57,493 bases of DNA from Candidatus Omnitrophota bacterium (GTDB lineage Bacteria > Omnitrophota > Gorgyraeia > Duberdicusellales > 4484-171): contig JAIPHA010000006.1 in NCBI GenBank assembly GCA_021735445.1, positions 1-57,493 of the forward strand, in the 5' to 3' direction. How positions within the stretch are numbered: position 1 is the first letter of the stretch; each line of letters starts with the position of its first letter. Below are positions 1 to 57,493 of the stretch, one piece after another. A program made the position numbers and the translations under genes. Below the pieces are notes generated by a model. That model made no database searches, was not told where the DNA came from, and was given only the letters and a program-made list of their open reading frames with translations.

Positions 1-114
1 TTCTATCCAGAAAATCAAGTAAATTTTATATTTTTTGAATAAAGATTCCTACTTCAAAGGTGAGAGTTGAGCAAACTCAGGTTAGTTGCATTAAGGGGAC
101 GTTTAGGGCAAAAT

Positions 115-149
115 AAAAAAACCCCACATTTTACTGTGGGGTTGTTTTT
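115..149. terminator. Probable intrinsic (likely bidirectional) terminator downstream of tRNA-fMet
   Basis: Inverted repeat AACCCCAC...GTGGGGTT flanked by an A-tract on the left and a T-tract on the right, a few nt past the tRNA 3' end. Confidence 0.75.
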
Positions 150-153
150 ATTT

Positions 154-230
<77 letters not shown>

Positions 231-233
231 AAT

Positions 234-350
234 ATTTAAATTCTAAATCCAAAATCCTAAATAAATCCAAAACATAAAACTCAAAATAATATTTTTTGGA
301 TTTTAAACATTTAAGATTTGAGTTTATTTAGTGTTTAGTGTTTAGGATTT
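234..350. repeat. Inverted pair of degenerate heptamer arrays (nnnTAAA/nnnAAAA versus TTTAGnn)
   Basis: Left: atttaaa ttctaaa tccaaaa tcctaaa taaa tccaaaa cataaaa ctcaaaa; right ends ...tta tttagtg tttagtg tttagga ttt; aaatcctaaa (252-261) pairs perfectly with tttaggattt (341-350). Confidence 0.75.
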
Positions 351-368
351 GCCAATTATTGTACAGGT

Positions 369-665
369 TTATTCTTCTATGTCAACTACTATCTCGCCTT
401 CCCGGGCAAAACCAAGCTTTTCCCGGGCTATTTTTTCGTAAATAAAATGATCTTCTTTTAGCTTCTTATTTTTAATTTCGTATTCTTTGATCTCTTTTTT
501 TAAATGATTATTTTTGCTGATTAGCTTTTGATTTTCCTCCCTTAGGTTTTTTAACTTAGAGTAGTTGGGAAAATAGACCAGCATCGCCAAAATAAATATT
601 ACTATTGCTGCAAGTAATAGTTGTAATAGTTTAGCGCGCTTTATATTTAAAAGTTTTCCCGCCAT
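369..665 (-). CDS. ftsB: Septum formation initiator, FtsB/DivIC family
   Basis: N-terminal TM helix, coiled coil, C-terminal [12 protein letters not shown] motif; directly downstream of eno (conserved eno-ftsB synteny). Confidence 0.8.
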
Positions 666-1905
666 AAACCGCCTTTTTGCCCAGCTCCTCCTCTATCCTT
701 AAAAGCTCATTGTATTTAGCCACCCGGTCTGTACGGGATAAAGAACCCGTTTTAATCTGGCCGGCTGATGTCCCAACCGCCAGATGAGATATTGTCGTAT
801 CCTCTGTCTCTCCCGACCTATGGGAAATTACAGCAGTATAACCGGCTGCATGAGCCATATTTATTGCCTCTATAGTTTCGGTTAAAGTTCCGATTTGATT
901 TACTTTAATCAGGATTGAATTAGCAATATTTTGCTCAATTCCTTTTTTTAATCTTTTTGTGTTGGTTACAAATAGATCATCGCCTACCAGTTGTATTTTT
1001 TCTCCCAATTTCCTGGTAAGCTTAAGCCAACCTGGCCAATCCTCTTCGTATAAGCCATCCTCTAAAGAAACTATGGGATATCTTTTACAAATTTTTGCAT
1101 AAAAATTAACCATATAATTTACATCCCTGTTTTTGCCTTCAAAAAAATATTTTCCATCTTTGTAGAATGAGCTGGCAGCTGAATCAAGCGCCAGGTAAAC
1201 TTGACGGCCGGGAATATAGCCGGCTTCATCTACCGCTTTCAAAATAAGCTTTAAGGCTTGTTCATTGCTTTTTAATTCAGGCGCAAACCCGCCTTCATCT
1301 CCAACCGACGTAGAAAGCTTTTTCGACTTTAATATTGACTTAAGTTTTTGAAATATTTCACAAGATGCCTGCAAGGCTTTCTTAAAAGAACTAAAGCCGG
1401 CCGGCGCAATCATGAATTCCTGAATGTCTAAATTATTATCGGCATGCATTCCCCCGTTTATAATATTCATAAGAGGAAGAGGCAAAATTTTTGCTTTTGA
1501 TTTTCCCAGATAATTATAAAAAGGCTTGTTTTCTGATTTTGCGGCAGCTTTAGCTACAGCAAGGGATACCCCTAATATCGCATTAGCGCCTAACTTTTCT
1601 TTACTTTCTGTGCCATCAAGCTCTATGAGAAGTTTATCTATTTTTCTGTAATCAGGAGCCATCCCTTTAATCTTTGGGGCTATCTTCTGATTAACATTTT
1701 GAACCGCTTTTTCAACACCTTTACCGAAAAATCTTTTCTTAGTTTTATCGCGCAGCTCTAACGCTTCAAATTCACCGGTCGATGCTCCCGAGGGGACAGC
1801 TGCCCGGCCCAAAGTTCCCTTGCTTAATAAAATATCTACCTCTACTGTCGGATTTCCGCGTGAATCAATAATTTCTCTTGCCTTAACTGCCTTAATTTTT
1901 TCCAT
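631..1905 (-). CDS. eno: Enolase
   Basis: [50 protein letters not shown]; start trimmed to ATG at 1905 (MEKI), which follows an SD-like GGAGAAGGTG. Confidence 0.98.
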
Positions 1906-2440
1906 CACCTTCTCCTTTTCTTTTTTCTTGGCGTTGATAAAATCCTGATAATTTTGTTTCTGCAATAATATGGCCCTGCATTTGCTCTATGAGTTCAGGC
2001 TTGGTAACCCCCTGCCCCGCCTTAATCTCTTTATCCAGAGCATACAGCTTAAATGAATATTTATGAGCCGGCCCGGGCGGCGGGCATGGGCCGTTATAGC
2101 CAATTTGGCCGAAATCATTTTTTCCTTGTTTTAGGCCTAAGGATTCCATTTTTTCTTTATCGATATTTTCTCCCAGCTTTTTCAAGCTTGCCGGAATATT
2201 ATAGAGAACCCAATGAACCCAAATACCAGCGGGAGCATCCGGATCATCCACAATCAAAACAAAACTTTTAACACCGCGGGGCAAATCATCCCAAGACAAA
2301 GGCGGCGAATAGCTTTTTCCGTCACAAGTATAGCGGCTGGGAATATAACCGCCGTTTTCAAAAACAGAACTTTTTAAATTTAAAGCAAATAAATTGACTG
2401 AAAAAAAAATTAACGATATTAGCGCGATCAAAAAACGCAT
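1892..2440 (-). CDS. YbhB/YbcL family PEBP (Raf kinase inhibitor-like) protein with signal peptide
   Basis: [34 protein letters not shown] motifs; hydrophobic N-terminus. Confidence 0.92.
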
Positions 2441-2459
2441 AGCACTTGCCTCCTAATCT

Positions 2460-3617
2460 CTAAACCGGTATTTTCTTTTTGAAAATATTTGTTAGCTTGC
2501 GCTTATCCACTGTAAGGGCAAAACGGATAAACCCCTCTCCGTATTTACCAAAACCTACTCCCGGAGTAGCAACTATTTTTTCTTCTTCCATTAAATATTT
2601 ACTAAACTCCAGAGAAGATTTAAATGAAGCAGGCAATTTTGCCCAAATGTAAAAAGTCGAATCAGCATAAAATTTGCTGAAACCAGCTTCTTTTAACGTC
2701 TTCAGCAAACATTGCCTTCTCTGTTTAAAGGTCTTTCTTAAATTAACCAGATAAGGCAATTCTTTATCTAAAGCAGCAACGGCGGCGTCTTGTACCGCGG
2801 GAAAGATGCCTGAATCAACATTTGACTTTACCTTTGCTAAAATATTTACTATATCCGGATTGCCGCAAACCCAGCCGATTCTAAAACCAGTCATGCAAAA
2901 AGTTTTAGAAAGCGAGTGGAACTCTATTGCAACTTGTTTTGCGCCTTTTATTTGCAAGATGCTTAAAGGCTTTTTATCAAAATAAATTTCAGAATAAGCA
3001 TTATCCCAGGCCAGTAAAATTTTATGCTTTTTACAAAACCGTACCGCCTCCTCCATAAAAGACTTTGGCGCAGAAACAGTGGTTGGATTGTTGGGATAAT
3101 TCAGATAAAGAATTTTTGCGCGCTTTTTAACTAATTTTGGTATTTTGGCTAAGTCAGGTAAAAAATTATTCTTTTCTAAAAGAGGTAGCTGATAAACTCT
3201 TGCACCGGCTAAAACTCCAGCAGCTCTGTACCCGGGATAACCAGGTGAAGGAACTATAACATAATCTCCTTTATCTATTAACCCTACTGGAAGATGAGCC
3301 AAAGCCTCTTTAGTGCCTAAAACCGGGAGAATCTGGGAATCTTGATTTAAATCAACTTGAAACCTCTTTTTCATCCATTTTTTTATGCTCCTGCGCAATT
3401 TAGGCTTTCCTTTATTAGAAGCATATTTTTGGTTTTCTTTTACTTTAGCGGAAACAGAAAGGAGTTTTACCACCCTTTCCGGAGCAGAAATATCAGGATC
3501 CCCCACGCTAAGGTCAAGAAATTTTACTCCTTTTTTCCGCAAAATTACTTTTTTGTCATCAATTGCCGCAAATAAATACGGCGGAAGTTTTTTTAAATTT
3601 TTCGAAAAATCAAACAT
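2460..3617 (-). CDS. dapL: LL-diaminopimelate aminotransferase (class I/II PLP aminotransferase)
   Basis: LPPYLFA, LNYPNNPT, EFHSLSKTFCMTGFRIG; inside the dap cluster; start trimmed to ATG 3617 (SD GAGGGG) because the longer start lies in a tandem repeat. Confidence 0.85.
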   Translation of the reverse strand: MFDFSKNLKKLPPYLFAAIDDKKVILRKKGVKFLDLSVGDPDISAPERVVKLLSVSAKVKENQKYASNKGKPKLRRSIKKWMKKRFQVDLNQDSQILPVLGTKEALAHLPVGLIDKGDYVIVPSPGYPGYRAAGVLAGARVYQLPLLEKNNFLPDLAKIPKLVKKRAKILYLNYPNNPTTVSAPKSFMEEAVRFCKKHKILLAWDNAYSEIYFDKKPLSILQIKGAKQVAIEFHSLSKTFCMTGFRIGWVCGNPDIVNILAKVKSNVDSGIFPAVQDAAVAALDKELPYLVNLRKTFKQRRQCLLKTLKEAGFSKFYADSTFYIWAKLPASFKSSLEFSKYLMEEEKIVATPGVGFGKYGEGFIRFALTVDKRKLTNIFKKKIPV

Positions 3618-3639
3618 ATTAACCCCTCTTTTTTTGTCA

Positions 3640-3711
3640 CGTCGAACGTTGAACATCGAACGTCGAACGTTGAACGTCGAACGTTATAACACCACTCACC
3701 ACAGACTGATT
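3640..3711. repeat. Heptamer tandem repeat (CRTYGAA x6) plus a second short heptamer run
   Basis: cgtcgaa cgttgaa catcgaa cgtcgaa cgttgaa cgtcgaa cgtt (3640-3685), then accactc accacag actgatt (3691-3711). Confidence 0.9.
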
Positions 3712-4426
3712 AACCAAATAGTATATCTTCCATAGAATACAGCCCGGCAGATTTACCTTTAATCCATTTAGCTGCCGTTATCGCGCCTTGAGCAAAAATA
3801 TCTCTGGTCTTGGCGTGATGGATAATCTTAAAAGAATCAAGCTGATTTTCAAAAACAACTTGATGGTCCCCGATAACTTCACCTTCTCTTTTTGCCTCAA
3901 TCTCATCTATTCTTTTATCAAAGCCAAACTCATTGACAATTTCAGCCAACTTTTTAGCCGTACCCGAAGGAGCGTCTTTTTTATGGATATGATGAGTTTC
4001 CTTAATTTTTAAATCATACCCTCCTAACGTAGAAGCAGCTAATCTTAATACCTTAAAAAAAAGATTTACCCCAACGCTCATATTGGGAGAATAAAGTACC
4101 GGAATAATTTTGGCAGCCTCTTTAACCCTGGCTATCTGATCTTTATCTAAATTAGTTGTCCCGATTACCATAGCCTTCTTATCTTTTTTTGCTTCATTCA
4201 GCATTGCAAGAGTACCCGCCGGAGCGCTAAAATCAATAACAGCCTCGGATTGGTTAACCCGGCCATAATCAGAAGAGATCTCTACTCCCTCGATTCTCCC
4301 GCCTACTTTGGGATGATTTTCTTGTTCAAAGCCAATTATAAGGTCAATTTCGTCATCTTGTTTAGCTAAACGAAAAATTCTTTGCCCCATCCTGCCGCAA
4401 ATACCATTTATGGCTAGATTAACCAT
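3710..4426 (-). CDS. dapB: 4-hydroxy-tetrahydrodipicolinate reductase
   Basis: GICGRMG, IDFS, VIGTT, SPNMSVGVN, ETHHIHKKDAPSGTA. Confidence 0.97.
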   Translation of the reverse strand: MVNLAINGICGRMGQRIFRLAKQDDEIDLIIGFEQENHPKVGGRIEGVEISSDYGRVNQSEAVIDFSAPAGTLAMLNEAKKDKKAMVIGTTNLDKDQIARVKEAAKIIPVLYSPNMSVGVNLFFKVLRLAASTLGGYDLKIKETHHIHKKDAPSGTAKKLAEIVNEFGFDKRIDEIEAKREGEVIGDHQVVFENQLDSFKIIHHAKTRDIFAQGAITAAKWIKGKSAGLYSMEDILFG

Positions 4427-4490
4427 ATACCCTCCACTATTTAATTAAGTCAGATGTGACTTTCTTTCAACTTTCACTATTGACCAATTA

Positions 4491-5372
4491 TCATTTTATC
4501 AATCGATATTCTTTTAAAATTTTTTTAAGTTTAGTCAAATTCTTTTTATCCATCTTATAGAGAGGCAGCCTCAAATTGCCTTCGATAAGCCCGATCAAAT
4601 TCAAAGCAGCCTTGACCGGGATAGGATTAGTTTCAATAAACAAGGCCTGAATCAAATCATATAACTGAAATTGTATCGTCCTGGATTTCTTAATATCGCC
4701 TTTTAAGAAACTCTGGACCAATTGATGTGTTTTTTTCGGTTCGATATTAGCCACAACTGATATTACCCCTGAGGCGCCCAATGACATCATCGGTAAAATA
4801 ATCTGGTCATTTCCTGAAAAGAGAGAGAAACCTTTCGGCAAACGTGACATTATTGCGGTAGCCTGATCCAAGCTTCCCGAGGCTTCTTTTATCCCTACAA
4901 CATTTTTGCAACTACCCGCAACCTCAACAACAGTTTCGGGCGATATATTTACTCCGGTCCGGGAAGGAACATTGTAGATAATAATTGGAATATTAACCGC
5001 ATTCGCTATTTTTTTAAAATGCTGGCTCAGCCCTTTCTGAGTAGGTTTATTGTAATAGGGAGTTATAACTAAAGAGTAGTCGGCTCCCACCTTTTTCGCA
5101 TATCGCGTTAAATCCAGGGCTTCGTCAGTAGAGTTTGATCCGGCTCCGGCTATAATCGGAATCTTCTTTTTTGCTTGCTCAACAGCGATACCAACTACCC
5201 TTTTATGCTCCTGATGAGTCAAGGTCGCGCTTTCACCGGTTGTGCCGCAAACTAAAATACCATCTGTTTTATTTTTAATATGCCAATCGATTAAGAACCT
5301 AAGCTTATCTTCATCTATTGAATTATCCTTTTTAAAAGGCGTGACCAACGCCACCATACTTCCTTGCAACAT
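4491..5372 (-). CDS. dapA: 4-hydroxy-tetrahydrodipicolinate synthase
   Basis: ALVTPF, CGTTGES, TPYYNKP, YNVPSRTG, GIKEASG, ETNPIPVK. Confidence 0.98.
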   Translation of the reverse strand: MLQGSMVALVTPFKKDNSIDEDKLRFLIDWHIKNKTDGILVCGTTGESATLTHQEHKRVVGIAVEQAKKKIPIIAGAGSNSTDEALDLTRYAKKVGADYSLVITPYYNKPTQKGLSQHFKKIANAVNIPIIIYNVPSRTGVNISPETVVEVAGSCKNVVGIKEASGSLDQATAIMSRLPKGFSLFSGNDQIILPMMSLGASGVISVVANIEPKKTHQLVQSFLKGDIKKSRTIQFQLYDLIQALFIETNPIPVKAALNLIGLIEGNLRLPLYKMDKKNLTKLKKILKEYRLIK

Positions 5373-5413
5373 AAATATCCTCCCTTTAATAGCAACTGGT
5401 CATTAGCGAAAGA

Positions 5414-6292
5414 TTAACCAGCTGCGAGTTTCCCTTGATAAATACAATGAGCTTTGCCCTCAAGCCATAAATCCTCGGCTTGTTTTCCGGTTAATCTAAA
5501 ATTAACTTTTAACAATTCGCCGCCTTTTGTTTGTACTTTGACCTTTTCAAGAGAGCTGTTTTTTTTAATCTCTTTTTTTAGAGAAAATAAAATAGCTGAA
5601 GCAACAGTGCCTGTACCACAAGCTAAAGTTTCAGCTTCAACCCCCCGTTCATAAGTCCTGATTTTAATCTTGCCAGCCGCCGACTCTTCAACAAAATTAA
5701 CGTTAACTCCTTGTGGTTGAAATTGCTGATGAAACCTTACCGGCGGGCCAATTTTTTCTGGGTCAATCTTATCCAGGCCTTCTACAAATATAACCAGATG
5801 AGGAACACCGGTATTTATAAAATTGACTTTAATCTTCCGTCCCATAACTTTAAGCGGTATATCTTCTTTTAAGCCAAAAGGTTTAGTAATTTTTATTTTT
5901 AATCTAGCTGAAGCAAGATTTTTACTCTTTTTTGGCCTATCTATGAGTTCTGTTTCGACCACTCCGGCTTTGGTATCAAGCTTTGCCTTTTGAGAAGATA
6001 AAAGGCCGCGCCGGGAGTAACAAAAATACCATAATGCCGCACAACGGGCCCCATTACCGCACATCTGAGCTTCCGAGCCGTCTGCGTTGAAAATCCTCAT
6101 CTTAAATCTATCTTTTTTTACAGCTTCAACTACAAGCAGCCCGTCAGCGCCTGCTCCGAATTTTCGCGGGCAGTATCTTTTAGCAAAAGCAGAAAAATAA
6201 GCTTTATTTTTCTGCTTTAAAATTTTACCTTTATCAACAAGAATAAAATCATTACCCGAAGCCTGAAGTTTATAAAATTTTATTTCTTCCAT
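5414..6292 (-). CDS. dapF: Diaminopimelate epimerase
   Basis: GNDF, GADG, NADGSEAQMCGNGARC, TGVPH, ERGVEAETLACGTG. Confidence 0.97.
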   Translation of the reverse strand: MEEIKFYKLQASGNDFILVDKGKILKQKNKAYFSAFAKRYCPRKFGAGADGLLVVEAVKKDRFKMRIFNADGSEAQMCGNGARCAALWYFCYSRRGLLSSQKAKLDTKAGVVETELIDRPKKSKNLASARLKIKITKPFGLKEDIPLKVMGRKIKVNFINTGVPHLVIFVEGLDKIDPEKIGPPVRFHQQFQPQGVNVNFVEESAAGKIKIRTYERGVEAETLACGTGTVASAILFSLKKEIKKNSSLEKVKVQTKGGELLKVNFRLTGKQAEDLWLEGKAHCIYQGKLAAG

Positions 6293-6305
6293 TATATTTT
6301 TGTAT

Positions 6306-7556
6306 TTAAATAACCCGCTCTTGTTTAATTAAGTCTTGATAGCTCTCTCTCTTTCTTATTTGATAAGACCTTTTGCCTTTAACTAAAACTTCCGGGGCCC
6401 TGCGTCTGGAATTATAGTTGGAACTCATCGAAACACCATAAGCGCCTGCTCCAAAAACAGCTAAATAACCACCCTCAGATATTGTAATTTTTCTTTTCTT
6501 GCCTAAAAAATCACCGCTTTCGCAAACCGGCCCGACTATATCGGCTAACTTTTTCGTCCTTAAGCTTTTATTTGTTCTCTTATCCAAGGGCATTATTTTA
6601 TGATAAGCATCGTATAAAGAAGGCCTAATAAAATCATTCATTGCGGCATCGACAACGATAAACCTTTTATCATAACTTTCTTTATTGTATAAAACCTTGG
6701 TCACCAAAATTCCCGCGTTTCCGGCAATGAACCTGCCTGGCTCCAATATTATCTTTAAACCGATAGCCTTAAGCAGTGGCACTATATTTTTAGCAAACAT
6801 CTTAGCGGTTTGAGGCTTTTCTTGATTGTAAACAATTCCCAATCCACCCCCGATATTTAAAAATTGCAAATCGTTGTTTTTAGGAATTCCATCAAGAAAT
6901 TTCTTGGTTTTTAAGAGAGCTGAAACAAAAGGAGAACTTTCGGTGATTTGTGAGCCGATATGAAGATGAATTCCAGCGATAATAACATTTTTATACCGCT
7001 TAGTATTAGAAATGATTTCTTTGGCAGTTTTTTTATCAACACCGAATTTAGTTTCTTTTCTGCCGGTTGTAATGTATTTATGAGTTTTTGACTCTACGTC
7101 AGGATTGAGCCTTAATGATACTTGTACCCTCTTACCTATTTTTTTAGCTATTTTTTCGATCCGTTCGAGCTCACTCCTTGACTCAACATTAAACATAAAA
7201 ATCCCTTCTCTTACCGCCTTCTTAATCTCTTCCTCAGTTTTTCCTACAGAAGCGTAAACAATTTTTTCAAAAGGGCAATTTATTTGTTTAGCCCGGTAAA
7301 GCTCGCCACCGGAGACTATATCCAGGCCGGCTCCGGCTCTAACTAAAAGCTTTAAAATAGAAAGATTCGAATTAGCCTTTACCGAATAGCAAATTAAAGG
7401 TTTTATCTGGCTGAAAGCTTCGCTTAACTTAAAGAAATGTTCTAATATGGTTTTTTGGCTGTAGACAAAAAGAGGCGTACCGTATTTTTTAGCGAGTTTT
7501 TTTACCTGAATCCCTTCACAATATAAAATATTATTTTTGAATTTAAAATAATCCAT
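6306..7556 (-). CDS. lysA: Diaminopimelate decarboxylase
   Basis: YSVKAN, DIVSGGE, HLHIGSQ, LEPGR, VGPVCESGD, GAYG.SMSSNYN. Confidence 0.97.
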   Translation of the reverse strand: MDYFKFKNNILYCEGIQVKKLAKKYGTPLFVYSQKTILEHFFKLSEAFSQIKPLICYSVKANSNLSILKLLVRAGAGLDIVSGGELYRAKQINCPFEKIVYASVGKTEEEIKKAVREGIFMFNVESRSELERIEKIAKKIGKRVQVSLRLNPDVESKTHKYITTGRKETKFGVDKKTAKEIISNTKRYKNVIIAGIHLHIGSQITESSPFVSALLKTKKFLDGIPKNNDLQFLNIGGGLGIVYNQEKPQTAKMFAKNIVPLLKAIGLKIILEPGRFIAGNAGILVTKVLYNKESYDKRFIVVDAAMNDFIRPSLYDAYHKIMPLDKRTNKSLRTKKLADIVGPVCESGDFLGKKRKITISEGGYLAVFGAGAYGVSMSSNYNSRRRAPEVLVKGKRSYQIRKRESYQDLIKQERVI

Positions 7557-7575
7557 ACGTTAGTTAACTGGTTTT

Positions 7576-7675
7576 AAGGATAAAGGTTCAAGGTTAAAGG
7601 TTCAAGGTTCAAGTAAAATATATAAATGCTTTCCGATTTTTTTATCTTTTTCCCTTTTCCCTTTATCCTTTAGGT
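7576..7675. repeat. Inverted heptamer arrays (AAGGWTM x5 versus YTTTWTC/CCTTTAT) at the argH-lysA junction
   Basis: aaggata aaggttc aaggtta aaggttc aaggttc aag; ttttatc tttttcc cttttcc ctttatc ctttagg; aaggataaagg (7576-7586) is the perfect reverse complement of cctttatcctt (7660-7670). Confidence 0.8.
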
Positions 7676-9051
7676 TTTTTGGAAGAAGTGCGTTTTTTCT
7701 TCGGCAAAGATTTTTTTGACGCTATAGCATATTCGGGAGTCATTACCTTTTTAATCGCCTTAGCAGTCAATTCTTTATGAAATCCGGCTAAATCAGCATT
7801 TTTCATCTCTTTTACTTTTATATTTTTATCTTGCGAATATCTTATTAATTGGCCTATTTTATCATGGGCAGCTTTAAAAGCAACGCCTTTATTGACCAAA
7901 AACTCAACAAGTTCGGTTGCATACAACTCCTGGTCTTCTAAAGCCCTGCCAACCTGGCTTCTTTTAACCTTAATCCCTTTTAAAAAATCACACATAACGC
8001 TCAGTTCATTTTCAATTGTTTCAGTAGATGAAAATAAGGGTTCTTTATCTAACTGCATATCCCGGTTGTAGGTCAAAGGAAGCCCTTTCATGGTAGTCAA
8101 AATCGATACTAAATTTCCGTAAATTTTTCCGCTGCTGCCTCTAACTAGTTCTAAAAAATCAGGATTCTTTTTATGCGGCATTAAAGATGAGCCGGTACAG
8201 AACTCCTCCGGTAAATCGAAAAAATCAAACTCTTTAGTTGAATAAAGGATAAAATCTTCGGCTAACCGGGATAAATGCATCTGTAAAATAGATAAAATAT
8301 TTAAAAATTCGATAACAAAATCCCGGCTGGCAACATTGTCCAAAGAGTTTTTGACTGTTTTAGATTTGCCTATTTTTATATCGGGCTTGACCTTCTTTAA
8401 AAATTTTTTTATCCCTTCCGAATAAGCAGATTTAGGAATTGCGCTTCCGGCCAGAGCTCCGGAACCAATATAAATAGAAGATTTTTTCACAAAATTATCC
8501 AACCTTTCAAAATCTCTTTCAAACATGCAAAAAAATGCCCCGGTATAATCCAGAAAAGAAATAATTTGAGCCCGTTGAGTATGAGTGTAACCGGGGAGAT
8601 ACACATCGCGGTACCTATTGCCTAAATAATTCAAAGACGATAAAACCACATTCAATAAACTTAATATATATATTCCTTCTTTATAACAATACCACTTCTG
8701 GTCAAAAACGACCTGGTCGTTACGAGACCGTAAGGTGTGTAGTTTTTGAGCCAGCTCCCCCACCTTTTCCTCCATCCGGTTCTGAATATCGGTATGGATA
8801 TCTTCGGAATCGCTGTTTGGTTTAAATTCGCCTCTTTGAACCTCTTTAAAAATTCCAGTCAAACCATCCGTTAACTTTTTAGCTTCCTTTTTCGTTAAAA
8901 TATTAGCTTCCTGAAGCGCAACAGTATGGATAATGGAATGATAAATATCATATTCGGCCAATTTCCAATCGATTCCGATTGATTTTTGAAAACGAAAAAA
9001 ATTCCGGTTTATCTTCTTTTTAAATCTTCCTCCCCACATCTGTTTACTCAT
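7663..9051 (-). CDS. argH: Argininosuccinate lyase
   Basis: MWGGRF, RSRNDQV, PGYTH.QRAQ, TGSSLMPHKKNPD, KGLPLTYNRDMQ.DKE. Confidence 0.97.
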   Translation of the reverse strand: MSKQMWGGRFKKKINRNFFRFQKSIGIDWKLAEYDIYHSIIHTVALQEANILTKKEAKKLTDGLTGIFKEVQRGEFKPNSDSEDIHTDIQNRMEEKVGELAQKLHTLRSRNDQVVFDQKWYCYKEGIYILSLLNVVLSSLNYLGNRYRDVYLPGYTHTQRAQIISFLDYTGAFFCMFERDFERLDNFVKKSSIYIGSGALAGSAIPKSAYSEGIKKFLKKVKPDIKIGKSKTVKNSLDNVASRDFVIEFLNILSILQMHLSRLAEDFILYSTKEFDFFDLPEEFCTGSSLMPHKKNPDFLELVRGSSGKIYGNLVSILTTMKGLPLTYNRDMQLDKEPLFSSTETIENELSVMCDFLKGIKVKRSQVGRALEDQELYATELVEFLVNKGVAFKAAHDKIGQLIRYSQDKNIKVKEMKNADLAGFHKELTAKAIKKVMTPEYAIASKKSLPKKKRTSSKKPKG

Positions 9052-9058
9052 TTTTTAT

Positions 9059-10237
9059 CTACCTCTTTTTAAGCGGAATTCCCAATATGTTTATAAACCC
9101 TTCTGCCCAATCTCTGCAAAACAGGTCTTTTTTCCCATAAGTAGCTAAACGTTTTTCATACAAAGAATACCGGGAACTTCTTTTTAAAGTAACAATGTTG
9201 CCTTTGTATAATTCCAGCTCAACCTTACCACTTAGCTTATTTGACGATTTATTGATAAAAGCATCCAAAGAATTTTTTAATTCATAAAACCACAGCCCAC
9301 GATAGGCAAGATCAGCATAATAAGATGAAACAATTTTTTTAAATTCCAGCATTTCTTTGCCAAACACCAATTCTTCTATTTCTCTTAAAGCTTTATAAAG
9401 AATCCAAGCCGCCGGAGCCTCATAAATTTCTCTCGATTTTATTCCTACTACTCTATCTTCGATTAAATCGGTGCGGCCAATCGAATGCCTCCCCCCGATC
9501 TTATTTAATTTTTCGATAATATTGGTTAAGGTTAAAGTTGTTTTGTTTATTTTTACCGGTTTGCCTTTCTGAAATTCAATCTCGACCCTTTCCGGCTTTT
9601 TTAAAGCAGCGTGAACGGATTTAGTTAAAATATAAGCCTCTTCCGGAACCCGGTTATTTAAATCTTCCAATAACCCCGCTTCGATACTTACTCCCCAAAT
9701 ATTTTTGTCAATACTGAATATTTTATTTTTTGTCGAATCTATTGGCAGGTTATTCTTTTTAGCATAATCAATTTCCTCTTCCCGGGAGCTCAACTCCCAA
9801 TTGCGCAAAGGCGCTATAATTTTTAAATCCGGGGCAAGAGATTTAATTGCCAATTCTAATCTTATTTGGTCATTACCTTTTGCGCTGCAACCATGAGCAA
9901 CATATCCGGCATTTTCGGATTTGGCAATATCAACTAAATATTTTGCGATCAAGGGCCTGCCTAAAGCGGTGCTAAGTAAATATTTATTTTGGTATAAGGC
10001 GCCTGCCTTAAGTGACGGTAGAATGTAATTTTGGGAAAACTCTTTCCTTAAATCTTTAACATAAATTTTAAAAGCTCCGCTTTTTTTAGCTTTGGCTCTT
10101 AACTCCTTGGGCGAAAACTCACTGCCTAAATTAGCGGAAAAACAAATAATTTCAAACCCCTTGTCTTTTAACCAATTAAGGCAACACGAGGTATCTAATC
10201 CTCCCGAATATGCTAAAATTAATTTTTGTTTTTTCAT
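9059..10237 (-). CDS. argG: Argininosuccinate synthase
   Basis: LAYSGGLDTS, AHGCSAKGNDQ.R, GIKSREIYEAP; start at MKKQK overlapping the argF stop (ATGA). Confidence 0.97.
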   Translation of the reverse strand: MKKQKLILAYSGGLDTSCCLNWLKDKGFEIICFSANLGSEFSPKELRAKAKKSGAFKIYVKDLRKEFSQNYILPSLKAGALYQNKYLLSTALGRPLIAKYLVDIAKSENAGYVAHGCSAKGNDQIRLELAIKSLAPDLKIIAPLRNWELSSREEEIDYAKKNNLPIDSTKNKIFSIDKNIWGVSIEAGLLEDLNNRVPEEAYILTKSVHAALKKPERVEIEFQKGKPVKINKTTLTLTNIIEKLNKIGGRHSIGRTDLIEDRVVGIKSREIYEAPAAWILYKALREIEELVFGKEMLEFKKIVSSYYADLAYRGLWFYELKNSLDAFINKSSNKLSGKVELELYKGNIVTLKRSSRYSLYEKRLATYGKKDLFCRDWAEGFINILGIPLKKR

Positions 10238-11163
10238 TTGTCCCAAATAAAAACGAGAATGGCTTTAGCCGCATGCAAACGATTAGCAGCTTGTAAAAAC
10301 ACCACCGAATTATCTCCTTCAAAAACTGAATCCGAAATTTCCTGATTGCGATGAGCCGGAAGGCAGTGCATAACGATATTATCTTTTTTTGCCTTCTTTA
10401 GGATTTTATCATTAATTTGAAAATTTTTAAAGATTTTCTCTCTTTGTTTTATCTCTTGCTCCTTGCCCATCGAAGCCCAAACATCGGTATAAAGAACATC
10501 GGCTCCTTCTGCCGCCTCTTCGGGAGAACTGCTAATAACTAAAGAGCCTCCGCTTTCGTTAAATTTAGCCTCCATTTGGCTAATAATTTCCGGTTTTAAA
10601 AAACATTGCCGGGGAGCAGCTATCCTTAAATTACCCCCTAATATTGAAAAAGCGTTCATCAAAGAACTACAAACATTATTCATATCTCCAATGTAGGCAA
10701 CTTTAATTTCTTCGATCCTTCCTTTTAATTCTTTTAAAGTAAGTAAATCGGCTATAATTTGAGAAGGATGCAATAAATCGGTTAAGCCGTTTACTACCGG
10801 AATAGAAGAAAACCGAACAAACTCCAAGATGTCCTGATGAAAAAAAGTACGCAACACTGCTATATCTAAATATTGAGAAAGTGTCCGGGAAACATCGCGA
10901 ATTTCTTCTCTTTGGCCAAGGCGGATTTCTTCCGGGTCATAATAGATAGCGCCGGCACCTAATTGCTGGGCTCCCAAATAAAATGAAGTTTTAGTCCGCA
11001 AAGACGGCTTTTGAAACAATAACCCTACATGCTTACCCGACAAAAAGCTGCTAAAATCCTGAGGATAACTTTTTATCTCCTCAGCCAAGTTAACTAAATC
11101 TATAAGCTGGTGCTTACTAAAATCCTTTAAGGTGATAAAGTTTTTTTTATTCATACAACTCAA
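10234..11163 (-). CDS. argF: Ornithine carbamoyltransferase
   Basis: FQKPSLRT, HPSQ..ADL.T, YTDVWASMG, MHCLPAHR. Confidence 0.95.
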   Translation of the reverse strand: MSCMNKKNFITLKDFSKHQLIDLVNLAEEIKSYPQDFSSFLSGKHVGLLFQKPSLRTKTSFYLGAQQLGAGAIYYDPEEIRLGQREEIRDVSRTLSQYLDIAVLRTFFHQDILEFVRFSSIPVVNGLTDLLHPSQIIADLLTLKELKGRIEEIKVAYIGDMNNVCSSLMNAFSILGGNLRIAAPRQCFLKPEIISQMEAKFNESGGSLVISSSPEEAAEGADVLYTDVWASMGKEQEIKQREKIFKNFQINDKILKKAKKDNIVMHCLPAHRNQEISDSVFEGDNSVVFLQAANRLHAAKAILVFIWDK

Positions 11164-12316
11164 AAACGCTTTCTAAAATCCCGATTCCCTTATCGATTTC
11201 TGCTTTATTAACGTTTAAAGCCGGCATAATCCTTAAAATGTTCCCTTGAGTCGAATTTACAATCAGGCCTTTCTCTAACGCTGTTTTAAAAATCGGAATA
11301 GTCGGCCGGCTGCATTCGACAGCCTGCATAAGCGCCACTCCTTTTACCTTTTTTATTGAAGAAAATTTATCTTTTAACTTCAAGAGTGATTTTTTTAAAT
11401 AACTCCCTTGTTTCCTTACGTTATCCAAAATTTTTTCTTCTTTTATAATATCAAAAACTTCACTGGCGACTCTGGTCACAAAAGGCGAACCGCCAAAAGT
11501 AGAAGCGTGCATGCCGGGTTTTATTATATCAGCGATTCTTTTTTTAACAACTACAGCCGAAATAGGAACACCTGCCCCTAAACCTTTAGATAGAATTAAA
11601 ATATCGGGCGTCAAATTATAATGTTGATAACAAAACATTTTGCCGGTCCGGCCCATCCCGGTTTGAACTTCATCGATAATCAGCAATATTTTATTCTCCC
11701 GGCAAAATTTTGCTATTTTTTCCATATAAACTTTTTCAGCGATGTTAACCCCGCCTTCTCCCTGGATTAACTCTAAAAATATCGCTGATGTTTTCGGGCC
11801 AACTTTACTTTTTAGATGGCCGAAATCATTAAACTTTGCCTCTTTAAATCCGGACAGCAGCGGTTTAAAATATTGCTTGTATTTTTTTTGCCCTGTTGCC
11901 GATAACGCTCCAAAGGTCCTGCCATGAAAAGAATTTTTCATAACCACTATCTGGTTGTCACCCGGCCGCCAAAGACGGGAAAATTTAATCGCCGCCTCAA
12001 CCGCCTCTGCCCCCGAATTAGCGAAAAATAGTTTTGACCTAAAACTGAGTTGGCTGATTTTTTTAGCCAGCAACGCTTGCTCTGAAGAAAACAAATTATT
12101 CGGTAAATGCAAAAGTTTTTTTGCCTGGCTGTTAATAACTTGAGTTAAACGCCGATGGCAGTGCCCCAAAATAGAGACACCCCAGCCGGGAAATAAATCC
12201 AAATACTTATTCCCTTCCTGGTCCTCCAACCAACTGCCTCTACCTTTTACAAAAACCGGCCCCTGGCGGCTATAAGTATTTAAACTGTACTTTTGATATA
12301 GTGTTTTTATATCCAT
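11147..12316 (-). CDS. argD: Acetylornithine aminotransferase
   Basis: Class III aminotransferase: NSGAEAVEAA.K, SFHGRT, DEVQTGMGRTG, HASTFGG; within the arg block. Confidence 0.93.
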   Translation of the reverse strand: MDIKTLYQKYSLNTYSRQGPVFVKGRGSWLEDQEGNKYLDLFPGWGVSILGHCHRRLTQVINSQAKKLLHLPNNLFSSEQALLAKKISQLSFRSKLFFANSGAEAVEAAIKFSRLWRPGDNQIVVMKNSFHGRTFGALSATGQKKYKQYFKPLLSGFKEAKFNDFGHLKSKVGPKTSAIFLELIQGEGGVNIAEKVYMEKIAKFCRENKILLIIDEVQTGMGRTGKMFCYQHYNLTPDILILSKGLGAGVPISAVVVKKRIADIIKPGMHASTFGGSPFVTRVASEVFDIIKEEKILDNVRKQGSYLKKSLLKLKDKFSSIKKVKGVALMQAVECSRPTIPIFKTALEKGLIVNSTQGNILRIMPALNVNKAEIDKGIGILESVFELYE

Positions 12317-12408
12317 TAGGCTTCTTTATGTTTATTCTTTATTTTCTCTAGTTATCTGCGTTTTCTGTAAATCTTACTATTACTTGCGTTCTGTGTTCCC
12401 TGTGGCGA

Positions 12409-13257
12409 TTACTTAACTATTTCTGTACATATACCTTGTTTGGTAAATATTTCAAGCAATAATGCATGAGATATTTTTGCATCCACGATATGAGCCTTTT
12501 TAACTCCGGACTCGACAGCGGAAGCCGCGGCCCTGATTTTTGGAATCATCCCTTCGGATACTATTTGATTTTTGATAAGGGCTTCGGCCTGAGACAAGTT
12601 AATTGTTGAAATCAAAGAATCCTCATCCTTAGAGTTCCGCATTACTCCGGGAACATCGGTTAATATCACCAATTTTTCCGCAGCAAGCTTTGAAGCTAAA
12701 AAATAAGCTACTTCGTCAGCGTTGATATTAAAAGCTTCTCCTTCTTTAGAAAGGCCCATCGGACAAATTACAGGGATGCTGCCTGCCAAAACTTTCTCCA
12801 ACTGTTCTCTATCAAAGTCAATGATATTGCCTACATAACCTAAATCGATATCAGCTTTTTTCTTTTCTACCTGAAGCAGCGCATTTTGCCTTCTGAATTT
12901 CTTTGTTTTAACTGAATGCGTCTCTATCTCGTTAGCTATCAAACTATTTAAATTATTCAACTCTTCTTCTACCACTGCTAAGGTTTTTTTATCGGTAACC
13001 CTCATGCCTTGGAAAAAATCTGTTTCGATGCCGGATTCTTTTAACTTTTCGGTTATATTGGGGCCTCCCCCATGGACAACTATCGGGCGAATACCCGCAA
13101 ATTTCAAAAAAGCTATATCCTCAAGCACAGAGCTGCGCACCCTCTCTTCGCCCAAAATAGAACCGCCATACTTTATAACAAAAATCTTTTTATGAAACTT
13201 CTTTATATACGGCAAAGCCTCTATCAAGATATCTGCTTTTTTTATTGCTTCTTTCAT
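12409..13257 (-). CDS. argB: Acetylglutamate kinase
   Basis: LIEALPYI, VIKYGGS, VHGGGP.I, G.RVTD, NINAD, GMIPKI, LLEIFT. Confidence 0.97.
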   Translation of the reverse strand: MKEAIKKADILIEALPYIKKFHKKIFVIKYGGSILGEERVRSSVLEDIAFLKFAGIRPIVVHGGGPNITEKLKESGIETDFFQGMRVTDKKTLAVVEEELNNLNSLIANEIETHSVKTKKFRRQNALLQVEKKKADIDLGYVGNIIDFDREQLEKVLAGSIPVICPMGLSKEGEAFNINADEVAYFLASKLAAEKLVILTDVPGVMRNSKDEDSLISTINLSQAEALIKNQIVSEGMIPKIRAAASAVESGVKKAHIVDAKISHALLLEIFTKQGICTEIVK

Positions 13258-13343
13258 AATCACAGATTACACAAAATCCAGATATAATTAGATTTTACAA
13301 AGTACACAAAAAAAATGTTTACTTTAGCCATTTTTAAATTAGG

Positions 13344-14447
13344 TTAATTATATTTGGCGTTTATTTTTACATATTCAGGGCTAAGATCACAAGTGTAAAT
13401 TCGCCAATTACACTTTCCCCTATTTAAATCTACTATAATATTAACATCTTTTTTGGTCAAAGAACCAAATTTTATCTTTAAATCTTTTTCGTTTAGCTTA
13501 ATTTGAGCTTGGCCCAGCACCGCAACGATTCTTCCTACATTAGGATTATTCCCGTAAAGGGCGCACTTAAATAAAATGTAACCTGATATTTTTTCAGCTA
13601 TCATTTTAGCTTCCTTCTTACTTTTGGCGCCCCGGATATCAAGCTGCACAAACTTAGTTGCGCCTTCTGCATCTTTAACTATAAGCCTTGCAAGATCAAC
13701 CATAATTTTTTGAAATTCAATAAAAAACTTTTTTTGCTCTTGTTTAGATAAAGAAACCTTCTTGCTTGATGCCACAAACAAAGAATCATTAGTGCTTTCT
13801 GCTGCATCGATATTTATCGCATTGAAGCTTTTTTCCACCGAATCTTTTGCCTGTTTTTTTAAAATGCCTAAATTAATATCAGCATCAGTTAAAACAAAGG
13901 CTAACATTGTGGCTAAATTAGGTTTTATCATCCCAGAGCCTTTGGCCACCCCTGTAATAGTAACCTTTTTTTTACTAAAGTTTATGGTTTTAGAAATAAC
14001 CTTGGGGTGAGTATCTGTTGTCAAAATACTTTTTGAAAATTTATCTGAATTATCTTCTAAATTTTTTATAAGCTTTGGAATGTTTTTTATAATGTTTTTT
14101 TTCATTAATTTTTTCCCGATAATCCCGGTTGAGGCAAAAAGGACTGTTTCCTCTCCCACCTCTAACTGCTCAGCAAGTTTTTTTGTTATCTCCTCTGTAT
14201 CCCGGTAACCTTCTTTATGTGAAAAGCAATTGGCATTGCCGCTATTTACCAAAATAGCAGAAACAGGGTTTTTAATGTTTTTCTTTGACAAAGAAACCGA
14301 ATAAGAAACATTACAATTAGTTGTAAAAAATCCAATAACCCGATAAGGTTGTTTAAATAAAATTAAACCTAAATCATAGTCATTTTTTTTAATTCCGCAA
14401 CTTACCCCTGCGGCTAAAAAGCCTTGTGGAAGTTTGTAGTGTTTCAT
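13344..14447 (-). CDS. argJ: Ornithine acetyltransferase ArgJ
   Basis: NSGNAN, ASTGIIG, ILTTDT, AKGSGMI.PNLATML (autoproteolysis site), DAEGATK. Confidence 0.95.
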   Translation of the reverse strand: MKHYKLPQGFLAAGVSCGIKKNDYDLGLILFKQPYRVIGFFTTNCNVSYSVSLSKKNIKNPVSAILVNSGNANCFSHKEGYRDTEEITKKLAEQLEVGEETVLFASTGIIGKKLMKKNIIKNIPKLIKNLEDNSDKFSKSILTTDTHPKVISKTINFSKKKVTITGVAKGSGMIKPNLATMLAFVLTDADINLGILKKQAKDSVEKSFNAINIDAAESTNDSLFVASSKKVSLSKQEQKKFFIEFQKIMVDLARLIVKDAEGATKFVQLDIRGAKSKKEAKMIAEKISGYILFKCALYGNNPNVGRIVAVLGQAQIKLNEKDLKIKFGSLTKKDVNIIVDLNRGKCNWRIYTCDLSPEYVKINAKYN

Positions 14448-14465
14448 TATCTTGATGGATTTTCT

Positions 14466-15491
14466 CTACAAAGAAAGAAGCCCCGTAGTCTCTTTGAAGC
14501 CAAGCATCAGGTTCATGTTTTGAATTGCCTGGCCCGCGGCTCCTTTAATTAAATTATCGATAGACGAAATTACTACCGCCTCAAAACCTTTTTTATCTAC
14601 AGCAAAACCTATATCACAAAAATTTGTCCCTGCCACATCTTTTATTTTAGGAATTTTGCGATTAATCCGGATAAAGGGGCTCTGGCGGTAATACTTATTA
14701 TAAATTTTATTCAATTTATCTTTGGTGACCTTTTTTGCGCAAGAAAAATGAATAACAGAATAAATCCCTGCTTCAAAGCCAGCCACTTGAGGAAGAAAAG
14801 AAAAAGTTAAAGAACCGGTTATTTTATCTTTTAAAACTTCAGTAAACTCGGGCTGATGCTGATGGACAAACGGCTTATAGGCCCAGAAATTGTTAGCTAC
14901 ATTGGAATAATGATTCTCTATCACAGCTTTGCGGCCGGAGCCGCTAATTGCTGACTTAGAATCGATTACAACCTTGCCTGTGATCAGTTTCTCCGACAAC
15001 AAAGGGTACAAAGCAAGTATAATCGAGGTCGGGTAACAACCTGGGTTGGCTAACAACCGCGCTCCTTTGACTTTATCTTTAAATAACTCCGGCAAACCAT
15101 AAACAGCTTTTTTTAAATTTTGTTTATCTTGGTGTTTCTTTTTATATAACCTTTCATAAAGCTGAGCCTTTTTGAAACGGTAATCTGCTGAAAGATCAAT
15201 TACCTTTTTGCCTTTTTTTAAAATTTTAGGAACAAACTGCATTGAAACGGTATGAGGCAAAGATAAAAATAAAAGGTCACAAACACCGGCTGCTTTTTTA
15301 ATATCAAGAGGCTCGCATTTTATTGAAATTTTTTTATAAAACTTAGGAAAAATGTCTGAATAAAGTATTTTATTTTTAGTTCTTGACCCCAGGTAAGAGA
15401 GTTCTACCTTTGGGTGAGATAATAAAATATCCACCAGTTTTTCCCCAGTAAAGCCTGTCGCTCCTAAAACACCTACCTTAATCATAACCAA
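14466..15491 (-). CDS. argC: N-acetyl-gamma-glutamyl-phosphate reductase
   Basis: GATGFTG, DLSADYR, YGLPEL, ANPGCYPT, DNLIKGAAGQA.QN.N. Confidence 0.97.
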   Translation of the reverse strand: MVMIKVGVLGATGFTGEKLVDILLSHPKVELSYLGSRTKNKILYSDIFPKFYKKISIKCEPLDIKKAAGVCDLLFLSLPHTVSMQFVPKILKKGKKVIDLSADYRFKKAQLYERLYKKKHQDKQNLKKAVYGLPELFKDKVKGARLLANPGCYPTSIILALYPLLSEKLITGKVVIDSKSAISGSGRKAVIENHYSNVANNFWAYKPFVHQHQPEFTEVLKDKITGSLTFSFLPQVAGFEAGIYSVIHFSCAKKVTKDKLNKIYNKYYRQSPFIRINRKIPKIKDVAGTNFCDIGFAVDKKGFEAVVISSIDNLIKGAAGQAIQNMNLMLGFKETTGLLSL

Positions 15492-15526
15492 CCTCTTTAA
15501 TCTACCGCTAATAAACTTGCAAAAAA

Positions 15527-15557
15527 GTATAATAAACGAAAAAACCTAAGCAGTCAA
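15527..15557 (-). promoter_or_regulatory. Probable sigma70 promoter of the arg/lys block
   Basis: TTGACT (15557-15552), 17 nt, TATTAT (or TATACT at 19 nt) upstream of argC. Confidence 0.55.
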
Positions 15558-15595
15558 TATAAATTAGGTTGATTGAAGGTTCCCACTCATTGCGA

Positions 15596-15658
15596 GCGGA
15601 AAATGCCAGTCTATAAGTAATTGGTTAACAAGGGCTTATAAATGAGGGAAACGTCCCC
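15596..15658 (-). repeat. Single copy of a ~63-bp REP/MITE-like composite repeat
   Basis: Ungapped 47/63 match (hand count) to 52151-52213; begins GGGGACGTTTCCCTC immediately after the DUF192 stop codon. Confidence 0.85.
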
Positions 15659-16027
15659 TTATTTTATGAGGGTGGAGGTTAGAGGTGTTATTTTGATTTT
15701 GTCGCCTATTTGAGCTTTAACTTGGCTGATTTTGGCTGAAGGCAGCTCAATAGTAACGTAGGCGCCTGGGCAAAAAACCGCTCTCCAGGGAGGCAGGGAA
15801 TGGACTATCCGCTTTACCGCCATCTGCTTATTTAAAAATATAATATCGATGGGAAAACGCATAAAAAAAGTATGTATCGAAGGGGCTTGATAAAAAATAA
15901 GGGCTTGATTTGTTCCTATTTTTTTCCTAAACATTAAACCCCAAAGCCTCAAAAAAAATCCGGAGGCAACCTGGGCAGAACTGACTAAATCTATTTCCTT
16001 AGTTTCATTTATTATTTTAAACTTCAT
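15659..16027 (-). CDS. DUF192 family protein
   Basis: R.WGLMFR, IHTFFMRFPIDIIFL, PW, IELP pattern. Confidence 0.85.
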   Translation of the reverse strand: MKFKIINETKEIDLVSSAQVASGFFLRLWGLMFRKKIGTNQALIFYQAPSIHTFFMRFPIDIIFLNKQMAVKRIVHSLPPWRAVFCPGAYVTIELPSAKISQVKAQIGDKIKITPLTSTLIK

Positions 16028-16041
16028 CTAACTGCTAAATC

Positions 16042-16227
16042 CTAAAATCTGAAGAAAAAATCTATGAATGGATCGCCGGATTTTCGATCTATCTTTTTTA
16101 ACTGATACCCGATATAAATAGATACCACCCCTAAAACAATTAATACTGCCGCGATAATTAAAGACAATAAAGGCGGATAAACCGCAATTAAAATACCCGC
16201 TAAAAGAAACATAATTCCTAAAACCAT
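16042..16227 (-). CDS. Small two-TM membrane protein (DUF3096-like)
   Basis: Two hydrophobic helices (AGILIAVYP.LL); strong SD (GGAGG) overlapping the upstream stop. Confidence 0.65.
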   Translation of the reverse strand: MVLGIMFLLAGILIAVYPPLLSLIIAAVLIVLGVVSIYIGYQLKKIDRKSGDPFIDFFFRF

Positions 16228-16229
16228 AA

Positions 16230-16877
16230 TTACCTCCTTGTTTCTATAAAATTTTTCATATATTCAGGCACGCCTATTTTTATAACAATCCGCTCTCTGC
16301 TTACCGGGTGCCTCAACTGAAGCCAATAAGCACAAAGGGCTAATTTATTAAATTTTATCATGAAATCGCGCCGGAAGGCATATTTTTTCTCTCCAAGAAT
16401 TGGGTGCCGGGCTTGCGCCAAATGAATCCTTATCTGATTAGTTCTGCCGGTTTTGGGAATAAGCTCTAAAAAATCAAATCCTTCACGCCTCTCCAGAACC
16501 TTATAAAACGTTTCGCTTTCTTTTGGTTTTTCCTTAAATCTTCTGCCCTCTTTATCAAGAATCAAGCCTCTAAATGTCCCTTTACCTTTTTTAAAATTAC
16601 CTTCGGTTAACGCCAAGTATTTTTTTTTAACCTCTCTTCTTTGAAATTGGCCGGTAATATTTTTATGAACTTTTTTATTTTTCGCATAGATAATTAAACC
16701 CTGAGTGTTTTTATCTAAACGATGGCATATATATATTTTTTCTTTCAGGTGCTTTTCCAACAAAGAAGTTAAAGTCCGTTTTTCCTTTTTTGGGCCGGGT
16801 TGGACCACTATCCTGGCTATTTTATTTAAAACCAAAAAATATTGATCATCAAATACAATATCAAAAACATTATTCAT
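16230..16877 (-). CDS. RluA-family pseudouridine synthase (no S4 domain)
   Basis: HRLD catalytic motif, VKKKYLA, TGRTNQIRIH, HPILG. Confidence 0.9.
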   Translation of the reverse strand: MNNVFDIVFDDQYFLVLNKIARIVVQPGPKKEKRTLTSLLEKHLKEKIYICHRLDKNTQGLIIYAKNKKVHKNITGQFQRREVKKKYLALTEGNFKKGKGTFRGLILDKEGRRFKEKPKESETFYKVLERREGFDFLELIPKTGRTNQIRIHLAQARHPILGEKKYAFRRDFMIKFNKLALCAYWLQLRHPVSRERIVIKIGVPEYMKNFIETRR

Positions 16878-16888
16878 AATTCATGTAA

Positions 16889-17272
16889 TTAATAATGCAA
16901 AAAGACTTCTTTTATTTTTTCTTTTAATTCTTCTATCTGGACCGGTTTTGTAATGTAACATTCAACATAGAGCTTAGCCGCTTTTATTTTCGTAGCATCA
17001 TCAATCTTTGCGCTCAAGATAATTACCGGAATATCCAGGGTATTTTTTGAATTTTTGATTTTTTCTAAAATTTCAATTCCGTCAACCTGCGGCATCATTA
17101 TATCTAAAATTATTAAGTCAGGTTTATATTTGAGCGCCGACTTAAAAGCATCTTTTGCCCTGGTTACAATAAAAACCTCATAATTTTCTTCTATCTCAAG
17201 GTTAGCCTTTAAAAAATAAGTTAAATCCTCCTCATCGTCTACTACTAATATCTTTTTTCTTTGATCCTTCAT
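16889..17272 (-). CDS. Single-domain response regulator (CheY-like receiver)
   Basis: ILVVDDE, PDLIILDIMMP..DG, PVIILSA, YITKP. Confidence 0.93.
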   Translation of the reverse strand: MKDQRKKILVVDDEEDLTYFLKANLEIEENYEVFIVTRAKDAFKSALKYKPDLIILDIMMPQVDGIEILEKIKNSKNTLDIPVIILSAKIDDATKIKAAKLYVECYITKPVQIEELKEKIKEVFLHY

Positions 17273-17326
17273 TGCTTACCTCCCTGTCTTTTTTTAAATG
17301 GCATCCTTTCGCTAAAATTATCAACT

Positions 17327-19357
17327 TTAGGCATTTAACGGCAGGAATATCTCAGCCTTAGCCCCTTTATGGAGCTTGCTTTTAATTGACAACTTCCCTT
17401 GGTTGTTCTCAACTATCATTTTACACATTGCAAGGCCTAAGCCAGTCCCCTTACTATCTCTTTTGGTAGTAAAGAAGGGTTCGAATATTTTAGCTAAATT
17501 CTGCTCCGGGATGCCTTCTCCTGTATCCGTTATCTCAACTACGCAGCTATTTTTGCCCTTTAACTCCTTGGGGCTGGATGCCTTGTAAGCTTTCACCTTA
17601 AGCTTTCCCCCCTTGGGCATAGCTTCTATAGCATTAAGGAATAGATTAAATAAAACCTGTTGAATCTGGTTTTTATCCCCAATTACCCCTTGGGAAAAGT
17701 GCTTAACCTCATTAACTATTTTTATATTTACAAGTGAAACCTTATAGCCAAGCAAAGAAAGAGTTTCTTCGATTAACTTTTTTAAATCAATAACTTCATT
17801 TTTCCTTGCCGAAGGCTTTGAAAAGGTAAGCAAATTCTGTACTATTTTATTTGCCCGCAAGGTAGAACCCTTTATTTTTTCCAAAGCCATCACTATGCTC
17901 TTGTCCGAATTAACAATCTTTCTCTGGAGAAATTCTACGCCCCCGAGAATAACTCCTAAAGGGTTTTTAACCTCGTGGGCTATACCAGAAGCAAACCTTC
18001 CTAAGGCGGCAAGTTTTTCAGATTGCACCAGATTGCTTTGAGCTTTTTTTAATTTCGAATAAGCTTCTTTTAAAACCTTATTTTTAGAGAGGCGTTCCTC
18101 CTCTCTGCCTATAGCTGAAACAATCCTTTTTAGGTGTTCCTGGCCCTTCCTGCTTGGAATAAAATCTACTTGGTAAAAACCATAAACCACTCCTATAGGC
18201 TTTTCTTGGAGTTTAACTACCGAACCGACACAGGTGATAAAATCATTGCGGGCAATATTGAGATTTTTCTTTATATATTTAGTTTCGGTTAACCCTCTTA
18301 TAACTATGAGCGGCTGCCGGCTATTTATGATATCTTGGCCGATAGAATCCTCTGCCTCCCGGTCATCGTAATAACGAGGAGGCCTATATTGAGCAAACGA
18401 AGTTAAAACGCCGGTTGCAGGATTATGCTTTTTATAAAATGCGCAAGAACTTTCTGAAACTTCCCCGTATAAATGGAGTAATTTTTTAATATTTTCTTCG
18501 GGGTTCCCGACAAGCCCGCAGAGGCACTTATTTATCTCGGTAGTTTGACCCAACTCCTGCTTGCGCTTCATTCCTAAAGCCATAGCGTTAGCTGCGTCCA
18601 TAAGGTATTGATCAGATTTTTGCGTCCTCCTGCTTCCGGGGGCCAAAATAAATTCAATTACTCCCAGTAAATTACCCTGATTCATCAAAGGAATGCAGTA
18701 ATGACTATGTTCCTTAAAATTCTTTTTGTCTGAGAAAAAAGGGCAATTCTTATGATTTTCAAAAAAACGGATGGCCTTTTCTTGAGCAGCTTCTCCGCAA
18801 ATACACTTTTGAAAGCTTATATTTTTACACTCTTTAGATAAAGAAGAGGGCATATTGTAGGAATTTTTAAAGGTGAGAAAATTAGGCTGGTTTGCGCCAG
18901 AAAAAAATACTGCGCCAACACAATTAATAAAATGTTTTTCCGAAACGATCAAAGCCAAGGCAAGCTTGGTAAATGTTGCCGAAGAAATACCGCTAAATGA
19001 TAATTTTAATATAGAATTGGTCACCTTGTAAACAAAACTCTGGCCGGAAAAATCAACATTTTCTCTGGATTTTTTTTTGCTTTCCCCCATCCTGTTAAGT
19101 TCTGATCTTATTTCGGGAAGATATTGCTTTAATTCATTGTCTTCTTTTTTTACCGCCGCTTTCTGCCTATCTTTACCAAGCTTTGATAATAGATACAGAT
19201 TGCCCAATAAAATAAAAAATAGACCGGCAAAGCGTAAAGCAAGCTCTCTGAAATCAAGGGGGAAAAATGCCTGAAGATAGCTGTTTACACCTACAAATAA
19301 AGATGAAAAGGAGAGAATAATCCAATAAAACAAAATTAAAATAATAGTTACAAACAT
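17327..19357 (-). CDS. Membrane-bound sensor histidine kinase with GAF-like domains (NtrB-like HisKA/HATPase)
   Basis: Two N-terminal TM segments, GAF-like regions, LVQSEKLAALG..ASGIAHEVKNPL H-box, N-box NLFLNA, DTGEGI, FEPFFTTK, GTGLGL. Confidence 0.92.
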   Translation of the reverse strand: MFVTIILILFYWIILSFSSLFVGVNSYLQAFFPLDFRELALRFAGLFFILLGNLYLLSKLGKDRQKAAVKKEDNELKQYLPEIRSELNRMGESKKKSRENVDFSGQSFVYKVTNSILKLSFSGISSATFTKLALALIVSEKHFINCVGAVFFSGANQPNFLTFKNSYNMPSSLSKECKNISFQKCICGEAAQEKAIRFFENHKNCPFFSDKKNFKEHSHYCIPLMNQGNLLGVIEFILAPGSRRTQKSDQYLMDAANAMALGMKRKQELGQTTEINKCLCGLVGNPEENIKKLLHLYGEVSESSCAFYKKHNPATGVLTSFAQYRPPRYYDDREAEDSIGQDIINSRQPLIVIRGLTETKYIKKNLNIARNDFITCVGSVVKLQEKPIGVVYGFYQVDFIPSRKGQEHLKRIVSAIGREEERLSKNKVLKEAYSKLKKAQSNLVQSEKLAALGRFASGIAHEVKNPLGVILGGVEFLQRKIVNSDKSIVMALEKIKGSTLRANKIVQNLLTFSKPSARKNEVIDLKKLIEETLSLLGYKVSLVNIKIVNEVKHFSQGVIGDKNQIQQVLFNLFLNAIEAMPKGGKLKVKAYKASSPKELKGKNSCVVEITDTGEGIPEQNLAKIFEPFFTTKRDSKGTGLGLAMCKMIVENNQGKLSIKSKLHKGAKAEIFLPLNA

Positions 19358-19485
19358 AAGATTATTTATTGATCTCTATTGCTTGGTAAATATTATACTA
19401 TAGAATATTGAGAAAAAAAGAGCTAAGAAGGATAAGATTATTAATTTTTCCTTGTATAAATAAAAGAAGAAATTACAATAATCTT

Positions 19486-20142
19486 ATGCTAAGAAGATGG
19501 GCGGTAACCGCAAAAAACCTCTTTTTCCCTTTAACTTGCCTAAACTGTAAAGCTAAAATAAGCGGGGAGTACCTTTGCCGCAACTGCCAAAATCAAATAA
19601 AATTCCTTACTCCTCCCGGCTGCTATAGCCAAATAGAGATAAATCAAAATAATCTTAAAGTAGCCAGCAGTTACAGCTACCAAAATCCGATCAAAACCTT
19701 AATCCATCTTTTTAAATACAGCAATTATGATTACCTGGCCCCCGCGCTTGCAAAATTAATGATTGAGCAATTAGATAGAATAGGGTTTAAACCGCTAAAT
19801 TATGATTTTATAACACCTGTCCCTATCCACCCCTACAAAATAAAGATAAGAGGTTACAACCAATCAAAACTGTTGGCCAAACAATTAGCAAACTATTTTC
19901 AATTACCCTTAAAAGATGATATAATAAGCTCAAAATATATTAAAAATTCCCAAACCAAACTTTCCTTAGAAAAACGAAAAGAAAATGTATCTGGAAAGTT
20001 TACAGCAAAGAATAGCGCTAAAAACACAAATATACTCTTGGTTGACGATGTCTTTACAACCGGCGCTACAATTTTAGCCTGTGGAAAAGCTCTCTGGGAA
20101 AAAGGCGCAAATAAAATTTATGGAATCACTTTAGCTAAATAA
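19486..20142 (+). CDS. comF: ComF family (zinc ribbon plus phosphoribosyltransferase-like) competence protein
   Basis: FP..CLNC...LCRNC, PVPIH, RGYNQS, LLVDDVFTTGAT; start trimmed to ATG 19486. Confidence 0.88.
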   Translation: MLRRWAVTAKNLFFPLTCLNCKAKISGEYLCRNCQNQIKFLTPPGCYSQIEINQNNLKVASSYSYQNPIKTLIHLFKYSNYDYLAPALAKLMIEQLDRIGFKPLNYDFITPVPIHPYKIKIRGYNQSKLLAKQLANYFQLPLKDDIISSKYIKNSQTKLSLEKRKENVSGKFTAKNSAKNTNILLVDDVFTTGATILACGKALWEKGANKIYGITLAK

Positions 20143-20160
20143 CCAAAATACCGATAAAAA

Positions 20161-21270
20161 ATGCGAATATTACGTACCTATATTTTAAAAGAATTTTTAA
20201 CTGTCTTTACTTTCTCGTTTTTGATAATAAATATATTCTTCTTAGGCGGCAGCCTTTATAAAATATCAGATATGATAATAAGAAAAGGAATTCCGGTCTT
20301 GTCGGCATTCAAGATATTTTATTTCATCGTCCCGAGAATTTCAGAATATACTATCCCTCTCGCTTTTTTATTTGCAATACTTCTAACTATCGGAAGATTA
20401 ATAGTCGACAATGAATTAGTGGCAATCCAAAGTTCGGGAGTATCGCTGATCAAAATTTTTTCCATGTTTTTGTTGATTGGTTTAATCTTTTCGCTTTTTT
20501 TGCTCTTTTTAAAAAGCAAAGTTATCCCCGATACTCATTTTCGTTACCATACTCAACTAAAAACTACTTATTCGAAGAATCTGCCGGCGCTTATAGAACC
20601 CGGGGTTTTCTTAGATGATTTTAAAGACCATATTCTCTATGTTACCGATAAAAATAATCAAAATTTAAAAAATATCTACATCTATAAAACCAACAAAGAA
20701 GAAGATATAACTGAGATAACCTTCGCAAAAAGAGGTAAATTTGTCGTAGACAAAAATATATTAAAAGTAAAGCTTGAACAAGGTTTCCGTGATATGACTA
20801 ATGCCAGCAACGCAACCGGCCCCTACCGGCTTAATTTTAAACGTTTTTTTATGGACCTGCCGATTCAAAAAGACAAAGAAACAATAATCAAAAAAAAGCC
20901 TAAAGACATGCGTTTAGAAGAATTGCAAAAAAAAATAAATACCCTCCGGAAAAAAATCCCCGATAACAATAAAGCAGAAATTCCTTTCGAATTTTTATCA
21001 GAATTTCATCGCAGAATAAGCTTTTCTTTCGCCCCGCTTGCATTTGTTATCTTAGGATTTGGAGTTTCGATGATAATAAAACACAGAGAAAAATCAATAA
21101 ACTTCATCGTAGCAGCCTTGACCGCAGGTATTTACTATTTATTCTTCCTTCTTGGTGAAACCTTAACCCAATACCATATCCTGCCGCCTCTTTTGGCTAT
21201 GTGGCTGCCTAATATAGTGGTAACACTGGCAGGTATTTTCCTTTTTTACAAATATGCGAATTTTAGATAA
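20161..21270 (+). CDS. lptF: LPS export ABC permease, LptF/LptG family
   Basis: MRIL..YI..E, GRL..DNELVA..SSG.S, periplasmic domain, EFHRR, AMWLPN. Confidence 0.85.
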   Translation: MRILRTYILKEFLTVFTFSFLIINIFFLGGSLYKISDMIIRKGIPVLSAFKIFYFIVPRISEYTIPLAFLFAILLTIGRLIVDNELVAIQSSGVSLIKIFSMFLLIGLIFSLFLLFLKSKVIPDTHFRYHTQLKTTYSKNLPALIEPGVFLDDFKDHILYVTDKNNQNLKNIYIYKTNKEEDITEITFAKRGKFVVDKNILKVKLEQGFRDMTNASNATGPYRLNFKRFFMDLPIQKDKETIIKKKPKDMRLEELQKKINTLRKKIPDNNKAEIPFEFLSEFHRRISFSFAPLAFVILGFGVSMIIKHREKSINFIVAALTAGIYYLFFLLGETLTQYHILPPLLAMWLPNIVVTLAGIFLFYKYANFR

Positions 21271-22339
21271 ATATATTTTAAGAAATATTATACTTTCTTA
21301 TTTATTCATTCTTTTTTTATTTACCGGCCTGCACATATTAATAGACCTGTTTTCTACCCTTTCTGATATATTGCAAAATAAACCTTCTTTAATTATCGTT
21401 GCCAAATATTACCTTTTTTACCTACCGCTGATAATTTTAAGAGTAAGCCCTTTGGCCCTTTTGATGAGTGCGCTCTATACCTACAGTAATTTAGCTAAAA
21501 ACAACGAATTAATAAGTATCCGCACCTCAGGGATAAGCACCTTAAGAATTGCCTATCCGGCTATCTTCCTTGCTCTTTTTATATCTTGTTTTGTTTTTTT
21601 CCTTCAGGAAAAAATACTTATAAAGTCACAAACACAAATGCAGAAGGTAAAAACCCAATACATTGAAAAAGAAACTAAAAAGTCGGAAATAAGAAACTTG
21701 GCCTTTAGCTCAGGAAATTCCCTTTTTTTTATTGAAGTATTCCTGCCGCAAAAAAATAAATTAAAAAATGTAATAATTTTTAAACAAACCAGCGAAGGAA
21801 AACTTTTAAAAAAAATTCATTGTAAATCGATACAATACCAAGAACAAGGATGGATAGGCTACAATATAGTAGAAACCAACTTAGAAAGCAGAAAACAACA
21901 AAGACAAGCGCCTCTCATTATAGAAAAAAAGCCTATTGCTTTAGCAAAAAAACCAAATGAGCTCATATTCGAAAAAAGCATGTTCATCCAATTTTCCCCG
22001 CTCAAAAAGATAAAAGAACAAATCAATGATCTTAAAAAAATCACCAGGGGAAAACTTCTTAAAAATCTAAAAATTGATTTCTATAAAAAAATAGCTTCCC
22101 CATTTTCCCACTTATTCTTAATTATCGGCTCTCTGCCGGTTGCCCTGGAGATAAAAAAAAGAAAGGCTGCCTTCGCAGCGGTAGGGGTAGGATTGATTTT
22201 TTCACTTGTCTATTCTTTAACTGATTCAATCAGCATCGCTTTAGGTAAATCGGGAATGATTCTTCCCTTCTTTTCCGCCTGGTTAGCGCCGCTTTTTTTT
22301 CTCAGCATAGGAATAACCGGCTTATTTCTAATCCGTTGA
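21254..22339 (+). CDS. lptG: LPS export ABC permease, LptF/LptG family
   Basis: MRILDKYI, L.KNNEL.SIR.SGIS, KIASPF, AWLAP; tandem with lptF. Confidence 0.85.
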   Translation: MRILDKYILRNIILSYLFILFLFTGLHILIDLFSTLSDILQNKPSLIIVAKYYLFYLPLIILRVSPLALLMSALYTYSNLAKNNELISIRTSGISTLRIAYPAIFLALFISCFVFFLQEKILIKSQTQMQKVKTQYIEKETKKSEIRNLAFSSGNSLFFIEVFLPQKNKLKNVIIFKQTSEGKLLKKIHCKSIQYQEQGWIGYNIVETNLESRKQQRQAPLIIEKKPIALAKKPNELIFEKSMFIQFSPLKKIKEQINDLKKITRGKLLKNLKIDFYKKIASPFSHLFLIIGSLPVALEIKKRKAAFAAVGVGLIFSLVYSLTDSISIALGKSGMILPFFSAWLAPLFFLSIGITGLFLIR

Positions 22340-23446
22340 TTTGTTTAAATAATAACGGGGGATTTCTCTGGATATACGGGTTACGATTTCATAAGGAATA
22401 GTTTGGGCCCAAGAGGCTAAATCTTCGGCTTTTACCTCTTTATCCTGATCTTTGCCAATCAAGGTGACAACATCTCCCTTCTTGATTTCTTTATCTTGCC
22501 CTAAATCAATCATAATATGGTCCATGCAAACCCGGCCGGCAATACTAAATATTTTACCTTTAATCAACACTTTAGCGCAATTTGATAAAGCCCAGGGGTA
22601 TCCATCAGCATAACCAACCGAAACCGTCGCTACTCTTGTCTTTTTTTTAGCGATAAACTCCCTTCCATAACCTACTGTTTTGCCGGGGAGAATCTCTTTT
22701 ATAAAAATTATTTTTGCTTTAAAGCTTAAAACCGGTTTTAATTCTACCCTCAAATCAGCAGAAGGTTTAATCCCGTAAAGGATAAGCCCCGGCCTAACCA
22801 TATTTAAATAAGAATTGGGATAATTAACTACCCCTAAGCTATTTGCGCTATGGTAATAGTTAAAATCTATGCTTTTTGTTTTTAAATCCTTAATTAATTT
22901 TCGAAAAATATTTAACTGCCGGTTGGTAAAATTAAAATTAGTATCGGCTGCGGGAAAATGAGTGTAAAGCCCTTCTAATGAAAGCCAGGAGAATTTTTTT
23001 AATTTTTCCAGGAAAGGGTATATTTGATCCGGGTAAAAACCAAGCCGGCCCATGCCGGTATCTACCTTTATGTGGACGGGGACGACCTTTTTAATTTTTA
23101 AAGCTTCGCGGTTTAATTCCCGGGCAAAACTTAAATCCGCAACAGTGGGAGTTATGCCAAAACGGATAAAAAAAGCGGCCAACTCTTTAGAAACTATGCT
23201 AAGTAAGATTATCTGGCCCCGGTAACCGTCTTCCCTAAGCTGTATAGCTTCATTGATCCCGCCTACCCCAAAAGCGTCAACACCTTCTTCATAAAGCTTC
23301 CGGGCTACCTGAATAATCCCGTGGCCATATGCAGATTGTTTTAAAACAGCCAAGATCTTTACGGAACTGCCTACAATACTTTTGATCTTTCCGATATTAT
23401 CAGAAAGCGCTCCTAAATCGATATCAACCCAAACCTGACGGCGCAT
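22328..23446 (-). CDS. alr: Alanine racemase
   Basis: AVLKQSAYGHG, HIKVDTGMGRLG, VRPGL.LYG, VGYADG, GRVCMD, TIPYE. Confidence 0.96.
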   Translation of the reverse strand: MRRQVWVDIDLGALSDNIGKIKSIVGSSVKILAVLKQSAYGHGIIQVARKLYEEGVDAFGVGGINEAIQLREDGYRGQIILLSIVSKELAAFFIRFGITPTVADLSFARELNREALKIKKVVPVHIKVDTGMGRLGFYPDQIYPFLEKLKKFSWLSLEGLYTHFPAADTNFNFTNRQLNIFRKLIKDLKTKSIDFNYYHSANSLGVVNYPNSYLNMVRPGLILYGIKPSADLRVELKPVLSFKAKIIFIKEILPGKTVGYGREFIAKKKTRVATVSVGYADGYPWALSNCAKVLIKGKIFSIAGRVCMDHIMIDLGQDKEIKKGDVVTLIGKDQDKEVKAEDLASWAQTIPYEIVTRISREIPRYYLNKSTD

Positions 23447-23452
23447 ATTTTC

Positions 23453-24112
23453 CTACTTTCTTTTTCTTACCTGGCAATCTATCGAATGCAGGTATAACGG
23501 TTTTAATTTTTCTAAATTGCAACTTATTTTATCAAAATTATTATTATCAATAAAGTATTTAGCTCGAGGGTATATATCTTTTTGATAGAATCTAATATTT
23601 TTTTTAACCTCTTTGGCCTTTTTGCGCAAATGAGAATCATAAGTTATGAATAAATACTCTTTTCCTTCCTCCAGGCAATCTTTTAATTCCATCAGCTTAA
23701 GCCTGGATTTTTGCCGTAATCCCTTTTTGCCTGAAATAAAAAATCCGGCATAAACAAGATTTTTTTTAGCGTCGGCAATAACAGCGATTTTTTCTTCCCG
23801 GTGCCTAAAAGGATAAGCGCAAGAAAAAAAACTATTTTGTGAAAATACAGGTTTTTTGGCTACCAAAGCAAAAGCTTTAACTATACTAAAAGAAATACGC
23901 AAGCCGGTAAAAGAACCCGGGCCCGAGCCTATCGCAAAAAGATCAAAATCTCTTATTTGCATCGATAGCTTTTTAAGAGTTTTTTCTAATTTAATGATAA
24001 AAAAAGACGCTCCTCTATCAATAACCCGGTCATATTGATAAATGAGGCTGTCATTTTTTACAATACTATAAGATAACTTTTTTGATGAGCAATCCAGCGC
24101 TAATATATTCAT
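23453..24112 (-). CDS. tsaB: tRNA t6A biosynthesis protein TsaB
   Basis: ILALDCS, GPGSFTGLRI; adjacent to tsaE. Confidence 0.9.
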   Translation of the reverse strand: MNILALDCSSKKLSYSIVKNDSLIYQYDRVIDRGASFFIIKLEKTLKKLSMQIRDFDLFAIGSGPGSFTGLRISFSIVKAFALVAKKPVFSQNSFFSCAYPFRHREEKIAVIADAKKNLVYAGFFISGKKGLRQKSRLKLMELKDCLEEGKEYLFITYDSHLRKKAKEVKKNIRFYQKDIYPRAKYFIDNNNFDKISCNLEKLKPLYLHSIDCQVRKRK

Positions 24113-24552
24113 AATCCTATTTTTAGGTTTCTCTTATAACCTTTTTGAGAAAATAATAGTTTTCTTTTTTCCATATTTATAAAAGAAAAATCAACTATAA
24201 AATATTTTTCTAAATAAGGCTCTATTTTTTTGCCCCATTCAATAATCGAAATACTATCTTTACCATATAAATATTCTTCGATATCTATAGAGCTAAGACT
24301 TTTCCTATCGAGCCGGTATAAATCTATATGATTCACTAATATCTTGCCGGCTTTATACCTTCTAACTAAGGTAAATGAGGGGCTTAAAACTAACTTTTTA
24401 TAACCTAAACCCTCTAGCAGGCCTTTTACAAATACAGTCTTGCCTGCGCCTAACTGCCCTTTTAGCAATACTATATCCTGTTTTTCTAAAAACTTAGAAA
24501 ACTGCTTACCTATCTCTTTTGTCTGGGAAACAGATTTTGAAATTACTACCAT
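24109..24552 (-). CDS. tsaE: tRNA t6A biosynthesis ATPase TsaE
   Basis: LKGQLGAGKT, SPSFTL, HIDLYRL, IIEW. Confidence 0.95.
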   Translation of the reverse strand: MVVISKSVSQTKEIGKQFSKFLEKQDIVLLKGQLGAGKTVFVKGLLEGLGYKKLVLSPSFTLVRRYKAGKILVNHIDLYRLDRKSLSSIDIEEYLYGKDSISIIEWGKKIEPYLEKYFIVDFSFINMEKRKLLFSQKGYKRNLKIGL

Positions 24553-25580
24553 TTAATTAATTTCTTAATATTTTTTTTATAAGGCGGATATACTACCCCC
24601 TTATCAGTTATAATCGCCGTAATCAGCCCTGAAGGAGTAAGGTCGAAAGCAAAATTAAGAGCTTTTGTTTCAGCCGGGCAAATGAAAGCCCCGCCTAAAA
24701 CTTTTTTTACTTCCGCTCCGTCTCTTTTTTCAATAACTATATCTTCTCCTTTTTGTAAGCTTAAATCAAAAGTGCTTTGGGGCGCCGCGACATAAAAAGG
24801 AATATTATGATAATCAGCTAAAACAGCTAAATTATAGGTGCCGATTTTGTTAGCGGTGTCCCCGGACGCAGCAATTCTGTCGGCGCCGACAATAATACTA
24901 TCTATCATTTTCTTTTGCATCAAAAACGCGGCGCTATTGTCGGTAATCAAAAATGATTTTATCTTTTTTTTACGTAATTCCCAAGCGGTTAAACGCGCTC
25001 CCTGAAGAAGAGGGCGGGTTTCGTCGATATAAACTGTTGGATTTTTCCCTTGTTGCTTTGCTTTAAAAATTACCCCCAAAGCTGTCCCCTGGCCCGAAGT
25101 AGCTAAAAATCCTGTATTACAATGTGTTAAAATATTTTCGTCGTTTTTTAGCAAAGCTGCGCCGAAATCTGCCAGCTTTTCACAAGTTGAAATATCTTCT
25201 TGATGGATAAGCTTAGCTTCTTTTATAATTATTTCCTTAATCTCTTTAACGGTTTTACTTTCATTTTTAGAAACAACCTTATCCAGCCTGTCTAAAGCCC
25301 AGAACAGGTTCACTGCGGTTGGCCGGGCTGTTTTAAGAAAATCAAAAGATTTTTTCAGCTGTTTCAAGAAAAAAAATTTTCTTTTCGAAAGAGCATCTAA
25401 ATGTATGCAAATACAATAAGCGGCAAAAACCCCAAGCAGCGGCGCGCCTCTTACCCTAAGGCTTTTTATGGCTTTCTGCCCAGATTGAATTGTTGTAAGC
25501 TCCCGCCAGACTTCTTGGCCGGGGAGCTTTGTTTGATCAAGATAGAATAATTTTTTATTTTTAAATTTTATTGATTTCAT
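24546..25580 (-). CDS. mtnA: Methylthioribose-1-phosphate isomerase
   Basis: LDQT.LP, VRGAP, RPTAVNL, LTHCNTG.LAT, DETRPLLQGARLTAWEL, ANKIGTY. Confidence 0.95.
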   Translation of the reverse strand: MKSIKFKNKKLFYLDQTKLPGQEVWRELTTIQSGQKAIKSLRVRGAPLLGVFAAYCICIHLDALSKRKFFFLKQLKKSFDFLKTARPTAVNLFWALDRLDKVVSKNESKTVKEIKEIIIKEAKLIHQEDISTCEKLADFGAALLKNDENILTHCNTGFLATSGQGTALGVIFKAKQQGKNPTVYIDETRPLLQGARLTAWELRKKKIKSFLITDNSAAFLMQKKMIDSIIVGADRIAASGDTANKIGTYNLAVLADYHNIPFYVAAPQSTFDLSLQKGEDIVIEKRDGAEVKKVLGGAFICPAETKALNFAFDLTPSGLITAIITDKGVVYPPYKKNIKKLIKW

Positions 25581-25582
25581 TC

Positions 25583-26368
25583 TTACCTCATCTTTTTAAA
25601 AACTTTTTCTATATTAACTAAAACCTTATCTTCCAAGTCTTGACTGGAAATATTTTTAGCCTCTGACGCATAAGAATAAACCGACCTTATATCCAAAGGG
25701 CTGGAAGGCCTGCCCTCAACTCTCATGTAAGGAGAATCTGTTTCTAAAAGCAAGTTCTCCAGGGGGCACTCTTTTAAGGATTTTATAATTTTCTTATTCC
25801 CTCTTAGCAGATTAAGCGAAAAGGAAACAAACCCTCCTCTGTCTACCACCTCCTTTAGGAAAAGGGGAGAGTAAGAGAAGCAATGGAAAACTACATTCCG
25901 ATAGTCAGAGAAATAATTATCTAAAATAGCCAAAATCCTCGGCAATTTCGGATACTTACTGCTATACCAATTACTTTTATCTAAGCGGTGATGAATCAAT
26001 ACAGTTAAATCATTTTCTTTTGCCAGCTCCAGCCACTTTTGCAGTATTTCCTCCTGGCCGGCAAGCGGCATCTTTGCCTTGTAATCCAGGCCAATCTCCC
26101 CTAAGGCAACCACTTTATTGTTTCTTTTTAGAATATTTTTATATTCTTGATAAATTTCAAAAGAAAAATCATTATAGTAAAAAGGATGAAAACCCAAAGA
26201 ATTGTATACAAAAGAATGCCTTTTTGAAAACTGGAAAGAATTCCGGCTGGTTTCTAAATCTATGCTCGAATCGACGATTTTATTACCGGTAGCAATAAAC
26301 CAATCAGAGACTTTACCGGTAATATTTTCTGGTAATGAATTAAAATGACAATGCGCATCAACTAACAT
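25583..26368 (-). CDS. tatD: TatD family DNase
   Basis: DAHCH, GFHP, GEIGLD, HCFS, LLETDSPY; metG-tatD synteny. Confidence 0.9.
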   Translation of the reverse strand: MLVDAHCHFNSLPENITGKVSDWFIATGNKIVDSSIDLETSRNSFQFSKRHSFVYNSLGFHPFYYNDFSFEIYQEYKNILKRNNKVVALGEIGLDYKAKMPLAGQEEILQKWLELAKENDLTVLIHHRLDKSNWYSSKYPKLPRILAILDNYFSDYRNVVFHCFSYSPLFLKEVVDRGGFVSFSLNLLRGNKKIIKSLKECPLENLLLETDSPYMRVEGRPSSPLDIRSVYSYASEAKNISSQDLEDKVLVNIEKVFKKMR

Positions 26369-27911
26369 CGACTCTAGGGAAAAGAGGCTTTTCTTTTTTT
26401 ATTAAAAACCGGCCTTCACTGCCCCATTTAAGTTTTTCTCCGGAAAAAGAAACATCCTTTACCCCCAGCTGTTTTTGAATCGAAAAAGAAGTCTTTGGCA
26501 TAATTGGATAAAGATAAATTGAAATAATCCGAATTCCTTCACAGAGAGCATAAAGAAAAGAAAGTAACTCTTTTTCCTTTTTCTCCTTTTTTAAATTCCA
26601 AGGCTTGGTGGTTTCGATATATTTATTAATAATTCCGATAAGCGCAAAAATATCGTCTAAAGCCTTGGAAAACCGGCCTGCGGCCATAAAATCGTCATAA
26701 TATTTTTCCAGATTAAGAATGCTTTTTCTGAATTCAGAAGGCATCTCCCCTCCGGAAGCCGCAACACTTCCTTTATTATATTTTTGAACCATATTAATAC
26801 TACGGTAAACAAGATTGCCTAAATCGTTGGCAAGGTCAGAGTTAATACGCTCTATTAAAATTTCTAAAGAAAAATTGCCATCTGCCCCTACCGGAATCTC
26901 TCTCATCAAAAAATACCTGAATGCATCGGCTGACAAAGCTTCGTCTATGCCTAAAAGCTCGCTTAATTGCTTAATTAAATCAAAAGGATTTACGATGTTG
27001 CCTTTTGATTTAGAAATTTTTTCTTCCTTTATCTTCCACCACCCATGGGCAAAAATACATCCGGGAATTTCCAGGCCCAAGGCTTTTAGCATAATCGGCC
27101 AAAAAATTGCATGATGCCTTAAAATATCTTTCCCGATAAAATGGATATCTGCCGGCCAAAATGTATTAAATTTTTCTGAATCAATTCCATACTCTATTCC
27201 GCTGATATAATTAATTAATGCATCAAACCAAACATAAACTACATAGTTTTTATCTATGGGCAAATCTATTCCCCAAGAAACTCTTTTTTTGGGCCGGGAT
27301 ATGCAGAGATCCGTCAAAGGATGGCCGTCTAAAAACTTCTTTACCTCATTATAACGAATTTTAGGCCGGATAAATTCAGGGTTGCCCTCTAGGTGCTCCT
27401 TAAACCACCGTTGGTATTTAGATAATTTAAAAAAATAGTTTTCTTCTTCTATCTTTTCGGTTTGCCGCCGGCACTCTGGGCATTTATCGGTGTCAACAAG
27501 CTGCAAACTGGTCCAGAAAGTTTCACAACCAACACAATAAAAAGCACTGTATTTCGATTTATAAATATCTCCTTTTTCATAAAGCTTTTCTATAACTTTG
27601 CTGACTACCTCACAATGTTGCTGCCAGCTAGTGCGGATAAAAAAATCATAAGATATATTAAGCTTTGGCCATAAACGTTTAAAAACATCTACCTTGTTAT
27701 CGATAAAACTTTCAATGCTAACACCTTCTGCATTGGCGGCTTTTTGAATTTTTTCGCCATGCTCGTCGGTGCCGGTAAGAAAAAATACATTTTCGCCTTT
27801 GATTCTTCTAAAGCGGGCTAAACAATCACAAATAATATTTGTATAAGCATGGCCAATATGAGGGTTAGCGTTTACATAATAAATAGGCGAAGTTAAATAA
27901 AATTTTTTCAT
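26358..27911 (-). CDS. metG: Methionyl-tRNA synthetase (short form without C-terminal OB domain)
   Basis: PIYYVN..PHIGHAY, TGTDEHG, YVWFDAL.NY, GKDI.RHH, KISKS. Confidence 0.97.
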   Translation of the reverse strand: MKKFYLTSPIYYVNANPHIGHAYTNIICDCLARFRRIKGENVFFLTGTDEHGEKIQKAANAEGVSIESFIDNKVDVFKRLWPKLNISYDFFIRTSWQQHCEVVSKVIEKLYEKGDIYKSKYSAFYCVGCETFWTSLQLVDTDKCPECRRQTEKIEEENYFFKLSKYQRWFKEHLEGNPEFIRPKIRYNEVKKFLDGHPLTDLCISRPKKRVSWGIDLPIDKNYVVYVWFDALINYISGIEYGIDSEKFNTFWPADIHFIGKDILRHHAIFWPIMLKALGLEIPGCIFAHGWWKIKEEKISKSKGNIVNPFDLIKQLSELLGIDEALSADAFRYFLMREIPVGADGNFSLEILIERINSDLANDLGNLVYRSINMVQKYNKGSVAASGGEMPSEFRKSILNLEKYYDDFMAAGRFSKALDDIFALIGIINKYIETTKPWNLKKEKKEKELLSFLYALCEGIRIISIYLYPIMPKTSFSIQKQLGVKDVSFSGEKLKWGSEGRFLIKKEKPLFPRVDVS

Positions 27912-27914
27912 ATT

Positions 27915-28694
27915 TTAAAATTGTACTTTCTCTATCCTGTTATCTTCTACCTCTAGATAAACAATTCTTTTTAGGACATTAACTGAAATTACTTTTCCTT
28001 TACCTTGTTTGGTGGTAATCCGCTGCCCCTCTTTGGGAAGATTTTTAGATAAGCTCTTATAAATTTTATGCTCGTAAGAAAGGCAGCACATTAGCCTTCC
28101 GCATATACCAGAAATTTTTCCCGAACCTAAGGGGAGTTTTTGGATTTTTGCCATTTTCATAGTAACCGGTTCAAAATTCTTCAGAAACCGGCAGCAACAG
28201 AGCTGTTGCCCGCACGGCCCGAATCCTCCAAATAATTTGGCTTCATCCCGGGCGCCAATCTGGCGCATCTCGATCCTTACTTTAAATACTTTTGCCAACT
28301 CTTTAACCAGCTCCCGGAAATCAACTCTTTTATCGGAAATAAAATAAAAAATAAGCTTTTTCTTATCAAAAGAATACTCTGTGTCTACTAATTTCATAGC
28401 CAGATTGTAGTCTTTTATCTTTCGCTGGCAAAGCTTCATAGCATCTTGCGCTTCTTTTTGATTCACCACAAGCACCTTTTTATCCTGCTCCAACATCTTT
28501 CTAATAATATTTTTGTAATTATTAGCCTTCTTGGCAGGAAGGAGCTGTTCTATTTCATTTATCTCAAGCACTTCTCCATAATCCTTGCCCCGGTCAGCTT
28601 CCACTACAACATAATCATGAACTTTTATCGATAAATTTGCTTTATAAGTAGTCAACTGCCCCGCTTCTCTTAACCTTACTAATACTAATTGCAT
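27915..28694 (-). CDS. ricT: PSP1-domain protein, RicT/YaaT family
   Basis: RVDFRELVK.LA, RIEMRQIG.RDEA, GPCG..LCC, KISG.CGRLMCCL.YE. Confidence 0.92.
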   Translation of the reverse strand: MQLVLVRLREAGQLTTYKANLSIKVHDYVVVEADRGKDYGEVLEINEIEQLLPAKKANNYKNIIRKMLEQDKKVLVVNQKEAQDAMKLCQRKIKDYNLAMKLVDTEYSFDKKKLIFYFISDKRVDFRELVKELAKVFKVRIEMRQIGARDEAKLFGGFGPCGQQLCCCRFLKNFEPVTMKMAKIQKLPLGSGKISGICGRLMCCLSYEHKIYKSLSKNLPKEGQRITTKQGKGKVISVNVLKRIVYLEVEDNRIEKVQF

Positions 28695-29452
28695 TTCAAC
28701 CCCATTTTAATTAAATTTATGGCTAAATTTATATTAACCGTACCGGAAGCCTGATAAATTTTAAATAATTTTTCTAACATAGTTACTGTTTCCTTGAAAT
28801 TTAAACCCGACAAGAAACCGTTTTCTGGCTGGCCAGTATAATTTATTTTATTCTTTAGGCGCTTATGTAATAATATAATAAGACTCTCTAAAAATAAAGA
28901 AAAATTTTTTCTCTTTTGCGGGCCAAAGTATCCGCTGCTCAAAGCAGCTATGAGATCATCTTCGGATTTAATAGCCTTATTTTCAAGATAAGGCAAATAT
29001 ATCTTCCGGCAACGAGAAATAATCGTAGGCAATACATCCTCTAATTTAGAACAAATAAGGCCGATAAAAGAATTATCGGGCGGCTCTTCTAAAGTCTTTA
29101 AAAAAAGATTAGCGGCTTCTTCGGTTAATTTTTGAGCGTCTTTAACCAGCAAAGTTTTTTTCGGCGCAAGATAGCTACTCCTGGACAAAAACCGGATAGC
29201 TTGCCTTATTTGATTAATTTTTATGCTTATCCCTTCCGGCTCAACAACCAGTAGGTCGGGATGTTTGAAGTCATCAAGCCTTTTGCAGCTCCAACACTGG
29301 CTGCAGTATTGGCTCGCTTCCTGGCAATTTATTATCTTTAACAACCGGCCGACAACCGCAAGATTATTGCCTATAAAAATATAAGACGGCCCTATAATTT
29401 TTTTCTGCTTTAAAATACTAAAATAACCGGTAATCTTTTCTTCTGGTCCCAT
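28685..29452 (-). CDS. holB: DNA polymerase III delta' subunit (divergent)
   Basis: C..C..C zinc module, HPD, AAN.FLKTLEEPP, LPTIISRC; holB-ricT-metG synteny. Confidence 0.85.
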   Translation of the reverse strand: MGPEEKITGYFSILKQKKIIGPSYIFIGNNLAVVGRLLKIINCQEASQYCSQCWSCKRLDDFKHPDLLVVEPEGISIKINQIRQAIRFLSRSSYLAPKKTLLVKDAQKLTEEAANLFLKTLEEPPDNSFIGLICSKLEDVLPTIISRCRKIYLPYLENKAIKSEDDLIAALSSGYFGPQKRKNFSLFLESLIILLHKRLKNKINYTGQPENGFLSGLNFKETVTMLEKLFKIYQASGTVNINLAINLIKMGLKCN

Positions 29453-29464
29453 ATCTTCTGAAAA

Positions 29465-32400
29465 TTAACATTTAGAATAGCCGCAAGCGTCACAGAGAAG
29501 GCATCCTTCCTGATGCCGGAGAGCAAAACCGCAATCCGGGCAAACCCCTACTACATTATGTGAAGCTTCTGCCAATTGTGCTTCTTTTTTTACCGGTACA
29601 CTATTTTCCCTCGGCTCAGCAAGGCTGTCTTCCTGGGAAGAAAGGCCTGCCTGTTTTTTGCTATCTTTATCTTTTCTTTCTTGATCCACCGCCCTTTTCT
29701 CCAATACCCGTGAAATAGCATCCGAACAAGAAAATATCTTTTTTCCCTTATCCCAGGAAGGAGAAGGGCACCTGATACCTTTGAGCTGCTCCACTATGAC
29801 TTTAATATCGATTCCTCCCCGCAAAGCAAGAGAGACTAACCGGCCTACAGCTTCAAGCTGAGAAGCAGCGCAGCCGCCGGCTTTACCCATCTGGGTGAAT
29901 ACTTCAAAAAAATGGCCATTTTCGTCTTGATTGAGAGTAATATATAAATTACCGCAGCCTGTGGTAACCTTGGTCGTCGTACCCAAAATCACCTCTGGCC
30001 TGGGTTTCGGATAAGGAACGAATCCTTGTTTTTTCTGTCCCGGTTCTTCTTTTTTGGCTTTTTCCTCTTTCTTGTTGATAGTTAAGACTTGTCCGCTTCT
30101 GCTCCCGTCTCTATAGACTGTAAGCCCTTTACAATTTAGCTTGTAAGCTAGCAGGTATGACTCCTTTACATCATCCAGCTCGGCAGTAGAGGCAAGGTTA
30201 ATCGTTTTAGAAACAGCATTATCGGTATATTCCTGAAAAGCGGCCTGCATTTTTATATGCCAAAAAGAAGAAATATCCATGGCAGTTTTAAATATTCGCT
30301 TAGCTTCATCCGGAACTTCATCGATTTTTTGAATACTCATGCCGGATGCGATTTTTTTCATAAGTTCTTTTGAATAAAATCCTTTCTTTTTTGCATAGTA
30401 TTCAAAAGCCGGGTCAACCTCTAACAGTTTTTCTCCGTCTAAAACATTACGAAAATAAGACAAGAAAAAATTAGGTTCTATCCCCGAAGAAGTAGGGCCG
30501 CTGATAATGCTTATCGTTCCGGTTGGGGCAATAGTGGTTAAGGTGGCATTCCTGATTCTTACCCCTTGCTTCTGCCAACGGCTGCCCTCCCAAGTGGGAA
30601 ATTCACCTTTCTTTTTAGCTAACCCAATAGAAACCTTTTGAGCCTCTTTTTGGATAAAACTCATTAACCGTTTAGCTAAATCAATAGCTTCTTTACTATC
30701 ATAAGGTATTTCTAAAAATCCAAGCATCGTAGCCCATCCCATAATGCCTAATCCGATTTTTCTGGTTTTTCTTGTATTTTCAGTAATTTGCGGCAAAGGA
30801 AACTTATTAGCATCGATAACATTATCGAGAAACCGGACGCTGATTCCGACAATATTTTTAAGCTTCTCCCAATCGACTTCAAAACCCTGGCCGGTTTTCT
30901 TAAGCATCTTATACAGGTTTATAGAACCTAAGTTGCAACTTTCATAGGGAAGCAGAGGTTGCTCGCCGCAATTATGAACTTTAAAACCATTAGCATCAAA
31001 CATATTTATACCAGGGATTTGCGCATCATAAACTTCTTTAGTACCATCAAACTCTATGCTCTCTACGGTAGCTAAAAAACGTTCTCTATTTAAATTTCTT
31101 CTATAATTTTGCAGATTTTTCCTTAATCGCTCCGCTTTTTGAGAATTTTTAAATCCTATCTTTTCAGAAAACTCAAAGATATTCTCTCCGGAAATTATAA
31201 GTTCATGTTGAGATTTAATAAAATATTCTTTGTATCCCCCTTTTCCATCCGGCATCAATTTATTACCTTGTTTACGTCGATGAGTATAAATTTTTGAAAA
31301 AATTCCAAATCGGATAAGAATCCTCTGCACGGATTTTAACAATGTTAAGTCGCTCTGAGAAAGCCTTATCGACACACCTTTTTCTTGCGTACCCTGCACT
31401 GATCCATCTGAATCAAACAACCCTCTTAAAAGACCTGAACAAAATTCTGAAGAACCCTTTTCTATTAGATTAGTTATTGTTTTAGAGCGAAATTTTAGTC
31501 CAGTTTTAGAACAAATATTTTTAAGAGACACCGGTGATAACCTGTATTCGTCTCTCGTTTTTATTTGACTCCACCCTTTAAAATCACTTCTGTGATTAAA
31601 AGGCTTAAGTACCGAAGATATAACAACTTTATCCTTTTTTATAGTTCCGTCGCCTAAAACCAGGCCTACTAAATATCCCTCATTAAAAGAAAAATCTCCC
31701 TGCCATCTATTTAAAAACTTATGATTATTTAAGAGAACTTTATCTCCTCTTTCAAGAGAATCTAAAGTAGCCCATTCACTCTTTATCTTATCCCTGCTCC
31801 GATAAACAACTTTTAAAAAAGGATGGTCTAGAGTGGTGCAAATATTAAAACCTTCTTTTGTTTTTAATTTATAGACAGGCTTAACTCCAGTCTGAAAAAA
31901 ACCTTCTGGTTGGCTTGCGTACTTTTTAGAATCAACTATAGCAGTAAATTTATTGCCCAATAGTTCTTTAACCTGTCTTGGGCCTTCTTCAGTCATTATC
32001 CAAGTATCAGAACTAACACATGGGTTGGTGCTTTCGACTTCCCCCAGGTTTGGGGTAGGATTATCTTTATTTATTTTATCGATAAATACTATTCCCGGCT
32101 CTCCATTATTATAGGCGCACTCAGCTATCCGGTTAAATACCTCAACAGCATCTAAGCTTCCTGCCACTTTTTTATTTTTGGGATTAATTAAATCATACTT
32201 TTGGCCGGCTAGGACCTTTTCTATAAAATCGTCGGTGATTGCCACTGAAATATTAAAATTAGCGATATCCCCGTCTTTGGCCTTACATCCGATAAAGCTT
32301 AAAATATCAGGATGGTCTACCCGCAGAATCCCCATATTCGCGCCGCGCCTTGTACCGCCTTGCTTAACCGCCTGCGTCGCCGAATCAAAAACTTTCATAA

Positions 32401-32860
32401 AAGATACCGGGCCGGAAGCCACCCCTCCGGTAGTTTTTACTACACTGCTTTGGGGGCGCAGCCGGGAAAAACTAAAACCGGTTCCGCCGCCGGTTTTATG
32501 AATAAGCGCAGTCGATTTTATCGCGTCAAAAATAGACTCCATCGAATCCTCTACCGGAACAACAAAACAAGCAGACAATTGCCCTAAATCTTTACCCGCG
32601 TTCATCAGAGTGGGCGAATTGGGCATAAATTCTAAATTTTTCATAGTTTGAAAAAAAACATTTTCTACATTTTTAATTTCTTCCCGGTTAGCTCCGTATT
32701 TTTGCTCAACCGCAGCAATAGACTTAGCCACACGTCCAAGCATCTGCTTAGGATTTTCAACTATCTGGCCTTTGCCATCTTTTCTCAAATACCTTCTCTT
32801 TAAGACAACGATAGCGTTTTCAGAAAAACCTAACTTCTGATCCATGACTGCCTCCTTCAC
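29465..32860 (-). CDS. nrdJ: Adenosylcobalamin-dependent (class II) ribonucleotide reductase with C-terminal TSCPD/zinc-ribbon region, interrupted by an intein
   Basis: FMPNSPTLMNAG, QLSACFV, GGGTGF, RRGANM, STNP-[intein]-CGEQPL, IAPTGTIS, KGLTVYRDGSR, C-terminal CPDCG...CDACGYSKC. Confidence 0.95.
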   Translation of the reverse strand: MKEAVMDQKLGFSENAIVVLKRRYLRKDGKGQIVENPKQMLGRVAKSIAAVEQKYGANREEIKNVENVFFQTMKNLEFMPNSPTLMNAGKDLGQLSACFVVPVEDSMESIFDAIKSTALIHKTGGGTGFSFSRLRPQSSVVKTTGGVASGPVSFMKVFDSATQAVKQGGTRRGANMGILRVDHPDILSFIGCKAKDGDIANFNISVAITDDFIEKVLAGQKYDLINPKNKKVAGSLDAVEVFNRIAECAYNNGEPGIVFIDKINKDNPTPNLGEVESTNPCVSSDTWIMTEEGPRQVKELLGNKFTAIVDSKKYASQPEGFFQTGVKPVYKLKTKEGFNICTTLDHPFLKVVYRSRDKIKSEWATLDSLERGDKVLLNNHKFLNRWQGDFSFNEGYLVGLVLGDGTIKKDKVVISSVLKPFNHRSDFKGWSQIKTRDEYRLSPVSLKNICSKTGLKFRSKTITNLIEKGSSEFCSGLLRGLFDSDGSVQGTQEKGVSIRLSQSDLTLLKSVQRILIRFGIFSKIYTHRRKQGNKLMPDGKGGYKEYFIKSQHELIISGENIFEFSEKIGFKNSQKAERLRKNLQNYRRNLNRERFLATVESIEFDGTKEVYDAQIPGINMFDANGFKVHNCGEQPLLPYESCNLGSINLYKMLKKTGQGFEVDWEKLKNIVGISVRFLDNVIDANKFPLPQITENTRKTRKIGLGIMGWATMLGFLEIPYDSKEAIDLAKRLMSFIQKEAQKVSIGLAKKKGEFPTWEGSRWQKQGVRIRNATLTTIAPTGTISIISGPTSSGIEPNFFLSYFRNVLDGEKLLEVDPAFEYYAKKKGFYSKELMKKIASGMSIQKIDEVPDEAKRIFKTAMDISSFWHIKMQAAFQEYTDNAVSKTINLASTAELDDVKESYLLAYKLNCKGLTVYRDGSRSGQVLTINKKEEKAKKEEPGQKKQGFVPYPKPRPEVILGTTTKVTTGCGNLYITLNQDENGHFFEVFTQMGKAGGCAASQLEAVGRLVSLALRGGIDIKVIVEQLKGIRCPSPSWDKGKKIFSCSDAISRVLEKRAVDQERKDKDSKKQAGLSSQEDSLAEPRENSVPVKKEAQLAEASHNVVGVCPDCGFALRHQEGCLLCDACGYSKC
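30971..32020 (-). mobile_element. Intein (350 aa) with LAGLIDADG homing-endonuclease domain, at the RNR active-site NP/CGE position
   Basis: Starts CVSSDT after STNP; block B TLDHPF; LAGLIDADG-like LVGLVLGDG and LRGLFDSDG; ends VYD...NGFKVHN followed by extein Cys; removal restores STNPCGEQ. Confidence 0.95.
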
Positions 32861-32936
32861 ATTTGACTTATTTAAAAAATATTGTTAAGTGAACTAAAGA
32901 TTTTGTGCCTGGTTGAATGGATTGAAACGATAAAAC

Positions 32937-32965
32937 CTTATATCATAAAAATAAAAATATGTCAA
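32937..32965 (-). promoter_or_regulatory. Probable sigma70 promoter of nrdJ
   Basis: TTGACA (32965-32960), 17 nt, TATAAG preceded by TG (extended -10). Confidence 0.6.
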
Positions 32966-32970
32966 GAAAA

Positions 32971-33018
32971 ATACCAAATATTGTGTATTTTTGCCGAAAA
33001 CTACACAACATATAGAAA
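32971..33018. promoter_or_regulatory. Tandem NrdR boxes
   Basis: 32971-32986 (reverse complement ACACAATATTTGGTAT) and 33003-33018 (ACACAACATATAGAAA) resemble acaCwAtATaTwGtgt, 32 bp apart, upstream of nrdJ. Confidence 0.8.
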
Positions 33019-33047
33019 ATATCTTTTGTTTCAAAAACCTAATTTAG

Positions 33048-34046
33048 CTACTTTTGAAAGCCCACCGTGTCTCGGATAACAAGCTTAGGCTCAAGAATAA
33101 CTTTTTGGGAAGGTAGTTCTTTATCGATATTTTGTTTTAATATTTTAACAGCTTCTTTAGCCATTCGGGTTAATGGCTGGCGCACAGTAGTTAGCATCAT
33201 ATTCTGAAAGGAAATGTTAGGATTATCATCAAACCCTATAACACTCAACTGTTCCGGGATTTCGATTGAATTTTCATCGGCAAAATTTAAAACCTCGCTT
33301 GCCACTTCATCGCTGCAGCAAAAAATAGCAGTGGGAAACTCTTTTGAAGAAAATAATTTATCAAGTTCCTCCCTGGCTCTTGCCCGGGAAAAATTCGTTA
33401 GGCAAACAGAATTCGGCCTTTCCTTTATCCCGTTTTTCTTCAAAGCCGCTTTAAACCCGTCTATCCTCTGGCAAGCGCATTGGACTTCGGTGTCTCCGGC
33501 TAAATGGACAATATTTTTATGCCCGTGGTCAATCAAAAATTCAGTAGCTTCATATGCGCCCTTATGGTTGTCGACTGCGACAAAATTTATATCCTCATCG
33601 GAAAGCTTTCTGTTTATTACCACAAGGGGAGTGCCTTCTTTTTTTAATCTTAAAAGTTGGTCTTTGTTGTCGATTAAATCTGCCATGATAACTCCGTCTA
33701 CCAAGGACGAATTAAAAATATCTCTATCCCGGTAAATATTAAGATGCATATCTATCTCTTTTTCATCCAAAGCCGCAGCCACTTCTCTGATGATTTTTAA
33801 AGCGTAAAAAGAATAAAATATACCCTGATAGCCCGGGATAATTAAACCAAAGGTATTAAGCCTTCCTCCGGCTAATCGACGGGCATAAACCAGAGGCCGG
33901 TAATCAAGTTCTTTTATAGCTTTTTCAATTTTACGGCGATTTTCTTCGCGTAAATGGAGAGATTTATTGATATAGCGGGAAACAGTGGCAATCGAAACAC
34001 CAGCCATTTTAGCCACTTCTTTGATGGTAACTTTAGATGAAGACAC
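33048..34046 (-). CDS. LacI-family transcriptional regulator
   Basis: VTIKEVAKMAGVSIATVSR HTH; periplasmic-binding-fold core (GHKNI, PTAIFC.SD, LSVIGFDD, LTTVRQP). Confidence 0.95.
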   Translation of the reverse strand: MSSSKVTIKEVAKMAGVSIATVSRYINKSLHLREENRRKIEKAIKELDYRPLVYARRLAGGRLNTFGLIIPGYQGIFYSFYALKIIREVAAALDEKEIDMHLNIYRDRDIFNSSLVDGVIMADLIDNKDQLLRLKKEGTPLVVINRKLSDEDINFVAVDNHKGAYEATEFLIDHGHKNIVHLAGDTEVQCACQRIDGFKAALKKNGIKERPNSVCLTNFSRARAREELDKLFSSKEFPTAIFCCSDEVASEVLNFADENSIEIPEQLSVIGFDDNPNISFQNMMLTTVRQPLTRMAKEAVKILKQNIDKELPSQKVILEPKLVIRDTVGFQK

Positions 34047-34052
34047 AAGAAC

Positions 34053-35216
34053 CTATCTGGTAATTACAATATCCCCTTCCTGGATATCAAAACCACCCAC
34101 AACTTCCTTTATATCTGCTGCGGATATATTTTTCCTAGTTTCAATAACCTCTATAGTGGCAATTTCACGATTACCCCTCATAACCTTAAGTAAGGCGCCT
34201 GGCCTTACTCCAGAAGCTTCGCCTAAATCAAAGACTACAAAGCGCTCCGGAGAATTAACCGCAATAATTTCCCCTTTCAGCCCGCTTGCGCTTGAAGAAT
34301 CCGAACTTACTACAATAGGGGGCAGCTCTACAGAACTAGACTCGCCGGCAGTTACCTTTTTACCTTCTTTTATTGTCTGGGTTAAATCAGTTTGTAGATC
34401 CTTGAAGTCTAAAGTTTTCTCACGCAAAATACTTTCAGCGTTAACTAATTTTTCTTCCAGCATGTTTTTCTTTTCCAAAGTTTCTTTAAGCCTATCCTGC
34501 AATTTACCTTTTTGCCTGTTCACGACTATTAACTCTCTTTTTAAACTGGAATTTTTATTTCTTAATTTTTTAACTTCCTCTACCGCCTGGCCTCTTTCTT
34601 CGCGCTCGGCTACCAAATCCATGCTGATAACCCGCAAAGCTCTTTGTTTATTTTTAATTTCCTGTTTTAACTCCTCACTTTTTTGTTCGTATCTATCCAG
34701 CTCTAAAGACATCTCTTCGTTGTCTCTGGTTACCTTTGCGAGTTCGCTTTGGGTATTGAGAATTTTCTTTTGGAGCTCATCGACCTTAGCCTCTAACTCA
34801 GCCTTTTGCTGGATAAAATCTGCCCAATAGTCATCGCTTCTTTCTGACTTTGAAAGCTTAGGCGCTTCTTTAACCTGGACCTCTTTAGGCCTTTCTTTAA
34901 GCTTCTCGGCTAACTGATCTCTTTCCCGGGCTGCCCGGCGGTACCTGTCTTCCAACTCACCCCTTTCTTCCTCAAGCCGGGAAAGCTCTTCATTCATAGC
35001 GCTAAGCCTTGTATTAAGCTCCCTGCTTCTTTCTTGGCTTCTTTGATTTCTTTGCTCTAAAACATTTTTTTCTTCTCGCAAAGAATTGTTAAGGCTTTCT
35101 AATTCCTGGTTCTCTTGTTTTATTCGTATATTCTGTACATAAAAATTATAAGCTACAAACCCAACCCCGAGAATAATAATTAACAAAACTATAGGAACGA
35201 TTTTTGCTTTATCCAT
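34053..35216 (-). CDS. Membrane-anchored long coiled-coil protein with C-terminal small beta domain
   Basis: N-terminal TM helix, ~250 aa E/K/Q/R-rich heptads, VELPPIVV linker, C-terminal GEIIAVN..RFVVFDLG...GV..G (reminiscent of FlgT C-terminal-like domains); SD GGGGAGG. Confidence 0.8.
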   Translation of the reverse strand: MDKAKIVPIVLLIIILGVGFVAYNFYVQNIRIKQENQELESLNNSLREEKNVLEQRNQRSQERSRELNTRLSAMNEELSRLEEERGELEDRYRRAARERDQLAEKLKERPKEVQVKEAPKLSKSERSDDYWADFIQQKAELEAKVDELQKKILNTQSELAKVTRDNEEMSLELDRYEQKSEELKQEIKNKQRALRVISMDLVAEREERGQAVEEVKKLRNKNSSLKRELIVVNRQKGKLQDRLKETLEKKNMLEEKLVNAESILREKTLDFKDLQTDLTQTIKEGKKVTAGESSSVELPPIVVSSDSSSASGLKGEIIAVNSPERFVVFDLGEASGVRPGALLKVMRGNREIATIEVIETRKNISAADIKEVVGGFDIQEGDIVITR

Positions 35217-35256
35217 TAAAGCCTCCCCTTTTTTTTATCGTTTTACTATTTTTTTA

Positions 35257-35285
35257 ATTATAGCATCGGCACTTATTTCTGTAAA
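35257..35285 (-). promoter_or_regulatory. Probable internal sigma70 promoter for the coiled-coil/LacI genes
   Basis: TTTACA, 17 nt, TATAAT with extended TG (TGCTATAAT). Confidence 0.6.
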
Positions 35286-35313
35286 GCAAATTGTTATAGT
35301 AATTTATAAAATA

Positions 35314-37956
35314 TTAAAACTTTTTCCGGTAATAAACTCTAAAAATATGTTGAGTATCCAGTGTTGGCACTCCTCCCCCAAATGGAGTATAAGTCGATTC
35401 CAAAATTCCGCCTGAATTCCCCACGCCATACTGGGCAATCAACTCACTAGTCTTTTCTAACCTAAACCTTACTTCAGAAAAAACTGTATGGTGAGTACGT
35501 TTTACCACTCGTGAATCTTCATTTAATTCAGATAAATCATTAGCTCTCGAATATACATACCTAAGATAAAAACTTATTTTATCAGTAGGAAGATAACTTG
35601 CAGAAATTCCGATATGGTTCATGTTCTCATCGATAATTTGAGCCCAGTTGTATTCATTGCGGGTATAATCCAGATAAATATTAACTTTGTCTGTGGGCCG
35701 GAAACCCAAACCTACTTTAAAAATATCAAAATAAGGATAGGGCGGCAGGGGAAAATACTGGTTGTTGTAAAGTTGATGAACTTCTTCCCAAAAAGTTTTT
35801 CCTTCACTGGTAACAGTAGTCCACCAGTCTACATTATTTAAAATACTCCGGGGAAAATTGTCATAAGCTAAAGTTACGTCATTGGAACGTTCCCAGGTAA
35901 AATTTAAATTAAGCCATTTAAAGAAATCATAATTAGCCCCCAAACCCACTGTTTTTAAAGAAGGGTCTTTGCCACCTTCGATTTCATCATTATTATAGTA
36001 GTCTCCGGTTTGAGGATCAAAAACAAAAGGATCAATGCCCTCGATTGTATCCGGCATTTTTTGGTAAATGCCTAAAAACTTTGCGGTAAGTTTATCAGTT
36101 AAATCGAATTGGCCTTCCAGCCTGGCCACGTTTTCGATAAATTTACCATCTACATCATGGACATTGCGGACATCAAACAATGCGTCTAATTTATCATTAA
36201 GAAGGTTTTCCCACTCAACCCGCAAGCTAATCACATCCCTACCGTAATCAATGCCGTCTCCGATTCTAAAAGGTTTAATATCATCCCAAGCCAATGAAGG
36301 TCCGTATAACCCTGCCCTCCGGTAAGACTGAAAAGGCTTACGGAAAGTAATATGCCTTGACCAATATTCATCATCTCTGGTCTGGCGGTAACTAGCTAGA
36401 GCGCTTTCAAAGCCTTGGTCCATATGGGTTAAAGACAATCTGAGTTTATAAAAAGATTCATCTTTGCGAGGGTTTACGCCAAAATAATTTTTTCTGAAAA
36501 CTTCCCCGGAAGAATTTACTAAACTAAGATGAAAAGCGTTGCCGCGTTTTTCGGTTTCATAGTCTGAAGTCCTGTCGGTTTCGGTATAAGAAGTAAGCCC
36601 TTCAAGCAAGAGTTCAGTATTAGCTCCAAGGCCGATGTTTGCGTCTAAGCCAAATACATTATTGGAGACGTCTAAAGACCTTTGATTGTAACCAAACTTT
36701 CCGCCATAGGTAAACCCTAAAACAATATTATCTAAATTCAGATATTTTGCCCGCAAAGCAGATGACCAAGTGTTGAAACTATCATAATCCTGCCATAACT
36801 CCTTCGGAGAAGCGACGGTAAAATCAATGTTTGTGCCTTCTAAACCATAATTAAGAGAAAAACCACGTAAAGCGGTAAGGCGGGTTCCGTAAGAATCCCG
36901 GGTATAATAGGCTAAAGCATCATCAAAGCTCCCCTTATGGTATCCGGCCGGCACCGCTCCGGAATTAAAGTTGCCCGGCTCCCAATTTACTATCCATTGA
37001 GATTCTTCCCAATAAGTCCTGTTTCCGGTAATTTTAAGCGGGTCATCCGAAATATAATCTTCCTTCTCTAAGGCAGCCGGAAAGACTTTAAGGCTGAAAG
37101 GATCACTGTTGTAACTAAAACTCAATTCCCTAAGCGGCCAAAAATCACGTTCGATTTCTAACCCGGGGATATTAAAAATATTGCCCCACATGCTGGTAAT
37201 AGTTACCGGATGAGTCTTGCCATCAACTACTTTTATCTCCGGTAAATTAAAAGAGTCTGCATTCAAGTTTGTATTTACCGATTGGTTTACAGTATAGCGG
37301 CTATTGGACCAGTACAAAAACTGCACATCTGCGCTGTCACCACCTACACCATCAACAGTTATTTTATTTGTTTTGCCAATAAAACTCCAAGGGCTAATAT
37401 CAAAATTGCTGTGAAAGCTCCATCCCTGCTTTTGGGGGTAATCCAGCTGAAACGACAACCGGCTAAAAACTGCCGGATCAAAGGTATTCTCCCGGCGGTT
37501 ATAAGCAGCATCATCGAGGATACGCCAATTTTCTTCATTTAAATCAGCATTGGCCCTTTTCCAAATAGCATCACCTGATTCAACGCCGAAACTTAACTGG
37601 TAGTCCCCTTTTAAAGAAATGTTAGTTTTTTTCTTCTTAGTTGTTTCAGAAGCGGTTGAAGAGGTAAAATTTTCCGCTTCTTCCTGGTAATTTGCTTCTT
37701 GGGAAACCAATTGCTGTTGCGAGTGTTGATCCAAGGTCCTTTTAACCGCCCTCTGGCGCAACTGCTTTAGGTATTTTTCTGCTTTTTTGTTTTCAGAATT
37801 AGCCTGGAGGGCCTTTTGAAATTCAATTTTTGCTTGCTGAAGCCGGCCTTGGCTCAAAAACTCTTCGCCAATTTCAACTAAATAACTATCTGCGGAAGCA
37901 GCAAAAACTAAAGGAAGGGCAAAAAAGATAATTAGAAAAAATATAGTTTTTTTCAT
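35314..37956 (-). CDS. Uncharacterised outer-membrane beta-barrel protein with N-terminal TPR-like helix pair
   Basis: Signal peptide, TPR-like IGEEFL..G...AKIEFQKAL, alternating amphipathic strands, aromatic/Asp-rich loops, C-terminal beta-signal FRVYYRKKF. Confidence 0.75.
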   Translation of the reverse strand: MKKTIFFLIIFFALPLVFAASADSYLVEIGEEFLSQGRLQQAKIEFQKALQANSENKKAEKYLKQLRQRAVKRTLDQHSQQQLVSQEANYQEEAENFTSSTASETTKKKKTNISLKGDYQLSFGVESGDAIWKRANADLNEENWRILDDAAYNRRENTFDPAVFSRLSFQLDYPQKQGWSFHSNFDISPWSFIGKTNKITVDGVGGDSADVQFLYWSNSRYTVNQSVNTNLNADSFNLPEIKVVDGKTHPVTITSMWGNIFNIPGLEIERDFWPLRELSFSYNSDPFSLKVFPAALEKEDYISDDPLKITGNRTYWEESQWIVNWEPGNFNSGAVPAGYHKGSFDDALAYYTRDSYGTRLTALRGFSLNYGLEGTNIDFTVASPKELWQDYDSFNTWSSALRAKYLNLDNIVLGFTYGGKFGYNQRSLDVSNNVFGLDANIGLGANTELLLEGLTSYTETDRTSDYETEKRGNAFHLSLVNSSGEVFRKNYFGVNPRKDESFYKLRLSLTHMDQGFESALASYRQTRDDEYWSRHITFRKPFQSYRRAGLYGPSLAWDDIKPFRIGDGIDYGRDVISLRVEWENLLNDKLDALFDVRNVHDVDGKFIENVARLEGQFDLTDKLTAKFLGIYQKMPDTIEGIDPFVFDPQTGDYYNNDEIEGGKDPSLKTVGLGANYDFFKWLNLNFTWERSNDVTLAYDNFPRSILNNVDWWTTVTSEGKTFWEEVHQLYNNQYFPLPPYPYFDIFKVGLGFRPTDKVNIYLDYTRNEYNWAQIIDENMNHIGISASYLPTDKISFYLRYVYSRANDLSELNEDSRVVKRTHHTVFSEVRFRLEKTSELIAQYGVGNSGGILESTYTPFGGGVPTLDTQHIFRVYYRKKF

Positions 37957-37992
37957 CGCTTATTATGTTACAAATATTAAATATACCTTATT

Positions 37993-38020
37993 ATTTTACC
38001 AAAAAAGAAAACGTTTACAA
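37993..38020 (-). promoter_or_regulatory. Promoter overlapped by a LacI-type operator
   Basis: Minus strand TTGTAA-16-TAAAAT with TG extension; near-palindrome TGTAAACGTTTTCT (38019-38006) with central AAACGTTT, typical of LacI-family sites. Confidence 0.65.
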
Positions 38021-38072
38021 TACCTAAATGACAGCTGTGGTTACGATTTCTTTCGCAAGGTTAGAGGTTTAA

Positions 38073-39014
38073 TTATTTATTAAATACTTTATTTCCATCT
38101 ACGTTCTTTGGCGGGCGTGATTTCCAGCGCCGGTGGACCCAACTCCAATGCCCCGGCCTTGCTTTTATCCAACCTTCGATGATTTTAGTAAATTCAGCCG
38201 CATTGATTAATATTGTTTCATTTTTATCCTTGCCTAAAACTAATTTTTTTTCAGGGCACAACTTTAAACAATGCTCTTTTTCTTTTAACCTATATATATA
38301 GGAAGGAACTAAAGCCGCTTTGGTCCGCAAAGACAAAATTATCGGCCCAGTTGGGGTTGCGGCTAATTTATCAAAAAACTTTACCCAGACTCCGCCGGTA
38401 CCGAAATTTTGATCCATCAGAATTATCACTATTTCATTTTTAGCTAAAGCGTTAATTATCCCGGCCACACAGGCTCTGCGCGGATAAACAGATATGCTTT
38501 TTACCCCGGCATCTGTCCTTAATTTATGAAAATGCGCTTCAGCGTATTTATCCCGCATCGGCCTGGCTACAAGATTTACCGGATAACCTTCGGCTGCCAA
38601 GCGCAAACTCATCAAAGGAAAATTTCCATAGTGAGCCGTAACCAGAATTACACCCCTGCCTTTAGCTAAAGCTTTATCCAGATAGTCTTTGCCGTCAATT
38701 TTTACAGGCTTATGAATTTTACCTACGTTATTAAGATAATAGATAAGTTCAAAACCGCCTTCAGCGATAAAGACAAAAAACTGCTTGGCAATTCTTTTTC
38801 TCTTGCTCAAAGAATAGCCGGGAAAAGCTATCGAAAGGCTATGTAAAGCAATTTTTCGATGACGTGACAAAACCAAATAGGCTAAAGCCCCTAAAATTTT
38901 ACCTAAGAAAAGGTTTACTTTAAGCGGTACTACTCCGGCCAAAAAAGTAAAAGTTTTGATAAAATACAGGCCGATTTTTCTTCTTAACAACTTCTTTTTT
39001 TCTTTTTTATTCAT
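38073..39014 (-). CDS. lpxL: Lipid A late acyltransferase (LpxL/HtrB family)
   Basis: GVILVTAHYGNF, LMDQ, V.FF..LA.T, W.WVHRRWK. Confidence 0.85.
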   Translation of the reverse strand: MNKKEKKKLLRRKIGLYFIKTFTFLAGVVPLKVNLFLGKILGALAYLVLSRHRKIALHSLSIAFPGYSLSKRKRIAKQFFVFIAEGGFELIYYLNNVGKIHKPVKIDGKDYLDKALAKGRGVILVTAHYGNFPLMSLRLAAEGYPVNLVARPMRDKYAEAHFHKLRTDAGVKSISVYPRRACVAGIINALAKNEIVIILMDQNFGTGGVWVKFFDKLAATPTGPIILSLRTKAALVPSYIYRLKEKEHCLKLCPEKKLVLGKDKNETILINAAEFTKIIEGWIKARPGHWSWVHRRWKSRPPKNVDGNKVFNK

Positions 39015-39037
39015 TAAGGCTAGATTATAGCAAAGGT

Positions 39038-40534
39038 TTATCTTAAATCAACCTTTTCGTTTAATCTTAAATTAAGCATATCTTTTAAAAATACAGCTAT
39101 TAATAAAAGGAAAGAAAATAAAACAAACCACCCTCTTCTTTTATTATAAAAACTTCTTTTATTATTAATTAAAACCTTAAAATCACCTTTGCCTCTGATA
39201 AATAAACTTTTTTTGTCTTTTTTTAACTTAGTTATATCCCCCTGAAAAGACACCCAACCGCTGATTCCGCTATTTGCCGACCTGATTATAGATATTCTGT
39301 TTTCCACCGCTCTTAGGGCCATAATCGACAAATGCTGGCTTGCTTCAGGCTCTCCCAAAAACCAACTGTCATCTGTGATATTTACCAAAAAATCTTTATT
39401 TTCCGCTGCCTCTGCCACATAATCAGGAAACAGATCTTCAAAACAGATAAGAACAGAAAAATCTTTGCCTTGATAAGAAAAACCTTTTTCTTGGCTACCG
39501 GGGGTAATATCCCCGATACTATTGAGCACTTTGATAAATTTTAAATATTTTCTAAAAGGGACATATTCACCAAAAGGAACTAATTTTATTTTATCATAGG
39601 CCTTAATCAAGCTCCCCTTTCTATTCAAGAACAAAGCAGAATTATAATATTTTTTTCCTTCTTTGGTTATCGCGCCGATAAGAATATCCCTTTTGCTGCT
39701 GCTTGTAAAATTGCTAATTAGTTGGGTATCCTCTTTATCTAAAAGGTAAGGCCAGGCTGCTTCGGGAAATATCACTAAATTATCTTGCGGAGCTTTTTTT
39801 GCCATAACTAATAAGTCATTTAAAACCTCATTTTTATCCTCCGGGCCCATAAGTTGTTTATCTAAAATATTAGGCTGTATTAAGGTAATATCTAATTTTT
39901 CTTTTAATTTGCTATTTTTGTTAAACCGGAAAAACGAGTAAGCTCCCAATACCGTAAATATTAGCAAAAGTGAAATCAGCTTTTTTAGAATTGTTGGCTT
40001 CTTTGCCTTTTTCTTATAAGAAATTATAATTTCCCAAATCAAAAAATTTACCAATACTATAACAAAACTAATTAATTTTGTACCGCCGATATCGGCAACT
40101 TGAATTAAATAAAGATTATTGAATTGAGAGTATCCTAAATTTGCCCAGCTAAATCCGCACCAGATAATTTCTTTTAAAAATTCAACCACAACCCAAGCGG
40201 CTGGAATAGCTAATTGGCGTAAGGGCCTCTTTATGAAAAAGGCGCCTAACAAATAAAAAATCAGGTAAAACAAAGATAAATAAACTATAAGCAGAACAAA
40301 TCCTAATATGGATACATAAGTTACCCAATATAGAGACAAGCCATAATAAACAAAGCCAAAAATAAAAAAAGAGATAAAACCTTTTAAGGAAGTTTTTTTC
40401 TGGAGTATAAAAAAAAGCGGGACTAAAGAAAACCAAACAAGGAAAGAAAATTTGGGAAAAAGGAAGGCCAGCCCAATTCCAACACCGCTGATAATTGATA
40501 AAAGAAAGCTAAGGCTTTTTATCTTCCGCAACAT
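39038..40534 (-). CDS. lnt: Apolipoprotein N-acyltransferase
   Basis: Multi-TM; FPEAA, YDK.KLVPFGEYVP, LICFEDLF, NITDDSWF, RAVEN. Confidence 0.95.
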   Translation of the reverse strand: MLRKIKSLSFLLSIISGVGIGLAFLFPKFSFLVWFSLVPLFFILQKKTSLKGFISFFIFGFVYYGLSLYWVTYVSILGFVLLIVYLSLFYLIFYLLGAFFIKRPLRQLAIPAAWVVVEFLKEIIWCGFSWANLGYSQFNNLYLIQVADIGGTKLISFVIVLVNFLIWEIIISYKKKAKKPTILKKLISLLLIFTVLGAYSFFRFNKNSKLKEKLDITLIQPNILDKQLMGPEDKNEVLNDLLVMAKKAPQDNLVIFPEAAWPYLLDKEDTQLISNFTSSSKRDILIGAITKEGKKYYNSALFLNRKGSLIKAYDKIKLVPFGEYVPFRKYLKFIKVLNSIGDITPGSQEKGFSYQGKDFSVLICFEDLFPDYVAEAAENKDFLVNITDDSWFLGEPEASQHLSIMALRAVENRISIIRSANSGISGWVSFQGDITKLKKDKKSLFIRGKGDFKVLINNKRSFYNKRRGWFVLFSFLLLIAVFLKDMLNLRLNEKVDLR

Positions 40535-43362
40535 TTTTTATATTTTTTGCCTGAACCACAAGGGCAAGGATCATTTCTGCCTACTTTTTCAGAGGCTACC
40601 TTGGGAGCGCTGGTTTTCTTTTTGACAGGTTCTTTTTTTCTTAAAGGCGAATATTTAGAATGGACAAAATTCTTTTGATCTTCTCTAAAAACTTCGCGTT
40701 TTTGTTCAGATTGGATTTTTGCCTTATAAATTAAATCTACAACCTTATCTTTAACTGAATCAATCATCTCTTGAAAAGCAAAAAAAGTTTCCTTTTGATA
40801 TTCCACCAAAGGATCGGCTTGGGCATGGCCACGAAGATGAATCCCTTCTTTTAGGTGGTCTAATACCAAAAGATGCTCTTTCCATTTCGAATCCAGCGCC
40901 CAAAGGCAAACCATCTTTTCCATTTGGCGGATCTCTTCGCCGGCTTGCTTTTCTTTTTCCCGATAAACTTCTTTTGCTTTTTCTTTTATAAAACCAATTG
41001 CAACCTCTTTGTCTAAAGCCCCTAACTTTTTGAAATCTAACTCAAAATTAAGCTTCGACTTAACCCATCCAGACAAACCTAATACATCTTTATCTTGATC
41101 GAAATAAAAAGGTACGCTTTTTTCGATCACCTCTTCGGTCATATCAAAAATCATCTCGCGGATGTTGCCGCTTTCTAAAATCTCTTTTCTTTGGTTGTAT
41201 ATCACTTCCCTTTGCTTGTTCATTATATCGTCATACTTTAGGAGTTGCTTTCTGATTTCAAAGTTATGCCCTTCAACCCGTTTCTGGGCAACCGCAAGAG
41301 ACCTGGTAATCATTCCGTGTTCAATCGGCTGGTCTTCGGGAAAACCCAAAGTATTCATTAATCCATAGATACGTTCAGAACCAAAAAGGCGCATTAGGTC
41401 ATCCTCTAAAGAAACATAAAACCGGGAAGACCCCGGGTCGCCCTGGCGTCCGGCCCGGCCACGCAGCTGATTATCGATTCGACGCGCTTCATGGCGTTGA
41501 GAACCAATTATATGAAGGCCGCCGGCTTCTACCACTTTTTGGTGTTCTTTTTGAAATTCATCCTTATACCGTTGGAAAAGTTCCTGATATTTACTTTCAT
41601 AATTTTCATCTTCCGGCATAACTTTATTGCGCCTTAATATATTTTTTATGAAATAGTCAAGATTACCTCCTAAAACAATATCAGTTCCTCTGCCTGCCAT
41701 ATTAGTAGCAATGGTTACAGCTCCCACTTTACCGGCCTGGGATATAATATAAGCTTCTTTTTCGTGGTATTTAGCATTCAGTATATTATGGGGTATCCCC
41801 TTTTTAGATAATAAAAAAGAAAGTGTTTCTGAATCTTCTATAGAAGTAGTCCCGACAAGCACCGGCCTTTTTTTGGCATTGCATTCGCCGATTTCTTCGA
41901 TAACCGAATTAAACTTTGCTTTTTTTGTTTTATATATCCTATCGGAATAACTGCTTCTAATTAAAGGTTTATTGGTGGGGATAACGTCTACATCTAATTT
42001 GTAGATATGGTTAAATTCTTTAGCTTCGGTATAAGCGGTTCCGGTCATTCCGGCTAATTTATCATACATTCGAAAATAATTCTGCAAGGTAACCGTTGCA
42101 AGCGTCTGGCTCTCCTGCTGGATATTTAAACCTTCTTTTGCCTCAACCGCTTGATGCAAACCGTCAGACCAACGGCGGCCGGGCATAAGGCGGCCGGTGA
42201 ACTCATCTACAATCATAACTTTACCGTCTTTTATTATATACTCTTTTTCTTTTTGAAATAAACGATGGGCCCGCAGGCTTTGATTAATATAATGCATCCA
42301 GGGGTTAGATTGTGAATCAGGGGCTTCATCGTTAATGCTGCCTACTCCTAAAAAACGCTCGCACTTTTTTTCTCCTGCCGGAGTAAGAAAAGTATTGCCT
42401 GTTTTTTCTTCGATTATAGCATCAAAGTTTTTCTCTAACTCCTCCGGAGTAGTTTTAGTCTCTGTGCCGTCTTTATTTTTTATCGTGGTAGTTTCATCTT
42501 TATTCTCAAAGCTTTGGATAATCTCTTTTTTCCTAAGCTGCCTAACCGCTTTATCGGCTAAGTAATATTTTTTGACAAAAGTATCGGCTGGCCCGGAAAT
42601 AATTAAAGGAGTCCTTGCTTCGTCTATTAAAATAGAATCAACTTCATCTACGATCGAATAAAAATGGCCCCTTTGCACCATATCGTCTAAATTATTAACC
42701 ATATTATCCCTTAAATAATCAAAGCCAAATTCATTATTGGTTCCATAAGTAATATCAGAGCCGTATGCGTCTTTTTTTTCCTGCTTGCCCATATCGCTTT
42801 GGATAACCCCGACGCTTAAGCCTAAATACCTATAAATTGGCCCCATCCAATCAGAATCTCTTTTAGCTAAATAATCGTTAACTGTAACAATATGGACGCC
42901 TTCACCCACCAAAGCATTCAAAGAAGCGGCTAAAGTAGCAACTAAGGTCTTTCCTTCTCCGGTAACCATTTCAGCTATCTTATTTCTATGCAGCACAACT
43001 CCCCCTAAAACCTGTACATCAAAATGGCGCATAGCTACGGTTCTTTTAGCGGCTTCCCTAACTAAAGCAAAATAAAAAGGCAATATTTGGCTAAGAAGGT
43101 CTTCTCTTTCTTTAGGCGTGGCTTTATCACTCAATCCGTCTTTTATCTTATTCCTAAACTCTTCTGTCTTTTCCTTGAAATAAGAAGCTGGCTTATCAAC
43201 CAGCTCAGATTCAAAAGAATTTACCTTACTGACAATCGGAGCAAGATTGGCGATTTCTCTCACCGAAGGTGTGGGCAACTCTTTGTTAAGCAAAATGCTT
43301 ACTTTCGGGTCTAAGCTGTTAATTTTTTTCTGCGCTTTTCTAAAAATAAAACCTTTAAACAT
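40519..43362 (-). CDS. secA: Preprotein translocase ATPase SecA
   Basis: GEGKTL, VTVNDYLA.RD, DEVDSILIDEARTPLIISG, RIDNQLRGRAGRQGDPG, SEC-C GRNDPCPCGSGKKYKKCC. Confidence 0.98.
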   Translation of the reverse strand: MFKGFIFRKAQKKINSLDPKVSILLNKELPTPSVREIANLAPIVSKVNSFESELVDKPASYFKEKTEEFRNKIKDGLSDKATPKEREDLLSQILPFYFALVREAAKRTVAMRHFDVQVLGGVVLHRNKIAEMVTGEGKTLVATLAASLNALVGEGVHIVTVNDYLAKRDSDWMGPIYRYLGLSVGVIQSDMGKQEKKDAYGSDITYGTNNEFGFDYLRDNMVNNLDDMVQRGHFYSIVDEVDSILIDEARTPLIISGPADTFVKKYYLADKAVRQLRKKEIIQSFENKDETTTIKNKDGTETKTTPEELEKNFDAIIEEKTGNTFLTPAGEKKCERFLGVGSINDEAPDSQSNPWMHYINQSLRAHRLFQKEKEYIIKDGKVMIVDEFTGRLMPGRRWSDGLHQAVEAKEGLNIQQESQTLATVTLQNYFRMYDKLAGMTGTAYTEAKEFNHIYKLDVDVIPTNKPLIRSSYSDRIYKTKKAKFNSVIEEIGECNAKKRPVLVGTTSIEDSETLSFLLSKKGIPHNILNAKYHEKEAYIISQAGKVGAVTIATNMAGRGTDIVLGGNLDYFIKNILRRNKVMPEDENYESKYQELFQRYKDEFQKEHQKVVEAGGLHIIGSQRHEARRIDNQLRGRAGRQGDPGSSRFYVSLEDDLMRLFGSERIYGLMNTLGFPEDQPIEHGMITRSLAVAQKRVEGHNFEIRKQLLKYDDIMNKQREVIYNQRKEILESGNIREMIFDMTEEVIEKSVPFYFDQDKDVLGLSGWVKSKLNFELDFKKLGALDKEVAIGFIKEKAKEVYREKEKQAGEEIRQMEKMVCLWALDSKWKEHLLVLDHLKEGIHLRGHAQADPLVEYQKETFFAFQEMIDSVKDKVVDLIYKAKIQSEQKREVFREDQKNFVHSKYSPLRKKEPVKKKTSAPKVASEKVGRNDPCPCGSGKKYKKCCGR

Positions 43363-43400
43363 AATTTCTCCAATTTAATTAAATTTTAATCTGTAATATT

Positions 43401-44486
43401 TTATTTTTGGCTTTTAGCCTTTAGGTATCCCCAAATAAAATCATCGATTCCTCCATCTAATACAGCTTCGGCATTATGATTTTCGACACCGGTTCGATGG
43501 TCTTTTACTAAAAGGTAAGGATGGAGGATATAAGACCTGACTTGTGAACCCCATTCTATCTTTTGCTTTTTCCCCTTCATTTTTTTAAGTTCATCTTGTT
43601 TTTCTTCTTCTTTTAATTCATATAGCTTGGCTTTCAAAACTTTAAAAGCAGCGTGCTTATTTTGATGCTGAGACCGTTCGTTTTGGCAGCTAACCACGAT
43701 ACCGGAAGGAATATGCGTTACCCTTACGGCAGAATCGGTAACATTAACGTGTTGGCCGCCTGCCCCCGAAGCCCGGTAGGTATCTACCCTTACCTCTTGC
43801 GGTTTAATTTCAATGTCTATATCCTCTTCTATTTCCGGAATAACATCAACCGAAGCAAATGAAGTATGGCGGCGCCGGCTGGAATCAAAAGGAGAAATCC
43901 TCACTAACCGGTGTACGCCTCTTTCCGACTTTAACAATCCATAAACGCGAATACCTTCGATAAAAAAAGTTATATTTTTTATTCCCGCTTCATCCCCCTG
44001 CACCTGATTGACTACTTTTGTCTTAAACTCTTTTTCTTCCGCCCAACGAATATACATCCTAAACAACATTAAAGCCCAATCACAAGCTTCAGTCCCCCCG
44101 GCTCCCGAATTAATTTCGATTATTGCATTGGCCTTATCGAATTCAGATGAAAAAAGGGTTTTAAGCTCCAATGACTTGTATTTTTTTTCTATTTTGCTTA
44201 CTTCCCGGCGGATTTCTTTTTCCAAAGAATCATCATCCATATTAATGAATTCGGCTAATTCCGTTAATTTATTATCAAGATAATCCCAATCGCCTACGTC
44301 ATTTTTGAGTTGTTTTAATTCCTTAAGGACTTTAGTTGAAGAACTATTATTTTGCCAAAAGTCCGATTTCGATATTTTAGCTTCCAGCTTTTCTATATGT
44401 TCTTTCTTTTGCTTTATTTTCAATATTTTTTTTAAATCCGCGGTCTGTTTTTTTAACCCTAAAATCTTAGTTTTTAAGCCTTCCAT
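43401..44486 (-). CDS. prfB: Peptide chain release factor 2 (uninterrupted ORF)
   Basis: GAGGTEA.DW, GVHRLVRISPF (SPF), GAGGQHVN, WGSQVRSY. Confidence 0.97.
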   Translation of the reverse strand: MEGLKTKILGLKKQTADLKKILKIKQKKEHIEKLEAKISKSDFWQNNSSSTKVLKELKQLKNDVGDWDYLDNKLTELAEFINMDDDSLEKEIRREVSKIEKKYKSLELKTLFSSEFDKANAIIEINSGAGGTEACDWALMLFRMYIRWAEEKEFKTKVVNQVQGDEAGIKNITFFIEGIRVYGLLKSERGVHRLVRISPFDSSRRRHTSFASVDVIPEIEEDIDIEIKPQEVRVDTYRASGAGGQHVNVTDSAVRVTHIPSGIVVSCQNERSQHQNKHAAFKVLKAKLYELKEEEKQDELKKMKGKKQKIEWGSQVRSYILHPYLLVKDHRTGVENHNAEAVLDGGIDDFIWGYLKAKSQK

Positions 44487-44513
44487 ATAAATACTGTATT
44501 TTTTAATTTCGAG

Positions 44514-45581
44514 TTAGATAAGATTTTTGTTCCGCAGTTCTATCTCTAAATCTTCCTTTTTCCCGGAATATTCGAGAGCCACTTGATGAGTGATCTTTTT
44601 TGATTCAACTAATTCAAGCAGTGACTGATTAAAGGTTTTCATCCCATAAACATCCCCTGAAGCTATATATTTGGGGATTTCCCAAAAATTGCCTTCCCTT
44701 ATCAGCCGCGATATTGTCGGGCTCAACAACATTGATTCATAAGCAGGAATAAGCCCGCCCGCCTGTTTAGGAAGCAGCCTTTGAGAAACTACACCTTTAA
44801 GCAGCATCGAAAGCTGGCTTATGATTAATTTATGCTGGTGGGGAGGGAAAAAATTAACAACTCTTTGTATAGTCGATGCCGCATCTATAGTGTGAATCGT
44901 GGAAAATACCAAAACTCCGGTTTCGGCCGCGGTTAAAGCGGCGTGGCAGGTTTCAGCATCTCTGATGTTTCCGATAAATATCACATCCGGCGAATGAAGA
45001 GCAAATTGTTTCAAAGCTTCTTTGTAATTTCTCACATCTTTGCCGATTCCCCTTTGGTTTATGATCGATAACTTGTCTTTAAAAATAAACTCTATCGGTT
45101 CTTCTATAGTCAAAATATGGTAACCTAAATTTTTATTTATATATTCTAACATTGCGGCAATTGTGGTTGATTTGCCAGAGCCGGTTGTCCCGGTTAAAAG
45201 CACCAACCCCCGGCGCTGGTTTACTAAATCAGTCAACACCTTATCCGGCAAACCTAATTCCTGAAAAGACCTGATTCTTAAATCAATTTTGCGGATTACA
45301 ATCGCCGGGGTGTTCCTTTGGAAAAAAATACTAATTCTAAAACGCCAATACTCCTTATACCAAAAAGTAAATTCACAATTTTTTTTATTCTTCAAATCCT
45401 CTTTTGCCTGCATATCCGGTATTTTTTTTATTAAGCTATTTAGCTCCTCTGCCCCTATTTTATTTTCGCTGATAGTTTTTACCTTGCTGTCTATCCTCGC
45501 TTTTAAAGGGCTGCCTACGCGCACAAATAAATCAGAAGAATCTTTGTCGATCATTATTTTAAAAATATCGTCTATATCCAT
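44514..45581 (-). CDS. Type IV pilus retraction ATPase, PilT/PilU family
   Basis: SDL, GTTGSGKSTT, HILTIEEPIEF, AAETG.LVFST.HT, SQRL, GM.TFNQSL. Confidence 0.9.
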   Translation of the reverse strand: MDIDDIFKIMIDKDSSDLFVRVGSPLKARIDSKVKTISENKIGAEELNSLIKKIPDMQAKEDLKNKKNCEFTFWYKEYWRFRISIFFQRNTPAIVIRKIDLRIRSFQELGLPDKVLTDLVNQRRGLVLLTGTTGSGKSTTIAAMLEYINKNLGYHILTIEEPIEFIFKDKLSIINQRGIGKDVRNYKEALKQFALHSPDVIFIGNIRDAETCHAALTAAETGVLVFSTIHTIDAASTIQRVVNFFPPHQHKLIISQLSMLLKGVVSQRLLPKQAGGLIPAYESMLLSPTISRLIREGNFWEIPKYIASGDVYGMKTFNQSLLELVESKKITHQVALEYSGKKEDLEIELRNKNLI

Positions 45582-45604
45582 AATTGCCTTACTCCTTGCA
45601 TTTT

Positions 45605-45904
45605 TCAGGATTTTTGAACCGGTTTACTTTTTTTATATTTTATCACATCTTTTATCTCTTTCTCAAATTTTATTAATTTTTTCTTTACAGTTTGTCCCTT
45701 AAAATACCCTCCGCTATTGGCCGAAGATTTTACAACACGATGGCAGGGAATAAAAATGGGGTAAGGGTTTTTGCCTAAAGCATTGGCAACCGCGCGATAA
45801 GCTCTCGGCCTTCCCGCTTTTTCTGCAATCCATTTGCAACTACGCACTTCTCCGGGAGGGATTTCAAAAACTATTTTTAAAACTTTTTTCTCAAAATCAG
45901 TCAT
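45605..45904 (-). CDS. Methylated-DNA-protein-cysteine methyltransferase (MGMT/Ogt, single domain)
   Basis: IP.GEV, RAVANAL.KNP, IPCHRVV active-site motif. Confidence 0.9.
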   Translation of the reverse strand: MTDFEKKVLKIVFEIPPGEVRSCKWIAEKAGRPRAYRAVANALGKNPYPIFIPCHRVVKSSANSGGYFKGQTVKKKLIKFEKEIKDVIKYKKSKPVQKS

Positions 45905-45916
45905 TTAAAATTACTT

Positions 45917-47155
45917 TTATTTAAGCTTTTTTTTAAAATTAATTCTCTTTTTGCGCCGGATAAGATGATAAGCATGCGCGAACCGATGCGCTTCGTCCCT
46001 AATTCTTTGGAGAAGATGCAAGGCAGGGTTGTTTTTGCTGATGATTTTAGGCTTATCTTTATTCGGCAGCCACACCTCTTCGTTTTTTTTAGCTAAACCA
46101 ATTAGAGTTATATTTTTACCTAATTTTTTTAGGATACGTTCTGCGCTAGTTACATGGCCCTTGCCGCCGTCGATTAAAATCAAATCCGGTAACTCTTTTT
46201 TTTCCCTGATAAGCCGAAAATACCGCCGCAACACTACTTCCTCAATCCTTTTGTAATCATCGGCTCCTTTTACATTTTTTATCAAAAACCGGCGGTAATT
46301 GCTTTTATCCGCCAAGGCATCTTTAAACCTCACCACCGAACCGGTAGCATCATTTTTTCCCAAAGCCGAAATATCGATGGCCTCAATCAATAAAGGCAAT
46401 TTAGACAACCCCAGTTTCTTTTTTAAAGCAACTAACTCATGCAAACGGGGCCGGCCTTTGTAAATATTTTCAATCGCGTAAATCTTATCGCGCATTTTAG
46501 CGGCTTTTTCGAATTTCTTTAAACTAGATAACTTTGCCATCTTATTCTTATACAAAGATATCAATTCCATTCTCTTGCCTTTAAGTATTTTCTTGATAGC
46601 TTTAATATTTTCGTTATATTCTAATTGAGTAATTTTTCCGGCACAGGGCCCGGGGCACAATCCCAGGTGATAATATAAACAAAGTTGGCTGCGCCTGCCC
46701 CGGCAGGAACAAAAGGGAAAAATTTTCCGGATTAACTTTAAAGCCTCCCTGAGCGAACTAACATCTGCATAGGGCCCGAAAAAAAGGCTCTTTTTTTTAT
46801 CTTTTACCCGCGAAATAAAAACGCGCGGATATTTTTCTTTGCTAATTTCTAGATATGGATAACTTTTGCTGTCTTTTAGAGAAATATTATATTTTGGTTT
46901 TTTTTCCTTAATCAAAGCTGCTTCCAGAATTAATGCCTGCTGAGGGCTCTCGCATTCTATATAATCGACCTCTTCTACGCGTTCAATGAGCATTTTAGTT
47001 TTCCCTAAAAGCTTTGAGGTAAAATAAGTTGCTACTCTTTTTTTCAAAGAAGTTGCTTTGCCGACATATAGGATTTGCCCCTTGCTTGTTTTCATCATAT
47101 ATACACCGGGGCTGTCGGGGAACTGTTTTATCTTTTTTTTAATATCCATTGCCAA
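45917..47155 (-). CDS. uvrC: Excinuclease ABC subunit C (compact form)
   Basis: GIY-YIG (PGVYMM..ILYVGKA), Cys cluster (CL.YHLGLC..PC), UVR motif (FEKAAKMRD), RNase H-like DIS...PDLILIDGGKG, RDEAHRFA. Confidence 0.92.
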   Translation of the reverse strand: MAMDIKKKIKQFPDSPGVYMMKTSKGQILYVGKATSLKKRVATYFTSKLLGKTKMLIERVEEVDYIECESPQQALILEAALIKEKKPKYNISLKDSKSYPYLEISKEKYPRVFISRVKDKKKSLFFGPYADVSSLREALKLIRKIFPFCSCRGRRSQLCLYYHLGLCPGPCAGKITQLEYNENIKAIKKILKGKRMELISLYKNKMAKLSSLKKFEKAAKMRDKIYAIENIYKGRPRLHELVALKKKLGLSKLPLLIEAIDISALGKNDATGSVVRFKDALADKSNYRRFLIKNVKGADDYKRIEEVVLRRYFRLIREKKELPDLILIDGGKGHVTSAERILKKLGKNITLIGLAKKNEEVWLPNKDKPKIISKNNPALHLLQRIRDEAHRFAHAYHLIRRKKRINFKKKLK

Positions 47156-48663
47156 AATAACTTAATTTGTTTTATTTTCAAAAAATAACCGATTAAAAGA
47201 AAAATTGCTAAACTGGCAACTCCTACAATGGCTATTTTTATATATTTATTATATGGAAAATAATCCCAAACCTTTTGAGACAATAAACCACAACTTATGC
47301 TTAAAGCTAAAACCTTAAAAAAATATTTCTTGATGCTTTTTAGAGAAATAGCCCCGATTTTTTTCTGAAGTAAAAAATATAGCAAGAAAAAATTAAATAT
47401 TGCTGCCAGGCTGCTGCCTAAAGCTATTCCGCCGGCCCCCAGAGGAAATATTAGTATTCCGCTTAAAACTATATTTACCAAAAGCGCCATGCCCGCGCTC
47501 TTTGCCGGCGTTTTTGTATCAGCTAAAGCATAAAAAGAATTAACCATCAATCTTATCCCGCAAAAAAATAACAACCCGAAAGAATAGAAAAAAAGCACCG
47601 CAGAAGTAATACCTAAAGAATACAAATCAAATTCGCCCCGGCCAAAAACAGCATCAACGATTCCCCGCGGTATAAAAAGGAAAATGACTGTAACCGGCAA
47701 AACAAAAAAAATAACATTTTCAAAAGAAAATATCAATAATTCTTTAAATTTTTCTAAATCTTTGCTTTTATGATAAAAAGATAAATCTACTATAACTACC
47801 CGTGACAACGATAAAATAACAATAGCAAAGGGGAGCTGAATCAGGCGATTAGCGTAATAGATAGAAGCCAAAGCGCCTTGGCCTGCAATAAAAGTAAGCG
47901 ATGCGAATATCGTATCGACCAGGACGCTGACGTGATAGATAATGCTTGAAAGCAGCCGGCCGGCAAAAAGTTTAAACATTTTAATAACTTCACTATTGTT
48001 TAATGCTTTTTTAATGTTAAATTTTATTTTCAAGCCTATCCGATAGAGAGCAAAAAACGAAAAAAGCATTTGGCAGGCCCCTCCTAACAATACAGAAAAG
48101 ACCAAAACTTTGACCCCGGCTATCCTGCCAAATATTAAAATTCCTCCGATAAAGCAAATATTTAAAAAAATCGGAGATATAGCCGGGACAAAAAACCTTT
48201 TGGAAGCATAAAGCAGAGAGGTAAAATTTGCGGATAATCCGATTAAAAAAAGATAAAAAAAGGTAATTTGAGTAAAAGAAACCGCTAAGTTAAACTTATA
48301 GCTTTGGCTAATAAATCCGGGAGCTGCCAATATTACAAAATATTTGGCAAAAATAATCCCGATTATAGTAAAAATTAACAGCGCGAAGCTTAATACGCAA
48401 ATTAAATCTTGTCCGATTTCAAACATCTTCTTCTTATCTTTACGATAGGTAGAAAGAACCGGAGTTGCTACCGAATCAGAAAATCCTTCGGCAAATATAG
48501 ACCTAAATAGGTTAGGAATGCGGAAAGAAACCAAGAATGCTTCTAAACCTGCAGAGGTACCAAAAAAATTCGCAATTAGAATATCCCGGATAAAACCAAA
48601 TACCCGGGAAGCCAGAGTGCCGGCTCCCATTAACGTTGTATTCCTTGCTATCTGTTTAAACAT
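47128..48663 (-). CDS. murJ: Lipid II flippase MurJ
   Basis: SRVFGFIRD, FRIPNLFR..FAEG, YYANRL.QLP, FYA..DTKTP. Confidence 0.95.
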   Translation of the reverse strand: MFKQIARNTTLMGAGTLASRVFGFIRDILIANFFGTSAGLEAFLVSFRIPNLFRSIFAEGFSDSVATPVLSTYRKDKKKMFEIGQDLICVLSFALLIFTIIGIIFAKYFVILAAPGFISQSYKFNLAVSFTQITFFYLFLIGLSANFTSLLYASKRFFVPAISPIFLNICFIGGILIFGRIAGVKVLVFSVLLGGACQMLFSFFALYRIGLKIKFNIKKALNNSEVIKMFKLFAGRLLSSIIYHVSVLVDTIFASLTFIAGQGALASIYYANRLIQLPFAIVILSLSRVVIVDLSFYHKSKDLEKFKELLIFSFENVIFFVLPVTVIFLFIPRGIVDAVFGRGEFDLYSLGITSAVLFFYSFGLLFFCGIRLMVNSFYALADTKTPAKSAGMALLVNIVLSGILIFPLGAGGIALGSSLAAIFNFFLLYFLLQKKIGAISLKSIKKYFFKVLALSISCGLLSQKVWDYFPYNKYIKIAIVGVASLAIFLLIGYFLKIKQIKLFWQWILKKR

Positions 48664-48682
48664 CTGTTACCTTAAAAAACAC

Positions 48683-48711
48683 TTGACATTTGGCTTTAGT
48701 TTCTATACAAT
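48683..48711 (+). promoter_or_regulatory. sigma70 promoter of rpsT
   Basis: TTGACA (48683-48688), 17 nt, TACAAT (48706-48711). Confidence 0.75.
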
Positions 48712-48736
48712 CTTTTCACTTAATAAAGGGGGTCTT

Positions 48737-48994
48737 ATGCCACAAAGAAAAGCAGCAGAAAAAGCACTCAGGCAAAACGAACGAAAACAAAAAAGAAACC
48801 GTAAAATTAAACGGGAAATTAAATCCGTTTTAAAAGAGTTTAGAAAATCTTTAGAAGAAAAGGATTCAGCTTCTAGCAAACAAATCCTCGAAAAGGCTTA
48901 TAAAGTATTAGATAGAGCCGCTTCTAAAAAAGTAATCCATCCTAACAAAGCAGCCCAAAAGAAAAGTAAACTGGCTCACTCTTTAAGCAAATAA
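48737..48994 (+). CDS. rpsT: 30S ribosomal protein S20
   Basis: MPQRKAAEKALRQ...LDRAASKKVIHPNKAA.KKSKL; start trimmed to ATG 48737 after SD GGGGG; divergent from murJ. Confidence 0.95.
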   Translation: MPQRKAAEKALRQNERKQKRNRKIKREIKSVLKEFRKSLEEKDSASSKQILEKAYKVLDRAASKKVIHPNKAAQKKSKLAHSLSK

Positions 48995-49669
48995 TTTAAC
49001 CAAAAGCCTTTCCATTAAAAGACGTATATCAAGATTGCTTTGTTTTAAAGCACGGTCTGTCTGCCAAAGTTGGTTAAACAACTCTTCTTTTTTGTTTGAT
49101 TCTCTAAGGTATGAAAATTTAGCGATAATTAATCCTAAAATTTGAGCAGCAGCAGCTTTTCCCCTGCCTTTTGAACCAAGCAGCTCTTCGAGAATAAATA
49201 AGCAAGAAGTTAAGTTATTTCTATACAACTCTTTTCGAAAATCATCTACGCTAAGCTCAGTTGAATAAGTTTTGCTTTGATATTTAATGCTCTGTTTTAA
49301 AATAAAATTAAAAAGACCGTCTGCGATGATTTTTTTGTTCTTCTCCAGCGCAGAATACGGCAATTCTGAATCAAAAATTAAATAATTATAGCTTAGCGCC
49401 TTGTTGAGGCTGCTAAAAAGAAACTTTCTCACGTTTTTAGGCAAACTGGTAAAATCCTTAATTAAAATGATCTTTTTCTTTTGAAAAGACAAAGTAAAAA
49501 CTAAATCCTGAAAAGAATCAAGGCCTACCTCCGCCCCATACAAAGTGACAGCTCTTAAGGCGGAACCTTCGTCTTCGAATATTTTCCTTTTTATATTATT
49601 TATTGTCCGCCGGCGCCAGAAAGGCTTGCCGCCGCTTACAAGATATGTCTTACTGCTTTTTTCTACCAT
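48983..49669 (-). CDS. holA: DNA polymerase III delta subunit-like (divergent HolA)
   Basis: YLVSG...F N-terminus and L.QTD..LK C-terminus; position between lptE and convergent rpsT matches the usual holA locus. Confidence 0.6.
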   Translation of the reverse strand: MVEKSSKTYLVSGGKPFWRRRTINNIKRKIFEDEGSALRAVTLYGAEVGLDSFQDLVFTLSFQKKKIILIKDFTSLPKNVRKFLFSSLNKALSYNYLIFDSELPYSALEKNKKIIADGLFNFILKQSIKYQSKTYSTELSVDDFRKELYRNNLTSCLFILEELLGSKGRGKAAAAQILGLIIAKFSYLRESNKKEELFNQLWQTDRALKQSNLDIRLLMERLLVKLFA

Positions 49670-50217
49670 GCTTCAACGACTGCTTCGGTTATCCGGCGGG
49701 CTGTATCTTCAATCAAATCGTTTTGGGCAGCCACTTCACTTTTCCTATTGGGCCCCGTTAAGAAAAAAGTTGCCTGGCCAACGATATTATCTTTTTGAAG
49801 CACTTCTCCTGCTGAATTAACTAATTTCATTTTTACCTTTAAGCGCAACCTTTGCTCTTCCGGGTCGTCGCTATCTGTATACCTTAAAGTCTGTCGCCTA
49901 TATTCGGTCAGTTGGCATTCTAGCTCCAGGGCATTTCTGGATTCGCTTACAACATCTAAATTGCTTTGAATATTAAACTCAGAAACCAACCGGTTAGTTA
50001 ACCTATCTTCTATCAGCCGGGGATAAGCGGTATATCCGGAATATTTTCTATCTTCGGATGTTATGTTTATTTTATTAACAACTGGTTTAATCCGGATGCT
50101 GTCTTCTTTATATTTAAAGCCTCTGGTCGAATAACCACAACCTCCCACCATTAATAAAAGAACTAATAGTATTCTCCAATTTTTAGTTGTAGTTGTAAAA
50201 GTAATTAGATTAAGCAT
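49663..50217 (-). CDS. lptE: LptE-family LPS assembly lipoprotein
   Basis: Lipobox VGGC followed by GYS; C-terminal A.RI..AVVEAW; leuS...lptE-holA synteny. Confidence 0.75.
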   Translation of the reverse strand: MLNLITFTTTTKNWRILLVLLLMVGGCGYSTRGFKYKEDSIRIKPVVNKINITSEDRKYSGYTAYPRLIEDRLTNRLVSEFNIQSNLDVVSESRNALELECQLTEYRRQTLRYTDSDDPEEQRLRLKVKMKLVNSAGEVLQKDNIVGQATFFLTGPNRKSEVAAQNDLIEDTARRITEAVVEAW

Positions 50218-50221
50218 AAGA

Positions 50222-51172
50222 TTATTCTGATTCTGACAAACCTTCTAACTGATCGGCCATCTTTTTTGCTTTTTGGTAGTAGCTGGTATCTGAATAATTA
50301 TTAATTATCTTTTCCAGATAAATTTTTGCGCTTTGATAATGTTTTTGTTTTTTATAAAATAGAGCGGTTTCGAATATCTTTTCGGCCTCTCTGGTGCGCA
50401 ACTGAGCCAACTGCTCTTTTGCTTTTTCGGATATTTCAGCCTCCGGATGTTCTTGAATGAATTCATCCAGCCTTTGAGTCGCCCGTTTAAGGTCAGAAGA
50501 ATCATAGTCAGCTCCGGGAAAAGCTTGGGCGGTAGCCAAAGCTAATTGGTATTTTGCCGGAGTTGCCCAGCGGCTATCCGAATAATCTTCGATAACTTTC
50601 TGGAAAGCTTTTCGCGCTTCTTTGAAACGGCTTAATTGAAGAAACATTACCCCCAACTTATACTGCGCCCTGGCTGCATATTTCGAATACGGGGTTTCTT
50701 CGACAATACTTTGAAAAATTTGGACTGAAGGATGGTCCACAAAATCATACAATGAAATCCCTAATATTTTTTTGTTCTCTTTGTTTAGAAAATATTCCCC
50801 AATATTATATTCCCTTTCTATGGCCTCGTTAATTCTTTTACTATTGGGATAACTTTGAACTACTTTTTGAAAAGCTAAAAAAGCCTCAAAAGGTTTATCG
50901 AGTGATTCTAAGGTTCTGCCAAGATAGTATTGCGCTTCAGCTGCTTCTTTAGAATCAGGGTAATTTGCAAGAAGCTTCTTGAATTCTTTATATGCTCTTT
51001 TGAAATCCCCCTCTTTAAAAAATTTGATAGCTTCCTTGTATTGAAGAGTCGGAGTTGCCAAAGCTGAATATTCGGGATTTTTCCATTTTTGAGTCTTAGG
51101 AGACCAAATCCAAAACGGGTAAGCCTCTAGGCAAACAAAAGTAAATATTGCTAAAAGGATAAATTTAATCAT
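50222..51172 (-). CDS. bamD: BamD/ComL-like TPR outer-membrane assembly protein
   Basis: Repeated TPR YP.S..A.EAQY, C-terminal AEK.F.TA.FY.K...Y.SA..Y...I...Y.DT; no clear lipobox. Confidence 0.7.
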   Translation of the reverse strand: MIKFILLAIFTFVCLEAYPFWIWSPKTQKWKNPEYSALATPTLQYKEAIKFFKEGDFKRAYKEFKKLLANYPDSKEAAEAQYYLGRTLESLDKPFEAFLAFQKVVQSYPNSKRINEAIEREYNIGEYFLNKENKKILGISLYDFVDHPSVQIFQSIVEETPYSKYAARAQYKLGVMFLQLSRFKEARKAFQKVIEDYSDSRWATPAKYQLALATAQAFPGADYDSSDLKRATQRLDEFIQEHPEAEISEKAKEQLAQLRTREAEKIFETALFYKKQKHYQSAKIYLEKIINNYSDTSYYQKAKKMADQLEGLSESE

Positions 51173-51178
51173 AAGAAA

Positions 51179-51207
51179 AATATATCAGAACCATTTCTCT
51201 TTGTCAA
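51179..51207 (-). promoter_or_regulatory. sigma70 promoter, probably giving a leaderless bamD mRNA
   Basis: TTGACA-17-TATATT with extended TG, ending 6 nt before ATG 51172; no SD. Confidence 0.6.
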
Positions 51208-51255
51208 TCTGTACAGAAAGCTTATTTTTTGGTGGGTGAAAGCGCCTGTCTATTT

Positions 51256-51957
51256 TTAGTTTAATGATTCTTTCAAAATTGAAATATTTTTATCTAAAGG
51301 CTCTATATATTCCCGGGGCGCGCCATGTTTTTTATAAACACGCCTCTGTTGTTTTACCGCCTCCAGGCCCGATTTAATAGTTTTTACCCCATAACTGCTA
51401 GCTGAGCTTATATCTCCGGCCAAGATAGCGTCAATTCCCCGCCTGGAGTACTCGGCGCTCTCTATATTTTTTTCATGAAATAAGCGTAGTTCCGCAGGAG
51501 GCTGCAGTTGCTTTAGCTGGTCAACAATCCCGGAAAGTACCTCCTGAGATTCCCGCATGAGAGCCTGAAAGTTTTCTATATTATTACCTTGTACCATTTC
51601 TGCGCTTTTCTGGTTTAATTCATCCATATACTTTTTATTTTTCTGATTAATGGACTTCATCTTTTTTATATAAGGAAAAATTTGGTTATACCATCGACTC
51701 CATGACTGGCTTGATTGCTGGCTGCCCGAAGAATAATCATTCCGGGATTGAGTTGGTTCTGCCGGCTCGGCTTTAATACCGGCTATCTCATCACGGTAAT
51801 AAGTCAGCGGTACTCCGGAAAAATCAACCTTGATGTACTCAGCGGTCTCTTCAATAATATTGCCTTCTATTTTTTTACCTGACTTCAGCGTAATAATTTC
51901 GGCTGGTAGAGAGGGTAAAAAACAAAGCAAAACAAAAACTATAAATATTTTTTTCAT
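51256..51957 (-). CDS. Hypothetical secreted protein
   Basis: Signal peptide; small N-terminal beta domain (ITLKSGKKIEGNIIEE...YYRDEI), S/Q linker, helical C-terminal region; SD AGAGGA. Confidence 0.75.
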   Translation of the reverse strand: MKKIFIVFVLLCFLPSLPAEIITLKSGKKIEGNIIEETAEYIKVDFSGVPLTYYRDEIAGIKAEPAEPTQSRNDYSSGSQQSSQSWSRWYNQIFPYIKKMKSINQKNKKYMDELNQKSAEMVQGNNIENFQALMRESQEVLSGIVDQLKQLQPPAELRLFHEKNIESAEYSRRGIDAILAGDISSASSYGVKTIKSGLEAVKQQRRVYKKHGAPREYIEPLDKNISILKESLN

Positions 51958-52070
51958 CTATCCTCTATTTTAAACGATAATTAATATTTATCCACTAAAT
52001 TATAGCATATAAATTATTCCTTATCCAACCAGCTAACCAATAACAGCGTCAAGAATTAAACCCCTATAAA

Positions 52071-52213
52071 GGGGACGTTCCCCTAGTTTACAACTAATTG
52101 TTCCGCAATGGTTTATAAAAGCGTATTTTCTAAACAAAAGAATTATTATAGCGGAAAATATCGTTTCATAACCTATTGAGCATCAAAGTCTTATAAACGA
52201 GGGAAACGTCCCC
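52071..52213. repeat. 143-bp REPIN/MITE-like inverted doublet of the ~60-bp composite repeat
   Basis: Left arm 52071-52130 vs reverse complement of right arm 52154-52213: 44/60 ungapped, 20/23 at the termini (GGGGACGTTCCCCTAGTTTACAA / GGGGACGTTTCCCTCGTTTATAA). Confidence 0.85.
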
Positions 52214-53643
52214 TAAATTCTTAAACAAGAGGATTTTCGCTTTAGGAATAAGATTATTGCGCTAGATAAAAGAAAATAATAGACAAAAATGCCTTGGGGA
52301 GAAAAGGAATAGGAAAAATAAGAATAAGAAAAAGAGCCAAAAATTTTTGCTAAACCTTGAAAGATATAAACTAACCAGGATAAAACTGCTCCCAGGCTTT
52401 TAGCAAAAAAAGCTAAAGGAGATATTATTAAAAGCAATAAGTTCAAAAGAAGAATAAAAGTAAATATGGGAATTAAAATAATATTATACAAGATGCTCAG
52501 CAAATAAATTTTTCCGAAATAAAATGATACAACCGGTAAAGTAAATACAGTCACAAAAAAAGAACAAAGAAAAATTTGTTTTAAGTAATTAATCAAAAGG
52601 TTGCTTTGCTGCTTATAGGGGAAAATTTTAAACCCAATGATAATTCCAAAAACGGCTAAAAAGGAAAGCTGAAACCCAATATCATAGATAATAGTTGGTG
52701 AAAACAATAAGAGAATCATGCCAGCCATGCCCAATGAATTTAAAACATCAGTTCTTCTTTTGATAAAAAAACTAAAAGCAAAAACAAGGTACATGATAAC
52801 CGCTCTCTGAGTTGAAGGCCTAAAACCGGTAGCAGCAACATAAAAAACAAGAAAAAACGATAGAATAAAAAGTATCGTCCTAAAGTTTACATTAAAAAAT
52901 CTTAAAAAATAAAACAAAATCAAAGAAATTAAACCAACATGCAAGCCGCTGATTGCTAAAAGATGAGAAAGGCCGGCATTTTGTATAAAACGCTTCTCCT
53001 GCCCTACCAATTCTTTTCTTCCCAAAAATATTGCCGCAAGAAAATTCCTTGCCTTAAAACTGCAATTTTGCTTAAAAACACCGAGACAATAGTTGTTAGC
53101 CCGCTTGACTGCTTTCTCCCAAAAAGACAAAGGCATTTTTTTTAACAAAGCCTTTCTTTTAACCCAAATATAATAAAATTCTTTACCGTAATAGTTGCGT
53201 TTAGCTAACTTTGCCCTGAATTGATATTTATTCAGGTACTCCATTTTTTTAGAGTAATCGATAACTTTTGCCTGAAAATCTTGCCGGTGACCCCCGGCCC
53301 TTATAACCTTTGCTAAAAAAGTATTTTTATTATCTTTTTTCTCAGGTAAGGAAATAACCTTTATTATAATATTTTGCCTTTTGCCAAAAAATATATCTTT
53401 TTGGTTAAAACCAGAAGCAATAAATAATAACGCGCCCAAACAAATAATCAAAAAAGAAATAGCTAGCTCTGAGAATAAAACTTTATTTTTTTTAGATAAA
53501 AAATAGGCCAGGAAACCAGATAAAACAAAAAGAAGGCTAAATAAAAAATATGAGGAAAACAAACTGCCTAAAACAATACCGATTAAAAGAAATACAAAAA
53601 TAAAAAAGTTAAATATATTAGCCAATTGTTTATGTTGGTTCAT
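52213..53643 (-). CDS. comEC: ComEC/Rec2 competence channel (no C-terminal metallo-beta-lactamase domain)
   Basis: AGLSHLLAISGLHVG, PS..RA.IM, DIGFQLSFLAV, multi-TM. Confidence 0.92.
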   Translation of the reverse strand: MNQHKQLANIFNFFIFVFLLIGIVLGSLFSSYFLFSLLFVLSGFLAYFLSKKNKVLFSELAISFLIICLGALLFIASGFNQKDIFFGKRQNIIIKVISLPEKKDNKNTFLAKVIRAGGHRQDFQAKVIDYSKKMEYLNKYQFRAKLAKRNYYGKEFYYIWVKRKALLKKMPLSFWEKAVKRANNYCLGVFKQNCSFKARNFLAAIFLGRKELVGQEKRFIQNAGLSHLLAISGLHVGLISLILFYFLRFFNVNFRTILFILSFFLVFYVAATGFRPSTQRAVIMYLVFAFSFFIKRRTDVLNSLGMAGMILLLFSPTIIYDIGFQLSFLAVFGIIIGFKIFPYKQQSNLLINYLKQIFLCSFFVTVFTLPVVSFYFGKIYLLSILYNIILIPIFTFILLLNLLLLIISPLAFFAKSLGAVLSWLVYIFQGLAKIFGSFSYSYFSYSFSPQGIFVYYFLLSSAIILFLKRKSSCLRI

Positions 53644-53646
53644 AAA

Positions 53647-53973
53647 CTAAAATTCTATATACTCTGCAATTATTTTTGCTTTCTTTTTCCCGATTCCTTT
53701 TACCTTTTCTAAATCGCTGATAGTTTTAAAAAAAGGGTGGGCCTTCCTGTATTCTATGACCCGCCGAGACAATACCGGGCCTAAACCGGGAATTTTTTGG
53801 AGTTCTAAAGCAGTGGCTTGATTAATATTTATAACTTTAACCCGCTTGCTGCCAGGTTGAGAAATGCTTTCATCTTTTACTTCTAAATTAAAATAACGGA
53901 TTGTGGTGCCTAAGAAAATAATAAAAGCTATGGCAATAAGAACTTTTTTTTCTGGCGGGCTTAAGGAAAACAT
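53647..53973 (-). CDS. comEA: ComEA-like helix-hairpin-helix DNA-binding protein
   Basis: N-terminal TM; ININQAT..EL..IPGLGP...R.I.YR...F....DL..VKGIG. Confidence 0.9.
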   Translation of the reverse strand: MFSLSPPEKKVLIAIAFIIFLGTTIRYFNLEVKDESISQPGSKRVKVININQATALELQKIPGLGPVLSRRVIEYRKAHPFFKTISDLEKVKGIGKKKAKIIAEYIEF

Positions 53974-53979
53974 TAATTT

Positions 53980-56439
53980 TTATATAACAATATTAATAAT
54001 TTTTCCCTTAACGTAGATAATCTTTTTAGGTGATTTATCAGCAATAATCTTTTTTACCTTTATTTGAGCTAAAGCTTTCGTTTTTACTTCTTCTTTCGAT
54101 AAAGAAAAATCGATAACCATTTTGTCTTTTACTTTGCCATTTATTAATATCGCAATTTCGCCTTCGTCTTTTTTGAGCATTTTCGGGTCAACTTTCGGCC
54201 AACTCCGGTTGAAAACAGTACCTTTGTGGCCCAAAAGGCTGTTGACCTCTTCGCTTATATGCGGAGTAAAAGGAGAAAGGAGCAAGAAAACCGTGTCTAC
54301 CGCTTGGGCAAAAATTTCTTTTTCTACCCCCTGCTGGATAGATTTATATATCTGATTTACTAATTCCATAATCCGGCTTATTGCCGTATTAAACTGAAAA
54401 TCGCCTTCTAAGTCTCCTGTAACTTCAGAAATAGTAGAATGTATTTTTCGAAGCAGCAGCTCTTTTTGCCCGGCTTTATCCCCTTGGTTTTTATCTTCTT
54501 TAAAATTTTTCAGTTTATCCACCAACCGCAAAGCTCTTTGTAAAAACCGCCGGCTGCCTTGTAAGGCTTCATCCTGCCAAATCGCTTCCTTTTGGGGCGG
54601 GCCCATGAATAAAATATATAGACGCATGGTATCGGCGCCATATTTTTCGATAATATAATCAGGAGCTACTACATTGCCTTTTGATTTAGACATTTTAGCT
54701 CCGTCTTTTATGATCATCCCTTGGGTAAACAGCTTGACAAACGGTTCGTCAAAACTTATTTTCTTTTGATCAGCCAAAAATTTAGTTATAAAACGAGAAT
54801 ACATCAAATGCAAAATTGCATGTTCAACTCCGCCGATATATTGATCGACCGGAAGCCAATTATCAACATCTTCTTTAACAAAAGGCGCGCTCGCCTGCCC
54901 CGGTGAAATATAACGCAGGTAATACCAGCTCGAATCGACAAAAGTGTCCATAGTATCTGTCTCTCTTTCCGCCGGCCGGTTGCAGCGAGGGCATTTAGTT
55001 TGGATAAAATCCTTATCCTCGGCCAGAGGAGATTTTCCTGTCGGCAAAAACCTATCGACTTCGGGAAGCAATACCGGTAAATCTTTATCTTCTACAGGCA
55101 CTTCTCCGCACTCTTTGCAATAGAGAATAGGAATCGGCGCCCCCCAATACCTTTGCCTTGAAACCAACCAATCTTTAAGGCGAAAGTTAGTTTCTCTCGC
55201 CCCGATATTTTCTTGTTCCATAAAATCAGCTATTTTTTCTTTAGCTTCATTTGAAGCCAGCCCATTAAAATCACCGGAATTAACCAAATTGCCCTCTCCT
55301 TCATACGCCTCTTCTTTGTTTGCTTTTATTTTTTGATCTTTGGCTTTTGGTTCTTTGATAACCTCTGTAATTGGCAATTGGTACTTTTTAGCAAATTCAA
55401 AATCCCTTTTATCATGAGCCGGAACAGACATAATCGCACCTGTGCCATAACCAGAAAGTATATAGTTGGCAATCCAAATCGGTATCTTTGCGCCGGTCAT
55501 AGGATTTATAGCAAATTCTCCCGTAAACATACCTTTTTTTTCAAAATCTTGAGACCTAAGCAAAGACGCTTCTTCTTTTTTAGTCTGGCTTATAAACTTT
55601 AATATTTCTTGCTTGTTATCCGAATCATCAATTAATTTTATTACGGCTGGATGCTGATAGTTTAAAGCCAGAAAAGTTGCGCCAAAGATAGTATCGACCC
55701 TGGTTGTAAAACAATTTAGGGGTTTATCCAGATTTTTAACTGAAAATTTTATAGTTACCCCAACTGACTTGCCGATCCAATTCTTTTGCATCAACTTTAC
55801 CCTTTGCGGCCATTCTTTTAACTTATCTAGATCATCTAAAAGGCGCTGCGCATAATCTGTAATTTTAAAAAACCATTGTTTTAAATTCCTTTGCGAAACT
55901 TGGTTAGAACATCTTTCACACTTTCCCTCAATTACCTGTTCGTTAGCCAAAACCGTCTTACAAGATTCACACCAATTAACCGGAGCCTCTTTTTTATAAG
56001 CCAGCCCTTTTTTATAAAGTTCTAAAAACAACCATTGCGTCCAACGGTAATATTGAGGAAAACAGGTCGCAATTTCTTTTTCCCAATCATAGCTTATTCC
56101 CCAACTTTTGAGTTGCTGGGTTATCCGCTTTATATTTTTTAAAGTCCAGGCCCGCGGATGAATATTATGTTTAATCGCCTGATTCTCAGCAGGTAAGCCA
56201 AAGGCATCCCAGCCCATAGGATTTAAAACATAATACCCTCTCATTCTCTTATACCTGGCCACAGCGTCTCCAATGATATAGTTACGGCCATGGCCGACGT
56301 GAAGCTCACTGGAAGGATAAGGAAACATTACCAGGCAATAATATTTGGGTTTTTTGATATTTTTAACGCAAACCTTAAAAGTATTATTTGCCTGCCAAAA
56401 TTCTTGCCATTTTTGGTCAATTTTTTTTGTGTATTCCAT
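53980..56439 (-). CDS. leuS: Leucyl-tRNA synthetase
   Basis: MFPYPS..LHVGH, GWDAFGLPAEN, editing domain (FTTRVDT, YGTGAIMSVPAHD.RD), SRQRYWGAPIP, KMSKSKGN. Confidence 0.98.
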   Translation of the reverse strand: MEYTKKIDQKWQEFWQANNTFKVCVKNIKKPKYYCLVMFPYPSSELHVGHGRNYIIGDAVARYKRMRGYYVLNPMGWDAFGLPAENQAIKHNIHPRAWTLKNIKRITQQLKSWGISYDWEKEIATCFPQYYRWTQWLFLELYKKGLAYKKEAPVNWCESCKTVLANEQVIEGKCERCSNQVSQRNLKQWFFKITDYAQRLLDDLDKLKEWPQRVKLMQKNWIGKSVGVTIKFSVKNLDKPLNCFTTRVDTIFGATFLALNYQHPAVIKLIDDSDNKQEILKFISQTKKEEASLLRSQDFEKKGMFTGEFAINPMTGAKIPIWIANYILSGYGTGAIMSVPAHDKRDFEFAKKYQLPITEVIKEPKAKDQKIKANKEEAYEGEGNLVNSGDFNGLASNEAKEKIADFMEQENIGARETNFRLKDWLVSRQRYWGAPIPILYCKECGEVPVEDKDLPVLLPEVDRFLPTGKSPLAEDKDFIQTKCPRCNRPAERETDTMDTFVDSSWYYLRYISPGQASAPFVKEDVDNWLPVDQYIGGVEHAILHLMYSRFITKFLADQKKISFDEPFVKLFTQGMIIKDGAKMSKSKGNVVAPDYIIEKYGADTMRLYILFMGPPQKEAIWQDEALQGSRRFLQRALRLVDKLKNFKEDKNQGDKAGQKELLLRKIHSTISEVTGDLEGDFQFNTAISRIMELVNQIYKSIQQGVEKEIFAQAVDTVFLLLSPFTPHISEEVNSLLGHKGTVFNRSWPKVDPKMLKKDEGEIAILINGKVKDKMVIDFSLSKEEVKTKALAQIKVKKIIADKSPKKIIYVKGKIINIVI

Positions 56440-57283
56440 CAAAAGAAAGCCTCCGGACCATTTTTAAATTTTTCAAATCATCATCTAAACTCTCTTTGGG
56501 AGTTTCTAAGATAAAAACTAAACTTTTTAGTTTAGGATGGTTTAAAATAAGCCGAAACCCATCTTCTCCGATACTGCCTCTGCCGATATGAAAATGCCTA
56601 TCCAGCCTTGAGCTTAATTTTACTTGAGTATCGTTAAGATGCACCACTTTTAATTTATCCATACCCACCTCTCCTTCAATTTCTGAAATCAGTTTTTGAA
56701 GGCCTTTTTCTTTATTAATTTCATAGCCTGCCGCCCAAGCATGAGCAGTATCAAGGCACACTCCCAAGCGGCCGGATAGCTTTATTTTATCAAAAATAAA
56801 TTTAAAATGAGAAAATTTATACCCCAGCCAGCTTCCGCTTCCGGCAGTATTTTCTATAAGAACTTTGGTCTTTGCTCCTTTTGTATTGCTTAAAATTAAA
56901 TTCAGAGCTTCTATTATTTTTAAAAGGCCGGAGGCTTCGCTTCCTTTTTTATAAGACCCCATATGGGTGACTAAATAATCCACACCCAGCTTATCAGCTT
57001 CTATCAAATCTTTGGTGAACTCTCTTATGGTTATTTTATGAAAACCTTTTCTCTGGGACGCAAGATTAAGAAGATAGGGAGCATGGGCGACAACCGGGCT
57101 TATTCCCAGCTCTCTTGTTTTATTTTTAAATATTTCTATGTCTTCTGAAATTAAAGATTTTCTTCTCCATTGGCGAGGATTACGGGCGAATATCTGCATA
57201 GTATTGCAGCCGATTTTCTTCGCTCTCTCAACCGATTCATAGATTTTACCAGCAGCTGAAACATGAACACCTAATTTTAACAA
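56417..57283 (-). CDS. nfo: Endonuclease IV
   Basis: GVHVS.AG, QIF..NP, HAPYL.NL, ENTAG.G, CLDTAH, HLND, DRH.HIG.G, ILETP; TTG start. Confidence 0.95.
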   Translation of the reverse strand: MLKLGVHVSAAGKIYESVERAKKIGCNTMQIFARNPRQWRRKSLISEDIEIFKNKTRELGISPVVAHAPYLLNLASQRKGFHKITIREFTKDLIEADKLGVDYLVTHMGSYKKGSEASGLLKIIEALNLILSNTKGAKTKVLIENTAGSGSWLGYKFSHFKFIFDKIKLSGRLGVCLDTAHAWAAGYEINKEKGLQKLISEIEGEVGMDKLKVVHLNDTQVKLSSRLDRHFHIGRGSIGEDGFRLILNHPKLKSLVFILETPKESLDDDLKNLKMVRRLSFDGIHKKN

Positions 57284-57336
57284 TTGAAATCCTTAATTTT
57301 AAAACCACCGATTATTTTTCAAACCAGAGGAAAATA

Positions 57337-57409
57337 TGGAGCCGGGGGGATTTGAACCCCCGACCTCAACACTGCCAGTGTTGCGTGCTCCCAACTGCAC
57401 CACGGCCCC
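57337..57409 (-). tRNA. tRNA-Ala (GGC), CCA not encoded
   Basis: Reverse complement GGGGCCGTGGTGCAGTTGGGAGCACGCAACACTGGCAGTGTTGAGGTCGGGGGTTCAAATCCCCCCGGCTCCA; G3:U70 pair, GGC anticodon. Confidence 0.95.
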
Positions 57410-57493
57410 ATTGAAAATGTAATTATTTAGCGAATACCTTTATTTCGGTGGCACTTAAGCTGAATTACTCAACGAAGTACTTTATACTTGAAG

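Follow-up and report, generated by a model that had tools for sequence, protein, structure and literature searches.

REPIN-RAYT systems were reportedly described by Bertels and Rainey in 2011, and Messing is said to have presented in 2012 the E. coli TnpA-REP protein with REP/BIME (structure 4ER8). Such systems combine a transposase gene flanked by two inverted repeats with gene-less inverted doublets that are able to fold as hairpins; the repeats are intergenic, there is one cognate gene copy, repeats and gene co-vary between lineages, and many copies occupy the same sites in sister species (Nunvar 2010, PMC2817692; Bertels 2017, PMC5581495). In TIRtrons, according to Di Nocera, De Gregorio and Rocco (2013, PMC3733652), a RAYT-like Y1 gene is flanked by long TIRs and not by GTAG REPs, many of these TIRs start with GGGGWSAS, and TIRs are also dispersed as singles and dimers. 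Quentin et al. (2018, PMC6006769) equate the TIRYTs with subclass 2.1 of TnpA-Y1, which carries a C-terminal HTH (Bac_DnaA_C, HTH_23, HTH_28).

We analysed a 57,493-nt stretch (hereafter the window) of contig JAIPHA010000006.1 from a Candidatus Omnitrophota bacterium (assembly GCA_021735445.1). The genome from which it comes is referred to as G000 and six congeners as G001-G006. The repeat unit found in the window is very probably the long TIR of a RAYT-like HUH/Y1 transposase of single-stranded DNA; the inverted doublets would then be gene-less miniatures of the REPIN/TIRtron type, because inverted units bracket an HUH/Y1 gene in congeners, and the singleton would be half an element. Elements of the REPIN/TIRtron kind are already known, and the Omnitrophota family is a further example; in the literature searched, RAYT or REPIN is nowhere combined with Omnitrophota, and TIRYT is mentioned in three papers only. 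It adds a well-resolved RAYT/TIRYT-type repeat from a little-studied phylum.

The system most closely matches the TIRtron/TIRYT description, sharing the gene layout and the single and dimeric TIRs described in PMC3733652. Compared with GGGGWSAS, as given there, the start of the unit, GGGGACGT, agrees at six of eight positions and that of the wider clade, GGGGACGG, at seven of eight. It differs from TIRtrons in the make-up of the TIR, which spans 64-65 nt and contains another three fixed blocks, and in its phylum, Omnitrophota. It also differs from subclass 2.1 as characterized in PMC6006769, since a Pfam scan of the transposase (P0001; E ≤ 5) returned Y1_Tnp and a weak ACT_4 only, the C-terminal HTH domain being undetected.

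Apart from the copy number of the gene, the traits listed above for REPIN-RAYT systems recur as well; G006, the only genome that holds the whole gene, has one cognate copy. However, the unit lacks a GTAG (or CGTC) tag, its palindrome is AT-rich and imperfect instead of GC-rich and 20-40 nt long, the two arms of a doublet are kept different, and the copy number is low (∼30 per genome). Structurally, the modelled transposase comes closest to E. coli TnpA-REP and has the HUH and catalytic Tyr residues, whereas sequence identity is 16% with no match in PDB at the sequence level, and the target of TnpA-REP is a REP hairpin with the GTAG that is missing here. With IS200/IS605 elements and PATEs, the family shares HUH/Y1 chemistry, the lack of target-site duplication and small non-coding derivatives, but it has inverted, similar ends where those elements have distinct left and right subterminal hairpins, and both the fold match and the score of the IS200 model are weaker (see below).

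The repeat unit in the window and in its genome

The three copies lie where the original prediction had placed them, with GGGG at 52071 (+), 52213 (-) and 15658 (-), and reading of the sequence at both sites gave the palindromes as it had written them (Table 1). A repeat search of the window returned a direct pair (15595-15664 and 52150-52219; 70 nt, 74%) and an inverted pair (52070-52130 and 52154-52214; 61 nt, 74% complementary, 23 nt apart), and the 13-nt start motif GGGGACGTTYCCC, allowing at most one mismatch, matches three times against a shuffle mean of 0.05, a count reached by 0 of 100 shuffles. A length of ∼60 bp had been proposed; the unit turned out to measure 64-65 nt and to include a conserved inner TTTTCCG and one or two conserved A before GGGG.

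Table 1. Coordinates of the repeat units and their parts in the window
Feature	Position	Strand	Evidence
Left arm of inverted doublet	52069..52133	+	nhmmer family profile 52069-52130, E 2e-13
17-nt spacer between inner ends	52134..52150	.	sequence reading
Right arm of doublet	52151..52215	-	nhmmer 52214-52151, E 1.5e-16
Singleton unit, B-type arm	15596..15660	-	nhmmer 15660-15597, E 7.9e-17
Terminal motif, here GGGGACGTTCCCCTA	52071..52085; also 52199-52213 (-), 15644-15658 (-)	+	
Spaced palindrome AYAA-N4-TTG-N5-CAA-N4-TTAT	52090..52116; also 52168-52194 (-), 15613-15639 (-)	+	
Inner motif TTTTCCG	52152..52158; also 15597-15603 (-)	-	column statistics
Small terminator-like hairpin, CCCC-loop-GGGG then T-rich tail	52061..52074	-	terminator scan

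The spacer of the doublet corresponds to the site of the transposase gene in the full element of congener G006 (locus L041). In the left arm the inner motif (52126-52132, +) is degenerate and reads TTTTCTA. Both window elements overlap a stop codon itself: the first bases of the right arm supply the TAG (52213-52215) of a ComEC-like ORF (52213..53643, named by eye), and the singleton, whose orthologue in G006 (L063) matches at 92% over the unit, overlaps the TAA (15659-15661) of ORF 15659..16027. A scan of the window at Rfam gathering scores found two tRNAs only and left the repeat unmatched.

The terminator-like hairpin is built from the last bases of the element and its flank. A C-run, often TAACCCCT, stands 3-12 nt outside the unit in 17 of the 137 units collected across the genus and can pair with the GGGG of the unit; on the other strand, C-run and GGGG give a CCCC-loop-GGGG hairpin followed by T-rich sequence. 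A 233-aa ORF (51256-51957, -) sits between the doublet and a BamD-like gene (named by eye); when the comEC loci of five congeners were searched by tblastn (E 1e-3), this ORF gave no match. The BamD-like gene comes directly after comEC in G001 and G002.

The genome G000 comprises 1.17 Mb in 37 contigs (84% complete, 36.7% G+C). It contains 35 matches to the start motif (at most one mismatch), against 2 for a backwards control, and three of the 35 are chance matches without the rest of the unit, as judged by eye. The family profile was built from 32 own units, which align without any gap. An nhmmer search with this profile recovered 34 units at E ≤ 5e-9, the remaining 39 of the 73 rows being weak and, for the most part, hits to the palindromes of these units on their other strand. 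Fifteen inverted doublets (134-167 bp) and 4 singletons account for the 34 units, so further copies exist and the dispersed inverted-doublet arrangement claimed from the window holds for the genome. Doublets always have their GGGG ends outward and their TTTTCCG ends inward, and the consensus of the unit is A, GGGGACGTTTCCCTC, n, TTATAA, N4, TTG, N5, CAA, N4, TTATAAA, N6, TTTTCCG.

A simple ORF call places every one of the 19 elements in intergenic DNA, with tandem neighbours for 14, convergent ones for 3 and divergent ones for 2; 11 are situated at most 16 nt behind a stop codon. Because many copies are found directly behind stop codons and have T-rich flanks, termination of transcription or stabilisation of mRNA 3' ends may be a further role, which would be a side effect. 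Annotators can mask these ∼135-bp elements, by which MAG assemblies are broken and stop codons overlapped. Near tRNA-Leu(GAG), at a site where G006 carries a full doublet, G000 has a unit truncated to 47 nt, the end of which is 19 nt behind the tRNA (G000:C1:61442-61589; L002 1367-1449).

A transposase gene lies between two inverted units in congeners

In congeners, the transposase gene is located exactly between two inverted units. On contig C39 of G006 (L041), units at 1091-1154 (+) and 1841-1778 (-) bracket the ORF 1150-1713 (-), which codes for 187 aa; the motif matches are inverted and 732 nt apart, and the stop codon of the ORF overlaps the inner motif of one unit. The protein matches Pfam Y1_Tnp (E 5e-14, 52.9 bits, cut-off 23). 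Among NCBIfam models, REP_Tyr_transpos scores highest (62.7 bits) without reaching its cut-off of 80, and transpos_IS200 reaches 21.6 bits against a cut-off of 55. Across an alignment of 35 relatives, H63 and H65 of the HUH motif and Y123 never vary. For the AlphaFold model (pLDDT 94.7), the solved fold that matches best is that of E. coli TnpA-REP bound to a REP hairpin (4ER8; E 6.5e-9, TM 0.66/0.74), followed by the IS608, ISDra2 and IS200 transposases (TM 0.39-0.48); a phmmer search against PDB gave no match at E ≤ 0.01. An orthologue in G004 (∼80% identity) is split over two contig ends (C54, C82), with units on both sides. A RAYT-type enzyme had been among those suspected from the window, and the bracketed HUH/Y1 gene of G006 is probably of that type; together with the dispersed doublets, it supports the proposal of a non-autonomous mobile element.

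G006 has one copy of the transposase (100%), its next match being 37% identical, and G004 has the one split over contig ends plus a fragment. No transposase match above 40% was found in G000, G001, G002, G003 and G005 (all assemblies, those of G004 and G006 included, are 76-93% complete). The cognate enzyme is lacking in the window, as had been stated, and a close one is also lacking in the rest of its assembly (84% complete), which counts against the transposase explanation, as do the REP_Tyr_transpos score below cut-off and the lack of a PDB relative by sequence. In G005, many near-identical copies coexist with the lack of a close transposase in the assembly, a further point against it; either the gene is unassembled or another enzyme acts there.

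Three Y1_Tnp paralogues of G000 are 33-40% identical to the cognate enzyme. The best of them (G000:C28:24961-25494, 40%) has no units around it and a single GGGGACGGTTC, the short end motif of the clade, downstream and on one side only, and GGGGACGGTTC is not dispersed in G000; this paralogue was rejected as the cognate enzyme on these grounds. The others are at C10:124121-124588 and C36:38050-38352, with a fragment at C17:6293-6460. In G004, 14 matches were counted.

Distribution and age of the family

The 15-nt start motif occurs in five of the six congeners (3, 12, 34, 32 and 32 matches), with 0 matches in G002 and 0 in 34 genomes of 32 other genera (40 relatives searched in all); among the genomes searched, the family is restricted to one genus. 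A further 105 units (108 nhmmer hits) were extracted from 63 congener loci, cut in the register of the profile and not aligned, and they line up gap-free by eye. With the 32 own units, this gives a set of 137 units (134 distinct); across the genus there are 56 doublets.

Many copies of G000 share sites with sister species. At 13 sites of G006 with recognisable flanks in G000, reading found 10 intact units, 1 truncated unit, 1 remnant and 1 stretch of unrelated DNA; in G000, a remnant is left at the C29 site and unrelated DNA occupies the C34 site. Downstream of comEC, G006 has the window doublet, G005 a half-decayed version, with half an element left, and G003 a remnant. The doublet is absent from G001, G002 and G004, where gene order is partly different, G001 and G002 having another order downstream of comEC. 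Comparison of empty and filled sites in congeners gave no clean pair, the sites being diverged or with remnants. At the C36 site, there is a doublet in G003, a 57-nt short form in G001 and nothing in G000, and the surrounding bases are too diverged for the target to be defined. The short form (L105 192-259, G001:C28) has kept both end motifs and lost the inner parts.

A neighbour within the genome at ≥95% identity exists for 0 of the 32 own units and for 22 of 31 in G005. The family looks old in G000, since its assembly holds neither a cognate transposase nor near-identical copies, and young in G005; in G000 it is probably inactive.

The ends of the element are the points where other copies diverge: contigs bearing other copies part from the window exactly at 52069/70 and 52214. 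The doublet itself is unchanged in contigs of three more lake-water runs, which come from the study of the probable source and are therefore not independent. One contig skips 52094-52190, a weak sign of excision because its shorter side has 25 letters only. In one contig of oil-field run X5, from another habitat and another study, the ∼145-nt element is inverted between the same flanks at the window site, with ∼32 other letters next to the comEC end.

End motif, inner module and alternative explanations

We considered 69 related transposase loci with full flanks, from relatives at 36-55% identity (Omnitrophota, Elusimicrobia, several CPR groups, Planctomycetes-labelled MAGs and others). At 40 of them, GGGGACGNTTC (at most one mismatch) is present in inverted orientation on both sides. 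After this motif, most ends of the clade continue with TATTT or TCTTTT, neither of which can pair with GGGG; the conserved feature is therefore the sequence and not a hairpin. GGGGA-CGT-TYCCC, put forward as a conserved hairpin, does not hold as such, as most ends of the clade cannot form it and one unit by itself gives no stable fold (DNA, -4.6 kcal/mol, z = 0.34, with 124 of 200 shuffles folding at least as well).

Recognition by the transposase would be through AA-GGGGACGTTTC, the outer motif that stays conserved throughout the protein clade, and single strands would be cut and rejoined there. The inner part (palindrome and TTTTCCG) would constitute an accessory recognition module specific to the sub-clade, probably read base by base and not kept as a helix, and the doublets would move or be copied in trans. 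A target-site duplication was seen in 0-1 of the 56 doublets for k ≥ 3 and boundary offsets 0-3, no more than with mismatched partners. The end motif GGGGACGNTTC and the in-register accessory module offer substrates for a first biochemical test of a TIR-type Y1 transposase.

Of the potential base pairs in the palindrome, only those between fixed positions (24-46, 25-45 and 31-39) are present in nearly all units, and 26-44 and 29-41 pair poorly. The paired fraction of the four N4 pairs is 0.52 against a column-shuffle mean of 0.55, the observed value being reached by 976 of 1000 shuffles, and the result is unchanged with 74 clusters at 85% identity; the N4 spacers had been supposed to lack compensatory covariation, and none was detected. 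Whole doublets do fold (RNA -56.7 kcal/mol, z -8.1; DNA -27 kcal/mol, z -5.9). At variable columns, agreement between the two arms of a doublet is 0.32, below the 0.44 for arms drawn from separate doublets. Two arm types, A and B, can be distinguished; type A is similar to the element end that lies 3' of the transposase gene, and type B adjoins the upstream stop codon in six of the eight classifiable own doublets, by eye and on few, non-independent copies. A perfect long hairpin is not maintained in the doublets.

A sister family was found in the L119 genome (transposase 55% identical), with 49 motif matches, many of them as ∼133-165-nt doublets. Its consensus keeps, at the same unit positions, the terminal block, AA 24-25, TT 30-31, CAA 38-40, TT 45-46 and, at 58-63, TTTTCC. 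As the same blocks stand in the same register, the accessory module travels with the transposase sub-clade. Orthologous units were compared in 27 pairs; differences affect 2.8% of sites in the terminal block, 4.9% in TTG and, for the other parts, 11-18% in CAA, TTATAA, TTATAAA and TTTTCCG and 32-40% in the spacers, a comparison that overstates constraint because the congener copies were found via the terminal motif.

The core of the palindrome, AA-N4-TT-N7-AA-N4-TT, with its fixed bases at unit positions 24-25, 30-31, 39-40 and 45-46, is thus in register in two transposase lineages, shows no covariation of base pairs and was kept at shared sites while the spacers drifted. It might be a duplex site for a dimeric protein (the transposase or one of HU/IHF type), the element being kept for seeding such sites, although we hold this to be rather doubtful. 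If this were the case, a few dozen protein-bound or bent sites would stand behind stop codons of a streamlined 1.2-Mb genome, and a transposase acting on double-stranded ends would differ from the hairpin recognition of TnpA-REP and IS608; only then would a new kind of biology be involved. Whether the transposase or a host protein reads the spaced palindrome is a mildly interesting question.

BIME-1/RIP elements carry IHF sites in E. coli. In a similar way, the palindrome could chiefly serve as duplex DNA that a host protein binds or bends, and the element would spread such sites behind genes; a candidate is the single protein of the HU/IHF family, for which G000 has one gene, at C2:34334-34600. 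We consider this unlikely, and it is compatible with the transposase explanation. The N4 pairs without covariation, the lower agreement of arms within a doublet, the register shared with the sister family, the orthologous pairs (motif blocks differing at 3-18%, spacers at 32-40%) and the CAA-N4-TTR in each half of the palindrome argue for such a site, but the bias of the orthologue comparison weighs against it, decayed copies exist, and in two lineages the module accompanies the ends that belong to the transposase gene itself, a fact that recognition by the transposase fits equally well. The full IHF consensus, WATCAANNNNTTR, fits 17 units forward and 9 in reverse out of 137, and an IHF site was set aside as the identity of the palindrome, being a weak rival only.

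It is quite improbable that doublets are primarily RNA-level features, that is, bidirectional intrinsic terminators or 3' stabilisers selected for that function, with mobility secondary. This reading can draw on the long hairpin that a doublet forms, on the positions behind stop codons and the mostly tandem context, on outer flanks that are A-rich in unit orientation and therefore T-rich after the hairpin, and on the terminator-like site at 52074-52061. However, compensatory changes that preserve the hairpin were not seen, the two arms are kept different, Rfam gives no match and 2 of the 19 elements have divergent neighbours; that the units are homologous over 64 nt and linked to a transposase shows spread by copying and not convergence. 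Terminal inverted repeats and a palindrome with a central spacer could likewise suggest a MITE derived from an insertion sequence of the DDE type, or else a site for a tyrosine recombinase as in dif/Xer, the latter a link drawn in the original prediction. Both can be regarded as extremely improbable, given that target-site duplications are lacking, that HUH/Y1 is the only gene found between units, and that in the 11-5-11 palindrome the fixed bases occupy the outer and inner edges, a layout apparently unlike the order of dif. The TIR of a RAYT-like HUH/Y1 transposase is the reading that we retain for the unit.

Fragments of the terminal motif (∼11-24 nt, starting with GGGGACG) recur in tandem 23-45 nt outside a full unit, for example at G000:C16:13406-13440, at L043 1362-1385 and at L202, L206 and L215 (G042). 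They are seen in both repeat families and beside transposase genes, and may be the footprint of repeated cutting and joining at the end motif.
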